This document shows positions 1 to 64,000 of a DNA stretch of 64,000 bases, in pieces (position 1 is the stretch's first letter; every line of letters begins with the position of its first letter). A program made the translations under genes and the position numbers. The DNA is from Cyanobacteria bacterium P01_A01_bin.123 (GTDB lineage: Bacteria; Cyanobacteriota; Cyanobacteriia; Phormidesmidales; Phormidesmidaceae): positions 64,001-128,000 of the forward strand of contig JBCBZT010000013.1 of assembly GCA_039815185.1 (NCBI GenBank). The letters run 5' to 3'. Below the pieces are notes generated by a model. That model was not told the DNA's origin and did not search any database. It saw only the letters and a program-made list of their open reading frames with translations.

Positions 1-47
1 CTGAAGCCTTAGAACGTCTTGAAGCCTATTTGCGTAAACACGCATAA
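1..47 (+). CDS. 3' end of a gene entering from the left edge (…EALERLEAYLRKHA*)
   Basis: Open frame from position 3 ends in TAA at 45-47. The helical tail is too short to identify. Confidence 0.35.
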   Translation, partial: EALERLEAYLRKHA

Positions 48-116
48 GAGAGCAGATGGTGAATGCCACCAATTTTGTTAATGCCAAGTTTGCCGCTTCA
101 TCCTTGCGGACGAAGC

Positions 117-884
117 TCATAACAACTCATGGAGTTTGTCATCTTTATACAAAATTGCCACCGTTGATCCCGCATCAATGCGGCCAAAGCGTGGGTTCAA
201 CCGACCTAGAGTGACCATGCCCCCAATATTTTTCCCCGTCGTTGGAGACGTTGTCTTATAGAGGTAATTTACGGTACCCTTTTGCCCCCGGAATGCCTGA
301 TAAATCTCACCCTGTAAGATATGGGTGGCTTCATCCCGTAGGGTGATCATGCGCTGAGTATAGTGAATGGTGTATCGCCCCAACCATGGAATGCCCACAG
401 CAATGGCCAGCAAAAAAGCGCCGGGCACCCAGGGTATCGGTTCCACATTGTGCTCCAGACGGGATATTGCGGGTCGAAAGCTGAGATAAATCACCGGATA
501 GGGAATGTTGCCTTCATCCCAGTTTGAGACTGACATCGAGGAAGATTCCGCTTTGTCATATTGCGTCCCGTCTACAACGTAGTGGTAGTTGACCGTGCCA
601 TTTTGGTAATCGTCGATAGTGCCTTCAACTTCAACAGCTAACGGGGAATTCCAAAGGATCAGGTAGCCCAACAACCCAATGACTGCTAGCACCGTAACCA
701 GTCCCAACCCAACGAGGACTTTCCCAACCGTCTTCCACCCCTCCCACAAGCTATCCAATGTGGCTTCGGGGCGTTGACCCTGTAAGAAATATTCGTTTTC
801 CGGACGCAAAATGCTAAGTCGAGACTTTGTCAGCTGTATATCCAGTTCCTCAAGACGTTTTGCCATCGAGATAGGCTCCTGCAA
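117..884 (-). CDS. hypothetical membrane protein (two TM helices flanking a small soluble domain)
   Basis: 255-aa ORF with hydrophobic segments VLVGLGLVTVLAVIGLLGYLILW and WVPGAFLLAIAVGIPWL. Confidence 0.7.
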   Translation of the reverse strand: MQEPISMAKRLEELDIQLTKSRLSILRPENEYFLQGQRPEATLDSLWEGWKTVGKVLVGLGLVTVLAVIGLLGYLILWNSPLAVEVEGTIDDYQNGTVNYHYVVDGTQYDKAESSSMSVSNWDEGNIPYPVIYLSFRPAISRLEHNVEPIPWVPGAFLLAIAVGIPWLGRYTIHYTQRMITLRDEATHILQGEIYQAFRGQKGTVNYLYKTTSPTTGKNIGGMVTLGRLNPRFGRIDAGSTVAILYKDDKLHELL

Positions 885-971
885 TGTTTAACATCGTTTC
901 TCGGTTGCCCTGGCGATATTCAGTCTACAGTTGCGAAGAAAACTTTTCCTGATGGCTGGGCGCGATCGCGC

Positions 972-1370
972 TTAATTTTGGAGCATGCTTACCCCATCAC
1001 AAAGCGCCTGGAATTGCGCTTCGGTGTATGCCCCTTGGCTTTGCCAATAGATCTCTCCAATCTGAGCAACGAGCAGGATACGGCTTGCTGAGATGTCACT
1101 GGTGTCGAGCGCTGTTTTGATCCGGTCAATGTCTGCGTATAGCGTGATTGTCTTTGCCCGCTTTAAGGATCTGAAATGCCTGTTGACATCCAAAAATCAA
1201 CCTGTGTTCGCTCCAGCCATGAGAGTTGCGGCAGGGTAAGGAGTTCAGTTCGTATACTCGAATATTTTCCTGGGCCCCTTCTACAAAGTAATGTCAACCC
1301 TTGAAAGAGCTTCATATCCCAATGGACAGGCAGATCGTCAGTTTTCCGCTCAACGTCAGCTCCAGGGGAA
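972..1370 (-). pseudogene. frameshifted remnant of an ATP10-like/thioredoxin-fold hypothetical protein
   Basis: One frame gives RAKTITLYADID…LLVAQIGEIYWQSQGAYTE. A different upstream frame gives LPQLSWLERTQVDFWMSTGISDP*. The 5' boundary is approximate. Confidence 0.45.
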
Positions 1371-1483
1371 ACCTATAATTCGTTTAGTGTATTGGGTGAG
1401 TTTGCCTGCTGGTGCAGATTCATTTGAAGAGTCCGGTGACTAGCTCCACCGTGAATCAGGTGTCGCAATTGGGTAACAACCGT

Positions 1484-2995
1484 ATGCAAAACAATTTCTT
1501 TGACAGCTCCTTAGATCAAGACGCTATTAAGCAGCGGATTCGCGCACTAGAGAATAGCAAGGTCGGGTTTTACAGCGTCGGTCTTTATCCAGGGTCGCTG
1601 GCTTACAACTGCGCGATGCAAACAGATGGCAAGTTGTTGCTTTTGGCACCCCGACCAGGGCGGACACTGATGGGTGCCTTTTCCGACGATGCCCTGCAAG
1701 GGATGGATCCAGACCATGTTGAGAAGATGCACCACATGGCGGTCCATAGTGAAGGAAATCAGCAGGTGCCCAATACGTTGGCCTATCTGATTGAAAACTG
1801 TGAACTAGTAATTTTGAGCGCTAACAGTAAACACATTGAGCAAGATGTCCAAGAAGCCTATGCCCTGCGGATAGAACTCAACCGCGAACAGGTGGTTCTG
1901 GCCTGTTTGGCGGGTTCTTTTAGCCATGACTTCATCCAAGACGAATCCTATGTTTTATGTGAAAAGCAACCCAATCTTGCGTTTTTCTCAGGCTTTCATC
2001 GTCACGGGGCGCTGCGGAATCCGGTGGATAGCTTTACGGCTAATTTTTGCCATCCCAATGCGTTGACGGCGCTGCTTGGTGCCCGCGTGCTGGATAAGAT
2101 CTCGCCTAATATCCAGGTTTCACCGGGCATCCACAATGTTGAAGCGCAATATATCAAAGCGGCCAAAAACATCTCTTCCATTTTTGCTGGATTTGGCCAT
2201 GTCTATCATCGCGAAAATACAGGAACCCTGCCAACGCTGCTGACCCTATTGCTGGATCAATGTCTGGACCAGGCCGCGACAGTATCGATGTTTCGCCGCG
2301 ATCGCAAACGACTTTACCACCGTCAACCGATTGCACTGACGGAATTAGGCTATGGTGTGCAGCGGATTGAGGCGGTCTTGATTCGCGGTGGGGACGTGGA
2401 GAAAGCTCGTGATCACACCTTTGCTCAATTAACGGCGATGGTGGCTGATGTGCGTGGCAGTATGATGTTGCCCGCATCGGGTCGCCCGACCCGTAACTTT
2501 CAAGCCGGGCAGATTTTGGCGGAAATGATGCGGATTCATAAACGGGCTCCCCACGGGATTGAAGAATTTGAAACCTGGTGCGAAAAGGCGGGTTTGCGCA
2601 AAGGGGGATTAGAGGGCCTAAAAGCGCTACGCTACTGGCCCCAAATCGTACGGAAATATCAGATTCAGGTGCATGATGCCTCAATGGTGAATCTACTGTA
2701 CATGTTGCTGTATGGGAAACCGACGACTAAAGAATTAGCGTTTTCGGTGATGACCAAAAGTCGGGAGTTGTCAAACTACTGTCAAGAATCGGTGCGTCCA
2801 ACCCATAGCCGTAAGTATGCGGAGGCACTGCAAAACCTGGATAAGCCAGAAGCGTTGGAGTTTGTCGCTAATGCCGTGATTGCAGATAATGCCCGCAAAA
2901 CGCTGAATGACGATAGTTTCCTGGATGAAAATGAGGAAAAGGACAATACCCCGACTTACCTGCGGGCCATGAGTGTGATTGAAAATGTTTGGTAG
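1484..2995 (+). CDS. highly divergent NAD(P)-dependent glycerol-3-phosphate dehydrogenase (GpsA)-fold protein
   Basis: Ordered GpsA-like motifs: KVGFYSVGLYPGSLA, LIENCELVILSANS, AFFSG, KAAKNISSIFAG, TRNFQAGQ, EGLKAL. ATG at 1484 preferred over GTG at 1412. Confidence 0.6.
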   Translation: MQNNFFDSSLDQDAIKQRIRALENSKVGFYSVGLYPGSLAYNCAMQTDGKLLLLAPRPGRTLMGAFSDDALQGMDPDHVEKMHHMAVHSEGNQQVPNTLAYLIENCELVILSANSKHIEQDVQEAYALRIELNREQVVLACLAGSFSHDFIQDESYVLCEKQPNLAFFSGFHRHGALRNPVDSFTANFCHPNALTALLGARVLDKISPNIQVSPGIHNVEAQYIKAAKNISSIFAGFGHVYHRENTGTLPTLLTLLLDQCLDQAATVSMFRRDRKRLYHRQPIALTELGYGVQRIEAVLIRGGDVEKARDHTFAQLTAMVADVRGSMMLPASGRPTRNFQAGQILAEMMRIHKRAPHGIEEFETWCEKAGLRKGGLEGLKALRYWPQIVRKYQIQVHDASMVNLLYMLLYGKPTTKELAFSVMTKSRELSNYCQESVRPTHSRKYAEALQNLDKPEALEFVANAVIADNARKTLNDDSFLDENEEKDNTPTYLRAMSVIENVW

Positions 2996-3033
2996 AAGGT
3001 TTCGCAGCAGTAGACTCGACATCAGAACGTTGC

Positions 3034-3477
3034 TCAAGTTGTCGCTTTTTTGCTGTCGGCTCGCAGCGAAATGACTAGCCCAACAACCGATAACAGTACG
3101 CCAACCGCAACGGCTATCCATGGTGGATGGCCAGGTGTGTGTTGGCGTACATAGGCTGTCGCATAGAACGCAGGCCCAGATACGACCAGCCCTACAGCCG
3201 GAATCGTCCAGCGCGCCCACTTATACCCCTGCCTGAAGGGCACAAATAAAAGCACGATCATCGCTAGAGCTGTCGCTAACCAGGCACCCCCAGTCGCGCG
3301 CATCAATGCCAAGATCAGCACCTGATAAGGACGCTCCACAGCACTCCAATCTCTAGCTAAAGCCTCAGCATGGTAGGGCATGAACTCTGGGCGGAAGAGA
3401 TACACCAGTCCAAATACAAGCAGGAGCAGTGCAGCCACCAGATGGCATCCGAAAGCAATCTTCATCGCCTTATTCAT
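3034..3477 (-). CDS. four-TM hypothetical membrane protein
   Basis: GGAGG RBS before ATG 3477; four hydrophobic segments; FMPYH motif. Confidence 0.75.
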   Translation of the reverse strand: MNKAMKIAFGCHLVAALLLLVFGLVYLFRPEFMPYHAEALARDWSAVERPYQVLILALMRATGGAWLATALAMIVLLFVPFRQGYKWARWTIPAVGLVVSGPAFYATAYVRQHTPGHPPWIAVAVGVLLSVVGLVISLRADSKKATT

Positions 3478-3518
3478 CGGCCCTCCCAAAGCTTTGTGGC
3501 TACGGCTATACTCACACC

Positions 3519-4178
3519 TTACCGCCAAAGCAGAATTTCTTGCTTTCCTCGCGGAGAGAGTTCGTAAACGCCCAGGGATACTCTGTCAAACCACCCATAG
3601 ACATTTCTGTACAGAATATCTCTGGCCTTGGGCTCTTGGAGCGTTTTAGCAATCTGCGAAGCTTTGGTCGGCCCCTGTTGTTGTAAGAACTGGGCAATGG
3701 CCAATGCCTTTTGTCGGTAAGCGGTCATAACGCCCTGTCGCTTTTGCATGCCGCCCAGGTTCGGGTCGCCCACACGCTTAACGAATTCACCCAGTAGACG
3801 TGCTTGACGACGCTTCGAGATTCGAGGTTTATATTCGCCAGGATCAACCAGTACCTCTACGCTGCCGTGAGTCGAGTTCGGATCAATCACGACTAACCCT
3901 AGTCCTAGCATCTTGAGTAGCTTGAGAACACGCCGCCGTCGTTTGCTCAGCACTTTACATTGTTTAGGAATACCGATGTACACAGTCGGCGTCAGCGCCA
4001 GCCTTTCCACTGCCTGAAGGACGACATCGAGATTGAGAGACCGTTTGAGTTCTACAACAACAGGGGTTTCATCGCCCCGCACTGCCAGCACATCACAATC
4101 TTGAACTTCTCCTTTCACCGCATAATTTTGAGATTCAAGAAATCGCTTCAGGGGTAGATAAAGATCAGATTCCTTCAT
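3519..4178 (-). CDS. DUF2161 family putative PD-(D/E)XK-type protein
   Basis: MKESDLYLPLK..LE.Q.Y.VKGEV..CDV, VELK, GDPN.GG, TAYRQ.AL, NVYGWF.RV..G.Y.L motifs. Confidence 0.85.
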   Translation of the reverse strand: MKESDLYLPLKRFLESQNYAVKGEVQDCDVLAVRGDETPVVVELKRSLNLDVVLQAVERLALTPTVYIGIPKQCKVLSKRRRRVLKLLKMLGLGLVVIDPNSTHGSVEVLVDPGEYKPRISKRRQARLLGEFVKRVGDPNLGGMQKRQGVMTAYRQKALAIAQFLQQQGPTKASQIAKTLQEPKARDILYRNVYGWFDRVSLGVYELSPRGKQEILLWR

Positions 4179-4343
4179 TCCTATTCCGTTAATTCCACAC
4201 TCATTGTGCCAGTGTTGACCAAGCGCCGAAACTGCTCAAGAGCATATCCTTGATCTACAAAGCAAAGCACTGAGAAAAAATATAAGCAATCCAATAAATT
4301 TAAGGAGGTAGGTTCAAAACATATTGGTAAGTTCGTTTAAGAC

Positions 4344-4934
4344 TTATTGCTCCGCCAGATCGAAAAGATAATATTCCCAGCCTACAAACGTTTGGCTTAA
4401 AACCGATTCTGGGCAATCATATTCATGCCTAGGAAAGATTAACGTCTGGTTTAATAAGTAGACATTGCCGCAACTACCATATCGTTCTCTTTCGATTATC
4501 TGATCATCCACAATCTCTAGGACAGTGTTACCATAAAATCCTCCAGAACCCCCATTGTGAACTGCTGTAACCAGGTAGATTCGATCTTGAAGGTGAATGG
4601 TAGTGACGCAAGATTCACAAACGAATTCTTTTGGCTTTGTAAGAGATTCATCAGGATCAATCGGCACCGGAAGAAGGCTGTCTGTTTCTTCGTTTAAGAG
4701 ATATACCTCTGCCGCTCTATGGGGGGTTCCACCGGGAAAAACTCGCTCATATTCACGAAAGCTATAGATATAGTCGGTTCCGGGTATCCTCTTACCGTCT
4801 CTAATATCCTCAAAGTTAAGGCGCTTGGATAACGGTACCTGCAACTGGTCAACAGTTTTGATAGCAACTAGGGCACCTAGAAGACCTAGCATCATGGCGA
4901 TCGACTTAAATGATACAGAATTTAGGCGTTTCAC
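4344..4934 (-). CDS. hypothetical exported or membrane-anchored protein
   Basis: 196-aa ORF, N-terminal hydrophobic helix, AT-richer than flanking genes. Confidence 0.6.
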   Translation of the reverse strand: MKRLNSVSFKSIAMMLGLLGALVAIKTVDQLQVPLSKRLNFEDIRDGKRIPGTDYIYSFREYERVFPGGTPHRAAEVYLLNEETDSLLPVPIDPDESLTKPKEFVCESCVTTIHLQDRIYLVTAVHNGGSGGFYGNTVLEIVDDQIIERERYGSCGNVYLLNQTLIFPRHEYDCPESVLSQTFVGWEYYLFDLAEQ

Positions 4935-5033
4935 AGGAGCAACTTTAGAGACAGTGTTTCAGGATCAGGGTTCAGTTAGCCATTGTACGGCCGTTAAATT
5001 TAAATGTCATTAGGGTTGCAATGATCACATAAC

Positions 5034-5475
5034 TCATAATATAAATTCCCCACCCCAAACTATAGCTTCCTGTATTCTGTCAAAGCCAATTTTTTTAGCG
5101 ACTCGGATTGAACCAATATTTTGACTGTCGCATTCCCAATAGGGAGTAATATTGTGACTCAAACAATAATTCACAAAATGGACTGCTGTAGCGGTGGTAA
5201 TCCCCTGATTTTGATAAGCCTGAAGCGTCTCAATGCCAATGCCGCATTTTTTTGTGCTGACATATTCTGCGGTACACCAGAAAATAATGCTTTCCCCTAG
5301 TAATGCAACATAACCAAAGCCATTTTCACAAAACTTTTCTCGTGATGGCCACATCCATTCAATCTCAGATTTTAGTGTTTCACTCAGCAATAAAAGTGAG
5401 AATTATTTCCAGTTGAGGGTCTGGAAAATACTGTGTACATTTTCTTATTGCATTGAGCGGGATTTCTTCTATCAT
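5034..5475 (-). pseudogene. GNAT acetyltransferase pseudogene with an apparent internal deletion
   Basis: RBS GAGGGG plus ATG 5475 gives MIEEIPLNAIRKCTQYFPDPQLEIILTFIAE*. This is joined out of frame to a GNAT C-half (GIGIETLQAYQNQGI…YWECDSQNIGSIRVAKKIGF). Confidence 0.65.
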
Positions 5476-5679
5476 TGACTTCCCCTCATTTTTGGATTGA
5501 TATCACGCCCTAACTTGTATTTAATCTAATTTTTATTGTCCTAATCTGCCTAACATCTCTTATTGAGGTGGTTAGCGAGAGCTTGATTGCTATCTCTTCC
5601 TCTGGAGGGTGTTAGGCTATCGGATGGTTGTGCCTTTGCCAGGGAAACGCCCTTTTCACCGTTTCCCTGCTTAACACCT

Positions 5680-7743
5680 ATGTCTCTACTCGCGCTAAAT
5701 GTAACTAATGTGCGTCTTGCCCTAGAGTGTCCCCGGCTATTTTATTTGGGGCACCACGAAGGGGGTACAACCGTATTTCGATCCCCCTCTGAGGGCATGG
5801 GCATCGGCACCGCGTTTCATCAGGTGTCGGCAGACTGTGTGCGATCGCTCCTGCAAGACCCTAACCTCAAGCAACGACTTGAACCCGCTGTCTCCTCTGC
5901 AGCCGCAGGCCGACAGCGATCGCAGAAATTGTCTCAATGGCTGCGATCGCATCTGTATAAAACCGTCTTCTTCCCCTATCTGCAAAGCATCATCCGCACC
6001 GATGCCAGTCGAGCCAAAGCGATGGAAACCCTATGGCAAGCCCTGGGTCGTTTGGTAGATCGGTGGGCTACGTTGCTGGTGAACAACCGTCGGTTTTGCC
6101 CTGCGGCTGAAGTCGTCGGCAAAACCTTCATTGCCCAAGAACTCAGCGTTGATCATACCTTTACCCTACCCGATGGCAGCGCCCAACCCGTGCAGGGACG
6201 GCTTGACTGCCTGGTATACGACTTCGCCCATCGTCGCCTGTGCGTGGTGGAATACAAAACCTACCGCACTCCCGACAGTGCGCCCCAACTGGCTCAGGTC
6301 GCTCTCTACAGCAAACTGCTGCAATCACGAGTTGGCGTCCCGATTAACGCTGCCCTCTACAGCGTTTTACCCGATTGGCAAGAGCGCGCTTTCGTCTGGG
6401 AAGCACTAGAAGACTCCTGGAACCAGCTCATTCCCCAACGGTTGCAACTCATGCAGCAGTGGTTAACCTGGCACCCCGGCCAGCCCGATCCACCCCCAGA
6501 AACCCGCTACAAACATCTCTGCGACCTCTGCCCCCAACAGCAAAAATGCCAGCACTATTTTGCCAATCCAACCCTAAAAAGCCCACAACAACTAGACTTG
6601 CTCTCCCAACTTCACCCGAGTGGTGCTCGTAAGAAACGCGATCGCTCCCCCTCTCCCCCTCCCCCCCTCCCCCCCTCTCCTCACCCAACCGCCCCCGATC
6701 AAATCAACGCGATCGCCCTAAAACTCGTTCGCACCCTGCGCGCCTTCAACATTGGTGTGGATGCCCAAGGTACCGCGATCGCCCCGGCATTCATTCGCGT
6801 CAAGCTCAAACCCCAACTGGGTGTGAAGGTCAACTCGATTTTGAAGCTAACCGATGATTTGCGGGTGCAGTTGGGCCTCACCGCGCCACCCATGATTGCG
6901 CCGCAAGCCGGTTACGTCAGTGTCGACTTGCCCCGCCCCGATCGGCAAACCGCTGTGTTTGATTACTATGTTTCCGCTCAAGTGCTATCTCCTACCGCAC
7001 CCGTACAGATTGCCATTGGCGTCGATCTAGAAGGCAATCTAGTGGAAGCCGATCTCTCAGATGCCAATACCTGCCACTTTTTAGTCGGGGGGACGACGGG
7101 CAGTGGTAAAAGCGAATTTCTGCGATCGCTGTTGTTGAGCCTACTGGTGCGCCATTCTCCAGAAATGCTGCAAATTGCCCTGGTCGATCCCAAGCGCGTC
7201 ACCTTTCCTGAATTTGAAACTATGCCTTGGCTGCTAGAGCCAATTGTGAAAGATTCCGAGGGCGCGATCGCGCTGATGACCACCCTGATGGATGAAATGG
7301 ATCGGCGCTACCAGCGCTTTGAACAAAGTCGCTGCGCTGACCTCAGCCGCTACAACCAGCAGGCCAAAACCCCCATGCCCCGCATCGTCTGTATTTTTGA
7401 CGAGTACGCCGATCTTATGTCTGAAAAAGAAAGCAAGGCCGCGATCGAACAAAGTATCAAGCGCCTCGGGGCCATGGCTCGCGCCGCCGGCATTCACCTG
7501 ATCATCGCCACTCAACGCCCCGATGCCAAAGTCGTGACGCCCCTAATCCGCTCCAATTTGCCAGGACGAGTCGCCCTACGCACCGCTAGCGATGCCGATT
7601 CAGCTATCATTTTGGGTGGCAAACAGGGGGACGCCGTCAATCTGCTGGGGAAAGGCGACCTGCTCTACTTGAAGGGGGCACAGCTTTTGCGACTGCAAAG
7701 TCTATTTGCTCCCCAGATCGTCTTACAACAAATCGAAAAATGA
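5680..7743 (+). CDS. Cas4/RecB-like PD-(D/E)XK nuclease fused to an FtsK/SpoIIIE ATPase
   Basis: Nuclease part: ECPRLFY, GRLD…VEYKT, QVALY, CDLCPQQQKC. A Pro-rich linker follows. ATPase part: Walker A GTTGSGKS, VDPK, Walker B CIFDEYAD, RAAGIHLIIATQRP, LLGKGDLL. Confidence 0.85.
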   Translation: MSLLALNVTNVRLALECPRLFYLGHHEGGTTVFRSPSEGMGIGTAFHQVSADCVRSLLQDPNLKQRLEPAVSSAAAGRQRSQKLSQWLRSHLYKTVFFPYLQSIIRTDASRAKAMETLWQALGRLVDRWATLLVNNRRFCPAAEVVGKTFIAQELSVDHTFTLPDGSAQPVQGRLDCLVYDFAHRRLCVVEYKTYRTPDSAPQLAQVALYSKLLQSRVGVPINAALYSVLPDWQERAFVWEALEDSWNQLIPQRLQLMQQWLTWHPGQPDPPPETRYKHLCDLCPQQQKCQHYFANPTLKSPQQLDLLSQLHPSGARKKRDRSPSPPPPLPPSPHPTAPDQINAIALKLVRTLRAFNIGVDAQGTAIAPAFIRVKLKPQLGVKVNSILKLTDDLRVQLGLTAPPMIAPQAGYVSVDLPRPDRQTAVFDYYVSAQVLSPTAPVQIAIGVDLEGNLVEADLSDANTCHFLVGGTTGSGKSEFLRSLLLSLLVRHSPEMLQIALVDPKRVTFPEFETMPWLLEPIVKDSEGAIALMTTLMDEMDRRYQRFEQSRCADLSRYNQQAKTPMPRIVCIFDEYADLMSEKESKAAIEQSIKRLGAMARAAGIHLIIATQRPDAKVVTPLIRSNLPGRVALRTASDADSAIILGGKQGDAVNLLGKGDLLYLKGAQLLRLQSLFAPQIVLQQIEK

Positions 7744-7756
7744 TGGCTACCCATGA

Positions 7757-8887
7757 TCACCCCTGCAAAAACATCAGCACTTCTTGAATAAAGCGATCGC
7801 GTCCCCGTTCCGGTCGATCATTAAACAAGTAGTGCGTTGCATCGGGAACAGTGACCGTTCGCACCGCTGGCGCATTGACAAGCGCCACAGCCAGCGCCGA
7901 TAAATCTTCTGGCCGCGACCAAAAATCTAGCTCTCCCCGGATCACCAGCGTCGGCGTCCGAATGTCCTCGGCATCCCAATATTGATACCCCTGGGCCAGG
8001 TTAAAGCTTTCTTCTCGATAAGCAGTTGGAATGCGGGCACTGGGTGGCGTGCGTGTTTGACTGGTGGGATCTAGCGCTACCGCCGTGCAGGCATAGGCGT
8101 CTGCCACAGCGGGATTCCGCCACTGGGTTTTGTCCTCAGTTGGAATAGAGTTGTCCCACCCCCGCAGAAATCCGTCGTAGTCCACCAGGCGGTAAGCCCC
8201 TCCATTTGGGTCAAAACTAGCGGGGTTGTTGGGATCTGCAAATCGTTCAGTCAAGGACCAAGGCGCAGCTACCCCATAGAGGCTGTTCAGCATCACCAGA
8301 TGGCTCACTGCTCCGTTGTTTTGAGTGGTATATAACCCAGCCCAATGTCCGCCTGTGGCCCAACCGACTAGGGCAACGCTGGACTGCCCGCTGCGATCGC
8401 GAATCCAATCCACCACTGCACCAATATCACGCGTGGCCTCGTCAGCAGTAACAGCAGGCGGATTACGATCGGCAGGTTCATCCAATGCCCGGGGTCGACT
8501 TGAAGCCTCCCACCCGCGCACATTCATGATGTAAACCCAATGACCTGCTTGAGCCAACTCTGCCGCCAGCGAATAGCCCGGAACACTCAGGTCAAAAGAG
8601 GCGATTCCACCAGGCCCACCCCCATGGATTAAGAGAATAGGCACCCCAGTCGGGGCTGAACTCGGTACCAATTCCCTTACAAAAATCTCTACCCCCGCAT
8701 CACTTTCAACCCAAAAATCGGCACGAGACACGGTCACATTAGGGGGGCTAGCTTGGCTAATCGTTGATGAAACAGGACAATGCCCAGCCGCCACCGCCCA
8801 GCCTTCAAGATTCCCGTTGGCTACCGTCAGCACGCCTGTTGTACATAACAGGAATCCCCATTGGCAAAGTTTTTGATCAAACGCCAT
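7757..8887 (-). CDS. alpha/beta-fold hydrolase-like protein, probably exported
   Basis: LLIHGG, elbow GWATGG, GELD, THYL; N-terminal signal-like segment. Confidence 0.8.
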   Translation of the reverse strand: MAFDQKLCQWGFLLCTTGVLTVANGNLEGWAVAAGHCPVSSTISQASPPNVTVSRADFWVESDAGVEIFVRELVPSSAPTGVPILLIHGGGPGGIASFDLSVPGYSLAAELAQAGHWVYIMNVRGWEASSRPRALDEPADRNPPAVTADEATRDIGAVVDWIRDRSGQSSVALVGWATGGHWAGLYTTQNNGAVSHLVMLNSLYGVAAPWSLTERFADPNNPASFDPNGGAYRLVDYDGFLRGWDNSIPTEDKTQWRNPAVADAYACTAVALDPTSQTRTPPSARIPTAYREESFNLAQGYQYWDAEDIRTPTLVIRGELDFWSRPEDLSALAVALVNAPAVRTVTVPDATHYLFNDRPERGRDRFIQEVLMFLQG

Positions 8888-8994
8888 ATTGATTTCGCTT
8901 AGCGCCTTAATAGACCTCTATTTGGCACCATAAAAGCAACGGTTATGACTGTCCAACACATCTTGAGTCTGCTATTCACACCCAAAAGGTTCAA

Positions 8995-9888
8995 ATGGAG
9001 CTACGCCATCTGCGCTATTTCATAGCAGTCGCGGAAGAACTGCATTTTGGTCGTGCCGCCCAGCGGTTGCACATCGCTCAGCAGCCCCTCAGCCGCCAAA
9101 TTCGCAATTTAGAAGACGAATTAGCAACCCTACTCTTTCATCGCACTAAGCGAACCGTTCGATTAACTGAGGCTGGCCAAGCATTTCTGTATGAAGCCCA
9201 GAAAACCCTTGCTCAAGCTGAACATGCGATCGCGATCGCCCAACGGATCGGTCGGGGTGAAGCCGGACACTTACAGGTTGGGTTTACTGGCCCTATTCTC
9301 AACAGCGTTTTGCCAATGGTTGTGCGGCAATTCAAACAAAGATTTCCAGATATTCATCTCACGCTAAAACGCCTGCAAACGAATGAGCAAGTCAAAGCCT
9401 TACTAGATGGAGAACTCCACGTTGGCCTACTTCACCCACCCATTGAAACACCGCTGCTCCTACAGGACGTGATTTACCGCGAACCCTTAATTGCAGCCCT
9501 ACCCGACAGTCATCCTTTAGCCATAGATGCCCCTCACCCCATCTCTGTGAAAAATCTTGCTAACGAACCCTTTATCCTGTTTCCGAGACAAGTTGGGCCT
9601 ATTTTGTATGACGCCATCATTAGCTTTTGCCAACAGGCAGGCTTTAGCCCAAATGTGATTCAAGAAGCCTTTCCTCAACAAACGATTCTGGGTCTAGTTG
9701 CAGGTAGCCTGGGCGTTTCATTACTCCATGCTTCGAGTCAACATATCCGACAGCAAGGCGTTACGGTTAGACCCCTCTTAGAAGCCACCCCCATCCTTGA
9801 ATCGGCGATCGCGTGGCATTCAGATGTGACTCACCCGGCAGTGCCTCGATTTCTCAAGACTGTTAGGGAGCTTGCCGATCGGTTCTAG
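8995..9888 (+). CDS. LysR family transcriptional regulator
   Basis: MELRHLRYFIAVAEELHFGRAAQRLHIAQQPLSRQIRNLE HTH; divergent from the hydrolase gene. Confidence 0.95.
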   Translation: MELRHLRYFIAVAEELHFGRAAQRLHIAQQPLSRQIRNLEDELATLLFHRTKRTVRLTEAGQAFLYEAQKTLAQAEHAIAIAQRIGRGEAGHLQVGFTGPILNSVLPMVVRQFKQRFPDIHLTLKRLQTNEQVKALLDGELHVGLLHPPIETPLLLQDVIYREPLIAALPDSHPLAIDAPHPISVKNLANEPFILFPRQVGPILYDAIISFCQQAGFSPNVIQEAFPQQTILGLVAGSLGVSLLHASSQHIRQQGVTVRPLLEATPILESAIAWHSDVTHPAVPRFLKTVRELADRF

Positions 9889-9915
9889 GTATTTCGGTTC
9901 GATATCTTCCTATGG

Positions 9916-10575
9916 CTATTTCTCTACTTCAATCTGAGCGCACATCGGTTTTAGAGGACACCTCCGGCACTTAGGAAAGCGACCTTGGCAGATGTGTTTG
10001 CCAAAGGGTACGAGCAGTTGATTAATTTCCACCCAATAGGCTTTGGGGAGCTTTGTCTCTAGCGCTTTCATCGTTTTCTCGGGGGTTTTGGTCTCCACAT
10101 ATCCCCAACGATTCGTCACGCGATGCACATGGATATCTACGCTAATGCAGGGATGTCCCAAAGCTACCCCCAAGGCCAGATGGGCACATTTGGGCCCGAC
10201 GCCTTTGAATTGGGTCAGCACTTCAACATCAGCAGGCAGTTCTCCATTGAAATCACTCAGAATCTGCTGGGAAATTTGACGAATTTGCTCGGCCTTATTT
10301 TCTGGAAAGGTGGCGTCGCGGATCAGCGCCAAAATCTCTGCCACGCTTAACGTGACCGTTTCTGCTGGGGTGCGGGCACGGGCAAACAGCTTGTGAGCAA
10401 CGGGTACACTAACTTCGTCGTAAGTGCGAATCGAGATGATGCAAGCTATCAACTGTTCGTAGAGCGAATCAAACCCTTCATCTGCCAGTTGAAACATGGC
10501 GGCCTTTGGGAAGGGCTTTACGGCCTCTCGCAATAGGGGGATGGCTTTGTCGATGTCAAAGGTAGAGGGGGTCAA
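9916..10575 (-). CDS. nth: endonuclease III (HhH-GPD, 4Fe-4S)
   Basis: GVGPKCA HhH, VDIHVHRV, C-x6-C-x2-C-x5-C at the C-terminus. Confidence 0.9.
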   Translation of the reverse strand: MTPSTFDIDKAIPLLREAVKPFPKAAMFQLADEGFDSLYEQLIACIISIRTYDEVSVPVAHKLFARARTPAETVTLSVAEILALIRDATFPENKAEQIRQISQQILSDFNGELPADVEVLTQFKGVGPKCAHLALGVALGHPCISVDIHVHRVTNRWGYVETKTPEKTMKALETKLPKAYWVEINQLLVPFGKHICQGRFPKCRRCPLKPMCAQIEVEK

Positions 10576-10856
10576 GGCAGAAAGGATAGAACACCAGTTC
10601 TATGATGACGCAGTTGAATGCTTTTGCTTAGAGCAGGGGGGGGTTATTGTGCGATCGCGCTCGATAAGATTAGAACTCACATAATCCTAGTTACCTTATA
10701 CTTTTGAGCCCTGGGCTTGTCTTCCATTTTTATTATTTTTTGGAGTTGCCATCCAGTAAAAAAAGTTGCTGTATAACCACATAAAGCAAACAGCATGATT
10801 ATCGAGAGGTTTATAACTCTAAAGTGATTCATAGTGTCCTTTTGACAAATCGCATC

Positions 10857-11378
10857 TTAAAACCGCTTTAAATCATGCTGATTGGATACTTCGCGGCTAT
10901 ACTTCTCTTCAAACTCTTGAAAGCTACTAACAAAAGACCAAAGACTAGCTATATATTCAAACTCTTGTTCAAAACACTCCTGAAATGCAGGTATGTCAGT
11001 AGCATATTCACAATTCCGGCTAAGCATCACTAGCCAGTTTGGATATCCTAGATCATTACAAAGTCTTGTGAACTTGCAATCTAGAGACTTAATAGTTTCA
11101 GATTTGCTTAAATATTTTTGATAGAGTTCGACAATATGTTTGCCAATTATAAGTTGTTCATCTAATGTGGATAAGTTGCAATATTTTTCAAGAACAGCTC
11201 TGGTAAGTGGTAACACCTCTTCTCGTTTTGTTGCCGCTGCCAAAAGTATAATATCGAGGTCATTTTCCTCTTGATCAAGCTGCAATCTTTCAATGGCCCA
11301 ATCAATACAGACTTTAGGCTCATGAAGCCCGACTTTATGGAGAACGTAAATTTCTTGGAGTTGTTCGATGGCTTCCAT
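10857..11378 (-). CDS. AT-rich hypothetical protein
   Basis: 173-aa ORF, low GC, no HIP1. Confidence 0.7.
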   Translation of the reverse strand: MEAIEQLQEIYVLHKVGLHEPKVCIDWAIERLQLDQEENDLDIILLAAATKREEVLPLTRAVLEKYCNLSTLDEQLIIGKHIVELYQKYLSKSETIKSLDCKFTRLCNDLGYPNWLVMLSRNCEYATDIPAFQECFEQEFEYIASLWSFVSSFQEFEEKYSREVSNQHDLKRF

Positions 11379-11512
11379 CTAACCTATACAGCTAATTCAT
11401 TGTTAGACAATAAGGCGTATTGTCATCATATCCCTCAGGCAGTTCTGAACCTCTATAAATCCGTGCCGGAAAACTTTTGTCATTGGGAATTCAATTGGCA
11501 TCACCGCGTAGG

Positions 11513-12652
11513 TCAATCTTCTTGAAGGAACGGTAGATCAGGTAAATGATCACGACCCAAGGGCTGACCTGTATCACTTCTGTCGAGAGACATTGGAATG
11601 AATGAGCTTCTGATTGGAAAGCCCATCTCAATATTTTGTTCCCGACAGCGTTTATGTAATCGCTTAAGAAACTCGTGCCTGACAACCAGATGATCGTAAT
11701 ATTCTCGAATGCGCAGATAGACAGTCATGTCGATCGCAAATTCCCCAAATTCTTTAAACCGAATCCAAGGTTCAGAATTGGGCACCCCCCCTTCAACTTC
11801 GTTCATCACTTGATTAGCAATTTCAAGGGCGACCTGTTCAACCTGATCGAGATCGGCGTTATAGCTAATTCCTACTTCCAGAACAATTAGTGCTTCTTTG
11901 CTCGGTAGACCATAATTTTTGAAGACATTGTTGAGGATTTGGGCATTCGGTACCACTACCATATTGTCTCGAATGTCCTGCAAAATTGTGTGCCGCCATG
12001 CGATGTCAACCACGTAGCCTTCTTCTCCAGAAGCAATCTGGATATAGTCACCGACTCGAATTTTATTTGAGGTAGCCAGGTTGAGTCCTGAGAGGAAGTT
12101 GGTTAGGGTACTTTGAAAGGCTAGACCAAGAGAGACACCACCAATTCCCAGTGCAGTCAATAGAGGTGTAATAGCAATGCCTAGAGATTGCAGAATAATC
12201 AGCACACCCAATGTAAAAATCACAATTCGGGTGAGCATTTCAAATAAAGAGGTAAGACTACCTGCACCCTTCGTTTCGCTAAAGTAGCGGACGAAACCAA
12301 CGGCTAAGCGGGCAAAAATTAAGGTGCCGGAGGCAAGCGCGACAGCGAGTAGCCCTTTTTGTAAGGTAATCAGAAGGTTAGTGTCGATAGGCAGGGTCAG
12401 GATGGCTGCATAGACCCCACCGAGGACAAACCATAGGAGAATCAGCCCCCTCAGTGAATTGATAATGACATCAGCCCCACCCCATCCGATTTTTGCAGCC
12501 GCCATCTGAAGCCGCTTCAGCCCTTGACGCTCAACAACAAAGCCCAGAATAACGGTGCCTAAGATAACAACGACCGGAACAATTACACGGAAAATGTTGG
12601 TAAGGGTAAGGGATTCAAGCGCTTGGTTCACGATGTTTAGAGATCGATGCAA
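11513..12652 (-). CDS. MscS family mechanosensitive ion channel
   Basis: TM helices plus LLTALGIGGVSLGLAFQSTLTNFLSG, IRVGDYI, VPN. Start codon uncertain. Confidence 0.9.
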   Translation of the reverse strand: MHRSLNIVNQALESLTLTNIFRVIVPVVVILGTVILGFVVERQGLKRLQMAAAKIGWGGADVIINSLRGLILLWFVLGGVYAAILTLPIDTNLLITLQKGLLAVALASGTLIFARLAVGFVRYFSETKGAGSLTSLFEMLTRIVIFTLGVLIILQSLGIAITPLLTALGIGGVSLGLAFQSTLTNFLSGLNLATSNKIRVGDYIQIASGEEGYVVDIAWRHTILQDIRDNMVVVPNAQILNNVFKNYGLPSKEALIVLEVGISYNADLDQVEQVALEIANQVMNEVEGGVPNSEPWIRFKEFGEFAIDMTVYLRIREYYDHLVVRHEFLKRLHKRCREQNIEMGFPIRSSFIPMSLDRSDTGQPLGRDHLPDLPFLQED

Positions 12653-12825
12653 GGGGTAGCATCCTAGAGGAATGCTTCAATAGATACCGCGATCGCCGAT
12701 TGTTGGCAAGTTACAAATACCACGCTCCGTAATCCTAGAAACCATTACAGACGGTTGCCATTTTTTACTTCACCGCCTCGCTCCAAATGCTTGGTCGCTC
12801 CGTTGTCAACTTCAAATAAGACAAC

Positions 12826-13224
12826 TCAAGGGATTGAATCAACATGTCGTACTTGAATTTCTCTATATTCCAGGAGTAAATACACCAAACCCAATAGTGC
12901 CCCACCAAAAATTAAAAAACTGGAGAGCATAGACGAAAACTCATAATTACGATGGCTCATAAACAAGATATGTAATCCCCCATGAGCGATTAAGAAAATA
13001 CCGATTCCTAAACGGCTCCGAATACGCATTTTTTCATTGTGACTGGATACTAGGGCGATCAAAATAGCAAACAAGGGAATATGCATAAGGATAAAGGCAA
13101 TCATTCCTACCTCATCCGATAACCAACTTGTCAATGGCAATATACGCCACTCGTGATTGGGCATCGCGTCCAATTCATGGGTGAACAAAGTCCCCATCCC
13201 CAAGTAAAAGGCTATATTCTTCAT
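12826..13224 (-). CDS. small membrane protein (DUF6713-like)
   Basis: THELDAM..HEWR.LP motif, four TM segments, AT-rich. Confidence 0.7.
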   Translation of the reverse strand: MKNIAFYLGMGTLFTHELDAMPNHEWRILPLTSWLSDEVGMIAFILMHIPLFAILIALVSSHNEKMRIRSRLGIGIFLIAHGGLHILFMSHRNYEFSSMLSSFLIFGGALLGLVYLLLEYREIQVRHVDSIP

Positions 13225-13421
13225 CTTCCATTAACCCTATTCGGTAGCAGCAAGTTCTCACGAGGGCGATTAGGCTGAGAGTTTTGGCGTGGTCGCCGCG
13301 CTTACCTCACTCTATTCTGCGTTACTTGGCTCCCAACCCTTAAGCTTCTGTACAGTGCTAGCCTAAGGAGCAGGCGATCGCACCGCGATCCCTATTCGCT
13401 CCCCTACAGTCAAAACGTTCA

Positions 13422-14267
13422 ATGTGTCGATTACTGGGTTACTTGGGGCCATCCGTCTCCCTAGAGCATTTGCTCTATAAACCTGATCACTCCCTAATTG
13501 TGCAAAGCTACCAGCCCCGCGAGCTAGAAGTCGCCTTGCTCAATGCCGACGGCTTTGGGGTGGGCTGGTATCACCCCCAACGCAAAACCGCCCCCTTCAA
13601 TTACCGCAATACTCTACCCATTTGGAACGACGTTAACCTACCCCAGCTAAGCCGCTATATCGAGTCCAACTGTGTGCTGGCCTATATCCGCAGCGCCACG
13701 CCAGGACTAGCCATCGACATGAGCAACTGTCAGCCCTTTCAGCACGGCGCACTGACGTTCATTCACAACGGCTTTATTGAAAACTTTCGCCAGACGCTGT
13801 ATCGCCCCCTGCGCGATCGCTTGTGTGATACCGCCTATCACGCTATCCACGGCTTAACCGACTCAGAACATATCTTTGCCCTGCTGCTGCACGAACTAGA
13901 AACCCAACCGGGATGCTCCTTAGAAATGGCATTGAACCGGACGCTAATTCAATTAGCCAAACTAGCTGAGGAATACAACACCCGAATCGCCGCTAATATT
14001 CTGATTAGCGATGGCGATCGCTTGGTGGCCTGCCGCTTTGATACCCAGGATGATGGCCCATCATTCTACTGGCTGAGACATGCTCCTGGCCTACCCGATT
14101 CCGTCTTGTTCGCTTCAGAGCCTTTGTTTGAAGCGGATTGGGTGTCCTGTGCCCCGGCAACGATTTTTAGTGTTGATCGCAGCCTGGTGGTCAAACAACA
14201 GGCCCTTAATGCCCAGTCTACTGGAGCCCACAGCGTTGAATCTGCATCTCAAAGGAGCTTAGTGTGA
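13422..14267 (+). CDS. egtC: ergothioneine biosynthesis amidohydrolase (class II glutamine amidotransferase fold)
   Basis: N-terminal MCRLLGY, NADGFGVGWY, RSAT, HNG, TDSEH; operon with egtB and egtD. Confidence 0.9.
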   Translation: MCRLLGYLGPSVSLEHLLYKPDHSLIVQSYQPRELEVALLNADGFGVGWYHPQRKTAPFNYRNTLPIWNDVNLPQLSRYIESNCVLAYIRSATPGLAIDMSNCQPFQHGALTFIHNGFIENFRQTLYRPLRDRLCDTAYHAIHGLTDSEHIFALLLHELETQPGCSLEMALNRTLIQLAKLAEEYNTRIAANILISDGDRLVACRFDTQDDGPSFYWLRHAPGLPDSVLFASEPLFEADWVSCAPATIFSVDRSLVVKQQALNAQSTGAHSVESASQRSLV

Positions 14268-15454
14268 CCTTCGTTGAATCATCTGTTGACCGTTTTGGCC
14301 CCCCTCAGATTTCATCGACTTCCCGCAGTTTCTTAAAACAAGCCTTCACCGATTGCCGCCGTATGACCCTGGACATGGTGCAAGACTGCAATCGTGTCAC
14401 CCTCTACACCCAAGCTCATCCAGATTTCAGCCCCATTGGCTGGCATTTGGGCCACATTGCCTTTACCGAATCACTGTGGATCTTAGAACAGTTGGCGAGT
14501 CAACCCTGTCCGTTCCCTCAATATCGTCGATTATTCGCCGCTGACGGCTTGCCCAAAGCCGAGCGAGAAAAGTTGCCGGAATTAGCTGAGATTTTTGATT
14601 TCCTATCCACAGTCCGGCAACACGTATGGGATTATCTCGCGATCGCGCCTCTAGAACCTGCCCAATTACGCCTATGGCATTGGTTATTGCAGCATGAAAG
14701 CCAGCATGGCGAAACCATGGCCATGGTGATGGCCATGCATGGAGTGGGGGATCAGGGGTTAGGTAGGGACGCGATTCAGAATCCTGTGGATACGCTCCGC
14801 GAACGCATTCCCACAGACAGGAATTCCGACATCATGATTCAAATCCCAGCCGGGGAATTTGAGATGGGATATGGGGGTATTGATGCCATCGACAACGAGC
14901 GGCCAGTGCAACGGGTAACGGTAGACGCGTTTCAGATTGATCGGGCCTTGGTAACCCAGACTGCCTATCGCCAATTCATTGCCGCAGGGGGATACGATAA
15001 TGCCCAATGGTGGACGCCCGAAGGATGGGCCTGGTGCCAACAGGCACAGGTCAGACAACCGCTGTATTGGCGGGATGAGCCGGCTGACGATGCCCGCCCG
15101 GTTTGCGGCGTGAGTTGGTATGAAGCCGATGCCTATGCTCGGTTTATGGGTAAGCGGTTACCGACAGAAGCCGAGTGGGAGAAAGCCGCAAAGTGGGCGA
15201 TCGCGCAGGGGGATGAAACGGACTTCTTAGGCGATCGCTGGCAGTGGACAAACGCCTGGTTTGAACCCTACCCAAATTTTCAACCCTACCCTTATAAAGG
15301 CTATTCTCGGGTCTATTTTGATCAGGCTCACCGAGTGATGCGGGGCGGCAGTTGGGTCACGCGGCCTTGGTCGTTGCGGGCAACCTTTCGCAATTGGTAC
15401 CACCCCCATATGCAGCAAATGTTTACCGGCATCCGCTGCGCCCAGTCAATCTAA
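14264..15454 (+). CDS. egtB: ergothioneine sulfoxide synthase (DinB + FGE-sulfatase domains)
   Basis: WHLGH, HESQHGE iron motif, RLPTEAEWEKAA, RGGSW; 4-bp overlap with egtC. Confidence 0.88.
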   Translation: MTFVESSVDRFGPPQISSTSRSFLKQAFTDCRRMTLDMVQDCNRVTLYTQAHPDFSPIGWHLGHIAFTESLWILEQLASQPCPFPQYRRLFAADGLPKAEREKLPELAEIFDFLSTVRQHVWDYLAIAPLEPAQLRLWHWLLQHESQHGETMAMVMAMHGVGDQGLGRDAIQNPVDTLRERIPTDRNSDIMIQIPAGEFEMGYGGIDAIDNERPVQRVTVDAFQIDRALVTQTAYRQFIAAGGYDNAQWWTPEGWAWCQQAQVRQPLYWRDEPADDARPVCGVSWYEADAYARFMGKRLPTEAEWEKAAKWAIAQGDETDFLGDRWQWTNAWFEPYPNFQPYPYKGYSRVYFDQAHRVMRGGSWVTRPWSLRATFRNWYHPHMQQMFTGIRCAQSI

Positions 15455-15519
15455 GTCCTCCTTAAGGGAACGTTCATCCGTAAGTGTCAGAATAGTAGCG
15501 ATCCCCTGACAAAATAACT

Positions 15520-16575
15520 ATGCAAGATTCCAATGCTTCTGGGACTGTTGACCATGGGCAGTCCTCTGCTACGTCTGAAAGCCTGACACCATCGTATCTG
15601 GCCAACCGATTTACGCTAGACCTGTTGGCAGCCGATGATACGGGGCCAGATGCAGGCCAAGAGGTGATTGATGGGCTAACTCAGCGCCCCAAAGCATTGC
15701 CGCCTAAATTTTTCTATGACGATCGGGGGTCTGAGCTGTTTGAACAAATTACCCAACTGCCGGAGTATTACCTCACTCGTACTGAAACGGGGATTCTAAA
15801 ACACTCTGCCGCTGCGATCGCGACTTTAACGGGCCCCTGCGATTTGATTGAACTCGGCAGCGGTAGTTCCACCAAAACCCGATTTTTGCTCGACGCTTAC
15901 CAACAGTTGGGCCTGGCTTGCCGATATATCCCCGTAGACGTCAGCGGCGGCATTTTAGAGAGCAGTGCCAAACAGCTTTTACACGACTACCCCGATCTAC
16001 AAGTTCATGGACTGGTTGGCACCTATGAGGCAGCGTTGCAACATTTGCCGCCTGCGGCCTTGCCCAAGCGGATGATCGCCTTTATTGGCAGTACCTTAGG
16101 CAATTTATCCCCTGCTCGCTGTGCCGAATTTTTGCAGCAGGTTGCAGACGCGTTGAATCCTGGCGATTACTTTCTACTCGGTGTCGATTTGCACAAAGCC
16201 CGTGATCCGCTGGAAGCTGCCTATAACGATAGCCAGGGCATCACTGTCGACTTTAATCTCAATATGCTAAGTCATCTGAACTGGCGCTTTGGGGGCAATT
16301 TTAATTTGAGCCAGTTTGAACATCAAGCGTTTTATAACGCAGCCGAACGGCAAGTCGAAATTTACATCAAAAGCTTGATCGATCAGCAAGTGACGCTGTC
16401 GGATCTGGATTTGACTGTTGAATTTTCCGAAAATGAATGCCTGCTCAGCGAAATTTCTCGCAAGTTTGATTTAGCAACGATGCCCCAAATGCTGGGTACT
16501 CACCAGCTTAAGGTGTTAGAAAAATTCACCGATGAAAAACAGTGGTTTGGACTAATTCTCAGCCAAAAAGGGTAA
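15520..16575 (+). CDS. egtD: L-histidine N-alpha-methyltransferase
   Basis: PKFFYDDRGSELFEQITQLPEYYLTRTE, ELGSGSSTKT, AYNDSQG, EISRKF. Confidence 0.93.
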   Translation: MQDSNASGTVDHGQSSATSESLTPSYLANRFTLDLLAADDTGPDAGQEVIDGLTQRPKALPPKFFYDDRGSELFEQITQLPEYYLTRTETGILKHSAAAIATLTGPCDLIELGSGSSTKTRFLLDAYQQLGLACRYIPVDVSGGILESSAKQLLHDYPDLQVHGLVGTYEAALQHLPPAALPKRMIAFIGSTLGNLSPARCAEFLQQVADALNPGDYFLLGVDLHKARDPLEAAYNDSQGITVDFNLNMLSHLNWRFGGNFNLSQFEHQAFYNAAERQVEIYIKSLIDQQVTLSDLDLTVEFSENECLLSEISRKFDLATMPQMLGTHQLKVLEKFTDEKQWFGLILSQKG

Positions 16576-16611
16576 CTGGTATTGGACATTTTGCAGCACT
16601 CCAAATTGACT

Positions 16612-17250
16612 TTAACGGCCCAAATCATGAAGCGCGTGAATAGCATCTGTGCAGCGGTGGGTGACTTCCCAAAGTTTTTCCTTATTAGTTGAAGCTGGTG
16701 GATCTATTACCTTACCGATACGAACTGTAACGGGTGCTGAACGCGGTATGGCACTCCCTTTTTGGAAAATCTTATCCGTGCCCCATAGACTCACCGGCAA
16801 AAGCGGTACCTGAGCTTTCGCTGCAAGTAAGGCAGCCCCCAACTTAGGACTCAAAATCCGACCATCGGCAGTGCGTGTCCCTTGCAGAAAAACCCCCACG
16901 GCCCAACCTGCCTCCAACTGTTTGAGCGCCTCTCGAATCGCACTCCGATCGGCAGACCCTCGTTTTACCGGATAAGCGCCATAGAGCTGAATCGCCTGAC
17001 TTAATACAGGCACACGAAACAGCTCCTCCTTTGCCATGTATGAGACGGGGCGTCTGACACAGTTAGACACAATCGGCGGATCAAAATCGCTGGCGTGGTT
17101 AGCAACCACCAACAGTGGCCCAGTTGTGGGGACGCGATCGGCACCATAAATGCGACCGCGTAGATAGGTATGCAGAACTGGACTCACCACCGACCACTTA
17201 AACAGGTGATACAGTGCCAAACTTGCCAACGGTTCGCGGCTGGTGCTCAT
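16612..17250 (-). CDS. plsC: 1-acyl-sn-glycerol-3-phosphate acyltransferase
   Basis: NHASDFD, F.QGTR motifs; lies in the pls/fab cluster. Confidence 0.9.
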   Translation of the reverse strand: MSTSREPLASLALYHLFKWSVVSPVLHTYLRGRIYGADRVPTTGPLLVVANHASDFDPPIVSNCVRRPVSYMAKEELFRVPVLSQAIQLYGAYPVKRGSADRSAIREALKQLEAGWAVGVFLQGTRTADGRILSPKLGAALLAAKAQVPLLPVSLWGTDKIFQKGSAIPRSAPVTVRIGKVIDPPASTNKEKLWEVTHRCTDAIHALHDLGR

Positions 17251-17262
17251 CGACTGGCCCTC

Positions 17263-18147
17263 CTAGATATCTTCTATCTGGGCCAGCGTGCCTACATTGC
17301 TGAGGGAGAGATCTTTGCAGGTGCGCTTGATCAGCCCGGTTAATACATTCCCTGGTCCGACTTCGGTTACAGCTTCCATCCCCAGTTCGGGTAACTGTAA
17401 GGAAATTTCACGCCAACGGACTGGACCGGTCATTTGTTGGGTGAGATGGGCTTTGAGCTGACTCCCGTCAGTGGTGGGAGTGGGGTCAACGTTAGAGAGG
17501 ACAGGCACCGTCGCATGTTGAAATTCGACCGCTGCTAGCACTTGCTCAAACTCTCTCGCGGCTGGCGCCATTAACGGGGAATGAAAAGCACCGCTGACAT
17601 TGAGCTTGACAGCCCGCTTGGACTTGACGCTGTCAGTCACGGTAGTTACCGCTGCGGGTGTTCCTGAAATGACCACTTGGCTGGTGTTATTGTCATTGGC
17701 AAGTACCACCCCTTCAACAGCTTGAATCTTAGCTTCAAGCTCAGTGCGATTAAAGCCTATGAGGGCAACCATGGTACCCTCCGAAGCCTGGGCCATCAAT
17801 TCTGCGCGCCGTTTTACCAAGCGTAGACCTGTAGCAAATTCGTAGACCCCACTTGCATAAAGTGCTGCATATTCTCCAAGGCTGTGTCCGGCAACTAGGG
17901 AAGGCAATTTTCCCTTCGCTTTGAGGAGGTCAACCAGAATACATTCGAGGGTGTATAGGCAGGGTTGGGTATAGGGGGCGTGGGAAACTTTATCGTCTTC
18001 GTCTTGGCTAACTGCTAGTACAGACCAGCCTAAAATTTCTTCGGCCTGAGTAAACTTAGCCTTAGCTTCTGGTAATCCAGCCAGGTCGACCCCCATACCA
18101 ATGGTTTGAGAGCCTTGTCCGGGGAATACCCATGCAGTTTTGGTCAT
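17263..18147 (-). CDS. fabD: ACP S-malonyltransferase
   Basis: FPGQGSQ, GHSLGEY, VSGAFHS. Confidence 0.96.
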   Translation of the reverse strand: MTKTAWVFPGQGSQTIGMGVDLAGLPEAKAKFTQAEEILGWSVLAVSQDEDDKVSHAPYTQPCLYTLECILVDLLKAKGKLPSLVAGHSLGEYAALYASGVYEFATGLRLVKRRAELMAQASEGTMVALIGFNRTELEAKIQAVEGVVLANDNNTSQVVISGTPAAVTTVTDSVKSKRAVKLNVSGAFHSPLMAPAAREFEQVLAAVEFQHATVPVLSNVDPTPTTDGSQLKAHLTQQMTGPVRWREISLQLPELGMEAVTEVGPGNVLTGLIKRTCKDLSLSNVGTLAQIEDI

Positions 18148-18247
18148 AATCTTTACTTACTTCGCGGTGAGTCGCATTCTTCACTCTCTCAAGAAAAGGG
18201 TACTTTCTCAAGAAAAGAGACTTTAGAAAAGATGAGGATTGCTCTGC

Positions 18248-19246
18248 TTAACCCCATTCGAAGATGGCTGCACCCCAGGTTAGCCCTGCGCCAAATCCAG
18301 AACTGGCAATCACATTACCGGGTTGGATTTTGCCGCTGCGGATCGCTTCATCCAAAGCAATGGGAATGGAGGCTGCTGAGGTATTGCCGTGGCGGGCCAT
18401 ATTGCTAATGACGCGATCGCTGGGAATGTTTAATCGCTGGGCAACCGCATCTAAAATCCGCTGGTTAGCCTGATGCAAGATCATCCAGTCAATTGACTCG
18501 GTGGTCAGATTAGCCCGAAAGAGAGCCTTCTCAATCACCTCAGGGACGCGGTTGACGGCAAAACGATAAACTTCGCGACCGTTCATGGTCACTGGCGCAA
18601 AAGTGCCCTGCTGTACGGAGATGTCATCGACCAGGGGTTGGGATTCAGATTGGTAGGCCAAATTTAAACAGTTGTTCATTGTGCCGTCGCTGCACATCTC
18701 GAAACCCAACAGACGATCGCTTTCAGCGGCCTGCATCACCACTGCACCAGCCCCATCACCGAAAAGAACACAGGTGCGGCGATCGCGCCAATCTAACCAG
18801 CGAGAGAGCAAATCAGCCCCAATCACCACAATAGTTTGATAGGTCCCCGTACGAATAAATTGAGCCGCCGTAATCAACCCGAATACAAACCCAGAGCAAG
18901 CTGCTGTTAGGTCGAAAGCCACAGCCCGAGATGCACCTAGCTGCGCTTGAATTTGGCTCGCGCTGCCAAATAAGTCGTCAGGGGTTGAAGTCGCCAGTAC
19001 AATCAGATCTACGTCAGTTGGGGTGAGCCCTGCCATCGCCAGCGCTTGGCTGGCGGCCTCAGCGCCCAAAGTGCCAATGCTATCGTCTGCCTGGGCAATA
19101 TGGCGTTGGCGAATCCCGGTACGGGTCGCAATCCACTCATCAGAGGTATCAACCACCTGGCTTAAGGCATCATTGCTGAGCACAACCTTTAATCCGGCTG
19201 AACCACTGCCGGTTAGTGAGACACCGTTTCTTTGCTGATCCAACAT
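18248..19246 (-). CDS. fabH: beta-ketoacyl-ACP synthase III
   Basis: AACSGF, HQAN, GNTSAAS, GFGAGLTWG. Confidence 0.96.
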   Translation of the reverse strand: MLDQQRNGVSLTGSGSAGLKVVLSNDALSQVVDTSDEWIATRTGIRQRHIAQADDSIGTLGAEAASQALAMAGLTPTDVDLIVLATSTPDDLFGSASQIQAQLGASRAVAFDLTAACSGFVFGLITAAQFIRTGTYQTIVVIGADLLSRWLDWRDRRTCVLFGDGAGAVVMQAAESDRLLGFEMCSDGTMNNCLNLAYQSESQPLVDDISVQQGTFAPVTMNGREVYRFAVNRVPEVIEKALFRANLTTESIDWMILHQANQRILDAVAQRLNIPSDRVISNMARHGNTSAASIPIALDEAIRSGKIQPGNVIASSGFGAGLTWGAAIFEWG

Positions 19247-20281
19247 TTAGTCTCCATCTGCTGCTGGCGCAGCTACTTTTTGGTATTGTTCTCGAATTCG
19301 ATCCAACACCCGATTATCAACCGCCTCTTTTGCCAGTCGAATCGCGTTAAAAATGGATGGGGCTTGAGAGCTGCCGTGACTAATCACAGCAATCCCACTG
19401 ACGCCCAACAGTAGGCCACCGCCGTGCTCAGCGTGATCTACCCGTTGTTTAATGCGCCTGAGATTACCGCGTAGCAACGCTGTTCCCAACTTACCTTCGA
19501 TCCCTTGGGGCAACTCTTCCCGCAGAATTTGCAACACCGATTCACCGACGGCTTCTGCAAATTTCAGCAGCACATTGCCCACAAACCCATCACACACCAC
19601 GACATCAAACTGACCGGAGAGTACATCGCGCCCTTCTGCATTGCCCACAAACGGGACTGCTGGGTTGTCAGCTAATGCCTGATGTACCTGTACCGTCAAT
19701 TCGTTTCCTTTACTGGGTTCTTCGCCGATGTTGAGCAACCCTACTTTGGGTTGCTCAATCCCCAGAACATATTGGGAATAGATTGCCCCCATCACCGCGA
19801 ACTGCTCTAAAAATTTGGGTCGGCAATCGACGTTGGCACCGACATCCAGAACCAGGACTGGCTTATTCGCTACCACGGTAGGAAATACGGCCCCAATGGC
19901 AGGGCGATCGATGCCTTTGATGCGTCCCAGGCGCAGTAGTGCTGCTGCCATGGCTGCCCCAGAATGACCCGCTGATACCACCCCGTCAGCTCGATCGTGC
20001 TTGACCAAATCCATTGCCACATTGATAGAGGCTTTGGGTTTACGGCGAAGTGCACTCAGAGGCTCTTCGTGCATTTCTACAATGCCTTCAGCAGGCACAA
20101 TCTCGATATCTCGCAGATTTTCAGGCTTGGGGTTAGAGTCCTGAATTTGTTCAGGATCACCCACCAAGATAATATCTGCGTCCAGTTCAGCTCTGGCTCG
20201 AATAGCGCCAGCGACAATCTCAGCGGGGGCAAAGTCCCCACCCATCGCATCTATTGCGATTCGTGCTCGATTCAATCCCAT
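19247..20281 (-). CDS. plsX: phosphate acyltransferase PlsX
   Basis: IAIDAMGGDFAP, DVGAN, CDGFVGNV, SHGSS. Confidence 0.96.
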   Translation of the reverse strand: MGLNRARIAIDAMGGDFAPAEIVAGAIRARAELDADIILVGDPEQIQDSNPKPENLRDIEIVPAEGIVEMHEEPLSALRRKPKASINVAMDLVKHDRADGVVSAGHSGAAMAAALLRLGRIKGIDRPAIGAVFPTVVANKPVLVLDVGANVDCRPKFLEQFAVMGAIYSQYVLGIEQPKVGLLNIGEEPSKGNELTVQVHQALADNPAVPFVGNAEGRDVLSGQFDVVVCDGFVGNVLLKFAEAVGESVLQILREELPQGIEGKLGTALLRGNLRRIKQRVDHAEHGGGLLLGVSGIAVISHGSSQAPSIFNAIRLAKEAVDNRVLDRIREQYQKVAAPAADGD

Positions 20282-20320
20282 CAACTGAAGCTATTAAAAA
20301 CCTTCAGAAATTTTATCAGA

Positions 20321-21049
20321 CTACTCTTCACCCGGCTCCACAATTCGCTGGAACAGGTAGCCTGTTCCCCTCGCAGTGAGGATTAATTCTGGATTGCTGG
20401 GGTCGTCTTCTAGCTTAGCCCGTAGGCGAGAAATGTGAACGTCGACAACGCGGGTGTCCACATGGCGTTCGGGGGTGTAGCCCCAAACCTCTTGTAAAAT
20501 TTCAGAGCGAGAGAAAGGTTCTCCGGAACGGCTGACTAATAGTTCTAGTAAGCTGAACTCCATCCCTGTTAGCCGAATCCGCTCGTCACCCTTATAAACC
20601 TGACGCTTGTTTGTGTCGATACGAATGGTGTTGACCTGGATTACCCCTGAGCTGGGGATGCCGGAAGTGCCAGTTTTTTCTACCCGCCGCAGCACAGAAC
20701 GAATGCGTGCCTCCAGCTCCTTAGGTGAAAAAGGCTTGACGACGTAGTCATCGGCACCGAGTTCAAGTCCGGTAATCCGATCGGCGACGTCTCCCAGAGC
20801 GGTGAGCATAATGATAGGAATGTCTGACTCTTTGCGGAGCTCTTGACACACGCCATAGCCATCGAGCTTGGGCATCATCACATCCAACACAACGAGATCA
20901 GGCGCAGCATCACGGAAGGTCTCCAGTGCTTCCTCTCCGTCAGCGGCAGTGACAACGTCATACCCGATCATAGAGAGCCGGGTTTCCAAAATTCGACGAA
21001 TACTAGCTTCGTCGTCTACTACTAAAATCTTTTCTTTCAAATTGTCCAA
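20321..21049 (-). CDS. rpaB: OmpR-family response regulator RpaB (Ycf27)
   Basis: KEKILVVDDEASIRRILETRLSMIGY…WGYTPERHVDTRVVDVHISRLR; TTG start 21049 inferred from homologue N-terminus. Confidence 0.95.
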   Translation of the reverse strand: MDNLKEKILVVDDEASIRRILETRLSMIGYDVVTAADGEEALETFRDAAPDLVVLDVMMPKLDGYGVCQELRKESDIPIIMLTALGDVADRITGLELGADDYVVKPFSPKELEARIRSVLRRVEKTGTSGIPSSGVIQVNTIRIDTNKRQVYKGDERIRLTGMEFSLLELLVSRSGEPFSRSEILQEVWGYTPERHVDTRVVDVHISRLRAKLEDDPSNPELILTARGTGYLFQRIVEPGEE

Positions 21050-21352
21050 TGCTCTCAACTCTCCTGTCGTCAGGCCATTCTTAAAAAGATGAATACTTCG
21101 TAATTAAGTTTTAGTACGGCGATATTAAGATAGTACGCTATTCTATTCGCTTTGATCCGTTTGTGATCCCTATTCCAAGCTGCCTTAAGGTTTTTTAAGA
21201 TTTTCTTTTTAAAGTTGCGAGGGGAGAACTTGAACTTTACAAAAAGCAAACTTTCAAGATCAGACAGCAAAATTGTCAAGAATTCTATGGCGAGCTAGAT
21301 GATAATTTCCTGGGGCAGCACGATGACAATTTGTTGGAGAAGTCCCTGAAGG

Positions 21353-22786
21353 ATGGCCAAGTCTCGTTCAATTTACGTTTGCAATGCCTGTGGCGCTGAA
21401 TCGCCTCAGTATTTTGGCAAGTGTGCGGTCTGTGGCAGCTGGAATACATTGGTTGAGCAGGCGATCGCGCCCGCTAAGTCCTCCACTGGAGTGGCAGCGG
21501 TGCGATCGCGGAGCCCCCGAGCTGACAAATCGACCCATGCCAGTCCCCCCGAAGCTAGGTTGTCACTTACCCTGGCGCAGGTACAAGATCATCCCCAAGC
21601 GCGTCTGACTTCGGGCTATCACGAACTCGATCGGGTCTTGGGGGGTGGCATCGTGCCGGGGTCTTTGGTGTTGGTTGGGGGCGATCCAGGCATTGGTAAA
21701 TCAACATTGCTGCTGCAAGTGGCAAACTACCGATCGCGCCAAGCCCCAGTACTGTATGTCTGTGCTGAAGAATCAGGGCAGCAGGTGAAGCTGCGATCGC
21801 AGCGGTTGGGTATTGACGCCCAAAGGCCGGAAAATCAGTCCTCGGCAACGGATTCGCTTTACTTGTTGCCTGAGGTGGATTTAGAAACGGTGTTGATGGA
21901 GTTAGAGTCTCTGCGACCGCCCGTGGCGATTATCGACAGTATTCAGGCTTTGTACTATCGCGAATTAACCTCGGCACCCGGATCGGTATCTCAAGTGCGG
22001 GAATGTACTTCGGCGCTGATGCAGGTGGCTAAGCGAGAAAATATTAGCTTGTTCATCGTGGGGCATGTCACTAAGGAGGGCGCGATCGCTGGCCCGAAAG
22101 TGCTAGAACACCTGGTCGATACGGTGCTCTATTTTGAGGGCGATCGCTTTGCCAGCCACCGCTTATTACGTTCAGTCAAAAACCGTTTTGGCGCGACCCA
22201 TGAGCTAGGCGTGTTTGAAATGGTCGATCGCGGGTTAGAAGAAGTCCGCAACCCCTCGGCACTATTTTTGGGCAACCGGGATGAAGTGGTGTCTGGAATC
22301 GCCACGATTGTTGCCTGTGAGGGAACCCGACCTTTAGTGGTTGAATTGCAATCCCTGGTGAGTCCTACGAGCTACAGTTCACCCCGGCGATCGACGACGG
22401 GCGTGGAATACAATCGGCTGCTGCAAATTTTGGCAGTGTTGGAGAAACGGGTCGGCATCCCCCTCTCGAAGCTAGACGCCTACGTGGCCTCCTCCGGCGG
22501 GCTGAACGTGGCTGAACCGGCGGCAGATTTGGGCATTGCGATCGCAGTGGTGGCGAGTTTTCGCGATCGCCTGGTTGATCCTTACACCGTACTGATTGGC
22601 GAGGTGGGCTTAGGCGGTCAAGTCCGGCCCGTTTCTCAACTGGAACTGCGGCTCAAAGAAGCAGCCAAGCTGGGCTTCAAACGGGCGATCGTGCCTAAAG
22701 GGCAAGGCATCGACTGCGGTCTGGAGGTGATTCCGGTAGCACGAGTGGTCGATGCGATCGGTGTAGCGTTGTCTGGTAACGCTTGA
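21353..22786 (+). CDS. radA: DNA repair protein RadA/Sms
   Basis: C4 zinc finger, GDPGIGKS, KNRFG, Lon-like C-terminus. Confidence 0.96.
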   Translation: MAKSRSIYVCNACGAESPQYFGKCAVCGSWNTLVEQAIAPAKSSTGVAAVRSRSPRADKSTHASPPEARLSLTLAQVQDHPQARLTSGYHELDRVLGGGIVPGSLVLVGGDPGIGKSTLLLQVANYRSRQAPVLYVCAEESGQQVKLRSQRLGIDAQRPENQSSATDSLYLLPEVDLETVLMELESLRPPVAIIDSIQALYYRELTSAPGSVSQVRECTSALMQVAKRENISLFIVGHVTKEGAIAGPKVLEHLVDTVLYFEGDRFASHRLLRSVKNRFGATHELGVFEMVDRGLEEVRNPSALFLGNRDEVVSGIATIVACEGTRPLVVELQSLVSPTSYSSPRRSTTGVEYNRLLQILAVLEKRVGIPLSKLDAYVASSGGLNVAEPAADLGIAIAVVASFRDRLVDPYTVLIGEVGLGGQVRPVSQLELRLKEAAKLGFKRAIVPKGQGIDCGLEVIPVARVVDAIGVALSGNA

Positions 22787-22795
22787 GGGTAGAGA

Positions 22796-23650
22796 CTAGC
22801 TGGCTTTAGTTGGCGGCAACGGTGGACTTTGGTAGGGCAGAGGAATGTATTGGACAGAGGGGCGTCCGGTCATGGGTTGGGGATATAGCTCCATCAAGTT
22901 ATAAATTTCCATCGGCAGTCCAGCGGTAACGGGCAAACCGATTTCCTCAGCTTCTTCCATCGCAATCGGATAATCATGGGTGACTTGCCCCGTAGTTAGC
23001 CTTTCGATGATGGTGTCGATTTTGTCAGGATCAATCTTTGGTGCCGGAATGTTGTCTTCTAGCAACGACCGGACAAATGCCTGCACTTGGGCGATCGCTT
23101 TGCGGGCTATATCTGCCGTCACTAAGGTTTGGTCGTCAATCTTGTCAATGGGTTTCTCTTCTAGTACCTTCAGGACACTGGCTGCAGCCACATTTCCCAG
23201 TTGCGGGTCAACAGGGCCTAGCACCGCATTTTCATCCATGACGATCTCGTCGGCAGCCATGGCCAGCATGGTGCCGCCGCTCATGGCGTAGTGGGGTACA
23301 AACACCGTGACTTTGGCAGCGTGGCGAATCAAGGCTCTGGCAATTTGTTCTGTTGCCAACACCAGTCCACCAGGGGTGTGCAAAATCAGGTCGATGGGCA
23401 CATCCGGCGGTGTCAAGCGGATGGCCCGCAAGATTTGTTCTGAGTCTTCGATATTGATGAATTTAGACAGCGGAATCCCCAGCAAGCTGATCGATTCTTG
23501 GCGATGAATCATCAGAATCACGCGACTGCCTCGCTGCTGCTCTAGGGCACGAATCGCATTGAGCCGCCGCATTTCTGTTCGCCGCCGCTGAATCACTGGC
23601 TGCACAGAGGAAATGATCAAAAAGATCACTAACAGGTTGAAAAAGCTCAT
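22796..23650 (-). CDS. SDH family Clp-fold serine protease (DUF114)
   Basis: LHTPGG, AMSGGT (Ser), DPQ (Asp), THDYP (His). Confidence 0.88.
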   Translation of the reverse strand: MSFFNLLVIFLIISSVQPVIQRRRTEMRRLNAIRALEQQRGSRVILMIHRQESISLLGIPLSKFINIEDSEQILRAIRLTPPDVPIDLILHTPGGLVLATEQIARALIRHAAKVTVFVPHYAMSGGTMLAMAADEIVMDENAVLGPVDPQLGNVAAASVLKVLEEKPIDKIDDQTLVTADIARKAIAQVQAFVRSLLEDNIPAPKIDPDKIDTIIERLTTGQVTHDYPIAMEEAEEIGLPVTAGLPMEIYNLMELYPQPMTGRPSVQYIPLPYQSPPLPPTKAS

Positions 23651-23785
23651 GGCATAACAAACGTAGTCCGCTTTTAAGAATGCCAGATTCGCTCTGGTTT
23701 GAGAACGGGCTTTTAGGGTTGAGATTGCTGATTTAGAAATTGGCTAAGCTAGAGCCAGTGCCGCTTCCTTAGCCCCATTTTTCCT

Positions 23786-25615
23786 ATGCCTACGCTTCAT
23801 CAAGCTTGGGATAACAGTCACTTCTACACCAATAGTGACGATCCCAAAATAGCTACCACGGTTGACCAACTCAAAGGTGCGATCGCGACCCTCGCTGACC
23901 AGTGCACCCCTTTCACCCAGCACATCGAAACTGCCGAAACCCTCCCCGCAGAAGAATTCGACGACCTGCTAGCCCAAGTCAAAACCGCCCACCAGCAGCG
24001 CACCGACATTGCTAAACAACTGGGCAATCTGCGCACCTTTATCTCCTCTATCCTCAGCGTTGACTCCCGCGATGCTAGTGCTAGCGAGTGGAAACCCACC
24101 CTCCAACAGCTCAGTGCCGAAATGAGCCAGGCCACTAAAGCCTTGGATATTTTCCTGAATCGGGTGAGTGACGATTTCATCCAAGCCGCGATCGCCGACC
24201 CAGTCCTCGAAGAGCTGAGTTTCTCACTGCGACACCAGCGCAAGCTCAAAGACCAACTGCTCAGCGTGGCTGAGGAAAAACTGATCACGGGTCTCGCCGT
24301 CAATGGGCTCCAGGGGTGGGGTAACCTCTACACCAAACTCTCGGGCACCTTGCAATGCACGGTCGATGGCAATACTGTTGGACTAGCTAAAGCGTTTAAC
24401 CTGATGAGTTCCCCCGAACGTACCATTCGATCTGAAGCTTGGTATGGGGTCAAAACCGCCTGGGAAAGTCGGGCCGAAACGGTAGCGGTTATTCTCAACG
24501 CGATCAACGGTTGGCGACTAGAAGAAACGAAACAGCGCGGGCACCACCGTACCCTCCACTACCTCGACAAAAGTTGCCACCAAAGCCGCATCGATCGCGC
24601 CACCCTCGATGCCCTGATGGAAACCACCTATCAACGGCGAGCCGTTGGTCAACGAGCCCTGACTGCCATGGGCAAGGTACTCAATCTCCAGCCTATGGCC
24701 CCCTGGGATTTGTTTGCTCCGGCTCCAGCAGGGAGCCAAGCCCGGATGTTTTCCTTCGAGGAGGCGATTGAGTTGGTGGCCAAGGCCTTTCAACAACTCA
24801 CCCCAGCCATGGGAGATTTTGCGGTGATGATGGCTGAAAAAGGCTGGATTGATGCTAAACCGACCCCCAATCGATCGACTGGGGCCTATTGCACCAGCTT
24901 TTCAGAACCCAGGGAGCCGCGCATTTTTATGACTTTTGAAGGCACCATGAACAATGTGCTGACCTTGGCCCATGAGCTGGGTCATGCCTGGCACAACTGG
25001 GTCATGCGAGACCTGCCGCGCTACAAAACCTACTACTCGATGACGCTGGCAGAAACCGCCAGTATTTTTGGCGAAACCCTGGTGCGGGATGCGCTGTTTG
25101 CCCAGGCCAGCACTCCTGAACAAAAACTGGAAATTGCTTGGCAAGATGGCGCTGCTGCCACGGTATTTTTGCTCAATATTCCGTCTCGATTTACGTTTGA
25201 ACAAAAACTGGTGGAAGCGCGCAAACAAGGGTTTGTGATTGCGGATACGCTCAAAGATTTGATGCGGGACAGTTGGCAGCATTGGTATGAGGACAGTCTA
25301 GCCAGCTATGACGAGATGTTCTGGGCGAGTAAGCTGCACTTCTCCATCGCAGAGCTTAGTTTTTACAACTATCCCTATCTGTTTGGGTATTTGTTTAGCC
25401 TCGGTATCTATGCTCAAAAAGACCATTATGGGGAGGCGTTTAATGACCTCTACACTATGCTGCTGCGGAATACTGGCAGCATGACTGCGGAGGATTTGGT
25501 GCAACATCATCTCCAACAAGATATTCGTCAACCTGAATTTTGGCAGGCCAGTTTGGATATTGTTGAGCGGGCTGTGAGTAGGTTAGAAGGATTGACATCT
25601 CTCAATGAAAACTGA
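23786..25615 (+). CDS. M3 family oligoendopeptidase F
   Basis: TLAHELGHAWH, AETAS, FYNYPY. Confidence 0.92.
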   Translation: MPTLHQAWDNSHFYTNSDDPKIATTVDQLKGAIATLADQCTPFTQHIETAETLPAEEFDDLLAQVKTAHQQRTDIAKQLGNLRTFISSILSVDSRDASASEWKPTLQQLSAEMSQATKALDIFLNRVSDDFIQAAIADPVLEELSFSLRHQRKLKDQLLSVAEEKLITGLAVNGLQGWGNLYTKLSGTLQCTVDGNTVGLAKAFNLMSSPERTIRSEAWYGVKTAWESRAETVAVILNAINGWRLEETKQRGHHRTLHYLDKSCHQSRIDRATLDALMETTYQRRAVGQRALTAMGKVLNLQPMAPWDLFAPAPAGSQARMFSFEEAIELVAKAFQQLTPAMGDFAVMMAEKGWIDAKPTPNRSTGAYCTSFSEPREPRIFMTFEGTMNNVLTLAHELGHAWHNWVMRDLPRYKTYYSMTLAETASIFGETLVRDALFAQASTPEQKLEIAWQDGAAATVFLLNIPSRFTFEQKLVEARKQGFVIADTLKDLMRDSWQHWYEDSLASYDEMFWASKLHFSIAELSFYNYPYLFGYLFSLGIYAQKDHYGEAFNDLYTMLLRNTGSMTAEDLVQHHLQQDIRQPEFWQASLDIVERAVSRLEGLTSLNEN

Positions 25616-26162
25616 GGTCACGACGGTTTACTTAGAAATACTGACGCCGCCCGCTCTCAAGCCTGGCAAAGTCACTGACCTAACGATTGTCGAAGCGCAA
25701 GTTCCTTGTCCTGAGTTAAATCGATTTCTCTACACGGCGGTGGGCGGTAATTGGTATTGGTGCGATCGCCTGTCTTGGACTTATCAAGATTGGTTGACTC
25801 ATTTGAGTCAAGATACAGTGCAAACCTGGGTGGGCTACAGCGCGGGTAACCCTGCTGGCTATTTTGAGTTAAAACAACATCGCGATCGCAGTATAGAAAT
25901 TTTGTGCTTTGGGTTGTTGCCCCAGTTCGTTGGGCGTGGCTATGGTGGGCATTTACTCACGACTGCCCTGCAAACGGCTTGGGGATTAAAACCTGAAAGA
26001 GTTTGGGTCCATACCTGTAGCCTTGATGGCCCCAATGCGCTCCGCAACTATCAAGCTCGTGGGATGCGTGTCTATCGTGAGGCGGTTAGCTCCCATGAGT
26101 TACCTGATACGCCGCCAGGGCCATGGCCAGGGTCAGAATATACAGGTAAAAATGCTCCCTGA
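25605..26162 (+). CDS. GNAT family N-acetyltransferase
   Basis: FGLLPQFVGRGYGG, VWVHTCSLD; overlaps the peptidase gene by 11 bp. Confidence 0.88.
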   Translation: MKTEVTTVYLEILTPPALKPGKVTDLTIVEAQVPCPELNRFLYTAVGGNWYWCDRLSWTYQDWLTHLSQDTVQTWVGYSAGNPAGYFELKQHRDRSIEILCFGLLPQFVGRGYGGHLLTTALQTAWGLKPERVWVHTCSLDGPNALRNYQARGMRVYREAVSSHELPDTPPGPWPGSEYTGKNAP

Positions 26163-26210
26163 ACAAATTTGAAAGCGTGGGAGGCGTAAAAAATAAGCAA
26201 TTTTTGAAGA

Positions 26211-26471
26211 TTAGACTTTGTCGTCAAACCACTGGTACCAAACGATATTGGCTAAGACTGTGATGATCAAGGTGATGGCACCGACAACGCCGGCCAACAT
26301 TGGGTCATAACTGCCGCGAGAGAGGGTTTTCATCCAGAGTTGGGTTGTCTCACTGTGACTGACGAAATTTGCAATCACAGGAAACAGGTAGATCAAAACG
26401 GCTCCAACAATGAGCCAGCCAACCATCGACGCAAGTAGGAAAATGTTTTTGCGATTGGAGCGGGAAATCAT
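26211..26471 (-). CDS. small two-TM hypothetical protein
   Basis: ATG 26471; two hydrophobic helices. Confidence 0.65.
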   Translation of the reverse strand: MISRSNRKNIFLLASMVGWLIVGAVLIYLFPVIANFVSHSETTQLWMKTLSRGSYDPMLAGVVGAITLIITVLANIVWYQWFDDKV

Positions 26472-26563
26472 CGTCTGTATAAAGTAGAGGCTAGTAGAGG
26501 CTCCGATCAACCTATCATGGTCGCCAACGCTGCATAATCCTGAGCCGCATTCAAATCTAGTCC

Positions 26564-27139
26564 TCACCATCTCGCTTCCAATTGGTCAATGTAGTCTTTA
26601 GAGTCTTTGAGTCCCCATCCTGTGGCTATTCGCACCTGTTTGATGGCCTCAATTTTTCGGTTGTGGGCCAGCAGCGATCGCAGTTCGTTGTCTATCTCAG
26701 CTAAAGGGTCATTAGTCGGGTTTACCAAATTGGGTTTGCCTATTTCTAGGCGTTCAAGGTAGTTTTTAGATTTTTTGAGTCCCCATCCGGCGGTGACTCG
26801 CACCCGCTTCAGCGCCTCAATCCTTTGACCATTAGCTAGCAGCGATCGCAGTTCTGACTCAATCTCTGCCAGAGCCATCGCTTGATCTGCGTTGGTCGAA
26901 TTCCCACTAGGCAACTGGTTCTCGACAGGCTGAACCCTTGAGCGATGGCTCCCCTGAGCCCATCTTTGACCATCACGGGGGCTGAAACCATCAACTGGAG
27001 GATGGTTCCTCGGACGCTGTAGTTGGCTGGTTACAGCAAATGCCACAACAAAGACAACCACTCCGAAACCCAACATCAAGACCAACGTCATGCCCATGGA
27101 AAAACTTGGAAATTCAACTGTTCGAGCCGTGCTCTCCAT
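26564..27139 (-). CDS. membrane-anchored protein with two ribosomal L7/L12 C-terminal-like domains
   Basis: TM helix followed by two 56-aa-period repeats, IEA.K.VR..GWGLK.SK.Y. Start uncertain. Confidence 0.75.
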   Translation of the reverse strand: MESTARTVEFPSFSMGMTLVLMLGFGVVVFVVAFAVTSQLQRPRNHPPVDGFSPRDGQRWAQGSHRSRVQPVENQLPSGNSTNADQAMALAEIESELRSLLANGQRIEALKRVRVTAGWGLKKSKNYLERLEIGKPNLVNPTNDPLAEIDNELRSLLAHNRKIEAIKQVRIATGWGLKDSKDYIDQLEARW

Positions 27140-27263
27140 TAGCAACAAATACGACAGTGGGGTTCCGGAACTGGTATACAAACTTCACAAGGGTTTTAGC
27201 TTGCCCGACTCCTACTGGATGCACCAGCACCAGCTTGTTGGGGTGTGCCTTCGCTGCTCGACA

Positions 27264-28325
27264 TCAGGCTTGCCGCCGCTTTTGGGTCAAGTCTCTTGCC
27301 TTATCGCGGAGAGACTGCAACGATTCTGCCGTGGTGTCTGAATCTTGAGTGCGGACTTGTTTAGCCCGTGCAACTAAATCGCGCAAAGACTGGATTTGTT
27401 CTGAAAAGGCTTGCTCTCTAAGCACCACAGCCCGCACCATTTTTTGAAACATTTGTGCCAAGATGCTGAGTTCGTCGCCCCCTTTGGCCACGGCTTTAAG
27501 CTGCTGATTGGCGATTGATTCAGCCTCTTCAAGGGTGATGTTTCCCTGGCTCATTTGCTGAGCTAACTGGGTGATCGGTTGCAGCGGACGAATCACGACT
27601 CGATTGATCAACCCATTAATCAAGAGTAAAACGAGGACAAAAATTCCAGAAAATAGCCCCATCCAATGCAGCCAATGACGATGGTAGCTGGCGAAAACGG
27701 TCTCTGAGGGGACGTAGATGGTTTGAGCGGTAACAATCTCACCCATTTGCCAGTTAAAGCCGTGCTGAGATCCATAGGTATTAATCAAACTAGGGGGAGC
27801 ATCTTGGGGATCCCCATGGCACTCAAGACAGCTCACATTATTGATGCTCAAAGGGCGAGAAACAAAGAAGAAGCGTTCACCATTGCGATCGCGGAAATTG
27901 CTAATCTCTTTCAAATCAGGTTTCTGGCGAAATTGTTCGATCAAGGCTGTTTCAAACTCGTCGGCTTGATCGCGCAGGTTCGTTGGATTCAGAGTTGCTT
28001 CTTTATAGAAGAACTGCTGGAAATAGTCATCGCGCGATCGCAGATCTTCAAACACTTCAGTAGCCGAATAAGCGGGAATCGTTTCGCGAATGAAGTCATC
28101 CCGTGAGGCTTGCAGGGGCTGAAGCTGTGGGTTAATCGAATTGCTAGTGTAGTTGCGCACCGAATTCATCGTCTCAATCATCAACAGTGTCTGATTCTCG
28201 ACCATTTCCTCAGCTTTATATCGGGAGGCTTGAGACAGCAGCGCCCCACTAATTAAGATGCCGCAGACGAAGGCAAGACCTAAAATCAGCGTGAATTTAA
28301 CCCCGAGTTTGAGCTGCTTAGCCAT
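27264..28325 (-). CDS. DUF3365 (Tll0287-like) c-type heme sensor with HAMP domain
   Basis: TM, ETIPAYSATEVF, YKEATLNPTN, CLECH, TM, DEL..LA..F..M HAMP. Confidence 0.85.
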   Translation of the reverse strand: MAKQLKLGVKFTLILGLAFVCGILISGALLSQASRYKAEEMVENQTLLMIETMNSVRNYTSNSINPQLQPLQASRDDFIRETIPAYSATEVFEDLRSRDDYFQQFFYKEATLNPTNLRDQADEFETALIEQFRQKPDLKEISNFRDRNGERFFFVSRPLSINNVSCLECHGDPQDAPPSLINTYGSQHGFNWQMGEIVTAQTIYVPSETVFASYHRHWLHWMGLFSGIFVLVLLLINGLINRVVIRPLQPITQLAQQMSQGNITLEEAESIANQQLKAVAKGGDELSILAQMFQKMVRAVVLREQAFSEQIQSLRDLVARAKQVRTQDSDTTAESLQSLRDKARDLTQKRRQA

Positions 28326-28532
28326 GGTTCCTCTTGGTGATGGGGGCACATTGTGGAATAGCGCTTCAAGGCCAACATTCCCACTTTAGACTTCCCAAGA
28401 AATCGCTTTTGCCTATGGTCTAAGTCCCAAGTATCGCTGAACTGCTTTACCCAAGCAGCGATGGGATGCCAGTTCTCAGAATTTAGACGACGAGCTCTGG
28501 GGCTTTGAGCCATCGTGCCTAGTACTTTTTTT

Positions 28533-28557
28533 AATCCCGACTAAAAAAGTCGGATAT
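28533..28557. promoter_or_regulatory. IscR/Rrf2-type palindromic operator candidate
   Basis: AATCCCGACTAAAAAAGTCGGATAT matches 21 of 25 positions of the E. coli IscR type-1 consensus ATASYYGACTRWWWYAGTCRRSTAT (hand count). Confidence 0.55.
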
Positions 28558-28647
28558 GTTTGACGCTGTTTTTGCCGCCATGCTACTATCCGCAAAGCTT
28601 GAGTAAACCTGCTCAAACCCCTGACTAAACCGTGATTTAAACCTTGG

Positions 28648-28701
28648 CCACTTCTAGCTCCACCCAAGCTAAAAACTCAAGCTTTCGAGTTGGATATGGT
28701 T
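28648..28701 (-). repeat. degenerate copy of the dispersed TIR repeat family
   Basis: GCTAAAAACTCAAGCTTTCGAGTTGGATATGGTT is similar to 56644-56676. Confidence 0.55.
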
Positions 28702-28726
28702 ATGACTTAGTAGAGAGAGTAGACCC

Positions 28727-30028
28727 ATGACCCAGGCGATTGACAAAACCCTAACGGCTCAGACCACTTTCACCGCTCTGAAGTGTAGAGAGTGCGGCGA
28801 AGAATATACCCTTGGTGCAAAGCATGTTTGCGAAGATGTATGCTTTGGCCCCCTGGAAGTAGCCTACGACTATGAAGAAATCCGTCGTCGTGTGACCCGC
28901 GCTTCTATTGCGGCTGGGCCAAATTCAATCTGGCGCTACAGAGAATTTTTGCCGGTCACTGATGATCCCATTGATGTCGGCACTGGCATGACCCCCCTGC
29001 TCAAAACCAACCGCCTCGCCCGTCGCCTGGGGCTCAAAAATCTCTACATCAAAAACGATGCGGTTAACATGCCTACCCTAAGCTTCAAAGATCGGGTGGT
29101 ATCAGTAGCCCTCAGTCGTGCCCGTGAATTGGGATTTTCCACCGTGTCTTGTGCCAGTACGGGGAACTTGGCTAACTCTACCGCTGCGATCGCGGCCCAT
29201 GCTGGTCTTGACTGCTGTGTCTTCATTCCCTCGGATTTAGAAGCAGGTAAGGTGCTGGGGACGCTAATCTACGATCCGATTTTGATGGCAGTTCACGGCA
29301 ACTATGACCAAGTCAATCGCCTTTGCTGTGAAGTTGCCAACACCCACGGTTGGGGCTTTGTCAACATTAACTTGCGCCCTTACTACTCTGAAGGATCTAA
29401 AACCTTGGGCTTTGAGGTGGCTGAGCAACTGGGTTGGCAACTGCCTGACCATATAGTTGCCCCCCTCGCGTCTGGGTCTCTCTTTAGCAAAATTTACAAA
29501 GGATTCAACGAATTTGTGAAAGTCGGCCTAGTTGATGAAAAGGCAGTGCGCTTTAGCGGTGCCCAGGCAGAAGGCTGTTCTCCCATTGCGCAAGCCTTCA
29601 AGGAAGGTCGCGACTTCGTCAGCCCGGTGAAGCCCAACACCATTGCTAAGTCCATTGCCATCGGCAACCCTGCAGACGGCATTTATGCCCTAGACATTGC
29701 CCGCAAAACCAACGGCAACATCGAAGCAGTGACCGACGCTGAAATCGTTGAAGGCATGAAGCTGCTAGCTGAAACCGAAGGTATCTTTACCGAAACCGCT
29801 GGCGGCACCACCATCGCTGTGCTGAAAAAGTTAGTAGAAGCAGGCAAAATTGATCCCGACGAAACCACCGTTGCTTACATCACTGGGAATGGTCTCAAAA
29901 CCCAAGAGGCAGTGCAGGGCTACATCGGTGAACCGTTTACCATTGAGCCCAAGCTCGACAGCTTTGAGCGTGCCCTAGAGCGTGCCCGCACCCTGGATCG
30001 CTTAGAGTGGCAGCAAGTTTTGGTTTAG
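28727..30028 (+). CDS. thrC: threonine synthase-family PLP enzyme (possibly MetM-type)
   Basis: N-terminal Cys zinc-ribbon, SFKDR PLP lysine, ASTGN, TGNGLK. Confidence 0.8.
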   Translation: MTQAIDKTLTAQTTFTALKCRECGEEYTLGAKHVCEDVCFGPLEVAYDYEEIRRRVTRASIAAGPNSIWRYREFLPVTDDPIDVGTGMTPLLKTNRLARRLGLKNLYIKNDAVNMPTLSFKDRVVSVALSRARELGFSTVSCASTGNLANSTAAIAAHAGLDCCVFIPSDLEAGKVLGTLIYDPILMAVHGNYDQVNRLCCEVANTHGWGFVNINLRPYYSEGSKTLGFEVAEQLGWQLPDHIVAPLASGSLFSKIYKGFNEFVKVGLVDEKAVRFSGAQAEGCSPIAQAFKEGRDFVSPVKPNTIAKSIAIGNPADGIYALDIARKTNGNIEAVTDAEIVEGMKLLAETEGIFTETAGGTTIAVLKKLVEAGKIDPDETTVAYITGNGLKTQEAVQGYIGEPFTIEPKLDSFERALERARTLDRLEWQQVLV

Positions 30029-30061
30029 ATGATTACGCCTGTTCCTATTCAATTTCAACCT

Positions 30062-30337
30062 ATGACTATTAAAGTTCTCATTCCAACCCCGCTTCAAAAG
30101 TTCACCAACAATCAGGCCACCCTTGAATGTGAAGGCGGCAATATTGTAGAACTACTCGACAAGATAGAAGCAACCTGCCCGGGCATCAAGGCCCGTTTAT
30201 GCGACGACAAGGGTGAGCTGCGTCGCTTCGTCAACTTCTATGTGAATAGCGAAGACATTCGTTTCTTAGAGGGCAAAGATACTGCCCTTAATGAGGGTGA
30301 CGAAGTCAGCATTGTTCCTGCTGTCGCTGGGGGCTGA
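30062..30337 (+). CDS. MoaD/ThiS/CysO family sulfur carrier protein
   Basis: Ubiquitin-like 91 aa ending [10 protein letters not shown]. Confidence 0.92.
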
Positions 30338-30353
30338 TATCTTCTAGTCTCCC

Positions 30354-30980
30354 TTAGCCAGCTGCTTTTGAGACAGAAGTAGATTGTTTCATCGCAGCGA
30401 GCAGGCTTGAAAGGGCGTGATCTTCAGAGGGGTTAACCTTGCGATCGAGCAAGGCAAGACTAACGGCTTTTGGCAGGGCAACAGCTGCCACATCGTCGTC
30501 AATGGATTCCATCAGTAACTCTAAGGATTGGGGCACCTTAAGAGCCGATTGGATACCGTCGATTAGGGTTTCTTCAAATCCAATGTCTTCCAGTTCGGGC
30601 TTTAATCTGTCCCAGTCCACCGTACTGTTTGGGTCGCCCACTTGAATCACATAGGCAAGCAGGCGTTGTAGCTGAGTTTGTTGCTTTGTTGAGAATTTAT
30701 GCATGACCTGGGAACTGTTTACTTTGACGGTTCCAGCGTCATCCCCCAAACTCACCAGAATCTTTTCCCAGTCTTTGGTGTCACAGGCTTCTGGCTTACC
30801 CACGGTTAAACTCAGTTGAATTTGGTTGGATGCAGAGGCAAGCTGGGTGACCTGGGCCTCAACCCCCAAAAAGCCTAACCACTGGGCAATGGTTTTTACC
30901 AGCACTGGGCGGGTGGCTTGGCTACCCGCGAGAAGCCGAATTTGGGTGCGCACCATTGGCCGCACAATTTGCGTCAGCAT
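30354..30980 (-). CDS. conserved cyanobacterial hypothetical protein
   Basis: 208-aa ORF with host-like composition. Confidence 0.7.
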   Translation of the reverse strand: MLTQIVRPMVRTQIRLLAGSQATRPVLVKTIAQWLGFLGVEAQVTQLASASNQIQLSLTVGKPEACDTKDWEKILVSLGDDAGTVKVNSSQVMHKFSTKQQTQLQRLLAYVIQVGDPNSTVDWDRLKPELEDIGFEETLIDGIQSALKVPQSLELLMESIDDDVAAVALPKAVSLALLDRKVNPSEDHALSSLLAAMKQSTSVSKAAG

Positions 30981-31137
30981 AGGGCAATATCACAGAACTT
31001 TTTTTAACCTCTCACACTATATCGAATCTGCGATCGCGTCACCGCCCTCTGTGTACAATTCGAGCCCCTCGTCTGCCATGACAAGCCCTGGTTCCTATTC
31101 GAAGGAGTATCGGCAGGGAGGGGTTCCGACTACCTAT

Positions 31138-32427
31138 TTATCTATCTACAGAGGCACCTGCATGTGGCACTGCCTGGCTTGCTTGAATCTGCTGAGACAA
31201 CGCATTGAGTGCTTGTGCATACTGCGGGTCTTCAAGCGTGCCAATCTTGTCGCGGTCTTGCAACAGCACTTCTTGTTCTGCTTCGGTCAGTTCAACCTCA
31301 ATATCAGGGGCGATGCCTTCGTGATTAATATCGCGCCCGCTAGGGGTTAAATATTTCGCAACCGTCACGGCTAAGGCAGAGCCATCTTGCAATCCCCTCA
31401 CCGATTGCACCAAGCCTTTACCAAAGGTTTGGGTGCCGACGAGGACTGCTCTATCATTATCTTGGAGTGCTCCAGATAAGATTTCGCTGGCGCTGGCCGA
31501 ACCGCCGTCAACCAAGATTACTAAGGGCTGATCAGTGAGCGCGCGATTATTCGCAACTTCTTCTTCTTCAATACCTTCACGATATATCGTAGAAACAATG
31601 CCGCCCTCATTCATCCACATGCGGGCAATGTCAATGCTGGAGTAAAGCAACCCACCTGGATTTGCCCGTAAATCTAAGATGTAGCCTGTGACGCCCTGGG
31701 ATTCTAAGTCTTCAATGGCTTCCTGCATTTCAGCTGCGGCATTGGCGCTAAATTGGGTCAAGCGGATATAGCCTACACCACCTTCTGGCCCTTCCTCATA
31801 GCTATAGCGAACCGGATGAATTTCAATGCGGGCTCGTTTGAGGGTCAGTTCTAAGGTTTCTTCACCGCGCTTGAGGGTGAGGCTTACGTCACTGTTAACG
31901 GGTCCTCGAATGCGGCTGACCACATCATTGAGATCCATGCCCTCAGTGCTTTCTCCATCCACTGATAAAATAATGTCTTGGGCTCGGATCCCAGCTTCAA
32001 AGGCGGGGGTATCTTCAATTGGGGAAACGACCACGATTTCGTCGGTCTCTTCTTCTTGAGTAATTTGAATCCCGACTCCGGTGAGTTCACCAGACGTTTC
32101 GACTTGCATGTTGCGATATTCTTCTGGATCCATGAAGCGAGTATAAGGATCCTCGAGTTGCTCCAGCATTTCGCGAATGGCATCATAGGCTTCTTCGCGA
32201 TCGCTGTAGGTTCGCTCCAGATATTCCATTCTTACGGCTTGCCAGTCAACCTGGTTGAACGTGTCGTCTACGTAGTTGCGATCAATCAACTGCCAGACTT
32301 CATCGACCAGCTCTTTAGGACCATCTTGAAAAAATGCCTTACTTTGGGATAGGTGAATCCCGGCACCAGTGACCACCACCGTCGCAACCGCAAGGGCTGT
32401 AGCGCCCAAAACAAGACCACGCTTCAT
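31138..32427 (-). CDS. S41 carboxyl-terminal processing protease, copy 2
   Basis: PDZ domain, DLRANPGG, SASASEI, TFGKG. Confidence 0.93.
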   Translation of the reverse strand: MKRGLVLGATALAVATVVVTGAGIHLSQSKAFFQDGPKELVDEVWQLIDRNYVDDTFNQVDWQAVRMEYLERTYSDREEAYDAIREMLEQLEDPYTRFMDPEEYRNMQVETSGELTGVGIQITQEEETDEIVVVSPIEDTPAFEAGIRAQDIILSVDGESTEGMDLNDVVSRIRGPVNSDVSLTLKRGEETLELTLKRARIEIHPVRYSYEEGPEGGVGYIRLTQFSANAAAEMQEAIEDLESQGVTGYILDLRANPGGLLYSSIDIARMWMNEGGIVSTIYREGIEEEEVANNRALTDQPLVILVDGGSASASEILSGALQDNDRAVLVGTQTFGKGLVQSVRGLQDGSALAVTVAKYLTPSGRDINHEGIAPDIEVELTEAEQEVLLQDRDKIGTLEDPQYAQALNALSQQIQASQAVPHAGASVDR

Positions 32428-32788
32428 GATTCGCATAAGAACTAATCAATGGATGTAAGGTACGCCCAATCTAGCACAACCCCAAAAAATCGTTGGCTTC
32501 CGATTACGGCAAGCTTGGCAGATAATCTGGAAAGCCATCAAATGCATATAGAGGCTTGACTGTGCTGACTTCTCAAGCACCACTATAGATATCAATATCC
32601 TAGAACCTTCTCCGAAGAATGGGTAGAGGAATGGGGAGTAGTTATTGGCTCCCCTGCCATAACCATGAAATGAGAAAATTAGAGGAAGGCCGCGATCGCA
32701 GCCTACCTCTAATTGGACAATTTGCAAAAGTGGGATGATCCTGTCAATACAGGTTTGAAATATTCCTTAAACGGCTCCAAACTCGGGC

Positions 32789-34075
32789 TTAATCAGCAGG
32801 GGTATCTGCATAGGCTGTCTCACGGCTGGCTTGAATCTGTTGAGACAATACCTCAAGGGCTTGTGCGTACTGTGGGTCTTCAACGGTGCCTATCTTGTCT
32901 CGGTTTTGTGATAGAAACTCCTGTTGTTCTTCGGTGAGTTCAACCTCAACGTCAGGAGCAATGCCTTGCTTATTAATATCGCGACCGCTAGGGGTTAAAT
33001 ACTTAGCAACAGTGACAGCTAAGCCAGACCCATCGCGCAAACTTCTCACCGATTGCACCAAGCCCTTACCAAAGGTTTGGGTACCGACGAGTAGTGCTCG
33101 ACTATTGTCTTGGAGCGCCCCAGATAAGATTTCACTAGCACTAGCCGAACCCCCATCTACCAAGATTACTAAGGGCTGATCGGTAAGGGCTCGATTATTC
33201 GCAGCTTCTTCTTCTGAAATGCCTTGACGATCGACTGTTGAGACAATAATGCCTTCATCAAACCACATGCGAGCAATGTCAATGCTGGAGTAGAGCAACC
33301 CACCCGGATTTGCCCGTAAATCCAAGATGTAGCCTGTGACCCCCCGTCCTTCCAAATCTTCGATAGCTTCTTTCATCTCAGCCGCCGCATTGGCGCTAAA
33401 TTGAGTCAGGCGAATGTAGCCTACGCCGCCTTCTGGCCCTTCCTCATAGCTGTAGCGAACTGGGTGAATTTCAATGCGTGCCCGTTCAATGATGAAATCT
33501 AGGGTTTCATCCTCACGCTTGAGCGTGAGGGTCACTTCACTCCCCACTGGCCCCCGAATACGATTGACGACATCGTTGAGATCCATCCCCTCGGTGCTTT
33601 CTCCATCAATAGACAAAATTCTGTCTTGGGAACGCACGCCAGCTTCAAAAGCGGGTGTGTCTTCAATTGGGGAAACGACCACGATTTCGTCGGTCTCTTC
33701 TTCCTGGGAAATTTGAATACCAACCCCAGTCAGTTCACCCGAAGTGTCGATTTGCATATTGCGAAACTCTTCCGGATCCATAAAGCGAGTGTAAGGATCC
33801 TCAAGTTGCTCCAACATTTCGCGAACAGCATCGTAGGCTGCTTCACGATCACTGTAGGTTTGCTCTAAATATTCCATTCTTACGGCCTGCCAGTCGACCT
33901 GGTTAAACGTGCCGTCTACGTAGTTGCGGTCGATTAGCTGCCAAACTTCATCAACTAACTCTTTGGGACTGTCTTGGAAAAACGCCTTACTTTGAGACAG
34001 ATGGATGCCTGCACCAGTAACAGCCACTGCTGCAACCGCAAGGGCTGTAGCGCCCAAGACAAGACCGCGTTTCAT
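32789..34075 (-). CDS. S41 carboxyl-terminal processing protease, copy 1
   Basis: Same motifs; close paralogue of 31138-32427. Confidence 0.93.
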   Translation of the reverse strand: MKRGLVLGATALAVAAVAVTGAGIHLSQSKAFFQDSPKELVDEVWQLIDRNYVDGTFNQVDWQAVRMEYLEQTYSDREAAYDAVREMLEQLEDPYTRFMDPEEFRNMQIDTSGELTGVGIQISQEEETDEIVVVSPIEDTPAFEAGVRSQDRILSIDGESTEGMDLNDVVNRIRGPVGSEVTLTLKREDETLDFIIERARIEIHPVRYSYEEGPEGGVGYIRLTQFSANAAAEMKEAIEDLEGRGVTGYILDLRANPGGLLYSSIDIARMWFDEGIIVSTVDRQGISEEEAANNRALTDQPLVILVDGGSASASEILSGALQDNSRALLVGTQTFGKGLVQSVRSLRDGSGLAVTVAKYLTPSGRDINKQGIAPDVEVELTEEQQEFLSQNRDKIGTVEDPQYAQALEVLSQQIQASRETAYADTPAD

Positions 34076-34174
34076 AGTTAGCATGGAAGAATGAATGGTC
34101 AATAAAGAGTAAGCTCAATCTAGCACAATCGGAAAAAATCAAAGACTAGCGATTGTATCAAAGGTTGCTACCAA

Positions 34175-34208
34175 TGGTAGTTGAGAATACCTTTTAACTC
34201 AGCTACCA
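34175..34208. other. stem-loop between ispG and ctp copy 1
   Basis: TGGTAGTTGAG-12 nt-CTCAGCTACCA. Confidence 0.45.
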
Positions 34209-34334
34209 ATTGATACTTCAAATTTAGCCTGCCCATAACCGGAATAATTTCAACGCCTAGGCCAAAGGCCGCGACGGCTCTTCTAAGGAAGATACGGCCT
34301 CTAAGGGGGTGGCTATACCAATAGCCACCATGTT

Positions 34335-35561
34335 TTAGTCTGGTTCTATCCAGCGGTCATCAGCCTTAATCAAATTAATTAATTCTTCAACACCCTGATC
34401 TTCAGGGACGCGCTTGATTTCTTCGCGTCCCCGATAGAGCGAAATGTATCCAGGTTGTTTACCCACATAGCCGTAGTCTGCATCGGCCATTTCCCCAGGA
34501 CCGTTGACGATGCAGCCCATGACAGCAATGTCTAACCCGGTGAGATGGCTAGTGGCTTCACGCACTTGATGTAGCACCTCTTCTAGGTTAAATAGCGTGC
34601 GCCCACAGGAGGGACAGGCCACATACTCCACCATGGTTTTCCGCAGCCCTAAGGCTTGCAAAATGCTGTAGCAAACCGGGATTTCTTTCTCTGGCTTTTC
34701 AGTAAGCGAGACTCGAATCGTGTCGCCGATGCCTTCAGCCAGCAATGTGCCGATGCCTGCGGTCGACTTGATCCGACCATATTCTCCGTCTCCAGCTTCA
34801 GTAACGCCGAGGTGTAGGGGGTAGTCCATCCCTTCGTCGTTCATGCGCTTCACCATCAGCCGATAAGCAGCCAACATCACAGGGACGCGGGACGCTTTAA
34901 GGGAAATGACTAGATTGTAGAAGTCTAGGGATTCACAAATACGGATGAATTCGAGGGCTGATTCAACCATGCCCTCTGGGGTATCGCCATAGGTAAACAG
35001 CATACGCTCGGCCAAAGACCCATGATTGACGCCAATGCGCATCGCCTTGCCCTGATCTCGCAGTGAAATCACTAGGGGTTCTAAGGTTTCGCGAATCTTC
35101 GTGCCAATGTCTTGAAATTCAGATGAGGTATATTCTTCGCGATCCTCTTTGGGTTTTTCAAAGACGTAGAGGCCTGGATTGATGCGTACCTTGTCTACAT
35201 GCTTAGCAACTTCTAGGGCGATTTTCATGCCGTTGTGATGAACATCGGCGACTAGGGGAACAGCCTGATAGGTGGCAATCAGCTTTTGCTTAATCTCAGC
35301 TAGGGCTTTAGCGTGGGCCATACTTGGTACGGTGACCCGAACGATTTCGCAACCGATTTCATGGAGTCGGCGAATGGCCGCAACTGAGCCCTCAATATCG
35401 AGGGTGTCTTCATTAATCATGGATTGAACCACCACCGGATGGTTGCCACCAATGGTGATAGCCCCGACTGCCACAGGACGAGTTTTGCGGCGATGGATGG
35501 TGGTGTCGAAGGCGGGTGCTGTTGGGGTCTTTGAAATGGGGGGAGTTGGCAAAGTCTGCAT
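34335..35561 (-). CDS. ispG: (E)-4-hydroxy-3-methylbut-2-enyl-diphosphate synthase
   Basis: [40 protein letters not shown]. Confidence 0.97.
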
Positions 35562-35680
35562 ATGCCCTAAGCCTTGATGGCGTCGATAAATCAGTGGTTT
35601 AAGTATCAATCTCCAGGTTGCCACAGAAAGGGGCGAATTCAGTGCTGTCAGGAGCACAATGTTGCAATCTCACCCGGTAT

Positions 35681-36151
35681 TTAAGTGAGTTTCGCAGTGC
35701 ATTCTAGGATCAGCCGTTGATTAACCAAGGCGTGAGGCTGGACGGTCAAGGCTTTTTGAAAGGCTTGAATGGCAGCTGTGTAGTTGCCCAGGGCTGCATG
35801 GCAAAGCCCTAACCCGTGTAAGGCGCCAAAATGATAGGGAATCCGCTCAATTACGGCTTGACAATCTGCGATCGCTCGCCAGTAGTTTCGCTGACTGTAG
35901 TGCAGCACGGCCCGGCGGTTCCAAGCTTCTGCAAAATCAGGCTGGTCGCGAATTAACTTTGATAGCAAGGCCTCTGCATCTTCAATGCATCCTTTTTGCA
36001 GCAATTCCTGACTTTGAATCAACAGCCGTGCGCCATAGATTCCTTTTTGTTGAAACCAAAGTTGCCAAAGGGTTTCAGTCGCTTCTGTGCGAATGGTTTC
36101 ATCAGAATCTTGGAGAGCTTCTAATAAGGACTGGATTAGGGCGTCATCCAT
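35681..36151 (-). CDS. tetratricopeptide repeat protein
   Basis: PDFAEAWNRRA…HFGALHGLGLC TPR pattern. Confidence 0.88.
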   Translation of the reverse strand: MDDALIQSLLEALQDSDETIRTEATETLWQLWFQQKGIYGARLLIQSQELLQKGCIEDAEALLSKLIRDQPDFAEAWNRRAVLHYSQRNYWRAIADCQAVIERIPYHFGALHGLGLCHAALGNYTAAIQAFQKALTVQPHALVNQRLILECTAKLT

Positions 36152-36664
36152 ATAGCCAGCGCTTTGTTCTTGAATTTCCTAACTTCTTAGTTTAAGCGTT
36201 GTTTTACTTTGAGCGGGTCAACGCTACTCGTGATCTGACTAACGTCTAATTGAACGACCAGTAACGTGAGGAAAAGCAAAGCAAACCATCTTGGGCAATG
36301 CGTTTACAGGGCATTTCTACTAGGGAGTCCTGCCGTATATGAAGAAACATTGAAATCAGTTTATTTTAGTTAACAACAAGAAGTGGGCGGGCAACTTGAT
36401 AGAGTCAGTCCCGAATGAATCCAAAGTGGCGTTATCGTTCATCGATAGAAGCCACTCGTGAGCCTCAAAAATTGCGCTAAACAGCGTAGAGAGATTGAAA
36501 CTTCATTTGGGCAGTCTTATAAGGCATGGGTCAGATCGACGGTGAATTAAACCTGCGATGGTCAAAGAATGGCCCCTCAGGGCTATTGCTCATTCGTGGC
36601 ATCACATCACCTAGGTCTATGTCAAATTCAATTGCAGTTCTTTATTGAAAGGGGTTCTAAACCA

Positions 36665-36883
36665 ATGGCTGTTGAAAAAGTAAACTCTTCGTCTAGCTTG
36701 GCTGAAGTCGTTGATCGCATTTTGGACAAGGGCATTGTTGTCGATGCTTGGGTTCGCGTTTCTTTGGTGGGTATTGAGCTACTCGCCATCGAAGCTCGTG
36801 TGGTGATCGCGTCTGTTGATACCTATCTAAAGTACGCCGAAGCTGTCGGCCTAACTGCTCAGGCTGCTGTCCCTGCGGCATAG
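36665..36883 (+). CDS. gvpA: gas vesicle structural protein
   Basis: [40 protein letters not shown]. Confidence 0.98.
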
Positions 36884-36912
36884 GTTCTCCACGCTTAGTG
36901 AAGATCGCTTAC

Positions 36913-36969
36913 CCCTCGGCGATTTGGGCTTAAGTTGGGTCGCGCCAACCTAGGGCTAATTGCTGAGGG
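36913..36969 (+). terminator. long stem-loop after gvpA (attenuator or mRNA stabiliser)
   Basis: CCCTCGGCGATT…GTTGG-gtcgcg-CCAAC…AATTGCTGAGGG; no U-tract. Confidence 0.6.
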
Positions 36970-37004
36970 ATGATCAAGATTGAAATGTTAACCGTTTTAA
37001 GGGG

Positions 37005-37967
37005 GTGGCTTCTGTGGCGGCACTTCGAGATCAATGGCAGGCTCAACGGCGTCAACGTCAGGAGACGATGATTGAACGTCAGCAGGCCGTACAGGCGTCG
37101 CTTGCCGCATTACAACAGCAGCGTCAACAGCAGGCGTTGCAGACCCGGCAGCAGTTGCAGCAATTTACCAATTCACGATCGCAGATGGCCGCTCAACTTC
37201 ATCGCGATCTACGTCAGTTTCACGATGAGCTACAGGTGCTTGTGAGCGACCTACGCCTTGACTTGCAGCAGCAACTGCAGGTGATGCAGGCGGGAGTCGC
37301 CCACACTTTGGCAGAGCACCGTCAAGCCAGACGCCAGGAGGGGGAACAAACTCGCGCCGAGCTGTCTGCCTATGTGGGCGATTTACAGATCGAAGTGAGC
37401 ACCTATCTCGATGCTTTGGCCCAGGTGCGCCAAGCTCAAGCGGCTGAGCTGCAGCAAAAGCTGAGTCAAGATCGACAGACGGGCATTGAGACCGTGAATG
37501 CCATGTTTGTTGAGCTGGCAGATTTCCGCGAAGAACTGACGGCCTATCGCCACACACTTGCTCAAGCGGTGTGGGGCGATGCCCAGCTGATTGATGAGCC
37601 AGCGCTAGTTGTGCCGTCAGTAGCGTCAAAAGTGGCACCATCGCCAGCCAAGATTGTGGCATCATCCCGTCCCGCAGCCGCCCCTAAAGTGGCATCAGGT
37701 GGGGCTCCTTCGCCTACAGTGATCCCATCTTTAGAAAAGCCCAGGGTTGCTAAAGCGACAAAGCCTAGCAAATCAAAATCAGAATTGATTGAAGAGGCGA
37801 TCTATCAGTATTTGCAAGCCAATACCGGGGCTAAGCTAACTGAGATTGAATCGACTCTAGAAATAAACCGTTTTCAAGCGGTTGAAGCGCTGCGATCGCT
37901 AATTCAAAAGCAGTTGGTTGTGCAGCGCGATCGCGTCTACCGAATTAATGAGGAAGCCGTACTGTGA
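37005..37967 (+). CDS. gvpC: GvpC-like protein with degenerate 33-aa repeats and C-terminal winged helix
   Basis: Q/A-rich helical 33-aa units; position between gvpA and gvpN. Confidence 0.8.
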
Positions 37968-39289
37968 CCACCGTTCTGCAAGCCCGCCCCCGCAACTTTG
38001 TCAGCACCCCCGCGATTGAACGGCTGACGATACGTGCTCTACGTTATCTACAATCTGGTTATTCCATTCACCTCAAAGGTGCAGCGGGTACCGGCAAAAC
38101 GACCCTTGGGTTACACCTGGCTGATTTGCTGGGTCGCCCAATCATGTTGCTATTTGGCGACGACGAATTCAAAACCTCTGACCTAATCGGCAACCAGTCC
38201 GGCTATACCCGTAAAAAAGTGGTAGACAATTTTATCCATAGCGTGGTCAAGGTAGAAGATGAACTGCGTCACAACTGGGTTGACTCTCGCCTTACCCTAG
38301 CGTGTCGCGAAGGGTTCACCATGGTTTACGACGAGTTCAATCGGTCTAGACCTGAAGTCAACAACGTTCTGCTGTCGGCATTGGAAGAAAAGCTGCTGGT
38401 GCTGCCGCCCAGCGGTAACCGACCGGAGTACATTCGCGTGAGTCCTCATTTCCGCGCCATCTTCACCTCTAATCCAGAGGAATACTGTGGTGTTCACGGT
38501 ACCCAAGATGCCCTGCTAGACCGGGTGATTACCATCAACATGCCGGAACCCGATGAGCTCACTCAGCAGCAGATTTTGGTGCAAAAAGTTGGCATTGATT
38601 CAGCTGCAGCGCTGCTCGTGGTGCGTATTGTGCGGGCCTTGCAAGCCAGTGTAGAAACCGATATGGTTTCTAGTCTGCGACCCAGCTTGATGATTGCCAC
38701 CATTTGCCTTCAGCACGATATTCCAATCCTGGCCGAAAATCCCGACTTTCGTGATGTTTGCAGCGATATTTTGCTAACCCGCTCGGGGTTACCCCCGGCA
38801 GAGGCAACTCAACTGATGTGGGGCATTTTTAATGATTTTATTGTGGCTCAGGCAACGGCAGCGCCAGCGATAGTAGACTTAAATGCAATTGTGGGGGAAG
38901 CCAAGCTCTCTGGTGAAGGGGTTGAGGCGCAACCTGAGGAATATATTCAGGATGTAGAAGTTGAAGATCGAACTTCTAGCGCGATCGCAGTGACGGCTAA
39001 GGACGCTGCATTACCTGATTCAGAATCCCCGACTACTGAGGTTGACATCCAAGATGCTGTTAAATCCGATTCGGTAGCTGATACGATACCCCATCAAGCT
39101 GAGGTGCTAGACTTCTTGATGCAAAGGGAATCTGCCCGATTGGTGGAAATTGAAAATGCGCTGTCGCTAAATCGATTTCAGGTGGTCAATATTCTTAGGT
39201 TGCTGATTGACGCTGGGTTGATTACCAAACAAGAATCGGCCGGAAAACCCTCTATCTACACCTTTGAAGCGGCCCAAACGCCTGAATAA
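37964..39289 (+). CDS. gvpN: gas vesicle AAA+ ATPase GvpN with C-terminal extension
   Basis: [22 protein letters not shown]. Confidence 0.95.
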
Positions 39290-39291
39290 TT

Positions 39292-39630
39292 GTGACCGGG
39301 ACTCCCCCACCTCGCCCCCAATCTAATCGCATTACCACCTCTACCCAAGGCTCAACCCTGGTCGATGTGCTAGAGCGGGTTCTCGATAAAGGCATTGTGA
39401 TCGCTGGAGATATTTCTGTTTCGGTTGGCTCTACCGAGCTGCTGAGCATTCGCATTCGCCTGCTCATTTCATCCGTAGATAAGGCAAAAGAAATGGGCAT
39501 CAATTGGTGGGAGAGCGATCCCTATTTGAGTGGTCAATCCCAGCAGTTGCTCGAAGCCAATCGCCAGCTCCAGGGACGGATTGAGCATCTAGAGGCAGAG
39601 CTTAAAGCCCTGAAGTCCGCTGAGGAATAG
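39292..39630 (+). CDS. gvpJ: gas vesicle protein GvpJ
   Basis: STLVDVLERVLDKGIVIAGDI…GINWWESDP. Confidence 0.93.
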   Translation: MTGTPPPRPQSNRITTSTQGSTLVDVLERVLDKGIVIAGDISVSVGSTELLSIRIRLLISSVDKAKEMGINWWESDPYLSGQSQQLLEANRQLQGRIEHLEAELKALKSAEE

Positions 39631-39645
39631 CCAAAATTCCAGCGT

Positions 39646-39864
39646 ATGTATGTTTGTAGAGAGCTGAGGCCAATGTTAACGATTCGCACCATGAACCATG
39701 TGGCGACGAGCCGCACAATTCCAGGCTTTCGAGCGTGCCGTTCGCTCACTGGATGCCCCAGCATGATTCAAGATCAGGGGCGACAGATGGTGAACTATGC
39801 CAATGTTTTGACTAGAGATGCCCAGCGCAAGTGGCGTCGGTCCATGTGGGAAGGGCGCAGATAG
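39646..39864 (+). CDS. small basic hypothetical protein in the gvp cluster
   Basis: 72-aa co-oriented ORF filling the gvpJ-gvpK gap; start could be ATG 39673. Confidence 0.4.
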   Translation: MYVCRELRPMLTIRTMNHVATSRTIPGFRACRSLTGCPSMIQDQGRQMVNYANVLTRDAQRKWRRSMWEGRR

Positions 39865-39962
39865 TTTGGATTGTGGGCAATCGCTCGATGTTAAGCCCGC
39901 TCAAGGTATTCAAGGGCTAAATCTAGGGCAGCCCTACAGGAGATGATTTACTCTGTGTAGGT

Positions 39963-40433
39963 ATGACAGCAGATTCATCCCCCTTTGAGATTACGCCCAA
40001 TGATGCCCTGGCATCTAAGGAGGCGAACGACGCTGGTCTGGCACCGCTGCTGCTAACGGTGGTTGAATTGGTGCGTCAATTGATGGAGGCTCAGGTCATC
40101 CGGCGCATGGAGTCTGATGAGTTGAGTGAATCTGACCTCAATCGCGCTGCCGATAGCTTAAAAAAGCTCGAAGAACAGGTTGTGGCGCTGTGTGAGGTGT
40201 TTGAGATTGATCCCGCAGATCTCAATATTGATCTGGGCGATTTAGGTAATTTACTGCCCCGCGAAGGTCAATATTATCCGGGAGAAACGTCTCAAGAACC
40301 AACGATTTTAGAATTGCTCGATCGACTCCTGAATACAGGCGTTGTGGTAGAAGGAGATGTGGATTTAGGCTTAGCTCAGTTGAATCTGATTCACGCTAAG
40401 CTGCGACTGGTGTTGACCGCTAAGCCCCTTTAG
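39963..40433 (+). CDS. gvpK: gas vesicle protein GvpK
   Basis: GLAPLLLTVVELVRQLMEAQVIRRM; C-terminal GvpA-like segment. Confidence 0.93.
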   Translation: MTADSSPFEITPNDALASKEANDAGLAPLLLTVVELVRQLMEAQVIRRMESDELSESDLNRAADSLKKLEEQVVALCEVFEIDPADLNIDLGDLGNLLPREGQYYPGETSQEPTILELLDRLLNTGVVVEGDVDLGLAQLNLIHAKLRLVLTAKPL

Positions 40434-40443
40434 GTTGATCAAA

Positions 40444-41187
40444 ATGGGAACTGCACTCTATCTCTACGGTATTTTTCCGGCCCCTGGGCCTCAAGGCTTG
40501 GTGGTTAAAGGGCTAGATGCCCAACCTGTGGTTGCCCATACTATTGACGAATTTACTTTTCTTTATTCCGAAGCTCAACAGGCTCGTTATTTGGCCAGTC
40601 GGCGTAATTTGCTGGGTCATGAAAAGGTGCTTGAGCAGGCGATGCATGATGGATTTCGGACGTTGTTGCCGCTCCAGTTTGGGTTGATTATTGAAACCTG
40701 GGACAAGGTGATTGATCAGCTCGTTACCCCCCACGGCGATGGTCTTAAACGCTTATTTGAGCGTTTGCAAGGGCGGCGGGAAGTCAGTGTCAAGGTGCTG
40801 TGGGAAGAGGATAAAGAACTGGAAATGCTCATGGCTGAGAATGAGGGGTTGCGTTTAGAACGCGATCGCTTGGAAGGAAAACAGCTCAGCATGGATGAAA
40901 TTGTTCGCATTGGTCAGGCGATTGAGCAGGCCATGGGTGATCGCCGGGCGGCCATCATCACTGCCTTTCAGTCAGCCCTCAATTCCCAATCGGTGGCGAT
41001 GATCGAGAATGACCCACTGACCAGCGCGATGATCTATAACACAGCCTATCTCATCCCTTGGGAAGCCGAACCGCAATTTGGCCAAGCGATTGAGACCCTC
41101 GATGCCCAGTTTGAAGATCGCCTACGTATCCGCTACAACGACTTCACGGCACCGTTTAATTTTGCTCAACTCGATCAGCTCGATTGA
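40444..41187 (+). CDS. gvpF: GvpL/GvpF family gas vesicle protein
   Basis: LYLYGI, HEKVLE, LLPLQFG, FTAPFNF. Confidence 0.92.
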   Translation: MGTALYLYGIFPAPGPQGLVVKGLDAQPVVAHTIDEFTFLYSEAQQARYLASRRNLLGHEKVLEQAMHDGFRTLLPLQFGLIIETWDKVIDQLVTPHGDGLKRLFERLQGRREVSVKVLWEEDKELEMLMAENEGLRLERDRLEGKQLSMDEIVRIGQAIEQAMGDRRAAIITAFQSALNSQSVAMIENDPLTSAMIYNTAYLIPWEAEPQFGQAIETLDAQFEDRLRIRYNDFTAPFNFAQLDQLD

Positions 41188-41219
41188 TCCCTCGTCCGAG
41201 TCGTTCCCAAGATGCCACT

Positions 41220-41453
41220 ATGCTGCTTAAACTCTTGACTGCTCCGGTTACAGGCCCCATCTCCGGCATCGGCTGGATTGCTGAGAAGCTGCTAGAGCAG
41301 GCCGAAACAGAATTGGATGACACCGAAAATCTGCAAAAGCGGTTGCTTGCCCTACAACTCGCCTTCGATATGGGTGAGATTGAAGAAGAAGACTTTGAAG
41401 CACAGGAAGAAGAACTGCTCTTGGCAATTCAAGCCATGGAGGATTCAGCCTAA
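41220..41453 (+). CDS. gvpG: gas vesicle protein GvpG
   Basis: PVTGP..GI.WI…LQLAFDMGEIEEEDFEAQEEELL. Confidence 0.92.
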   Translation: MLLKLLTAPVTGPISGIGWIAEKLLEQAETELDDTENLQKRLLALQLAFDMGEIEEEDFEAQEEELLLAIQAMEDSA

Positions 41454-41458
41454 TTAAG

Positions 41459-41535
41459 CCATATCCGATTTGAAACCTGGCGTAGGGGCGCAAGGCCTTG
41501 CGCCCCTACAGGGAAAATTGTGGATCTGGATGTGG
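41459..41535 (+). repeat. dispersed TIR-bounded element containing a GTAG REP-like hairpin
   Basis: CCATATCCGATTTGAAA…GTAGGGGCGCAAGGCCTTGCGCCCCTAC…GTGGATCTGGATGTGG. Confidence 0.75.
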
Positions 41536-41617
41536 ACGCGGTTTCAATTGCACAACTGCCCATCCTATGCGCAAAATTGAACCAGTACTGCAAGATAACT
41601 CTTAGGCAAGGCTGGGC

Positions 41618-43093
41618 ATGGACTTTAAAGTAACCGATAGCGCTTATCTCGATTGGACCGGAGACTGCCTGATTTTGGGCATGACAGAAGACGCCTTGCC
41701 CCTAAGGGGTACCCTCTCCGAATTGAACGCGAAACTTTCGGGTTTGCTGCAAGAGCTAATCGATGAAGCCGACTTCAAAGCCAAGGCTGGCAGCACCGCC
41801 TCAATTCGCGTTGGCAGTAGCACCCCCATTCGCAAGTTGGGTATTGTGGGTCTCGGCGCAGCGGATAGCTTGGCGCTAGACGGTATCCGTCGCGGCGCAG
41901 CGGTAGCAGTCCGTTTGGGTAAAAAGGAAAAGTGCAAAACCCTAGGGCTGAGTTTCCCCCTTTGGGACGGTAACGAGGAAATGACTGTGCAGGCGCTAGT
42001 GGAAGGCTCTATTTTGGCCATGCACCAGGATAAGCGGTTTAAGTCAGAGTCTGAAGAAAAGGAAGATAACATACCAGAACAGATTGAGCTGCTGGAAGCC
42101 ACAGGTCAAGACGCGGCGATTCAAAAGGCTAAGCAAGTCTGTGATGGTGTGATTTTGGCCAGGGAATTGGTGTCGGCCCCACCCAATGTGGTGACACCGA
42201 TGATGTTGGCTGATACTGCGACTGAGTTGGCCAATGCCAATGGCCTAAGCCTAGAGATTTTAGAAAAAGAAGACTGTGAAAAGCTAGGGATGGGTGCTTT
42301 TTTAGGGGTTGCCCAGGCCTCTGAACTGCCGCCAAAATTTGTCCACCTGACGTACACTCCCGACGGTACCCCCCGCCGCAAGCTGGCGATTATCGGCAAG
42401 GGATTGACCTTTGACTCGGGGGGCTTGAATTTGAAGCCAGCCGGTAGCGGCATTGAAATGATGAAGATTGACATGGGGGGTGCAGCGGCCACCTTTGGAG
42501 CAGCAAAAGCGATCGCGCAAATTAAACCCGACGTAGAAGTCCACTTCATCAGTGCCGTGACTGAAAACATGATCAGCGGTCATGCCATGCGCCCGGGGGA
42601 CATTTTGACAGCCTCGAATGGCAAAACGATTGAAGTCAACAATACTGATGCCGAAGGACGCCTGACGCTGGCCGATGCTTTGGTGTTTGCTGACAAGCTC
42701 GGGGTTGATGCCATGATTGATTTGGCCACCCTAACCGGAGCCTGTATTGTTGCCCTAGGGGATGACATCGCTGCACTGTTTAGCCCTGACGATGAGCTAG
42801 CCGAGCAGTTTTATAACGCTGCTGAACTGGCGGGGGAGAAGCTCTGGAAAATGCCCATGGAAGATAAGTATTTTGATGGGTTGAAGTCGGTGGTTGCCGA
42901 TATGAAAAATACTGGCCCACGGGCGGGTGGTTCAATTACGGCAGCGCTGTTCCTCAAAAAGTTTGTGAAAGACACCCCCTGGATGCACGTCGATTTGGCT
43001 GGCCCCGTATGGACAGAGAAAGAAAATGGCTATAACAGTCCTGGCGGAACGGGATATGGGGTGCGGATGCTGGTGCAGTGGGTACTTTCCTAA
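41618..43093 (+). CDS. pepA: leucyl aminopeptidase (M17)
   Basis: [30 protein letters not shown]. Confidence 0.96.
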
Positions 43094-43111
43094 TCATGAC
43101 CATCGCACAAC

Positions 43112-43720
43112 TTAACTAAGTAGCCCATTCAAACCGTGTAGCTGGTATTGCCTGAACAGTTTGAATGCATTGCGGATGTCCGCTTCTCGGTCGTGATGTT
43201 CTAGAATGCTCACGATCACGTTCACCGTGTTCTGAAAAATCGCTCGGAGCAAGAAGTGCATGTCCGGATCGAAATCAACCTGATTGCCCCGATCCCGAGC
43301 ATGGGCCAGCGCCAGCGTAACCATAATTTCGACGAACTTGTCGGCAAAGCCTTCAAAATCCGTACCCCCGCTCCGATCGAGGATGATGATCACTTGCCGA
43401 CGGTGCTCGATCCAGAACGAGAGTAACTGCTCTTGTGCATTGAAGGCCGCATCTTTCAGCTCAATATCATCACCTGTATTGCTTAACGCTTTGATGTGCT
43501 CACGCAAAAGTGCTAGAAGTCTTTCCGCAAACTCCGGGGTCACGACAGCTCTGAAAAGATCTTCTTTGCCGCCAAAGTAGCGATAAATGTTTCCGACTGC
43601 GACCCCAGCGATCCTGGCGATGTCGCTGACAGTGGTGCCTTGATAGCCTGATTTCACAAACGCCCTCGTTGCAGCGTCCAGGATCTTGAGCCGAATTTTT
43701 TCCTTTAGAACTTGCGCCAT
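43112..43720 (-). CDS. TetR/AcrR family regulator
   Basis: ILDAATRAF…TTVSDIARIAGVAVGNIYRYFGGKEDLF. Confidence 0.92.
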   Translation of the reverse strand: MAQVLKEKIRLKILDAATRAFVKSGYQGTTVSDIARIAGVAVGNIYRYFGGKEDLFRAVVTPEFAERLLALLREHIKALSNTGDDIELKDAAFNAQEQLLSFWIEHRRQVIIILDRSGGTDFEGFADKFVEIMVTLALAHARDRGNQVDFDPDMHFLLRAIFQNTVNVIVSILEHHDREADIRNAFKLFRQYQLHGLNGLLS

Positions 43721-43773
43721 TCGGCTAGCCCACGGTTGTTGACTCCCATGGCTACGGTACCCCATTCAGGGTT

Positions 43774-43821
43774 TTGATCATTGGCCCAGGTAATTTGTAT
43801 AATGAATGGAGTGTTCATTAT
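43774..43821 (+). promoter_or_regulatory. sigma70-type promoter overlapped by a TetR-like operator
   Basis: TTGATC (43774)-18 nt-TATAAT (43798); perfect inverted repeat ATAATGAA-N7-TTCATTAT at 43799-43821. Confidence 0.65.
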
Positions 43822-43895
43822 TTATGCCCGTTTATGTTGCTCAATGGTTTCTCAGCCTTTTTCCGAGTCTAGACAAGGACAACAGTTGATGCGAG

Positions 43896-44639
43896 GTGAA
43901 GAAAGTGAGTTTGCCCACCCTTTTGTTGGTTCACGGAGCCTGGTCCGGCGCGTGGGTTTGGGATCAGCTGACGCCAGCGCTTGACGCTTTGGGAATTTCG
44001 TCATTGGCTATCGATTTGCCGGGGTGCTCGGCAGGACGCCCTGTTGGATGGGGTGTTTCACTCAACGATTATGCCGAATCGATCATTGCCAACGCGAACC
44101 GGATTCAGGGGCCAGTGATTTTGGTCGGTCACTCCGCCGGCGGCATCGCGGTTTCTCAAGCTGCTGCTATTGCACCTCAGCGATTCAATGGCCTGATCTA
44201 CGTTGCTGCGTACTTGCCTATCAACGGTGAGAGTCTGGCTAAATTGGCGAAAGATGGGGCAGGAGCTGTCAAATCATCAGTTAAGCCACACATTTTTGGG
44301 GGGACGCTGACGCAGACCCCGGCGGCGATCGCGGCTTTGTGCTACCACGATTGCTCATCTGAGCAGACGGCAGATCTGGTTCATAAACACCGATCGGAGC
44401 CAATACGGCCAGGAATGGCCAAGGTTCGACTAGGCCCAGAGTTTGCTCAGATACGCAAGCACTACGTTCGGTGCACCCAGGATCGCGGGCTCTCCCCAGC
44501 TTTTCAAAGGTGGATGGCTGACCGCTACGCGATCGACTCGTTTCACGAATTGGACACAGGGCATATGCCGATGATCGCCGCCCCATCGAAATTGGCGGAG
44601 GTGTTCAACCAGATCATTGCAGATTTGAGCAGTCGTTGA
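43896..44639 (+). CDS. alpha/beta hydrolase (methylesterase/SABP2-like)
   Basis: VHGAW, GHSAGG, D…GHMP catalytic triad. Confidence 0.88.
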   Translation: MKKVSLPTLLLVHGAWSGAWVWDQLTPALDALGISSLAIDLPGCSAGRPVGWGVSLNDYAESIIANANRIQGPVILVGHSAGGIAVSQAAAIAPQRFNGLIYVAAYLPINGESLAKLAKDGAGAVKSSVKPHIFGGTLTQTPAAIAALCYHDCSSEQTADLVHKHRSEPIRPGMAKVRLGPEFAQIRKHYVRCTQDRGLSPAFQRWMADRYAIDSFHELDTGHMPMIAAPSKLAEVFNQIIADLSSR

Positions 44640-44841
44640 CGTCGGCTTCTGGCCGAAAGTCGTCACTTTGAGACGCGGAACTACATGCCGTCTATCAAAT
44701 CAATTTTCAGTCAAATTTCGCTGATCTCAGACTTAGGCGCGATCGCGCCTCGCTGCAAATATGGGACTCTAAGCTACATTTTGACTGCTCCAGCGTGTGT
44801 AACACTATCAAGCAGTTTGTGTGTTACCTAACTCTGATCCT

Positions 44842-45699
44842 ATGGCTACCCTCTGGAAATCGCTGAAGCCTTACGCCCTAGTGACGCCCCAAAACCTGGT
44901 ATTTCTTTTATTTTTAGTCTTCCCCATCGTCATGATTGGGGTAGTGAGTTTCTGGCAGTTCAATGGCTATGCGATGACGCCAGCCTTTACCCTAGACAAC
45001 TACCAGGGCATTTTGACCTCCGATGTCACGCTCAAGACGTACCTGAATACGTTCAAATTTGTAGCGCTGGTTTGGCTAGCGACGCTGCTGATTGGCTATC
45101 CGGTGGCCTACTTTTTGTCGTTTCACGTCACAAGTTTGCGCTGGCAGATTTTGCTGTTTTTGACCTGCACCATTCCCTTTTGGACTTCCAATATTATTCG
45201 GATGATTTCTTGGGTGCCGCTGTTGGGTAAAGAGGGGCTAGTGAATCAAATTTTGCTGAATCTAGGACTGATTCAAACACCGTTGGAGTTTTTGCTGTAC
45301 TCAGATTTTGCGGTGGTGTTGGGGATGGTGCATCTCTACATTATTTTTATGATTGCTCCCATCTTTAACAGCCTGATGCGCATCGATCGTACGCTGATTA
45401 CGGCTTCAGAAGATATGGGGGCTTCTGGCTTCCAAACCTTCAAGGAAGTGATTTTGCCGTTGTCGGCACCAGGCATTGCCATTGGGTCAATTTTTATCGT
45501 CACCCTGGTGATGGGAGAGTTCGTCACGGTGCGGCTAATGGGCGGTGGTCAAGCGGCGTCGGTGGGCAAGCTGATTCAGACCCAAATTGGCAGTTTGCAG
45601 TACCCCCTAGCCGCGGCTAACGCCATTGTGTTGCTGCTGGTGACAATGATTATGGTGGTTTCGATTTTGAGGGTTGTGAATATTCGCAAGGAGCTGTGA
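44842..45699 (+). CDS. ABC transporter permease (PotB-like)
   Basis: Multi-TM protein with EAA-type motif TASEDMGAS. Confidence 0.88.
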   Translation: MATLWKSLKPYALVTPQNLVFLLFLVFPIVMIGVVSFWQFNGYAMTPAFTLDNYQGILTSDVTLKTYLNTFKFVALVWLATLLIGYPVAYFLSFHVTSLRWQILLFLTCTIPFWTSNIIRMISWVPLLGKEGLVNQILLNLGLIQTPLEFLLYSDFAVVLGMVHLYIIFMIAPIFNSLMRIDRTLITASEDMGASGFQTFKEVILPLSAPGIAIGSIFIVTLVMGEFVTVRLMGGGQAASVGKLIQTQIGSLQYPLAAANAIVLLLVTMIMVVSILRVVNIRKEL

Positions 45700-46514
45700 T
45701 GGCACGGGCAAAGCGATCGCTTTCGTTTTACATTCTCGCCGCCTTTTTCGGGGTGTTTGTGCTGTTTCTCTACGGCCCGATGATCACCATTTTTATGCTG
45801 TCGCTCCAGGGGCCAGAGGGCAAACTGACCTTTCCGATGCGGGGCTTTAGCTTTTATTGGCTGGGGCAGGTGTTTCAAGAGCAGCGGGTCGGTAATTTTA
45901 TTGAGCCGTTCCAGCGCTCCTTTATTTTGGGGCTTGTGGTGATGGCGCTGGCGGCGGGGTTTGCAGTGTTGGCAGCTATGGGCTTTCGCAGTCGGTTCAA
46001 AGGATCGACGCCCATTTTTTATCTGACGATCTCGAGCTTGATCGTGCCCAGTGTGTTGATTTCCCTAGGAATTGGCATTGTCTTTCAGGTGTTAAAGCTG
46101 GAGACTAATTGGTTTTCGTCAGGGTTGGGGGCACATCTGACTTGGACATTGCCGATTGCCTTTTTAATTATGCTGGGCATCTTTAACCGCTTTGATCCCG
46201 CTTATGAAGAGGCCGCCCGGGATTTGGGGGCTAACGATCTCACCAATTTTTGGGAGATTGTGTTTCCCCTGATTGCGCCGAGCCTGATTGGGGTAGGGTT
46301 GTTGATGTTTACCCTCTCCTATGACGAGTTCACCCGCACGTCTTTAGTGTCTGGGCAAGACAATACCCTACCCCTAGAAATCTTTGGCATGACCACCAAT
46401 GTCACCTCTCCCGCCCTGTATGCACTGGGGACTTTGACAACGCTGTTTTCGTTTTCGATGATTGGGATTGCGTATTTTACCTATAGTTTCTTTTCCCAGC
46501 GTCAGCGACAGTAA
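45699..46514 (+). CDS. ABC transporter permease (PotC-like)
   Basis: LFLYGP, EEAARDLGA, FTLSYDEF; coupled to the upstream permease. Confidence 0.88.
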   Translation: MARAKRSLSFYILAAFFGVFVLFLYGPMITIFMLSLQGPEGKLTFPMRGFSFYWLGQVFQEQRVGNFIEPFQRSFILGLVVMALAAGFAVLAAMGFRSRFKGSTPIFYLTISSLIVPSVLISLGIGIVFQVLKLETNWFSSGLGAHLTWTLPIAFLIMLGIFNRFDPAYEEAARDLGANDLTNFWEIVFPLIAPSLIGVGLLMFTLSYDEFTRTSLVSGQDNTLPLEIFGMTTNVTSPALYALGTLTTLFSFSMIGIAYFTYSFFSQRQRQ

Positions 46515-46567
46515 CTATCTCAGTGACAATATTTGCGGTGAATCCTGATCAGGATGGTCTTACCGTT

Positions 46568-47392
46568 ATGGCATCTCAATGGGAGCGGTTACTTAAAAAT
46601 CAAGGGGTTTGGCAAGGGTCGTTTACACGCCTATCCCCACAGGGAGAGGTGATTGCAGACATTCCGACGGAAGTCTCGCTCAAAGCGATCAACCAGGGAG
46701 ATACGATGCATCAGGTGGTGCGTAAAATGCCGCTGGATCAACCGCCTGAAGAACAGGTCTATGAGTATGGATCTTTAGGCAAGGGCATTTTGTTCTTTGA
46801 AGACGGGGCTTTCTCCCAAGGATCTATTCAGTTAGGGCCGTTTGGCGATTTTGGGGCCGAGTTGGGATTTATCGCGGGCGATCGCCGTTTGCGTTTAGTG
46901 CTAATTTTCCAGCAGGATCGCAGCCTGAAGCAGCTGACTTTGATTCGGGAAAAGCGAGCAGGGACGGATATGCCAGAGCGATCGCCCTTGACGATGGATG
47001 CCCTGTACGGCATTTGGCAGGGAGAAGCCGTGACCCTCTATCCCGATCTAAGTCCTGCGGAGACTTACGCTACAACATTAGCGGTTCAGCCTGCTGGCGC
47101 TGATCGCGTGAAACAGACCCTACACATTGGCGAAAATCGCCCGCCAATCCAGTCTGAAGGAACACTGCAAGGAACACGGCTGCTATTCGATCAAGGCTCA
47201 CAGCAGGTGCAGGTGCTTTTACTCCCTGATGGCGCATCGGCGACTTGTCCGGTACAAATTCAAGCCAGACAACCGTTGTTTTTGGAAGTGGGTTGGCTAT
47301 TGTCAGATGATCGACGCCAACGCCTGATCCGCAGCTACAACGCCCAAGGGGGGTGGGTGAGTTTGACACTGGTAACAGAGCAGAGAATCTAA
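46568..47392 (+). CDS. DUF3598 family protein
   Basis: [35 protein letters not shown]. Confidence 0.85.
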
Positions 47393-47964
47393 AGCAATGA
47401 ACAGTGGCGAGTTAGTGCTGTTCTCAGCAACTGGTTGTAGGCTTTACCCGAAATCACATAGGCCCCAAATCGCTCAAGATGTGGGTTCATCATTTGGGCG
47501 TCGAAGAGAACAAAATTACGCGATCGCAGCCGTTCTACCAATTTCACCATGGCTGCCTTAGACCCTTCCGTAATCCGATAAAACATTGATTCCCCAATAA
47601 AAGCCCCACCGATGACGATGCCTAAAATTCCTCCCGCGAGTTCGTCTCCTTGCCAGGTTTCAAAACTATGGGCAAACCCAGCCTGGTGAAGCTGCCAGTA
47701 AACTTGTTTGAGGTCGTCAGAAATCCAAGTGCTATCTCGATCGGCACACCCCTCAACAACCGTTTCAAAGGCCCGGCTAACCGCAATGTCAAACCGATTC
47801 TGGTTAAGGACTCGACGCAGCGATCGCGGATAGCGAAATCGATCGTCCAGCGGGATCAATGTACGCTGTCGGCTAGAATACCAGGTGAGGTTGCGCCCGT
47901 CGTCGTCAGCCATTAAAAAATAGCCTTGGGCGTATCCCTCTAGTAAGGTGGGGGTATCAAACAC
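47389..47964 (-). CDS. aat: leucyl/phenylalanyl-tRNA-protein transferase
   Basis: Y.QGYF.M, TWI, HSFETW, GESMF, DAQ…HL. Confidence 0.92.
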
Positions 47965-48056
47965 GATGGGTTCAACTCAACATAGCGATCGTTTCATGGT
48001 AATCGTAGATGATTGCACTCGGTGTAAGCTGACAACCTGATACCTGGTAGATCGTT

Positions 48057-48386
48057 ATGGCTGACCCGATTCCATCTATTCAACTGCCGCCCCCAGAGAA
48101 CGCGCAACAGGAGGGGATTTGGCTCCAGCGATCGCTCCAGCGCTGGCTAGATGAAGAGTTTTTGCCTGAAGCCGTCAATCAAGACATCGCCGAACGCGCC
48201 TCCCAAGTCTTTGTCCGCCAACGCATGGAAGGAGAAAACGATTTGGGTTCTCTGGTGCTGGCAATTTTGACCGAAATGCAGGGGTTTGACTTCTCTAAAA
48301 GCTTTTACAGCGAGTTTGCTGTGGCAAATGCAGTGTCTGATTTGCTGTTGGATAGCTTGGGCATCGATCGTTGCTGTGGCAACTAA
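48057..48386 (+). CDS. conserved hypothetical protein
   Basis: 109-aa acidic ORF containing WLDEEFLPE. Confidence 0.75.
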   Translation: MADPIPSIQLPPPENAQQEGIWLQRSLQRWLDEEFLPEAVNQDIAERASQVFVRQRMEGENDLGSLVLAILTEMQGFDFSKSFYSEFAVANAVSDLLLDSLGIDRCCGN

Positions 48387-48943
48387 GGCGCTTGTGGTGA
48401 TTGGGGCTTACTTCTTAACACGCGCGCCCGCACAAACTGGGCCGCAGTCATTTGCTGACGAGTAGTTGTGCCCCAAGGGGTATGATCGACTTGCCAACCG
48501 ATAATTTGATGGGGCGATCGCCAAAGGTCTAGATGGGCAACTGGCGGATCGGCGTAGAAATTAAGCCTGCTGGTTCCTAGCCAGGCCGAACTCCAGTGGG
48601 TAAACCGATCGTGACTCAATCGATAGACAGGGAAAGGGGCTGATAGGGGCACCCCCCAGCCATCTAGGGCAATCAATGCGGTGATAGTTCGGCCTTGGTA
48701 ATGCCAGTGTTGAGCAGCCCCAATTGCACCGACAACCCCAGCACTAAAGGCAATCAGCACCAAACTATCTGTGGGTGAAACGTGCTGCGCCAAAAATTGT
48801 CTAATCCCTGCTGCCGAAAAGGGCGGATACTTTTCAGTGGGATAGATCAGGATGGGCGGATCAACAGCTGTAAAATCTGTGGCCGCTAGGAATTTTTGAG
48901 TTAGACCAGGGGGATGAACACCAGGGCAAAGGACAACTGCCAT
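48383..48943 (-). CDS. conserved cyanobacterial alpha/beta-fold hypothetical protein
   Basis: CPGVH, AFSAGVVGA, DGWGVPL, SHD.FTHWSS. Confidence 0.75.
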   Translation of the reverse strand: MAVVLCPGVHPPGLTQKFLAATDFTAVDPPILIYPTEKYPPFSAAGIRQFLAQHVSPTDSLVLIAFSAGVVGAIGAAQHWHYQGRTITALIALDGWGVPLSAPFPVYRLSHDRFTHWSSAWLGTSRLNFYADPPVAHLDLWRSPHQIIGWQVDHTPWGTTTRQQMTAAQFVRARVLRSKPQSPQAP

Positions 48944-49049
48944 AGCAGGGGCCAATCAGGATCAGATACAGGACGGTTTGCGTTCGGTTCTACCCATAGA
49001 TGGGCGGGAGAATTCACAGTAGTGTCGTATTAGTGTAGCCGCTACTAAA

Positions 49050-49126
49050 CTACATCCGATTTGAAAACTTGATTAGGGGCGTGGAGCCCTGCTTCCCTGC
49101 TGGGGCAACTGTGGATCTGGATGTAG
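49050..49126 (+). repeat. dispersed TIR-bounded element copy upstream of hik2
   Basis: CTACATCCGATTTGAAAA…GTGGATCTGGATGTAG; colinear with 41459-41535. Confidence 0.75.
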
Positions 49127-49179
49127 CCGAAGTTTAGTGCTGTCATTTAGACAAATTTTTTTGTGGGTGTGAAAGGGCA

Positions 49180-50871
49180 ATGGTGTTGCACAACAATCTC
49201 TGTTCAAAACTGAGTACGATTGTGGCCCTTGATGCGGTTGATCAATCGGGCATCGAGTGGAATCAAACCGTCGACCCAGTTGAGCCTGAACCCGCTGAGC
49301 CTGAGACCGCGTCGGCAGCCCCCTTTATCGCTGCTAATGGCGATCGCATTCATCGTCAATCCATTGCTGCCCAACAACAATCTTTGAAGGCAGAAGCTGA
49401 GTGGCAAGCGGGGGTTGCTGCGTTGGATGATTTGCTACGGGGTTGTTTGACCGATAGTCCATCTTCAAATCAGGCTTGTGAATTACAGGGACTGGTGCTG
49501 TCGGGGCCGCTACCCATTTTGGAGACGCCTGCGATCGCAGAACAGTTTTCATCCTGGATGTTCACGACACAGGGATTTGAGGATCGGCAGTTGGTTCAAC
49601 GCCAAATTCAACCCGCAGACTTTTTCCCCTGTGCTGGAGGGCGCGAGCTTCAAATTTTGTCACTGCTCCCGAACGACCCATTGTCGGAGGAGCGCTTTTG
49701 TCTGGCCCTAACACCAAAATTCAGTTTGGTGCTGGTGCTAGGCACCGATGATGAAGGCACAGCCCGATTTCAGTTTTCGTTTTCGCCTGAAACAGTCCAC
49801 CAGATATGGCAGGTGCTGCGATCGCGGGTCGCGCTCACGAGTTCTCATCATCTCTCCCCTTTGGATCGCTTGGTTGAGCAATTTTCCCCCGTAGCGCCCC
49901 ATTATCATCAGGTGGTCACCTTTAGTCGATTATTGCTTAATCACCGTCCAGAAGTTCCCCGGATAGAGATTCCAGGGGTGTCTTCCTATCTGCGTCGGGA
50001 CATGGTCGCAGACCCAGCGACTGTCAACTCCGGGGCGATGCCCAAAATTGATGCGCCTGGCTCAGACGCTAATGTGCCAGCTGGAATGTTGAATAATAGC
50101 AGTCAAGGGCGCTCCCAACAGCCCTCTGCTCCGCGATCCTCCCTTAGTCCTGATGCAGAGCTCTTGCAAGTGATGGCCCACGAGATTCGGACGCCGCTAA
50201 CCACGATTCGAACCCTGGTGCGATCGCTGCTACGCCGGAAAGACTTAGCGACCGCTGTGGCTAAACGGCTAAACGCTATCGATCGAGAATGCACCCAGCA
50301 AATCGATCGCTTTAGCCTGATTTTCAAGGCCGTTGAGCTAGAGGCCGCAAAGTCTAATCGACCGCGATCGCCCCTGACGCTCATTTCCCTGACTCAGGTA
50401 TTTAAAGACTCTATTCCCCAGTGGGAACAGCAGGCAAATCGACGTGGGTTGACTCTAGATGTGACCCTACCGCCCCAGCTACCCATGGTGGCCAGTGATC
50501 CGACTATGCTGACGCAAGTGCTGACAGGGTTAGTTGAACGCTGTACCAATGGCCTAGCACCGAATAGCCATATTCACCTGCAGGTCATGCTGGCTGGCCA
50601 TCAACTCAAACTGCAATTTGCACCCCAAAGCCCCAACGATAGTGAGGCAGGTTCTGCCCGGGGAACCTTTAGTGGATTCCATCGCCCCAGCTTGAGATCA
50701 GTGGGCCAACTGTTGATGTTTCAGCCTGAAACCGGTGGCCTCAGCTTAAACCTAAACGCCACAAAAAATCTGTTCCAGTCTATGGGGGGCAAGTTAATTG
50801 TGCGCAACCATCCCCAACAGGGTGAAGTGCTCACGGTGTTTTTGCCCCTAGAGACGGCGCCTATTGTTTAA
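49180..50871 (+). CDS. hik2: sensor histidine kinase Hik2 (CSK homologue)
   Basis: GLVLSGP, ERFCL, AHEIRTPLTTIRTL, QIDRF.LIF, MFQPETG.LSL.L. Confidence 0.85.
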   Translation: MVLHNNLCSKLSTIVALDAVDQSGIEWNQTVDPVEPEPAEPETASAAPFIAANGDRIHRQSIAAQQQSLKAEAEWQAGVAALDDLLRGCLTDSPSSNQACELQGLVLSGPLPILETPAIAEQFSSWMFTTQGFEDRQLVQRQIQPADFFPCAGGRELQILSLLPNDPLSEERFCLALTPKFSLVLVLGTDDEGTARFQFSFSPETVHQIWQVLRSRVALTSSHHLSPLDRLVEQFSPVAPHYHQVVTFSRLLLNHRPEVPRIEIPGVSSYLRRDMVADPATVNSGAMPKIDAPGSDANVPAGMLNNSSQGRSQQPSAPRSSLSPDAELLQVMAHEIRTPLTTIRTLVRSLLRRKDLATAVAKRLNAIDRECTQQIDRFSLIFKAVELEAAKSNRPRSPLTLISLTQVFKDSIPQWEQQANRRGLTLDVTLPPQLPMVASDPTMLTQVLTGLVERCTNGLAPNSHIHLQVMLAGHQLKLQFAPQSPNDSEAGSARGTFSGFHRPSLRSVGQLLMFQPETGGLSLNLNATKNLFQSMGGKLIVRNHPQQGEVLTVFLPLETAPIV

Positions 50872-50879
50872 ATCGAGAC

Positions 50880-52133
50880 CTACGAAAGCGGTTCAGTCTT
50901 GACTTCAACACTTAGCGATCGCCCGTCTCGCACGCCTTCCAGCGTTAGCGTGTCACCGACGCGGGAGGCAGCCACAAGACGCTGTAAAGCATCGGCGGCG
51001 TCAACGGGTTCACTGTTCACCTGCTGAATTACATCTCCTGGGGTCAACCCAGCGGCGGCGGCAGGAGAATCGGGCATGACTTCTACAATCAGCACGCCTT
51101 CAGTTTCATCGACAGCCAGGTTGAGGTCAGGGGTGTTGTTGATGTCTTGGGTGACTTCAGGTGTGAGGGTGACCATGCGAATGCCCAAATAGGGATGGTT
51201 GGCTTGCCCCGTACTAATAATCTGGTCGGCAATGGCTTTGGCAGTATTAATCGGGACTGAAAATCCAATACCCTGGGCACCTTGGATAATGGCGGTATTC
51301 ATACCCACCACTTCCCCATACTCGTTAAGCAGCGGGCCACCGGAATTACCAGGGTTGATGGCAGTATCGGTTTGAATAAACTCTACACGTCTATCGGGGA
51401 CGCCTACGTCACTACTGTAGCGTCCTGTAGCGCTGACGATCCCAGCAGTGACGGTATTATCAAGCCCTAGGGGATTGCCAATGGCGATCGCCCACTGCCC
51501 GGACACAATTTGATCAGAATCACTCAACGGGACAGTGGGTAAATCAGCTGCCTCAACCTTAACGACGGCCACGTCAGTCAGGGGATCAACACCCAGCACT
51601 GTTCCGTCGAAGCTGCGCCCATCTTTCAACGTAATTTGCACCGTACTGGCGCCGTCTACAACGTGGGCATTCGTCAAAATATGACCATCATTATCAAAAA
51701 CGAAGCCTGACCCAACCCCTTGCTGCATGCGCTCTTGTGGGGGCATAGGCACGGGAGATCGAAAGAACCGCTCCAACCGGGGATCGTTAAATGCGTTGGT
51801 ACCCTGTCGCTGCACCGTTCGTGTGGCGTCAATGCGAACGACAGCAGGCCCAGCGGATTCGATCACCCGACTAATAAAATTGGGATCGCGAATGGTGTCC
51901 TCAACGGTCGGGGCTGGCGCTGATTCTGCTGTTCCAGAGCTTGAAGTTTGGGCTGATTCCAGGCGATTTAAGACAGTATCATTGAGATTAGAAGCTACGT
52001 ATCCCCCAGCCATAGCTAACCCAGCCCCTAACATAACTAACAAAGCTGGGGTCAACCGTTTTTGCCATCGACGACCTAACGGATCGGGTGTGTGTGTGAT
52101 GGCATCGTCTAAGTCACCCGTGCTGGTATTCAC
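50880..52133 (-). CDS. HtrA/HhoA/HhoB family serine protease with PDZ domain
   Basis: GSGF, TNAHV, GNP, INPGNSGGPL. Confidence 0.94.
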   Translation of the reverse strand: MNTSTGDLDDAITHTPDPLGRRWQKRLTPALLVMLGAGLAMAGGYVASNLNDTVLNRLESAQTSSSGTAESAPAPTVEDTIRDPNFISRVIESAGPAVVRIDATRTVQRQGTNAFNDPRLERFFRSPVPMPPQERMQQGVGSGFVFDNDGHILTNAHVVDGASTVQITLKDGRSFDGTVLGVDPLTDVAVVKVEAADLPTVPLSDSDQIVSGQWAIAIGNPLGLDNTVTAGIVSATGRYSSDVGVPDRRVEFIQTDTAINPGNSGGPLLNEYGEVVGMNTAIIQGAQGIGFSVPINTAKAIADQIISTGQANHPYLGIRMVTLTPEVTQDINNTPDLNLAVDETEGVLIVEVMPDSPAAAAGLTPGDVIQQVNSEPVDAADALQRLVAASRVGDTLTLEGVRDGRSLSVEVKTEPLS

Positions 52134-52182
52134 TCAGAAACCTCCTTCATGTTGATGATTTCGTTTCGGGTCAACACCTATT

Positions 52183-52226
52183 ACTCTAGAGACGGGATAT
52201 GACACCGCTGTGATATCGATATGACG
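52183..52226 (-). promoter_or_regulatory. three GTCAT-type direct repeats with 11-bp period plus a -10-like box
   Basis: Minus strand reads CGTCAT-N5-TATCAC-N5-TGTCAT-N10-TAGAGT upstream of the HtrA gene. Confidence 0.5.
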
Positions 52227-52442
52227 GTTTGGCTACAACCTCGTTGCATCAAGGTGTTACCGTACCCGACTAGAGGGGAAACCCGCACCGCGATCGCAGG
52301 TTGTTACAGTTCGGGAAAGTCTGTTGAGTTTCATCTGTAGTGGTGACATTCCCCTCGAACTCCCTCTGAGTTTGGGAATCAAACAAGACTCATTATTGTG
52401 CTAGCTGTAAGTCTTAAAAGTGACCCCTTGAAAGTGACCCCT

Positions 52443-52763
52443 ATGGTGATTGAGTGGCTAAAGTTTCGAGTCGAGTCCGACCATCGCGAAGCCTTTATTC
52501 AGGCTGATGACGCCATTTGGACCACGGCCCTGTCTACCTATCCTGGCTTTTTAGGAAAAGCTATTTGGTTGGCTCCCGATGACCCAGCAGCACTGATTTT
52601 GATTATTCAATGGGCTAGCCGCGCACAGTGGAAAGCCATTCCCGAAGCAGATCTGGCGGTGATTGAACAGCGTTTTGACCAGGCTTTTGAGTTTGACTAT
52701 GACATGATCGAATCTAAAGAGTTTCAGGTTCGTCGGTTCGCCACTGTGCCAGCCCAAACCTAA
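52443..52763 (+). CDS. TIGR03792 family (ABM-like) protein
   Basis: MVIEWLKF.V…D..IWT..L..YPGFLGK. Confidence 0.85.
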   Translation: MVIEWLKFRVESDHREAFIQADDAIWTTALSTYPGFLGKAIWLAPDDPAALILIIQWASRAQWKAIPEADLAVIEQRFDQAFEFDYDMIESKEFQVRRFATVPAQT

Positions 52764-52797
52764 GCTCTCCCCGTACCCTTTTGCCAATTGTTCGGCC

Positions 52798-53148
52798 ATG
52801 CCCAATTGTCCCCATTGTCAACAACCCACAGATAGCCAAGCTGTTCGATGTCCCCACTGTGGCTTGACGCTCAAAGCCTATGGGCATCCCGGCATGACCC
52901 TATATCGAGCTGAAGCGGGGGAAAGCCTGTGCTCCAGTTGCACCTATCATCACGACAACACCTGCAACTTCCCCAAACGCCCCAATGCTAAAGACTGTAC
53001 TCTCTATCAATCGATTGATTCACCTGACTTAGCGGCAGATTTGCAGCCACCGTCTCGGCGGTTCAAGCCCCGTTGGGATCAAGGAACTCTGGTTTGGCTT
53101 ACCTTGGCAGGCTTGCTGTTGGTGAGTCTGTTGATTGCCCTAACTTAA
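52798..53148 (+). CDS. zinc-ribbon protein with C-terminal TM helix
   Basis: CPHC..CPHC, GHPG, CSSC..C..C. Confidence 0.8.
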   Translation: MPNCPHCQQPTDSQAVRCPHCGLTLKAYGHPGMTLYRAEAGESLCSSCTYHHDNTCNFPKRPNAKDCTLYQSIDSPDLAADLQPPSRRFKPRWDQGTLVWLTLAGLLLVSLLIALT

Positions 53149-55114
53149 GGTCAGCGACAGCTTGGGTGTCCTGAATATGGGCTTGGGGCTCGGTGGTGCG
53201 ATCGCCTTTCAACTCAGAATTAACTTCTTCGTAAACTGCCAGATCAAACCAGAAGGTAGTGCCCACGCCCACTTCACTGACCAAATGCACACGGCTATTG
53301 TGCTTATCGATGATATTTTTGACGATGGATAGCCCCAATCCAGTCCCTTCTAGGGTATGCACCCGATTTTCAACGCGAAAGAACCGATCAAAAATGGCGG
53401 CTTGATCTTCCGTGGCAATGCCAATCCCGGTATCTGAAATTTCAACTCGCACAAAGCCAATGCCATCGGGATTGTGGTGCTCTTGGGGGAGTTGATAGGC
53501 CCGCAGCGCCATTTGACCCCCTGGTTCGGTGAATTTGAGGGAGTTCCCAACCAAATTGACAAAGACTTGCAGCAGCAAATCGTAATTGCCCATCACGAAT
53601 GGCAAATTGGGCTCGACGTTATGTTCTAGGGTGATTTGTTTATCTCTGGCGTTGAGTTGATAGGTGCGCAAGGTTTGTTCGATTGGCTGGGTAATATCCA
53701 CTGCTGTGAGCTTATAGAGACGGTTAGATTCCAATCGAGACAGGTCTAACACGTCATTAACCAAGCGCGTGAGCCGATCGGTCTCGTGGTTTGCCGTTTC
53801 TAAGAATTCTTTGCGTTCATGATCGCTGAGGTCTTCCCCGTACTCATGCAGGGTTTCAATGAAAGATTTAATGTTGAACAACGGTGTTCTAAGTTCATGG
53901 GAGACATTGCTGATGAACTGGCTCTTGGCCTCATTTAATGCCACTTCGCGAGTGATATCTTGCACCGTGATGGCAATGCCTTTAACGTTTTCACGGGCCT
54001 GATCACGCACCGTAGCCAGCAAAATACGAATCGTTCGCGGGATCGGGTCGCTTAGGGTGATGCGAAACTCCATCCCTTCTGAATCGCCCTTAGAGGTTTG
54101 GTAGAGGGGACGGGTGAGCACGACCCTAACCGCATTGGGTAGGTGTTGCAGAACCGTCTCCAAAGACAGCTCCTTGCCTTCCCAACCGAAAATGCGGCGG
54201 GCGGCGGGATTCACCAGGACAACGTGCATGTTGGTATCTAACAAAATCGCGCCGTCGGCAATGGTCGAAACCAGGGTTTCTAATTTGGCCTTTTCAGCCG
54301 TGAGTTCTTCAATGTTTTGCTCTTCGTAGCGCTCTAGCCGCTCGGCCATGTCATTGAAGCTGTAGATGAGTTCTCCCAGTTCCCCCCCTAAGGGGATATT
54401 AATGCGTTGCTTGAAGTTGCCCGTCGCAATATTTTTGACGCCCACCAGCAGCTCTTTAATGGGTTGGGTAATGGTGAGGGCATTGAACACCGCCCCTAAA
54501 ATCACCATCACCCAAATCGAGACGAACACGGCCACGGTGACATCACGGGTGAGATGGGAAGACGTGACCACTGTAGGATTTGGGTTGATGCCTAGGGCTA
54601 ATACCCCCAGATACTGCCCTTCATAGTTGAGTGGTACAAACACATCGGTGACTTCCCCGGCGGGGGTAATGTGCTGGCGTACCATGGGTAAATTGGCACT
54701 GCGCACATAATTTTCAGGCAGTTGCATCCGTCGTCGAATGGTCAAAGAATTTTGCACTGCCGCTTCTGAAAAGGGAATGCCAAAAAAGATTTCGCCGTCT
54801 TCATCGGCATAAAGCATGTAGCGGACGCTAGAGGTGCTCTGATAAAAGCTGTATGAAAATCGTGCCAGTTCTGTACGGTCGCCTTCGTACACGAGGGGAG
54901 CAACATTCGCCGCAAGTAACAGCCCCAAATCTCGACCAAACCGGGTGTCATTCAGACGGGCATCTTGCTGAATAGTGTTGACTGCCCAAAAAGTTAACCC
55001 GCTCATAATTAAAGACACCACCAGAGTCGCCCCAGCCATCAGGCGAGTCTGGAGAGTAAAGTCTCCCCACCAGCGGACGATAAGTTCTTTAAGCTTTTTA
55101 AGTAAGGTGATCAA
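53099..55114 (-). CDS. nblS: sensor kinase NblS/Hik33/DspA
   Basis: TM-HAMP-PAS-HisKA-HATPase; FTLQTRLMA, NDTRFGRDLGLLLA, SHELRTPLFNIK; downstream of purD. Confidence 0.94.
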   Translation of the reverse strand: MITLLKKLKELIVRWWGDFTLQTRLMAGATLVVSLIMSGLTFWAVNTIQQDARLNDTRFGRDLGLLLAANVAPLVYEGDRTELARFSYSFYQSTSSVRYMLYADEDGEIFFGIPFSEAAVQNSLTIRRRMQLPENYVRSANLPMVRQHITPAGEVTDVFVPLNYEGQYLGVLALGINPNPTVVTSSHLTRDVTVAVFVSIWVMVILGAVFNALTITQPIKELLVGVKNIATGNFKQRINIPLGGELGELIYSFNDMAERLERYEEQNIEELTAEKAKLETLVSTIADGAILLDTNMHVVLVNPAARRIFGWEGKELSLETVLQHLPNAVRVVLTRPLYQTSKGDSEGMEFRITLSDPIPRTIRILLATVRDQARENVKGIAITVQDITREVALNEAKSQFISNVSHELRTPLFNIKSFIETLHEYGEDLSDHERKEFLETANHETDRLTRLVNDVLDLSRLESNRLYKLTAVDITQPIEQTLRTYQLNARDKQITLEHNVEPNLPFVMGNYDLLLQVFVNLVGNSLKFTEPGGQMALRAYQLPQEHHNPDGIGFVRVEISDTGIGIATEDQAAIFDRFFRVENRVHTLEGTGLGLSIVKNIIDKHNSRVHLVSEVGVGTTFWFDLAVYEEVNSELKGDRTTEPQAHIQDTQAVADLKLGQSTDSPTASLPR

Positions 55115-55183
55115 GGCAGTCTATCTATCGAGCGATCGCGCACGGCTGATACAGCAACGTTAGTCCCTATTGTGGCACGAAGA

Positions 55184-56485
55184 TCAACGCCGCTCGCCCC
55201 TCGCCTCCCTGCTCGCTTCAACCCGATACCCAATATCTCGCCGATAGTAGCTGTGCTCAAACTGGATTTGCGCCACGGCGTGATAGGCATTATCAATTGC
55301 TGCAGCAAAGTTTTCTCCTAATGCCGTCACGCCCAAAACCCGACCCCCGTTGGCTACGACCTGGTTTTCATTGAACCGAGTTCCAGCATGAAACACCATG
55401 GCTCCGCTTTCCTCAGCGACAGCAATACCTGCGATCGCCATCCCTTTGGGATAGGTGTCAGGATATCCTGCCGCCGCCATCACCACACAAGCCGCCGCCT
55501 CTTGCTTCCAAACCAAGGGGGGATAAGCCTCAAGGCGTTTTTGGCAGCAGGCCAACAGGACTTGCTCCAAGGGCATGTCTAGCAGTGGCAGGATCACTTG
55601 GGTTTCTGGATCCCCAAAGCGGCAATTAAATTCAATGACCTTGGGGTCACCGTTAGGGGTAATCATCAATCCGGCATAGATCACGCCGCAGTAATCAATC
55701 TCCCGCTGTTTTAGCGCATCTAGGGTCGGGGCTAAAATCTCCTGCTGAATTCGATCAAGCATTGGGGTGTCGACTACTGGGGTCGGGGCATAAGCACCCA
55801 TACCACCGGTATTGGCCCCGGTATCGCCTTCACCAATAGGTTTGTGGTCTTGGGCAGGGAGCAGCGGGCGAATCGTAATACCATCGGTAATGGCCAATAC
55901 TGACGCCTCTTGACCCACTAAAAATTCTTCTAAGACAACCCGCTGCCCCGCTGCTCCAAAGGCACCCTCAAAGGCAGCCGTGATCGCGGCATTGGCTTCG
56001 GGGACAGTTTGGGCCACAGTTACCCCTTTGCCAGCAGCCAGCCCGTCGGCTTTGACCACAATGGGTGCACCCTGCTCGGCAACATAGGCCAAGGCTGTCT
56101 CTAGGCGAGTAAACACTGCCGCCGCTGCCGTGGGAATATTCGCTTTGGCCATCAGATCCTTAGCCCAAGCTTTGCTCGCTTCCAACTGGGCACCCGCTTG
56201 ACAGGGACCGAACACGGTAATGCCTTTATCCCTGAGAAAGTCAGTGATGCCGTCGGCTAGGGGTTGTTCAGGGCCAATCACCACTAAGGTGATGTTGTTG
56301 ACCAAACAAAACCGGGCAATGCCCTCAAAGTCATCAACAGATAGGGCTAAATTACGGCAGCCTGCGAGTGTTGCGGTGCCTCCATTGCCAGGGACACAAA
56401 TCACAGTGTCGATTGCCTCAGACTGGAGTAATTTCCATGCGATCGCATGTTCTCGCGCCCCACTCCCCACTACCAAAACTTTCAC
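55184..56485 (-). CDS. purD: phosphoribosylamine-glycine ligase
   Basis: GSGAREHA, KADGLAAGKGV, NTGGMGAY, EFNCRFGDPE. Confidence 0.97.
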   Translation of the reverse strand: MKVLVVGSGAREHAIAWKLLQSEAIDTVICVPGNGGTATLAGCRNLALSVDDFEGIARFCLVNNITLVVIGPEQPLADGITDFLRDKGITVFGPCQAGAQLEASKAWAKDLMAKANIPTAAAAVFTRLETALAYVAEQGAPIVVKADGLAAGKGVTVAQTVPEANAAITAAFEGAFGAAGQRVVLEEFLVGQEASVLAITDGITIRPLLPAQDHKPIGEGDTGANTGGMGAYAPTPVVDTPMLDRIQQEILAPTLDALKQREIDYCGVIYAGLMITPNGDPKVIEFNCRFGDPETQVILPLLDMPLEQVLLACCQKRLEAYPPLVWKQEAAACVVMAAAGYPDTYPKGMAIAGIAVAEESGAMVFHAGTRFNENQVVANGGRVLGVTALGENFAAAIDNAYHAVAQIQFEHSYYRRDIGYRVEASREARGERR

Positions 56486-56643
56486 AGTTAGGCATCATCC
56501 CATATCTTGACAGCGCCCATTATTTTCCCACGTTTCGCTAAAGCCGCTCGGAATTCCCTCAATGCCACAGAATTAAGAAGCATTCGGCTCCCTTTAAACT
56601 GAACAGTAGGTTTAAGCATTGGTGTATCTAGAGTCTTCCTTCG

Positions 56644-56676
56644 GCTAAAACTCAAGTTTTCAAATCGGATATGGTT
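56644..56676 (-). repeat. partial copy of the dispersed TIR element
   Basis: Reverse complement contains CCATATCCGATTTGAAAACTTGAG. Confidence 0.7.
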
Positions 56677-56706
56677 GATTTGCCCTAGCTTCCCCGGACA
56701 TAGACT

Positions 56707-57744
56707 ATGACTGAGCCCTCTCTGGTACCTTCCCTAGAAGGTGTAATCCGCAATCCAACACTAGTCTCAATTTTGGTGCCATGCTACAACGAGGAACCTA
56801 ACCTTGACTATTTGTTTGAGCGCTTAGATAAGGTGATGACCCAGGTTGAGATCCCTTATGAAGTGGTTTGTGTGAATGATGGTAGCCGCGATCGCACGCT
56901 GGAAAAACTGATCGAGCACCACCACTGCAACTCAGCGATTAAGGTCGTTAACTTCTCCCGCAACTTTGGTAAAGAAGTCGCCCTCAGTGCTGCCATTGAC
57001 TATGCCAATGGTGATGTGGTCGTCCCCATTGATGCTGACTTACAAGATCCGCCTGAGTTGATTGAGGCGCTGATTGGTAAATGGCAGGAAGGCTATGATG
57101 TGGTTTATGCTACCCGGCGATCGCGCTCTGGCGAGAGTTGGTTCAAAAAGTTCACGGCCGGCGGTTTTTATCGCATCATTGGCCGTATGAGTTCGGTGCC
57201 GATCCCCCCCAATACGGGTGATTTTCGGTTGCTAGATCGGCAGGCGGTGGAAGCCCTCAAGCAACTCCCTGAACGAAACCGATTTATGAAAGGGCTATTT
57301 GCCTGGGTCGGATTTCGCCAAACTGCAATTTTCTATGACCGCGCTGAACGCTACCGGGGCACTACAAAATGGAACTACTGGCGACTGTGGAACTTAGCGG
57401 TTGACGGCATTACGGCCTTTAGCGTAACGCCCCTCAGAATCTGGCTTTACGTCGGCTGCGGAATTTCTGCCCTAGCGCTGGTCTACGCTTCCTTCCTCGT
57501 GATTAGAACCCTGCTCCTAGGCATTGATGTACCGGGCTATGCGTCTTTGATGGTGGCAGTCTTGTTTATGGGGGGTATTCAACTCTTGACTCTAGGTATC
57601 ATTGGAGAATATCTTGGGCGCGTCTATGAAGAAGTCAAAGCCCGCCCTTTATACTTAGTTCGAGAGACCTATGGTTTTGAAATCTCGACTCAAGCCAATC
57701 AAAGCAGTCATCAGACTGCTGTAATAACCCCGGAGAAGACTTGA
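56707..57744 (+). CDS. GT2 polyprenyl-phosphate glycosyltransferase (GtrB/YkoT-like)
   Basis: NDGS.D, SRNFGKE, DADLQDPP, GDFRL, two C-terminal TM helices. Confidence 0.92.
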   Translation: MTEPSLVPSLEGVIRNPTLVSILVPCYNEEPNLDYLFERLDKVMTQVEIPYEVVCVNDGSRDRTLEKLIEHHHCNSAIKVVNFSRNFGKEVALSAAIDYANGDVVVPIDADLQDPPELIEALIGKWQEGYDVVYATRRSRSGESWFKKFTAGGFYRIIGRMSSVPIPPNTGDFRLLDRQAVEALKQLPERNRFMKGLFAWVGFRQTAIFYDRAERYRGTTKWNYWRLWNLAVDGITAFSVTPLRIWLYVGCGISALALVYASFLVIRTLLLGIDVPGYASLMVAVLFMGGIQLLTLGIIGEYLGRVYEEVKARPLYLVRETYGFEISTQANQSSHQTAVITPEKT

Positions 57745-57784
57745 GCTCAAGTCTTCTTGAGTTCAAAGCGAAGTGAAACCTTAA

Positions 57785-57865
57785 CCCTATCCAGATCCAT
57801 TATTCTCCCTAAGCTAAAATTTCCCTTTCGGAGACGCTGCAGAACAGATTTTCAAATCAGATGGG
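57785..57865 (-). repeat. copy of the dispersed TIR element with a different interior
   Basis: Reverse complement reads CCCATCTGATTTGAAAA…TGGATCTGGATAGGG. Confidence 0.7.
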
Positions 57866-58068
57866 CCTTAGGCAATTCACGGAGTTCCGGAAACGTTGAG
57901 AGTTTAGTATTTTTTTATCAAAAAGGCCGGATAGCTTCCGCTAGGGTTGGAGTAACAATATAGGTACTTCGTTATCCCTGGCCTAATGCGATATTAAAAG
58001 CACAGATATACTGGTGAACCCCCGCTGGTTATATCCTGTCCTTAGTTGATTTCGTTGGCGTTCATCCC

Positions 58069-61014
58069 GTGCAACCTTTGCCGCCTGAAGCTCACCCCCA
58101 GAAATCTCGCGAAACCCTGCTGCAAGAGGTTTTGACCTTAGAGCAAGAGTTACAGTTGTTGCGGCAGCAATTGCAGAATCGTAATGTTGAAGTTGAACAG
58201 CTTAAACAGGCTTATACCGACCTCAAGCAACAGTTTAGCCAACGCACTGCCGCGCTCAAGGAATCAAACGACACCCTAGTTGCCGAGGTTGTTGAACGCA
58301 GCCAAGCCCAGGAAGCGCTGCACAAGACAACCGAACAGCTGCAGGCGATCCTCGATGCGGTGCCCGGTATTGTGTCCTGGATTAGTGATGATCTGCGTTA
58401 TTTAGGGGTCAACCAGCACCTCGCCAATGCCTTCAATTTGCCCAAAGAAGCTTTCGTTGGCCAAGACATTGGGTTTCTCCATACCAGTCAAGCCTTTAAT
58501 AATTTTGTCAAAGACTTTTTCCAAAGTCCTCATATCGACGCCTATCGGGAAATTAGCGCCAATGTGAGTGGCGTCTATCGTCGATTTCTGATCGTGGCTC
58601 AAAAATATAACCAAGGAAAGGCGGCTTTTACGGTTGGCATCGATATTACCGAACGAAACAAAGCTGAAGAAGCCCTGCGAGAAGCCGAAGCCAAGTATCG
58701 TAATATTTTTGAAAACACTGTTGAGGGGATCTTCCAAACCACCCCCGACGGCAAATATTTAAGTGCGAATCCAGCGCTGGCCAGAATTTATGGCTATCGC
58801 TCAGCAGAAGAAATACTCTCTGGTCTGACTAATATTCAACACCAACTTTATGTCGATGGCCGTCGCCGGGATGAGTTTATCCATACCCTCCAGACCCAGG
58901 ATGCCATTGTTGGGTTTGAATCGGAAATTTACCGTAAGGATGGCACCAGCACCTGGATTAGCGAAAACGCTCGAGCGGTTAGGGACGAAGCCGGCACCCT
59001 CCAATATTATGAAGGCACGGTACGTGATATCACCGCCCGCAAAACCGCAGAAGCTGCCCTACAGAAGGCCAATGAAGAACTCGAAAATCGCGTCATCCGA
59101 CGTACAGCGGCGTTAACAGAGGCTAACCAGCGTCTTCTCAATGAGATTCAAGAGAGACAACGTATTGAAGCGGCCTTAAGAGCGTCTGAGGCTGAACTGC
59201 GGGCGCTGTTTGCAGCAATGACCGATGTGATCACCGTCTTTGATTCAGAAGGCCTTTATCTCAATATTGTCGCCACCAATGCTGCCCTCCTTTATAGTCC
59301 GGCCGTGGAACGCGTTGGCAACATTGTCTACGATGTGCTGCCGCCTGCCCAAGCGACATTGTTCATGCGCCATATCCAACGGGCCCTCAATTCGGGGCAA
59401 CCTGTGCGTCTGGAATATAGCCTCCCTATTGGTCCCTGGCAACAAACTGATGAGACGGGTGAGGAAACTCAAGGTGATGCAAATCCTGACGATTTTGAAA
59501 ATACGGCATGGTATGCCGCTATCGTTTCCCCTATGCCTGATGGTCGAGTAATCTGGGTGGCTCGCGACATCACCGAACGCCGACGGGCTGACTTGGCACT
59601 GCAACAGGCGGAAGAAAAATATCGCAGTATTTTTGAGAATGCTGCTGAAGGTATTTTTCAGGTTACGCCAGAAGGCCACTACATTAGCGCTAATCCAGCC
59701 TTGGCTCGGATGTATGGTTATCCCAATCCTGAGGCCTTGATTGAGCAGGTGCAGGCCATTGATGCCCTCTATGTTGACCCGTTACGTCGCCAACTGCTGC
59801 GCGACACGCTCCATCGTGACGAAGCGGTGACTAAATTTGAGTCTCAGCTTTATCGCGCCGATGGCAGCGTGATTTGGATTAGTGAAAACATCCGTGCGGT
59901 AAAGGATGATGCCGATTGCTTATGCTACTACGAGGGCACCGCTGCTGATATTACCCAACGGAAACACGCCGAACAAGCCCTCAAAGAAAGCCAACGAACC
60001 TTGGCGACTCTGTTAGGAAATCTGGCAGGTATGGCTTATCGGCGGTTGTGTGATGAAGGTCGTACCCTTGTTTTTGTCAGCCACGGGTGTTACGAACTCA
60101 CGGGCTATCAACCAGAAGATTTGATTGCCCGTCAGGGAGTTTCCTTCGGCACCTTAGTTCACCCTGATGATCATGACTACGTAGGTGAGCAACTTGCCAC
60201 GGCCCTCGCAGGACAAACTCCGTTTCAGATGGTCTACCGTATCATGACGGCTCAAGGTAGAGAAAAATGGGTGTTAGAGAAGGGCATTGGCGTATTTACC
60301 CCAGCAGGAGACCCCGTTGCAATTGAAGGGTTCTTAACGGATATTAGCGATCGCAAGCAAATCGAAGAGGCCCTCCAGGTAGAGCAAGAAAAGTCAGAAC
60401 AGTTGCTCCTCAACGTCTTGCCCCAACCCATCGCAGCGGAATTAAAACAAAACCCCAGTGCCATTGCTTATCGATTTGAAGCTGCAACGATTTTATTCGC
60501 TGACATCGTTAACTTCACCCAGCTCTCTGCTAGCGTTGAACCAACGGAACTGGTTGATCTGCTTAACCAGATTTTCTCAAACTTTGATCAGCTAGCGGAA
60601 AAATATGGTTTGGAGAAAATCAAAACGATTGGGGATGCTTACATGGTGGTCGGAGGGGTGCCCAATCCCCGCGATGATCACATGGAAGCGATCGCAGAAA
60701 TGGCATTAGAGATGCAAGCTTCGATCGCTAATTTTCAGCGTGCTGATGGCCGTTCTTTCGCCTTGCGTATTGGCATTGACAGTGGGCCGGTGGTGGCTGG
60801 GGTTATTGGCATTAAGAAGTTCTCCTATGACCTTTGGGGTGATGCGGTTAACGTGGCCAGCCGCATGGAGTCCCAAGGCGTAGGCGGCAGGATTCAAGTG
60901 ACTGCCAATATCTATGAGCAACTCAGGCACCGCTATCGCTTTAACGAGCGCGGCGAAATTATTGTTAAGGGTAAAGGATTGATGATTACCCATTGGCTAT
61001 TGGGACAGCTTTGA
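58069..61014 (+). CDS. multi-PAS class III adenylate cyclase
   Basis: Coiled coil, about five PAS/PAC units, then FADIVNFT, KIKTIGDAYM, YDLWGDAVNVASRMES. The Lys/Asp specificity pair indicates ATP. Confidence 0.92.
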   Translation: MQPLPPEAHPQKSRETLLQEVLTLEQELQLLRQQLQNRNVEVEQLKQAYTDLKQQFSQRTAALKESNDTLVAEVVERSQAQEALHKTTEQLQAILDAVPGIVSWISDDLRYLGVNQHLANAFNLPKEAFVGQDIGFLHTSQAFNNFVKDFFQSPHIDAYREISANVSGVYRRFLIVAQKYNQGKAAFTVGIDITERNKAEEALREAEAKYRNIFENTVEGIFQTTPDGKYLSANPALARIYGYRSAEEILSGLTNIQHQLYVDGRRRDEFIHTLQTQDAIVGFESEIYRKDGTSTWISENARAVRDEAGTLQYYEGTVRDITARKTAEAALQKANEELENRVIRRTAALTEANQRLLNEIQERQRIEAALRASEAELRALFAAMTDVITVFDSEGLYLNIVATNAALLYSPAVERVGNIVYDVLPPAQATLFMRHIQRALNSGQPVRLEYSLPIGPWQQTDETGEETQGDANPDDFENTAWYAAIVSPMPDGRVIWVARDITERRRADLALQQAEEKYRSIFENAAEGIFQVTPEGHYISANPALARMYGYPNPEALIEQVQAIDALYVDPLRRQLLRDTLHRDEAVTKFESQLYRADGSVIWISENIRAVKDDADCLCYYEGTAADITQRKHAEQALKESQRTLATLLGNLAGMAYRRLCDEGRTLVFVSHGCYELTGYQPEDLIARQGVSFGTLVHPDDHDYVGEQLATALAGQTPFQMVYRIMTAQGREKWVLEKGIGVFTPAGDPVAIEGFLTDISDRKQIEEALQVEQEKSEQLLLNVLPQPIAAELKQNPSAIAYRFEAATILFADIVNFTQLSASVEPTELVDLLNQIFSNFDQLAEKYGLEKIKTIGDAYMVVGGVPNPRDDHMEAIAEMALEMQASIANFQRADGRSFALRIGIDSGPVVAGVIGIKKFSYDLWGDAVNVASRMESQGVGGRIQVTANIYEQLRHRYRFNERGEIIVKGKGLMITHWLLGQL

Positions 61015-61077
61015 AGCCTTGGGATAAACACGGCGATTAACTCAATACGGGCGATCATGCCAGTGTCTACGCGAGAC

Positions 61078-62403
61078 TCAAAACTGATGATTCCAGCAAT
61101 CCTTTAAGGCTTGTTCCAGAATCTCTAGACCTTTGTCAATTTCATCGCGGCTGATTGTTAGCGGGGGGGCAATTCTCAATGTGCCGCCCATGCTGGGAAT
61201 ACCGCTGACGATATTGATATTGAGCCCTAGTTCTAGGCAGCGATGGGTGACTTGATTGCCTAAGTCATGGTTGGGGGTGCGGCTGGCTTGATCGGTGACA
61301 AACTCAACCCCAAGCAATAAGCCCCGCCCCCGCACATCACCAATCACGTCGTAGTGTTTTTGTAGCTCTAGCAGACCATTTTTGAGGTACGTGCCCATCT
61401 CGGCAGCACGCTCAGCCAGTTTCTCAGCTTTGAGGATTTGCAAAACGGCTAACCCCACTGCGGCAGGCAATGGATCGGAAACATGGGAGGTGTAAAAAAT
61501 GAAGCCTTTGTCATGGCAGTCGGCTTCAATCTCGTCGGTGGTGATGGTGGCGGCCAGCGGTAAGCCACCACCCAAGGTTTTAGAAACGGTCAAGATATCG
61601 GGGACAGTGCCAATTTGCTCAAAGGCAAAGGTGCTACCCACGCGACCAAAGGCCGTCTGGGCTTCATCTACAATCAGCAACATGCCGCGTTCTTGGCAAA
61701 GTTCCTTCAACCTTGGAAAGTAATCCTCAGGGGGCACAATCATACCGCCTGCACTCAAAATCGGTTCGGCAATCACGGCGGCATAAGACCCCACTGATTG
61801 GCAGTCAATCAGTCCAAATCCAACTTCGAGGCAGGTGAGATCGCAGCGATCTTGGCAATGTTGAATGGGGCAACGATAGCAGTTGGGTGTGGGGAGCACC
61901 ATAGTCCCCGGCATACTGGGGCCGTAGCCCTGGCGAGCCGCAGCATAGGTGCTGGCACTGGCCCCCCCAGTCATGCCATGCCAAGAAGAGCTAAACCCAA
62001 TGATTTCAAAGCCGCCCGTATTCAACTTTGCCATCCGCAGTGCAGCTTCGTTGGATTCGCTACCTGTGTTGAGGAACAGGACTTTTTGCAGCGTGGGTGG
62101 CAGCAGTTCGCATAGGGCATCTGCCAGATGAATCACTGCTGGAGACAGCATGCCGCTGAACAGGTGAATAGCATCCTGACAGGCGTGCTGAATGGCTTCA
62201 ACAATGGCGGGGTGATTGTGACCCAGGGTGGAGCACATCTGGCCGGAGGTAAAGTCTAGAATGGCGCGACCGGAGTGATCGTAGATATAGGCTCCAGAGG
62301 CCCGCTCAATCACGACGGGCGAAAATTTGCTAGTGTAGCGGATCAAATGATCGTCTACCGTTTGCCAAAACTCGTCTAGTGCTGCGTCTTGCTGATCACC
62401 CAT
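61078..62403 (-). CDS. class III PLP enzyme, 2,2-dialkylglycine decarboxylase (DgdA)-like
   Basis: FW…HLIRY, ILDFTSGQM, HLFSGMLS, SWHGMT, SKTLGGG, HVSDPLPAAVG, RIAPPLT. Confidence 0.85.
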   Translation of the reverse strand: MGDQQDAALDEFWQTVDDHLIRYTSKFSPVVIERASGAYIYDHSGRAILDFTSGQMCSTLGHNHPAIVEAIQHACQDAIHLFSGMLSPAVIHLADALCELLPPTLQKVLFLNTGSESNEAALRMAKLNTGGFEIIGFSSSWHGMTGGASASTYAAARQGYGPSMPGTMVLPTPNCYRCPIQHCQDRCDLTCLEVGFGLIDCQSVGSYAAVIAEPILSAGGMIVPPEDYFPRLKELCQERGMLLIVDEAQTAFGRVGSTFAFEQIGTVPDILTVSKTLGGGLPLAATITTDEIEADCHDKGFIFYTSHVSDPLPAAVGLAVLQILKAEKLAERAAEMGTYLKNGLLELQKHYDVIGDVRGRGLLLGVEFVTDQASRTPNHDLGNQVTHRCLELGLNINIVSGIPSMGGTLRIAPPLTISRDEIDKGLEILEQALKDCWNHQF

Positions 62404-62625
62404 CACTGTGCCTCTAGCGTTAGGATATGGAGCTGCTAATAGTTTGACACTGAGACGCAGATATAAACTGCTCAGGTTTAACGCTACTAAGAGTTTTAAG
62501 GGTTAGGGGTTTGGACAGGGATGCGATCGCACCCTCAGAATGACGAAATCGGGAGGTACTTGATCGCGATTCCCTACTCTAAGATGGATGGCATCACTTG
62601 CCTAACTTTTTACAGGCGATTCTGA

Positions 62626-63240
62626 ATGGTTCAATCACCCGTTAAGGCACTAACGTTGCAGGCATTTCTGCAACAGCCTGAAACTAAGCCCGCCAGCGAA
62701 TATATCAATGGCCAAGTTTTTCAAAAGCCCATGCCTAAGGGGAAGCATAGTCTGCTGCAAACTCGGCTCTCGGCGGTGCTGAATTCGGCGCTACAACCCG
62801 AACAAGTCGCTTGGGCATTTTCAGAACTACGCTGTACCTACCCTTCGGGAAGCCATCTTACAGATGTCTATGGTGGACGCTCTACTGTGCCTGATGTGAG
62901 TGTCTTTACTTGGGCGCGAATTCCTTGTGATGACAATGGTGAAATTGCAAATGCAATTGAAACTCATCCGGATTGGGTGATTGAGATTTTATCCCCGGAT
63001 CAGAGTCAAACTCGGGTCACTAAAAATATCTTGCACTGTTTGCAATATGGTACTCAGCTCGGTTGGCTAATTGATCCAGATGAACAAACTGTATTGGTTT
63101 ATTTGCCGCCTGATCAGGTGAAGATTTTTGATCGGCCTGGTGATGTTTTGCCGACTCCGTCTTTTGCCAGTAATGTCCAACTCTCTGTTGGAGAGTTATT
63201 TGGATGGCTTGTGATTCGACCGCCTGCGTCTGACGTATAG
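62626..63240 (+). CDS. Uma2 family endonuclease (with a 10-aa insertion)
   Basis: PETKPASEY, KPMP..KHS, ELRCT, PDW.IEILSP, GWLIDP. Confidence 0.92.
   Translation: MVQSPVKALTLQAFLQQPETKPASEYINGQVFQKPMPKGKHSLLQTRLSAVLNSALQPEQVAWAFSELRCTYPSGSHLTDVYGGRSTVPDVSVFTWARIPCDDNGEIANAIETHPDWVIEILSPDQSQTRVTKNILHCLQYGTQLGWLIDPDEQTVLVYLPPDQVKIFDRPGDVLPTPSFASNVQLSVGELFGWLVIRPPASDV
62841..62870 (+). repeat. 30-bp double-hairpin element inserted in frame in Uma2
   Basis: CTA|CCCTTCGGGAAGCCATCTTACAGATGTCTA; hairpins CC-TTCG-GG and CATCT-TAC-AGATG. Confidence 0.65.
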
Positions 63241-63251
63241 GGTGAGATGGA

Positions 63252-63375
63252 TTATTTCTTCCTACGTTTAGGTGTGCCGTAGAGGTAGTGATCGTGTTCG
63301 ACTGACCAGTCAGCAGGTGCTTCAACGCTTCCCGTAAGGGAATCGAGTACGTCCCAGACATCACCAGTAGCGTTG
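63252..63375 (-). pseudogene. C-terminal remnant of an antitoxin-like small protein
   Basis: WDVLDSLTGSVEAPADWSVEHDHYLYGTPK; the upstream part runs into unrelated AT-rich DNA. Confidence 0.45.
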
Positions 63376-63525
63376 CTATATCGCTGTGTGCATGGTGAAT
63401 AAAACGCTAATAATCTTTCCTGTAGCGCCTTAAGCAACTTATTTTTCATATCAACAATTTGGATATCCATAGTCTTTATCTTCTAGACATTAAGCAGACC
63501 ATAGTATTTAATTTAAACAAACTTT

Positions 63526-64000
63526 ATGATTAGCACTTGGCTAGAAACGGAGGTTGAGTACAGCGGTTATGGGTGTGCTGTATTTGAAGACCCTGAAGGT
63601 GAAATAAGAGGCCAAGCAAAAGCTTCATTTGATGAGTATGGCAACTATAGCGTTCAGATGAAGATAGAAGATGTTAAAGTCTCTGATCCTTTACCAGGAC
63701 TATGGAATAACGTTAAACATATTCTGACTGGACAAGCACCAGTAAAATTAGAAAATCGATATATTTGGGGTGGACCTTACAAGTCGAAAGACAATAACTG
63801 TAGTAGTTTATCAATAAAAACTTTAGATGGTACCTGGTCTGCTCTTGGCAAGATAAACTTTGGCCATTCTCTAGGAATTGACTTAAGATTTTATATCATA
63901 AAATCAAAATTCGAACCTTTTCAGGCTTACGATCCATACTACTGGGTTATGCCTCTTTCAAACTTCATTTCAGACTTCTGCAAGACAGATGAATCTCTTA
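63526..64000 (+). CDS. AT-rich hypothetical protein, truncated by the window edge
   Basis: ATG 63526, open to the end (MISTWLETEVEYSGYG…YYWVMPLSNFISDF…); not in the ORF track because it has no stop. Confidence 0.7.
   Translation, partial: MISTWLETEVEYSGYGCAVFEDPEGEIRGQAKASFDEYGNYSVQMKIEDVKVSDPLPGLWNNVKHILTGQAPVKLENRYIWGGPYKSKDNNCSSLSIKTLDGTWSALGKINFGHSLGIDLRFYIIKSKFEPFQAYDPYYWVMPLSNFISDFCKTDESL

Follow-up and report, generated by a model that had tools for sequence, protein, structure and literature searches.

A nuclease–FtsK fusion gene as the detached third member of an RcaD–RcaG cassette in a cyanobacterium

We analysed a stretch of 64,000 nucleotides (the window) that starts at position 64001 of its contig (C97). 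The window carries the gene of a 687-residue protein, P0001, in which an Fe-S-type nuclease and a membrane-free FtsK alpha-beta motor are truly joined in one gene. Two putative partner genes lie on the same contig, outside the window. The features are as follows.

5680..7743, forward strand: nuclease–FtsK fusion gene (P0001), 687 aa, third gene of an RcaD–RcaG cassette in its exonuclease-less form
5695..6552, forward strand: PD-(D/E)XK nuclease domain (PDDEXK_1 over residues 6–291, E = 1.5e-13, over the cut-off)
6568..6696, forward strand: disordered proline-rich linker, residues 297–339 (pLDDT < 50; poorly conserved)
6688..6933, forward strand: FtsK alpha domain, residues 337–418 (PF17854, E = 8.9e-9, over the cut-off; aligns with P. 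aeruginosa FtsK)
6988..7740, forward strand: FtsK beta (RecA-like) motor (FtsK_SpoIIIE over residues 437–614, over the cut-off; FtsK 2iut, E = 4e-28)
1..5679, no strand: window part of the 6849-nt spacer between rcaG and the fusion; its gene content varies among strains
3519–4178: DUF2161 gene, from a profile search
5034–5390: GNAT fragment, from a profile search
G000:C97:59747-60592 = L111:7747-8592, forward strand: rcaD-like gene, 281 aa, putative multi-winged-helix DNA binder, 3.4–4.3 kb left of base 1 of the window
G000:C97:60605-62830 = L111:8605-10830, forward strand: rcaG-like gene, 741 aa, predicted Orc/Cdc6-type AAA+ ATPase, 1.2–3.4 kb left of base 1 of the window

Judged by its sequence, the nuclease domain is a four-cysteine PD-(D/E)XK nuclease of the AddB/AdnA/Cas4 type, which probably binds an Fe-S cluster and is probably active. 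Its residues include a split four-cysteine iron-staple (C17, C281, C284 and C290), H47, D176, E191-x-K193 and Q206-xxx-Y210, and those of the motor include Walker A (GTTGSGKS, 471–478), Walker B (DE, 574–575), Q612 and R624. Among 120 aligned proteins, the query included, C281, C284, C290, D176, K193, Y210, K477 (Walker A) and D574/E575 (Walker B) were kept in all; C17 was kept in 117 and E191 in 114, with D in the other six. Within a set of 55 proteins, Q206 was invariant. Structure comparison placed the nuclease fold nearest to AdnA (Z = 13.8, rmsd 4.0, 231 aligned), Cas4, AddB, Exo5 and ACE1 (Cas4 8d3l, Z = 12.7; AddB, Z = 12.6; ACE1, Z = 11.9 over residues 1–292). The motor matched FtsK 2ius (Z = 31.5, rmsd 4.2, 337 aligned). 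A relative with 90% identity (P0002) was found. An alternative start (TTG at 5587) is possible, and homologues align from residue 4–5 of the ATG form.

A sequence-only reading of this gene had proposed a nuclease with one N-terminal and three C-terminal cysteines, a poly-proline linker and an intact FtsK/SpoIIIE ATPase, with neither transmembrane helices nor a gamma domain. Each of these points was borne out, and the alpha domain had gone unnoticed. The top 19-residue hydropathy of P0001 is 1.33, and no transmembrane helix was found in it. No FtsK gamma or 4TM family matched it at E ≤ 0.1, its chain stops with the motor, and PF09397 (gamma) had no match in this genome. P0001 shares with Cas4, solo-Cas4 and ACE1 the one-plus-three cysteine layout and the D-(D/E)xK site. 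However, it falls below the Cas4 family cut-offs (Cas_Cas4, 16 bits against 22.7; TIGR00372, 19.4 against 65), hence it is Cas4-like only. CRISPR and cas1 are indeed missing nearby: no repeats were found in the window and no cas1 on the contig, the two cas1 genes of the genome lying elsewhere. There was no Piwi match in this genome, and a CRISPR or Argonaute link was rejected after contig, window and genome searches.

The same reading had called the gene standalone and its product a self-contained single polypeptide. Neither description survived. Both rcaD and rcaG are intact in this genome, on the same contig and 6.85 kb upstream of the fusion, with unrelated genes in between, several of them on the opposite strand. 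The Orc/Cdc6-like ATPase gene precedes the fusion in 70 of 80 homologous loci (the other 10 begin at a contig edge), and the distance between them is at most 300 nt in 68 loci. P0001 is better described as the effector of an RcaD–RcaG–(exonuclease)–nuclease–FtsK cassette.

The window part of the spacer holds the end of an aminotransferase gene and genes for a 255-aa membrane protein, a 527-aa unknown protein, a 164-aa membrane protein, DUF2161 and a 196-aa unknown protein, followed by the GNAT fragment. A variable region near DUF2161 and decayed genes had been described; the DUF2161 gene and the GNAT fragment are there, but the region is an insert splitting the cassette and not clearly a defence island. 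There are two GCGATCGC sites in the 6849-nt spacer and eight in the 2064-nt fusion, with 1.12 per kb genome-wide. No convincing repeats or target-site duplication flank the spacer, and a promoter and terminator scan gave fewer sites than shuffled sequences. An assembly artefact was rejected as the cause of the split, as other assemblies are split alike, although none of the listed contigs reaches from rcaG to the fusion. The fusion gene is retained on contigs from another study, and a second split locus (L107) was found. A methyltransferase gene lies near rcaD in this genome; one like it occurs in only 3 of the 80 loci.

Our analysis showed that the cassette is modular. The RcaD-like gene is present in 61 of the 80 loci, and a 3'-5' exonuclease with its DEDD residues kept is present in 51 but missing from the clade of P0001. 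The fusion was found in 19 of 151 class genomes, of which 18 have an RcaG orthologue, and the 19th is truncated by a contig edge. RcaG is present but the fusion missing in 12 of 30 genomes; in 11 of these 12 loci rcaD and rcaG are adjacent, with Walker motifs retained. The RcaG tree has these fusion-less loci in three or more positions, which indicates that the third gene was lost repeatedly. Behind the fusion-less rcaG are mainly housekeeping or signalling genes, and one RloB/AAA_21 pair. In one lineage, 15 genomes carry a motor-less Fe-S nuclease. All 15 copies keep the four cysteines and lack the catalytic Lys, Glu and His, and 14 also lack the Asp. Pairwise dN/dS among six of them is 0.24–0.37, and this dead nuclease is under purifying selection. 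Because the six such loci included in the tree cluster as a single clade, it represents one event. RcaG persists without the fusion or with a dead nuclease; thus, the partners can serve some purpose that involves no cutting.

The cassette is chromosomal, patchy and largely vertically inherited. All trees were built with FastTree. The branching of the fusion tree agrees in broad terms with the host lineages. The RcaG of this genome and its fusion each stand, in their respective trees, next to one and the same named lineage. The fusion is mostly single-copy, with broken copies in several genomes. It was found in one of 72,556 plasmid records, and the nuclease in none of eight viral loci. The tree lengths of RcaD (16.2), RcaG (17.3) and the nuclease (14.3) exceed that of the motor (7.2). 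Of 20 well-supported splits in the motor tree, 8 are in conflict with the RcaG tree. A nuclease–motor–ATPase fusion in a single protein was also considered; longer relatives gave two matches, both TPR fusions, which is a weak negative, and the cyanobacterial FtsK proteins of 1750–1800 aa that were scanned proved to be SspH.

RcaG is predicted to be an Orc/Cdc6-type AAA+ ATPase with a winged helix at its C terminus and, in the middle, a REase-like domain devoid of catalytic residues. The model used was that of an orthologue (from genome G303) with 59% identity to the RcaG of this genome (pLDDT 91, pTM 0.91). Its best Foldseek and VIA matches were ORC/Cdc6 (1fnn, Z = 12.6, rmsd 3.9, 244 aligned), with which TnsC and BrxC tie to about 1 Z. 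Residues 420–550 show a REase-like order of helices and strands in the whole-chain model. The nearest named folds of this middle domain are Mrr_cat endonucleases at TM 0.44–0.49, below the bar, and no conserved D..(D/E)xK motif was found in it. Residues 589–665 resemble winged helices. Distant relatives of the ATPase amount to 1891 clusters at E ≤ 0.001. The RcaD-like protein gave weak wHTH matches along its whole length, and the NCBI family 'transcription factor RcaD' is 37–49% identical to it. P0374 ('unclassified Tolypothrix') has 285 aa, the published RcaD length. The first gene of the cassette is probably RcaD by its NCBI family name, and its ATPase neighbour would then be RcaG of the literature.

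To judge from its neighbours across homologues, the cassette is weakly tied to defence genes and often stands among housekeeping genes. In a PADLOC check of these neighbourhoods, as had been suggested, matches above 150 bits, a threshold chosen after the fact, were found for 9 of 138 neighbours and 0 of 144 control genes, but at the preset E ≤ 1e-15 the defence-model matches were 16 of 138 against 9 of 144 (p = 0.14). Defence-model matches took about 18 of 253 neighbour slots, a count in which one cluster was missed by name match. The recurrent neighbours were glycosyltransferases, ParA (directly downstream within 700 nt in 20 of the 80 loci), IleRS and 6PGD. No self/non-self mark was tied to the cassette.

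Rakesh, Aravind and Krishnan (2024) have predicted computationally a group of Orc/CDC6-coupled 'HerA/FtsK capture systems' (PMC10853773). Those systems are described as comprising an Orc/Cdc6 ATPase with an inserted inactive REase and a C-terminal wHTH, an active REase, a multi-wHTH gene and a HerA/FtsK motor, which in one subset is an FtsK with alpha domain that may carry a fused 3'-5' exonuclease. The architecture of the cassette matches this description, its inactive REase being putative. Here, the predicted Orc/CDC6 AAA+ ATPase lies 6.85 kb from the fusion, the presumed active REase keeps its catalytic residues in 114–120 of 120 proteins, the motor has its alpha domain, the exonuclease is fused in 51 of the 80 loci, and this genome has the putative multi-wHTH gene. 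We predict that the cassette is a member of this kind, with an anti-invader role. The neighbourhoods of capture systems were called mobile (PMC10853773), whereas the cassette is chromosomal and largely vertical. The main text of that paper contains no 'cyanobacteri', 'Cas4' or 'RecB', nor did we find in it any account of an Fe-S staple, of a connection with RcaD/RcaG, or of split, pair-only and dead-nuclease forms.

Noubir et al. (2002) studied RcaD and RcaG of Calothrix/Tolypothrix PCC 7601 as regulators of phycobiliprotein operons (PMC2799420). The order there, rcaD followed by the ATPase gene rcaG, is that of the cassette, and the passages on these genes in PMC2799420 make no mention of a downstream nuclease–FtsK gene. 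Our literature search, mostly outside subscription journals, found neither a study of the fusion itself nor an experiment on the third gene of any member.

SspFGH and DndFGH are also three-gene modules whose large last protein has a C-terminal FtsK-like motor. SspFGH inflicts damage on DNA that lacks the modification and stops phages from replicating (PMC8092258). The motor of P0001 has SspH as its best PADLOC match and resembles the C-domain of DndH (Z = 18.5). However, only the motor is alike: no Ssp or Dnd model of PADLOC matched RcaD or RcaG, and neither SspF/G or DndF/G partners nor phosphorothioate genes were among the cassette neighbours scanned. Real SspH proteins (about 1750–1800 aa) are separate in cyanobacteria and stand with sspF/G/A/D. 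AddAB and AdnAB couple an iron-staple RecB-family nuclease (AddB, AdnA) to an ATP-dependent motor that drives it, and HerA–NurA is a ring translocase that feeds a nuclease. The cassette differs from these in that its motor is a presumed FtsK ring and not an SF1 helicase, the nuclease is fused to this motor, and AAA+ and wHTH proteins are added. Canonical FtsK/SpoIIIE shares the alpha-beta motor with Walker A and B, but its N-terminal membrane and gamma domains are missing here. Among proteins tagged as cyanobacterial FtsK in the literature, Sll0284 (sll0284) and Alr3799 (alr3799) are of the YjgR/HerA clade, and All7666 (all7666) is plasmid-borne; none of the three was shown to be of the same family as P0001.

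We consider the chances about even that P0001 is the effector of a three-part, loader-directed translocase-nuclease against invading DNA, working in trans with the partners encoded about 7 kb upstream. The tandem winged helices of RcaD would bind DNA with loose specificity, as the literature has shown for relatives. RcaG, to go by its predicted fold, may assemble on RcaD-bound DNA and recruit or load the fusion. By analogy with FtsK, the alpha-beta motor would form a soluble ring that pumps double-stranded DNA, and because the gamma domain and membrane anchor are absent, the loader would set the start and direction of pumping. The tethered Fe-S nuclease domains may take hold of the end of the duplex and cleave its strands as these are pushed past, as in HerA–NurA or AddAB; we infer this cutting from the conserved residues. 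A DEDD 3'-5' exonuclease is an extra in most relatives and is missing in this lineage. The target is most likely invading DNA, be it from a plasmid or phage or brought in by conjugation or transformation. In favour of this reading are the conserved gene order, the RcaG orthologue in 18 of 19 fusion genomes, the intact partners in this genome, the conserved catalytic motifs, the match with the capture systems, the SspH-like motor and the strong PADLOC matches of some neighbours. The patchiness, the broken copies, the fast evolution of RcaD, RcaG and the nuclease, and the conflict between the RcaG and motor trees fit a conflict system. Against it stand the weak defence enrichment, the recurrent housekeeping neighbours, the tree that broadly follows hosts, the near-absence from plasmids, the viral loci without the nuclease, the missing self/non-self mark and the occurrence of RcaG without the fusion or with a dead nuclease, and published work on RcaD/RcaG points to transcription (PMC2799420). 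Defence or DNA processing, as first suggested, is still the best guess for function.

A tentative alternative is that the same machine acts on host DNA, in optional end-resection, fork-rescue or chromosome clean-up in cyanobacteria without canonical FtsK, RecBCD or AddAB. RecBCD and AddAB are reported as absent from most cyanobacteria (PMC12094033), and no RecB match was found in this genome at 1e-40. In family f18, full-length RecB is present in 12 of 12 genomes and the cassette in 0 of 12. The nuclease fold nearest to the resection enzymes AdnA and AddB, the mainly single-copy vertical cassette and the downstream ParA also favour this alternative. However, the fusion is found in 19 of 139 genomes outside f18, and therefore most RecB-less genomes manage without it; the broken copies and the nuclease that died in one lineage weigh in the same direction. 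An obligatory RecBCD stand-in was rejected on the distribution of the fusion and RecB.

On a similar, somewhat doubtful footing is the idea that the ORC-like loader RcaD–RcaG was domesticated to place the FtsK–nuclease ring on the cell's own DNA; the 'chromatic-adaptation regulators' RcaD/RcaG would then be a defence machine turning into a chromosomal regulator. This might have happened in cyanobacteria without canonical FtsK and mostly without RecBCD/AddAB, in which the loader repeatedly shed the motor. The dead Fe-S nuclease might then be kept as a docking or redox-sensing subunit, and the split locus might be an intermediate.

It is rather unlikely that RcaD–RcaG is a DNA-binding or remodelling module of its own, regulatory or nucleoid, with the third gene in an accessory role: its Fe-S domain would serve mainly for docking, on DNA or on RcaG, while the motor strips proteins off DNA. 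RcaD is reported to bind the cpc2 promoter and to have an effect on red-light operons, and the proposal was made that RcaG helps RcaD to bind (PMC2799420). The adjacent pairs in fusion-less loci and the selected, four-cysteine dead nucleases agree with such a module. However, the binding of an RcaD relative to control DNA was promiscuous (PMC2799420), the 120 full fusions have a nearly invariant nuclease active site, and the six dead copies placed on the tree go back to one event.

We regard it as improbable that the detached gene of this lineage is a remnant heading for loss, as in the lineages with rcaD–rcaG only. The strain-variable genes of the spacer and the repeated loss of the third gene elsewhere suggest such a fate, but the frame is open with all motifs intact, P0002 is 90% identical, and the gene recurs on contigs of another study. 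A self-sufficient single-protein translocase-nuclease, which the second split locus and the difficulty of a shared transcript across the opposite-strand genes of the spacer would suit, is very improbable, as 0 of 151 genomes have the fusion without RcaG, the contig-edge case excepted, and the partners are intact on the contig. A housekeeping FtsK that links septation to chromosome-dimer resolution is largely refuted: P0001 is the sole PF01580 match of FtsK length in this genome, has FtsK alpha, and its relatives bear the database name DNA translocase FtsK, but it has no transmembrane or gamma domain, its equivalog score is 162 against a cut-off of 1566, the family profile is unmatched at 1e-10 in 120 of 151 class genomes, and FtsK gamma exceeds the cut-off in 0 of 151, so the earlier view of a translocase-nuclease and not a housekeeping FtsK stands.

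These cyanobacterial 'ftsK' annotations are not divisome genes. If the reading as a machine against invading DNA is true, a barrier to foreign DNA has gone unrecognised in many filamentous cyanobacteria, with partners unmatched by any PADLOC model. This would bear on the genetic tractability and phage resistance of these cyanobacteria, and the RcaD/RcaG phenotypes described two decades ago would have to be reinterpreted as phenotypes of a complex that processes DNA. The natural deletion series (full, exonuclease-less, split, pair-only and dead-nuclease forms) allows a direct test of the predicted 'capture' mechanism.

We found that the gene at 5680–7743 encodes a nuclease fused to an FtsK motor, with the following features:

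5680–7743, + strand: fusion ORF, uninterrupted, 687 aa
residues 6–291: PDDEXK_1 (Pfam, over cut-off)
residues 337–418: FtsK_alpha (Pfam, over cut-off)
residues 437–614: FtsK_SpoIIIE (Pfam, over cut-off)

The Pfam search found neither a gamma nor a membrane domain in the protein, and its hydropathy reached a maximum of 1.33. The four cysteines, the D176/E191/K193/Y210 nuclease site and the Walker motifs were kept in 114–120 of 120 aligned proteins (Q206 conservation was taken from a separate 55-row alignment). In the structure model (pLDDT 80), the motor part resembles FtsK motors and residues 1–300 match AdnA, Cas4, AddB, Exo5 and ACE1 (Z 11.9–13.8). These results bear out the nuclease–FtsK anatomy proposed in the sequence-only reading. 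Its remark that neither cas1 nor a CRISPR array lies nearby also held, as cas1 sits on different contigs and no array occurs within the window. The fusion is the sole FtsK-length PF01580 match in the genome. PDDEXK_1 also occurs elsewhere in this genome as two solo proteins, each about 270 aa long (C94:61376–62083 and C39:86816–87535). On contig C129, a 564-aa frame matches PDDEXK_1 as well as Cas1, and Piwi gave no match in the genome. Three adjoining genes at 13422–16575 of the window (putative amidotransferase, sulfoxide synthase and methyltransferase) resemble an ergothioneine-type cluster by eye.

We examined homologous loci for the best 80 of 341 matches. A gene for a ~670-aa ATPase lies upstream of the fusion in 70 of these 80, at a distance of at most 300 nt in 68, 313 nt in one and 5.9 kb in one; in the 10 without it, the fusion gene starts at most 108 nt from a contig edge. 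A ~280-aa gene is also present in 61 of the 80. Both partners exist in this genome, on the same contig, left of the window start (64001):

C97:59747–60592: rcaD-like gene, intact
C97:60605–62830: rcaG-like ATPase gene, intact

The earlier description of the protein as standalone is contradicted by this linkage. A 6849-nt spacer of unrelated genes, in which the GCGATCGC repeat is scarce, separates the partners from the fusion. A single contig of sequencing run X2 covers L111:11133–20000 of this locus, and one of run X5, from a different study, extends from a point 51 nt beyond the ATPase stop codon to within the fusion; there the spacer is ~1.3 kb shorter than in this genome. The same upstream genes occur at 97% identity in G350:C143. 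The split of the cassette is real, although none of the contigs listed for the 4 of 10 runs compared reaches across both rcaG and the fusion. In the trees, the nearest named lineage to this genome's ATPase is also the one next to its fusion; the partners therefore share their descent. The cassette at locus L107 is also split: its rcaG and fusion lie 5.9 kb apart, with four ORFs in the gap. An N6/N4 DNA methyltransferase and DUF3800 adjoin rcaD here (L111:5817–7502), the methyltransferase being 64–70% identical to those upstream of rcaD in L066, L087 and L101. A 527-aa protein (window 1412–2995), retained in a related strain, has no family over cut-off and a weak glycerol-3-phosphate dehydrogenase C-terminal match.

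The ~280-aa family gave weak winged-helix matches and is named 'transcription factor RcaD' in Atlas and NCBI; RcaD-named matches come from contigs that agree in organism and in length with those of loci L047, L077 and L081. PMC2799420 reports binding of the PCC 7601 RcaD to the cpc2 promoter, describes RcaG, encoded downstream, as a putative ATPase proposed to help this binding, and notes that a Lyngbya relative of RcaD binds DNA promiscuously. The model of the ATPase (pLDDT 91) resembles ORC/Cdc6 and carries a winged helix at the C-terminus; the Walker B motif is FDN/FDQ. Duplicated rcaG was seen in L052, L055, L070, L136, L137 and L138; in some cases a second site carries rcaD-rcaG-rcaG. Among the loci of the best 80 of 341 matches, the fusion carries an N-terminal DEDD exonuclease in 51; this gene's clade lacks it.

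We surveyed 151 genomes of the class, each at least 95% complete, for both fusion and RcaG (orthologue threshold for RcaG, E < 1e-60). The fusion was found in 19, RcaG in 30 and both in 18; another 12 hits of the fusion profile were remnants, paralogues or proteins of SspH size, and 10 more ATPase hits were weak. FtsK gamma exceeded the cut-off in 0 of the 151. The 12 genomes with RcaG but no fusion, some of them fragmented drafts, occupy at least three separate positions on the RcaG tree; rcaD adjoins rcaG in 11 loci, mostly amid housekeeping genes. Five of the 12 were rechecked, giving no FtsK over cut-off and, in a search without a positive control, no nuclease domain. Such rcaD-rcaG pairs without a third gene are L124–L135, in at least three lineages. 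The family is chromosomal: one of 72,556 plasmid records has it, carrying the entire cassette, and the eight viral loci are all motor only. Elaborated cassettes (L114:7508–10873, L115:816–9931, P0121, P0122) show a Ser/Thr kinase within the fusion, additional free nuclease copies, and exonuclease-YbjN, kinase-trypsin and TPR-fused forms. L116, L117 and L118 hold FtsK alpha-beta paralogues of 550–740 aa, with different N-termini, in unrelated gene clusters.

In 15 of 114 genomes of family f3 we found a free nuclease domain of ~300 aa (genus g73, 8/8; g202, 6/6; g197, 1/1), which follows rcaD-rcaG in 14 loci and, in the remaining one, sits at the start of a contig. The four cysteines are retained in all 15 copies, H47, E191 and K193 in none, and 14 have lost D176. 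Pairwise dN/dS among six was 0.24–0.37, and in five carriers checked the PF01580 matches were short P-loops only, two slightly over cut-off. The six of these loci that were placed on the RcaG tree form one clade, which indicates a single event. These loci (L154–L159 and L172–L180) hold a candidate Fe-S pseudonuclease, catalytically dead, motor-less and under purifying selection.

The available text of PMC10853773 predicts the same architecture as an anti-invader 'capture' system, a model restated in that of bioRxiv 2025.10.09.681413. Four of its defining features were found here by sequence or fold; a possible counterpart of its inactive REase is the ATPase middle region, which weakly resembles restriction endonucleases and lacks a catalytic motif. 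The analysis shows domains, motifs, predicted folds, linkage and co-occurrence. In the inferred mechanism, RcaD would mark DNA, RcaG would load the FtsK ring, and the gamma-less FtsK would drive the DNA by pumping past the Fe-S nucleases tethered to it. ACE1-type nucleases accept single strands only (PMC12094033, available text). Given this preference, the motor would need to melt the DNA end. End melting by the motor has been proposed for HerA-NurA.

We give an even chance to anti-invader action in trans with the partners. It is favored by patchy presence, broken copies, fast-evolving recognition parts and a motor related to SspH (PADLOC match; PMC8092258, available text). Also in its favor, among 49 single-copy loci the RcaG tree disagrees with 8 of the 20 supported motor splits, and the RcaD tree with 2 of the 20. 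However, the fusion tree (FastTree, 72 rows) mostly tracks host lineages, judged by printed names, and ParA follows the cassette in 20 of the 80 loci, the other recurrent neighbors being housekeeping genes. PADLOC matched 16 of 138 dereplicated neighbors versus 9 of 144 genes of this genome (p = 0.14); only above 150 bits, a threshold picked post hoc, was there a difference (9 versus 0). Cyanobacterial SspFGH-type loci (L119–L122) encode FtsK proteins of 1750–1815 aa, and PADLOC confirmed SspF/G/H/A/D among the genes of L119 and L120.

Host-DNA processing is a doubtful explanation. Full-length RecB occurs only in family f18 (12/12 genomes), where the cassette was not found; an obligatory RecBCD substitute is ruled out because just 19 of 139 genomes outside f18 have the fusion. 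A regulatory module with the fusion as accessory seems unlikely, and a remnant quite improbable. A standalone protein is very hard to uphold, and a housekeeping FtsK scarcely credible. The fusion is not a canonical FtsK, nor Cas4, nor SspH.

Judged from its sequences, the cassette belongs to the predicted capture-system kind, with a predicted anti-invader role, to which this window adds the split locus, the pair-only state and the candidate pseudonuclease state.
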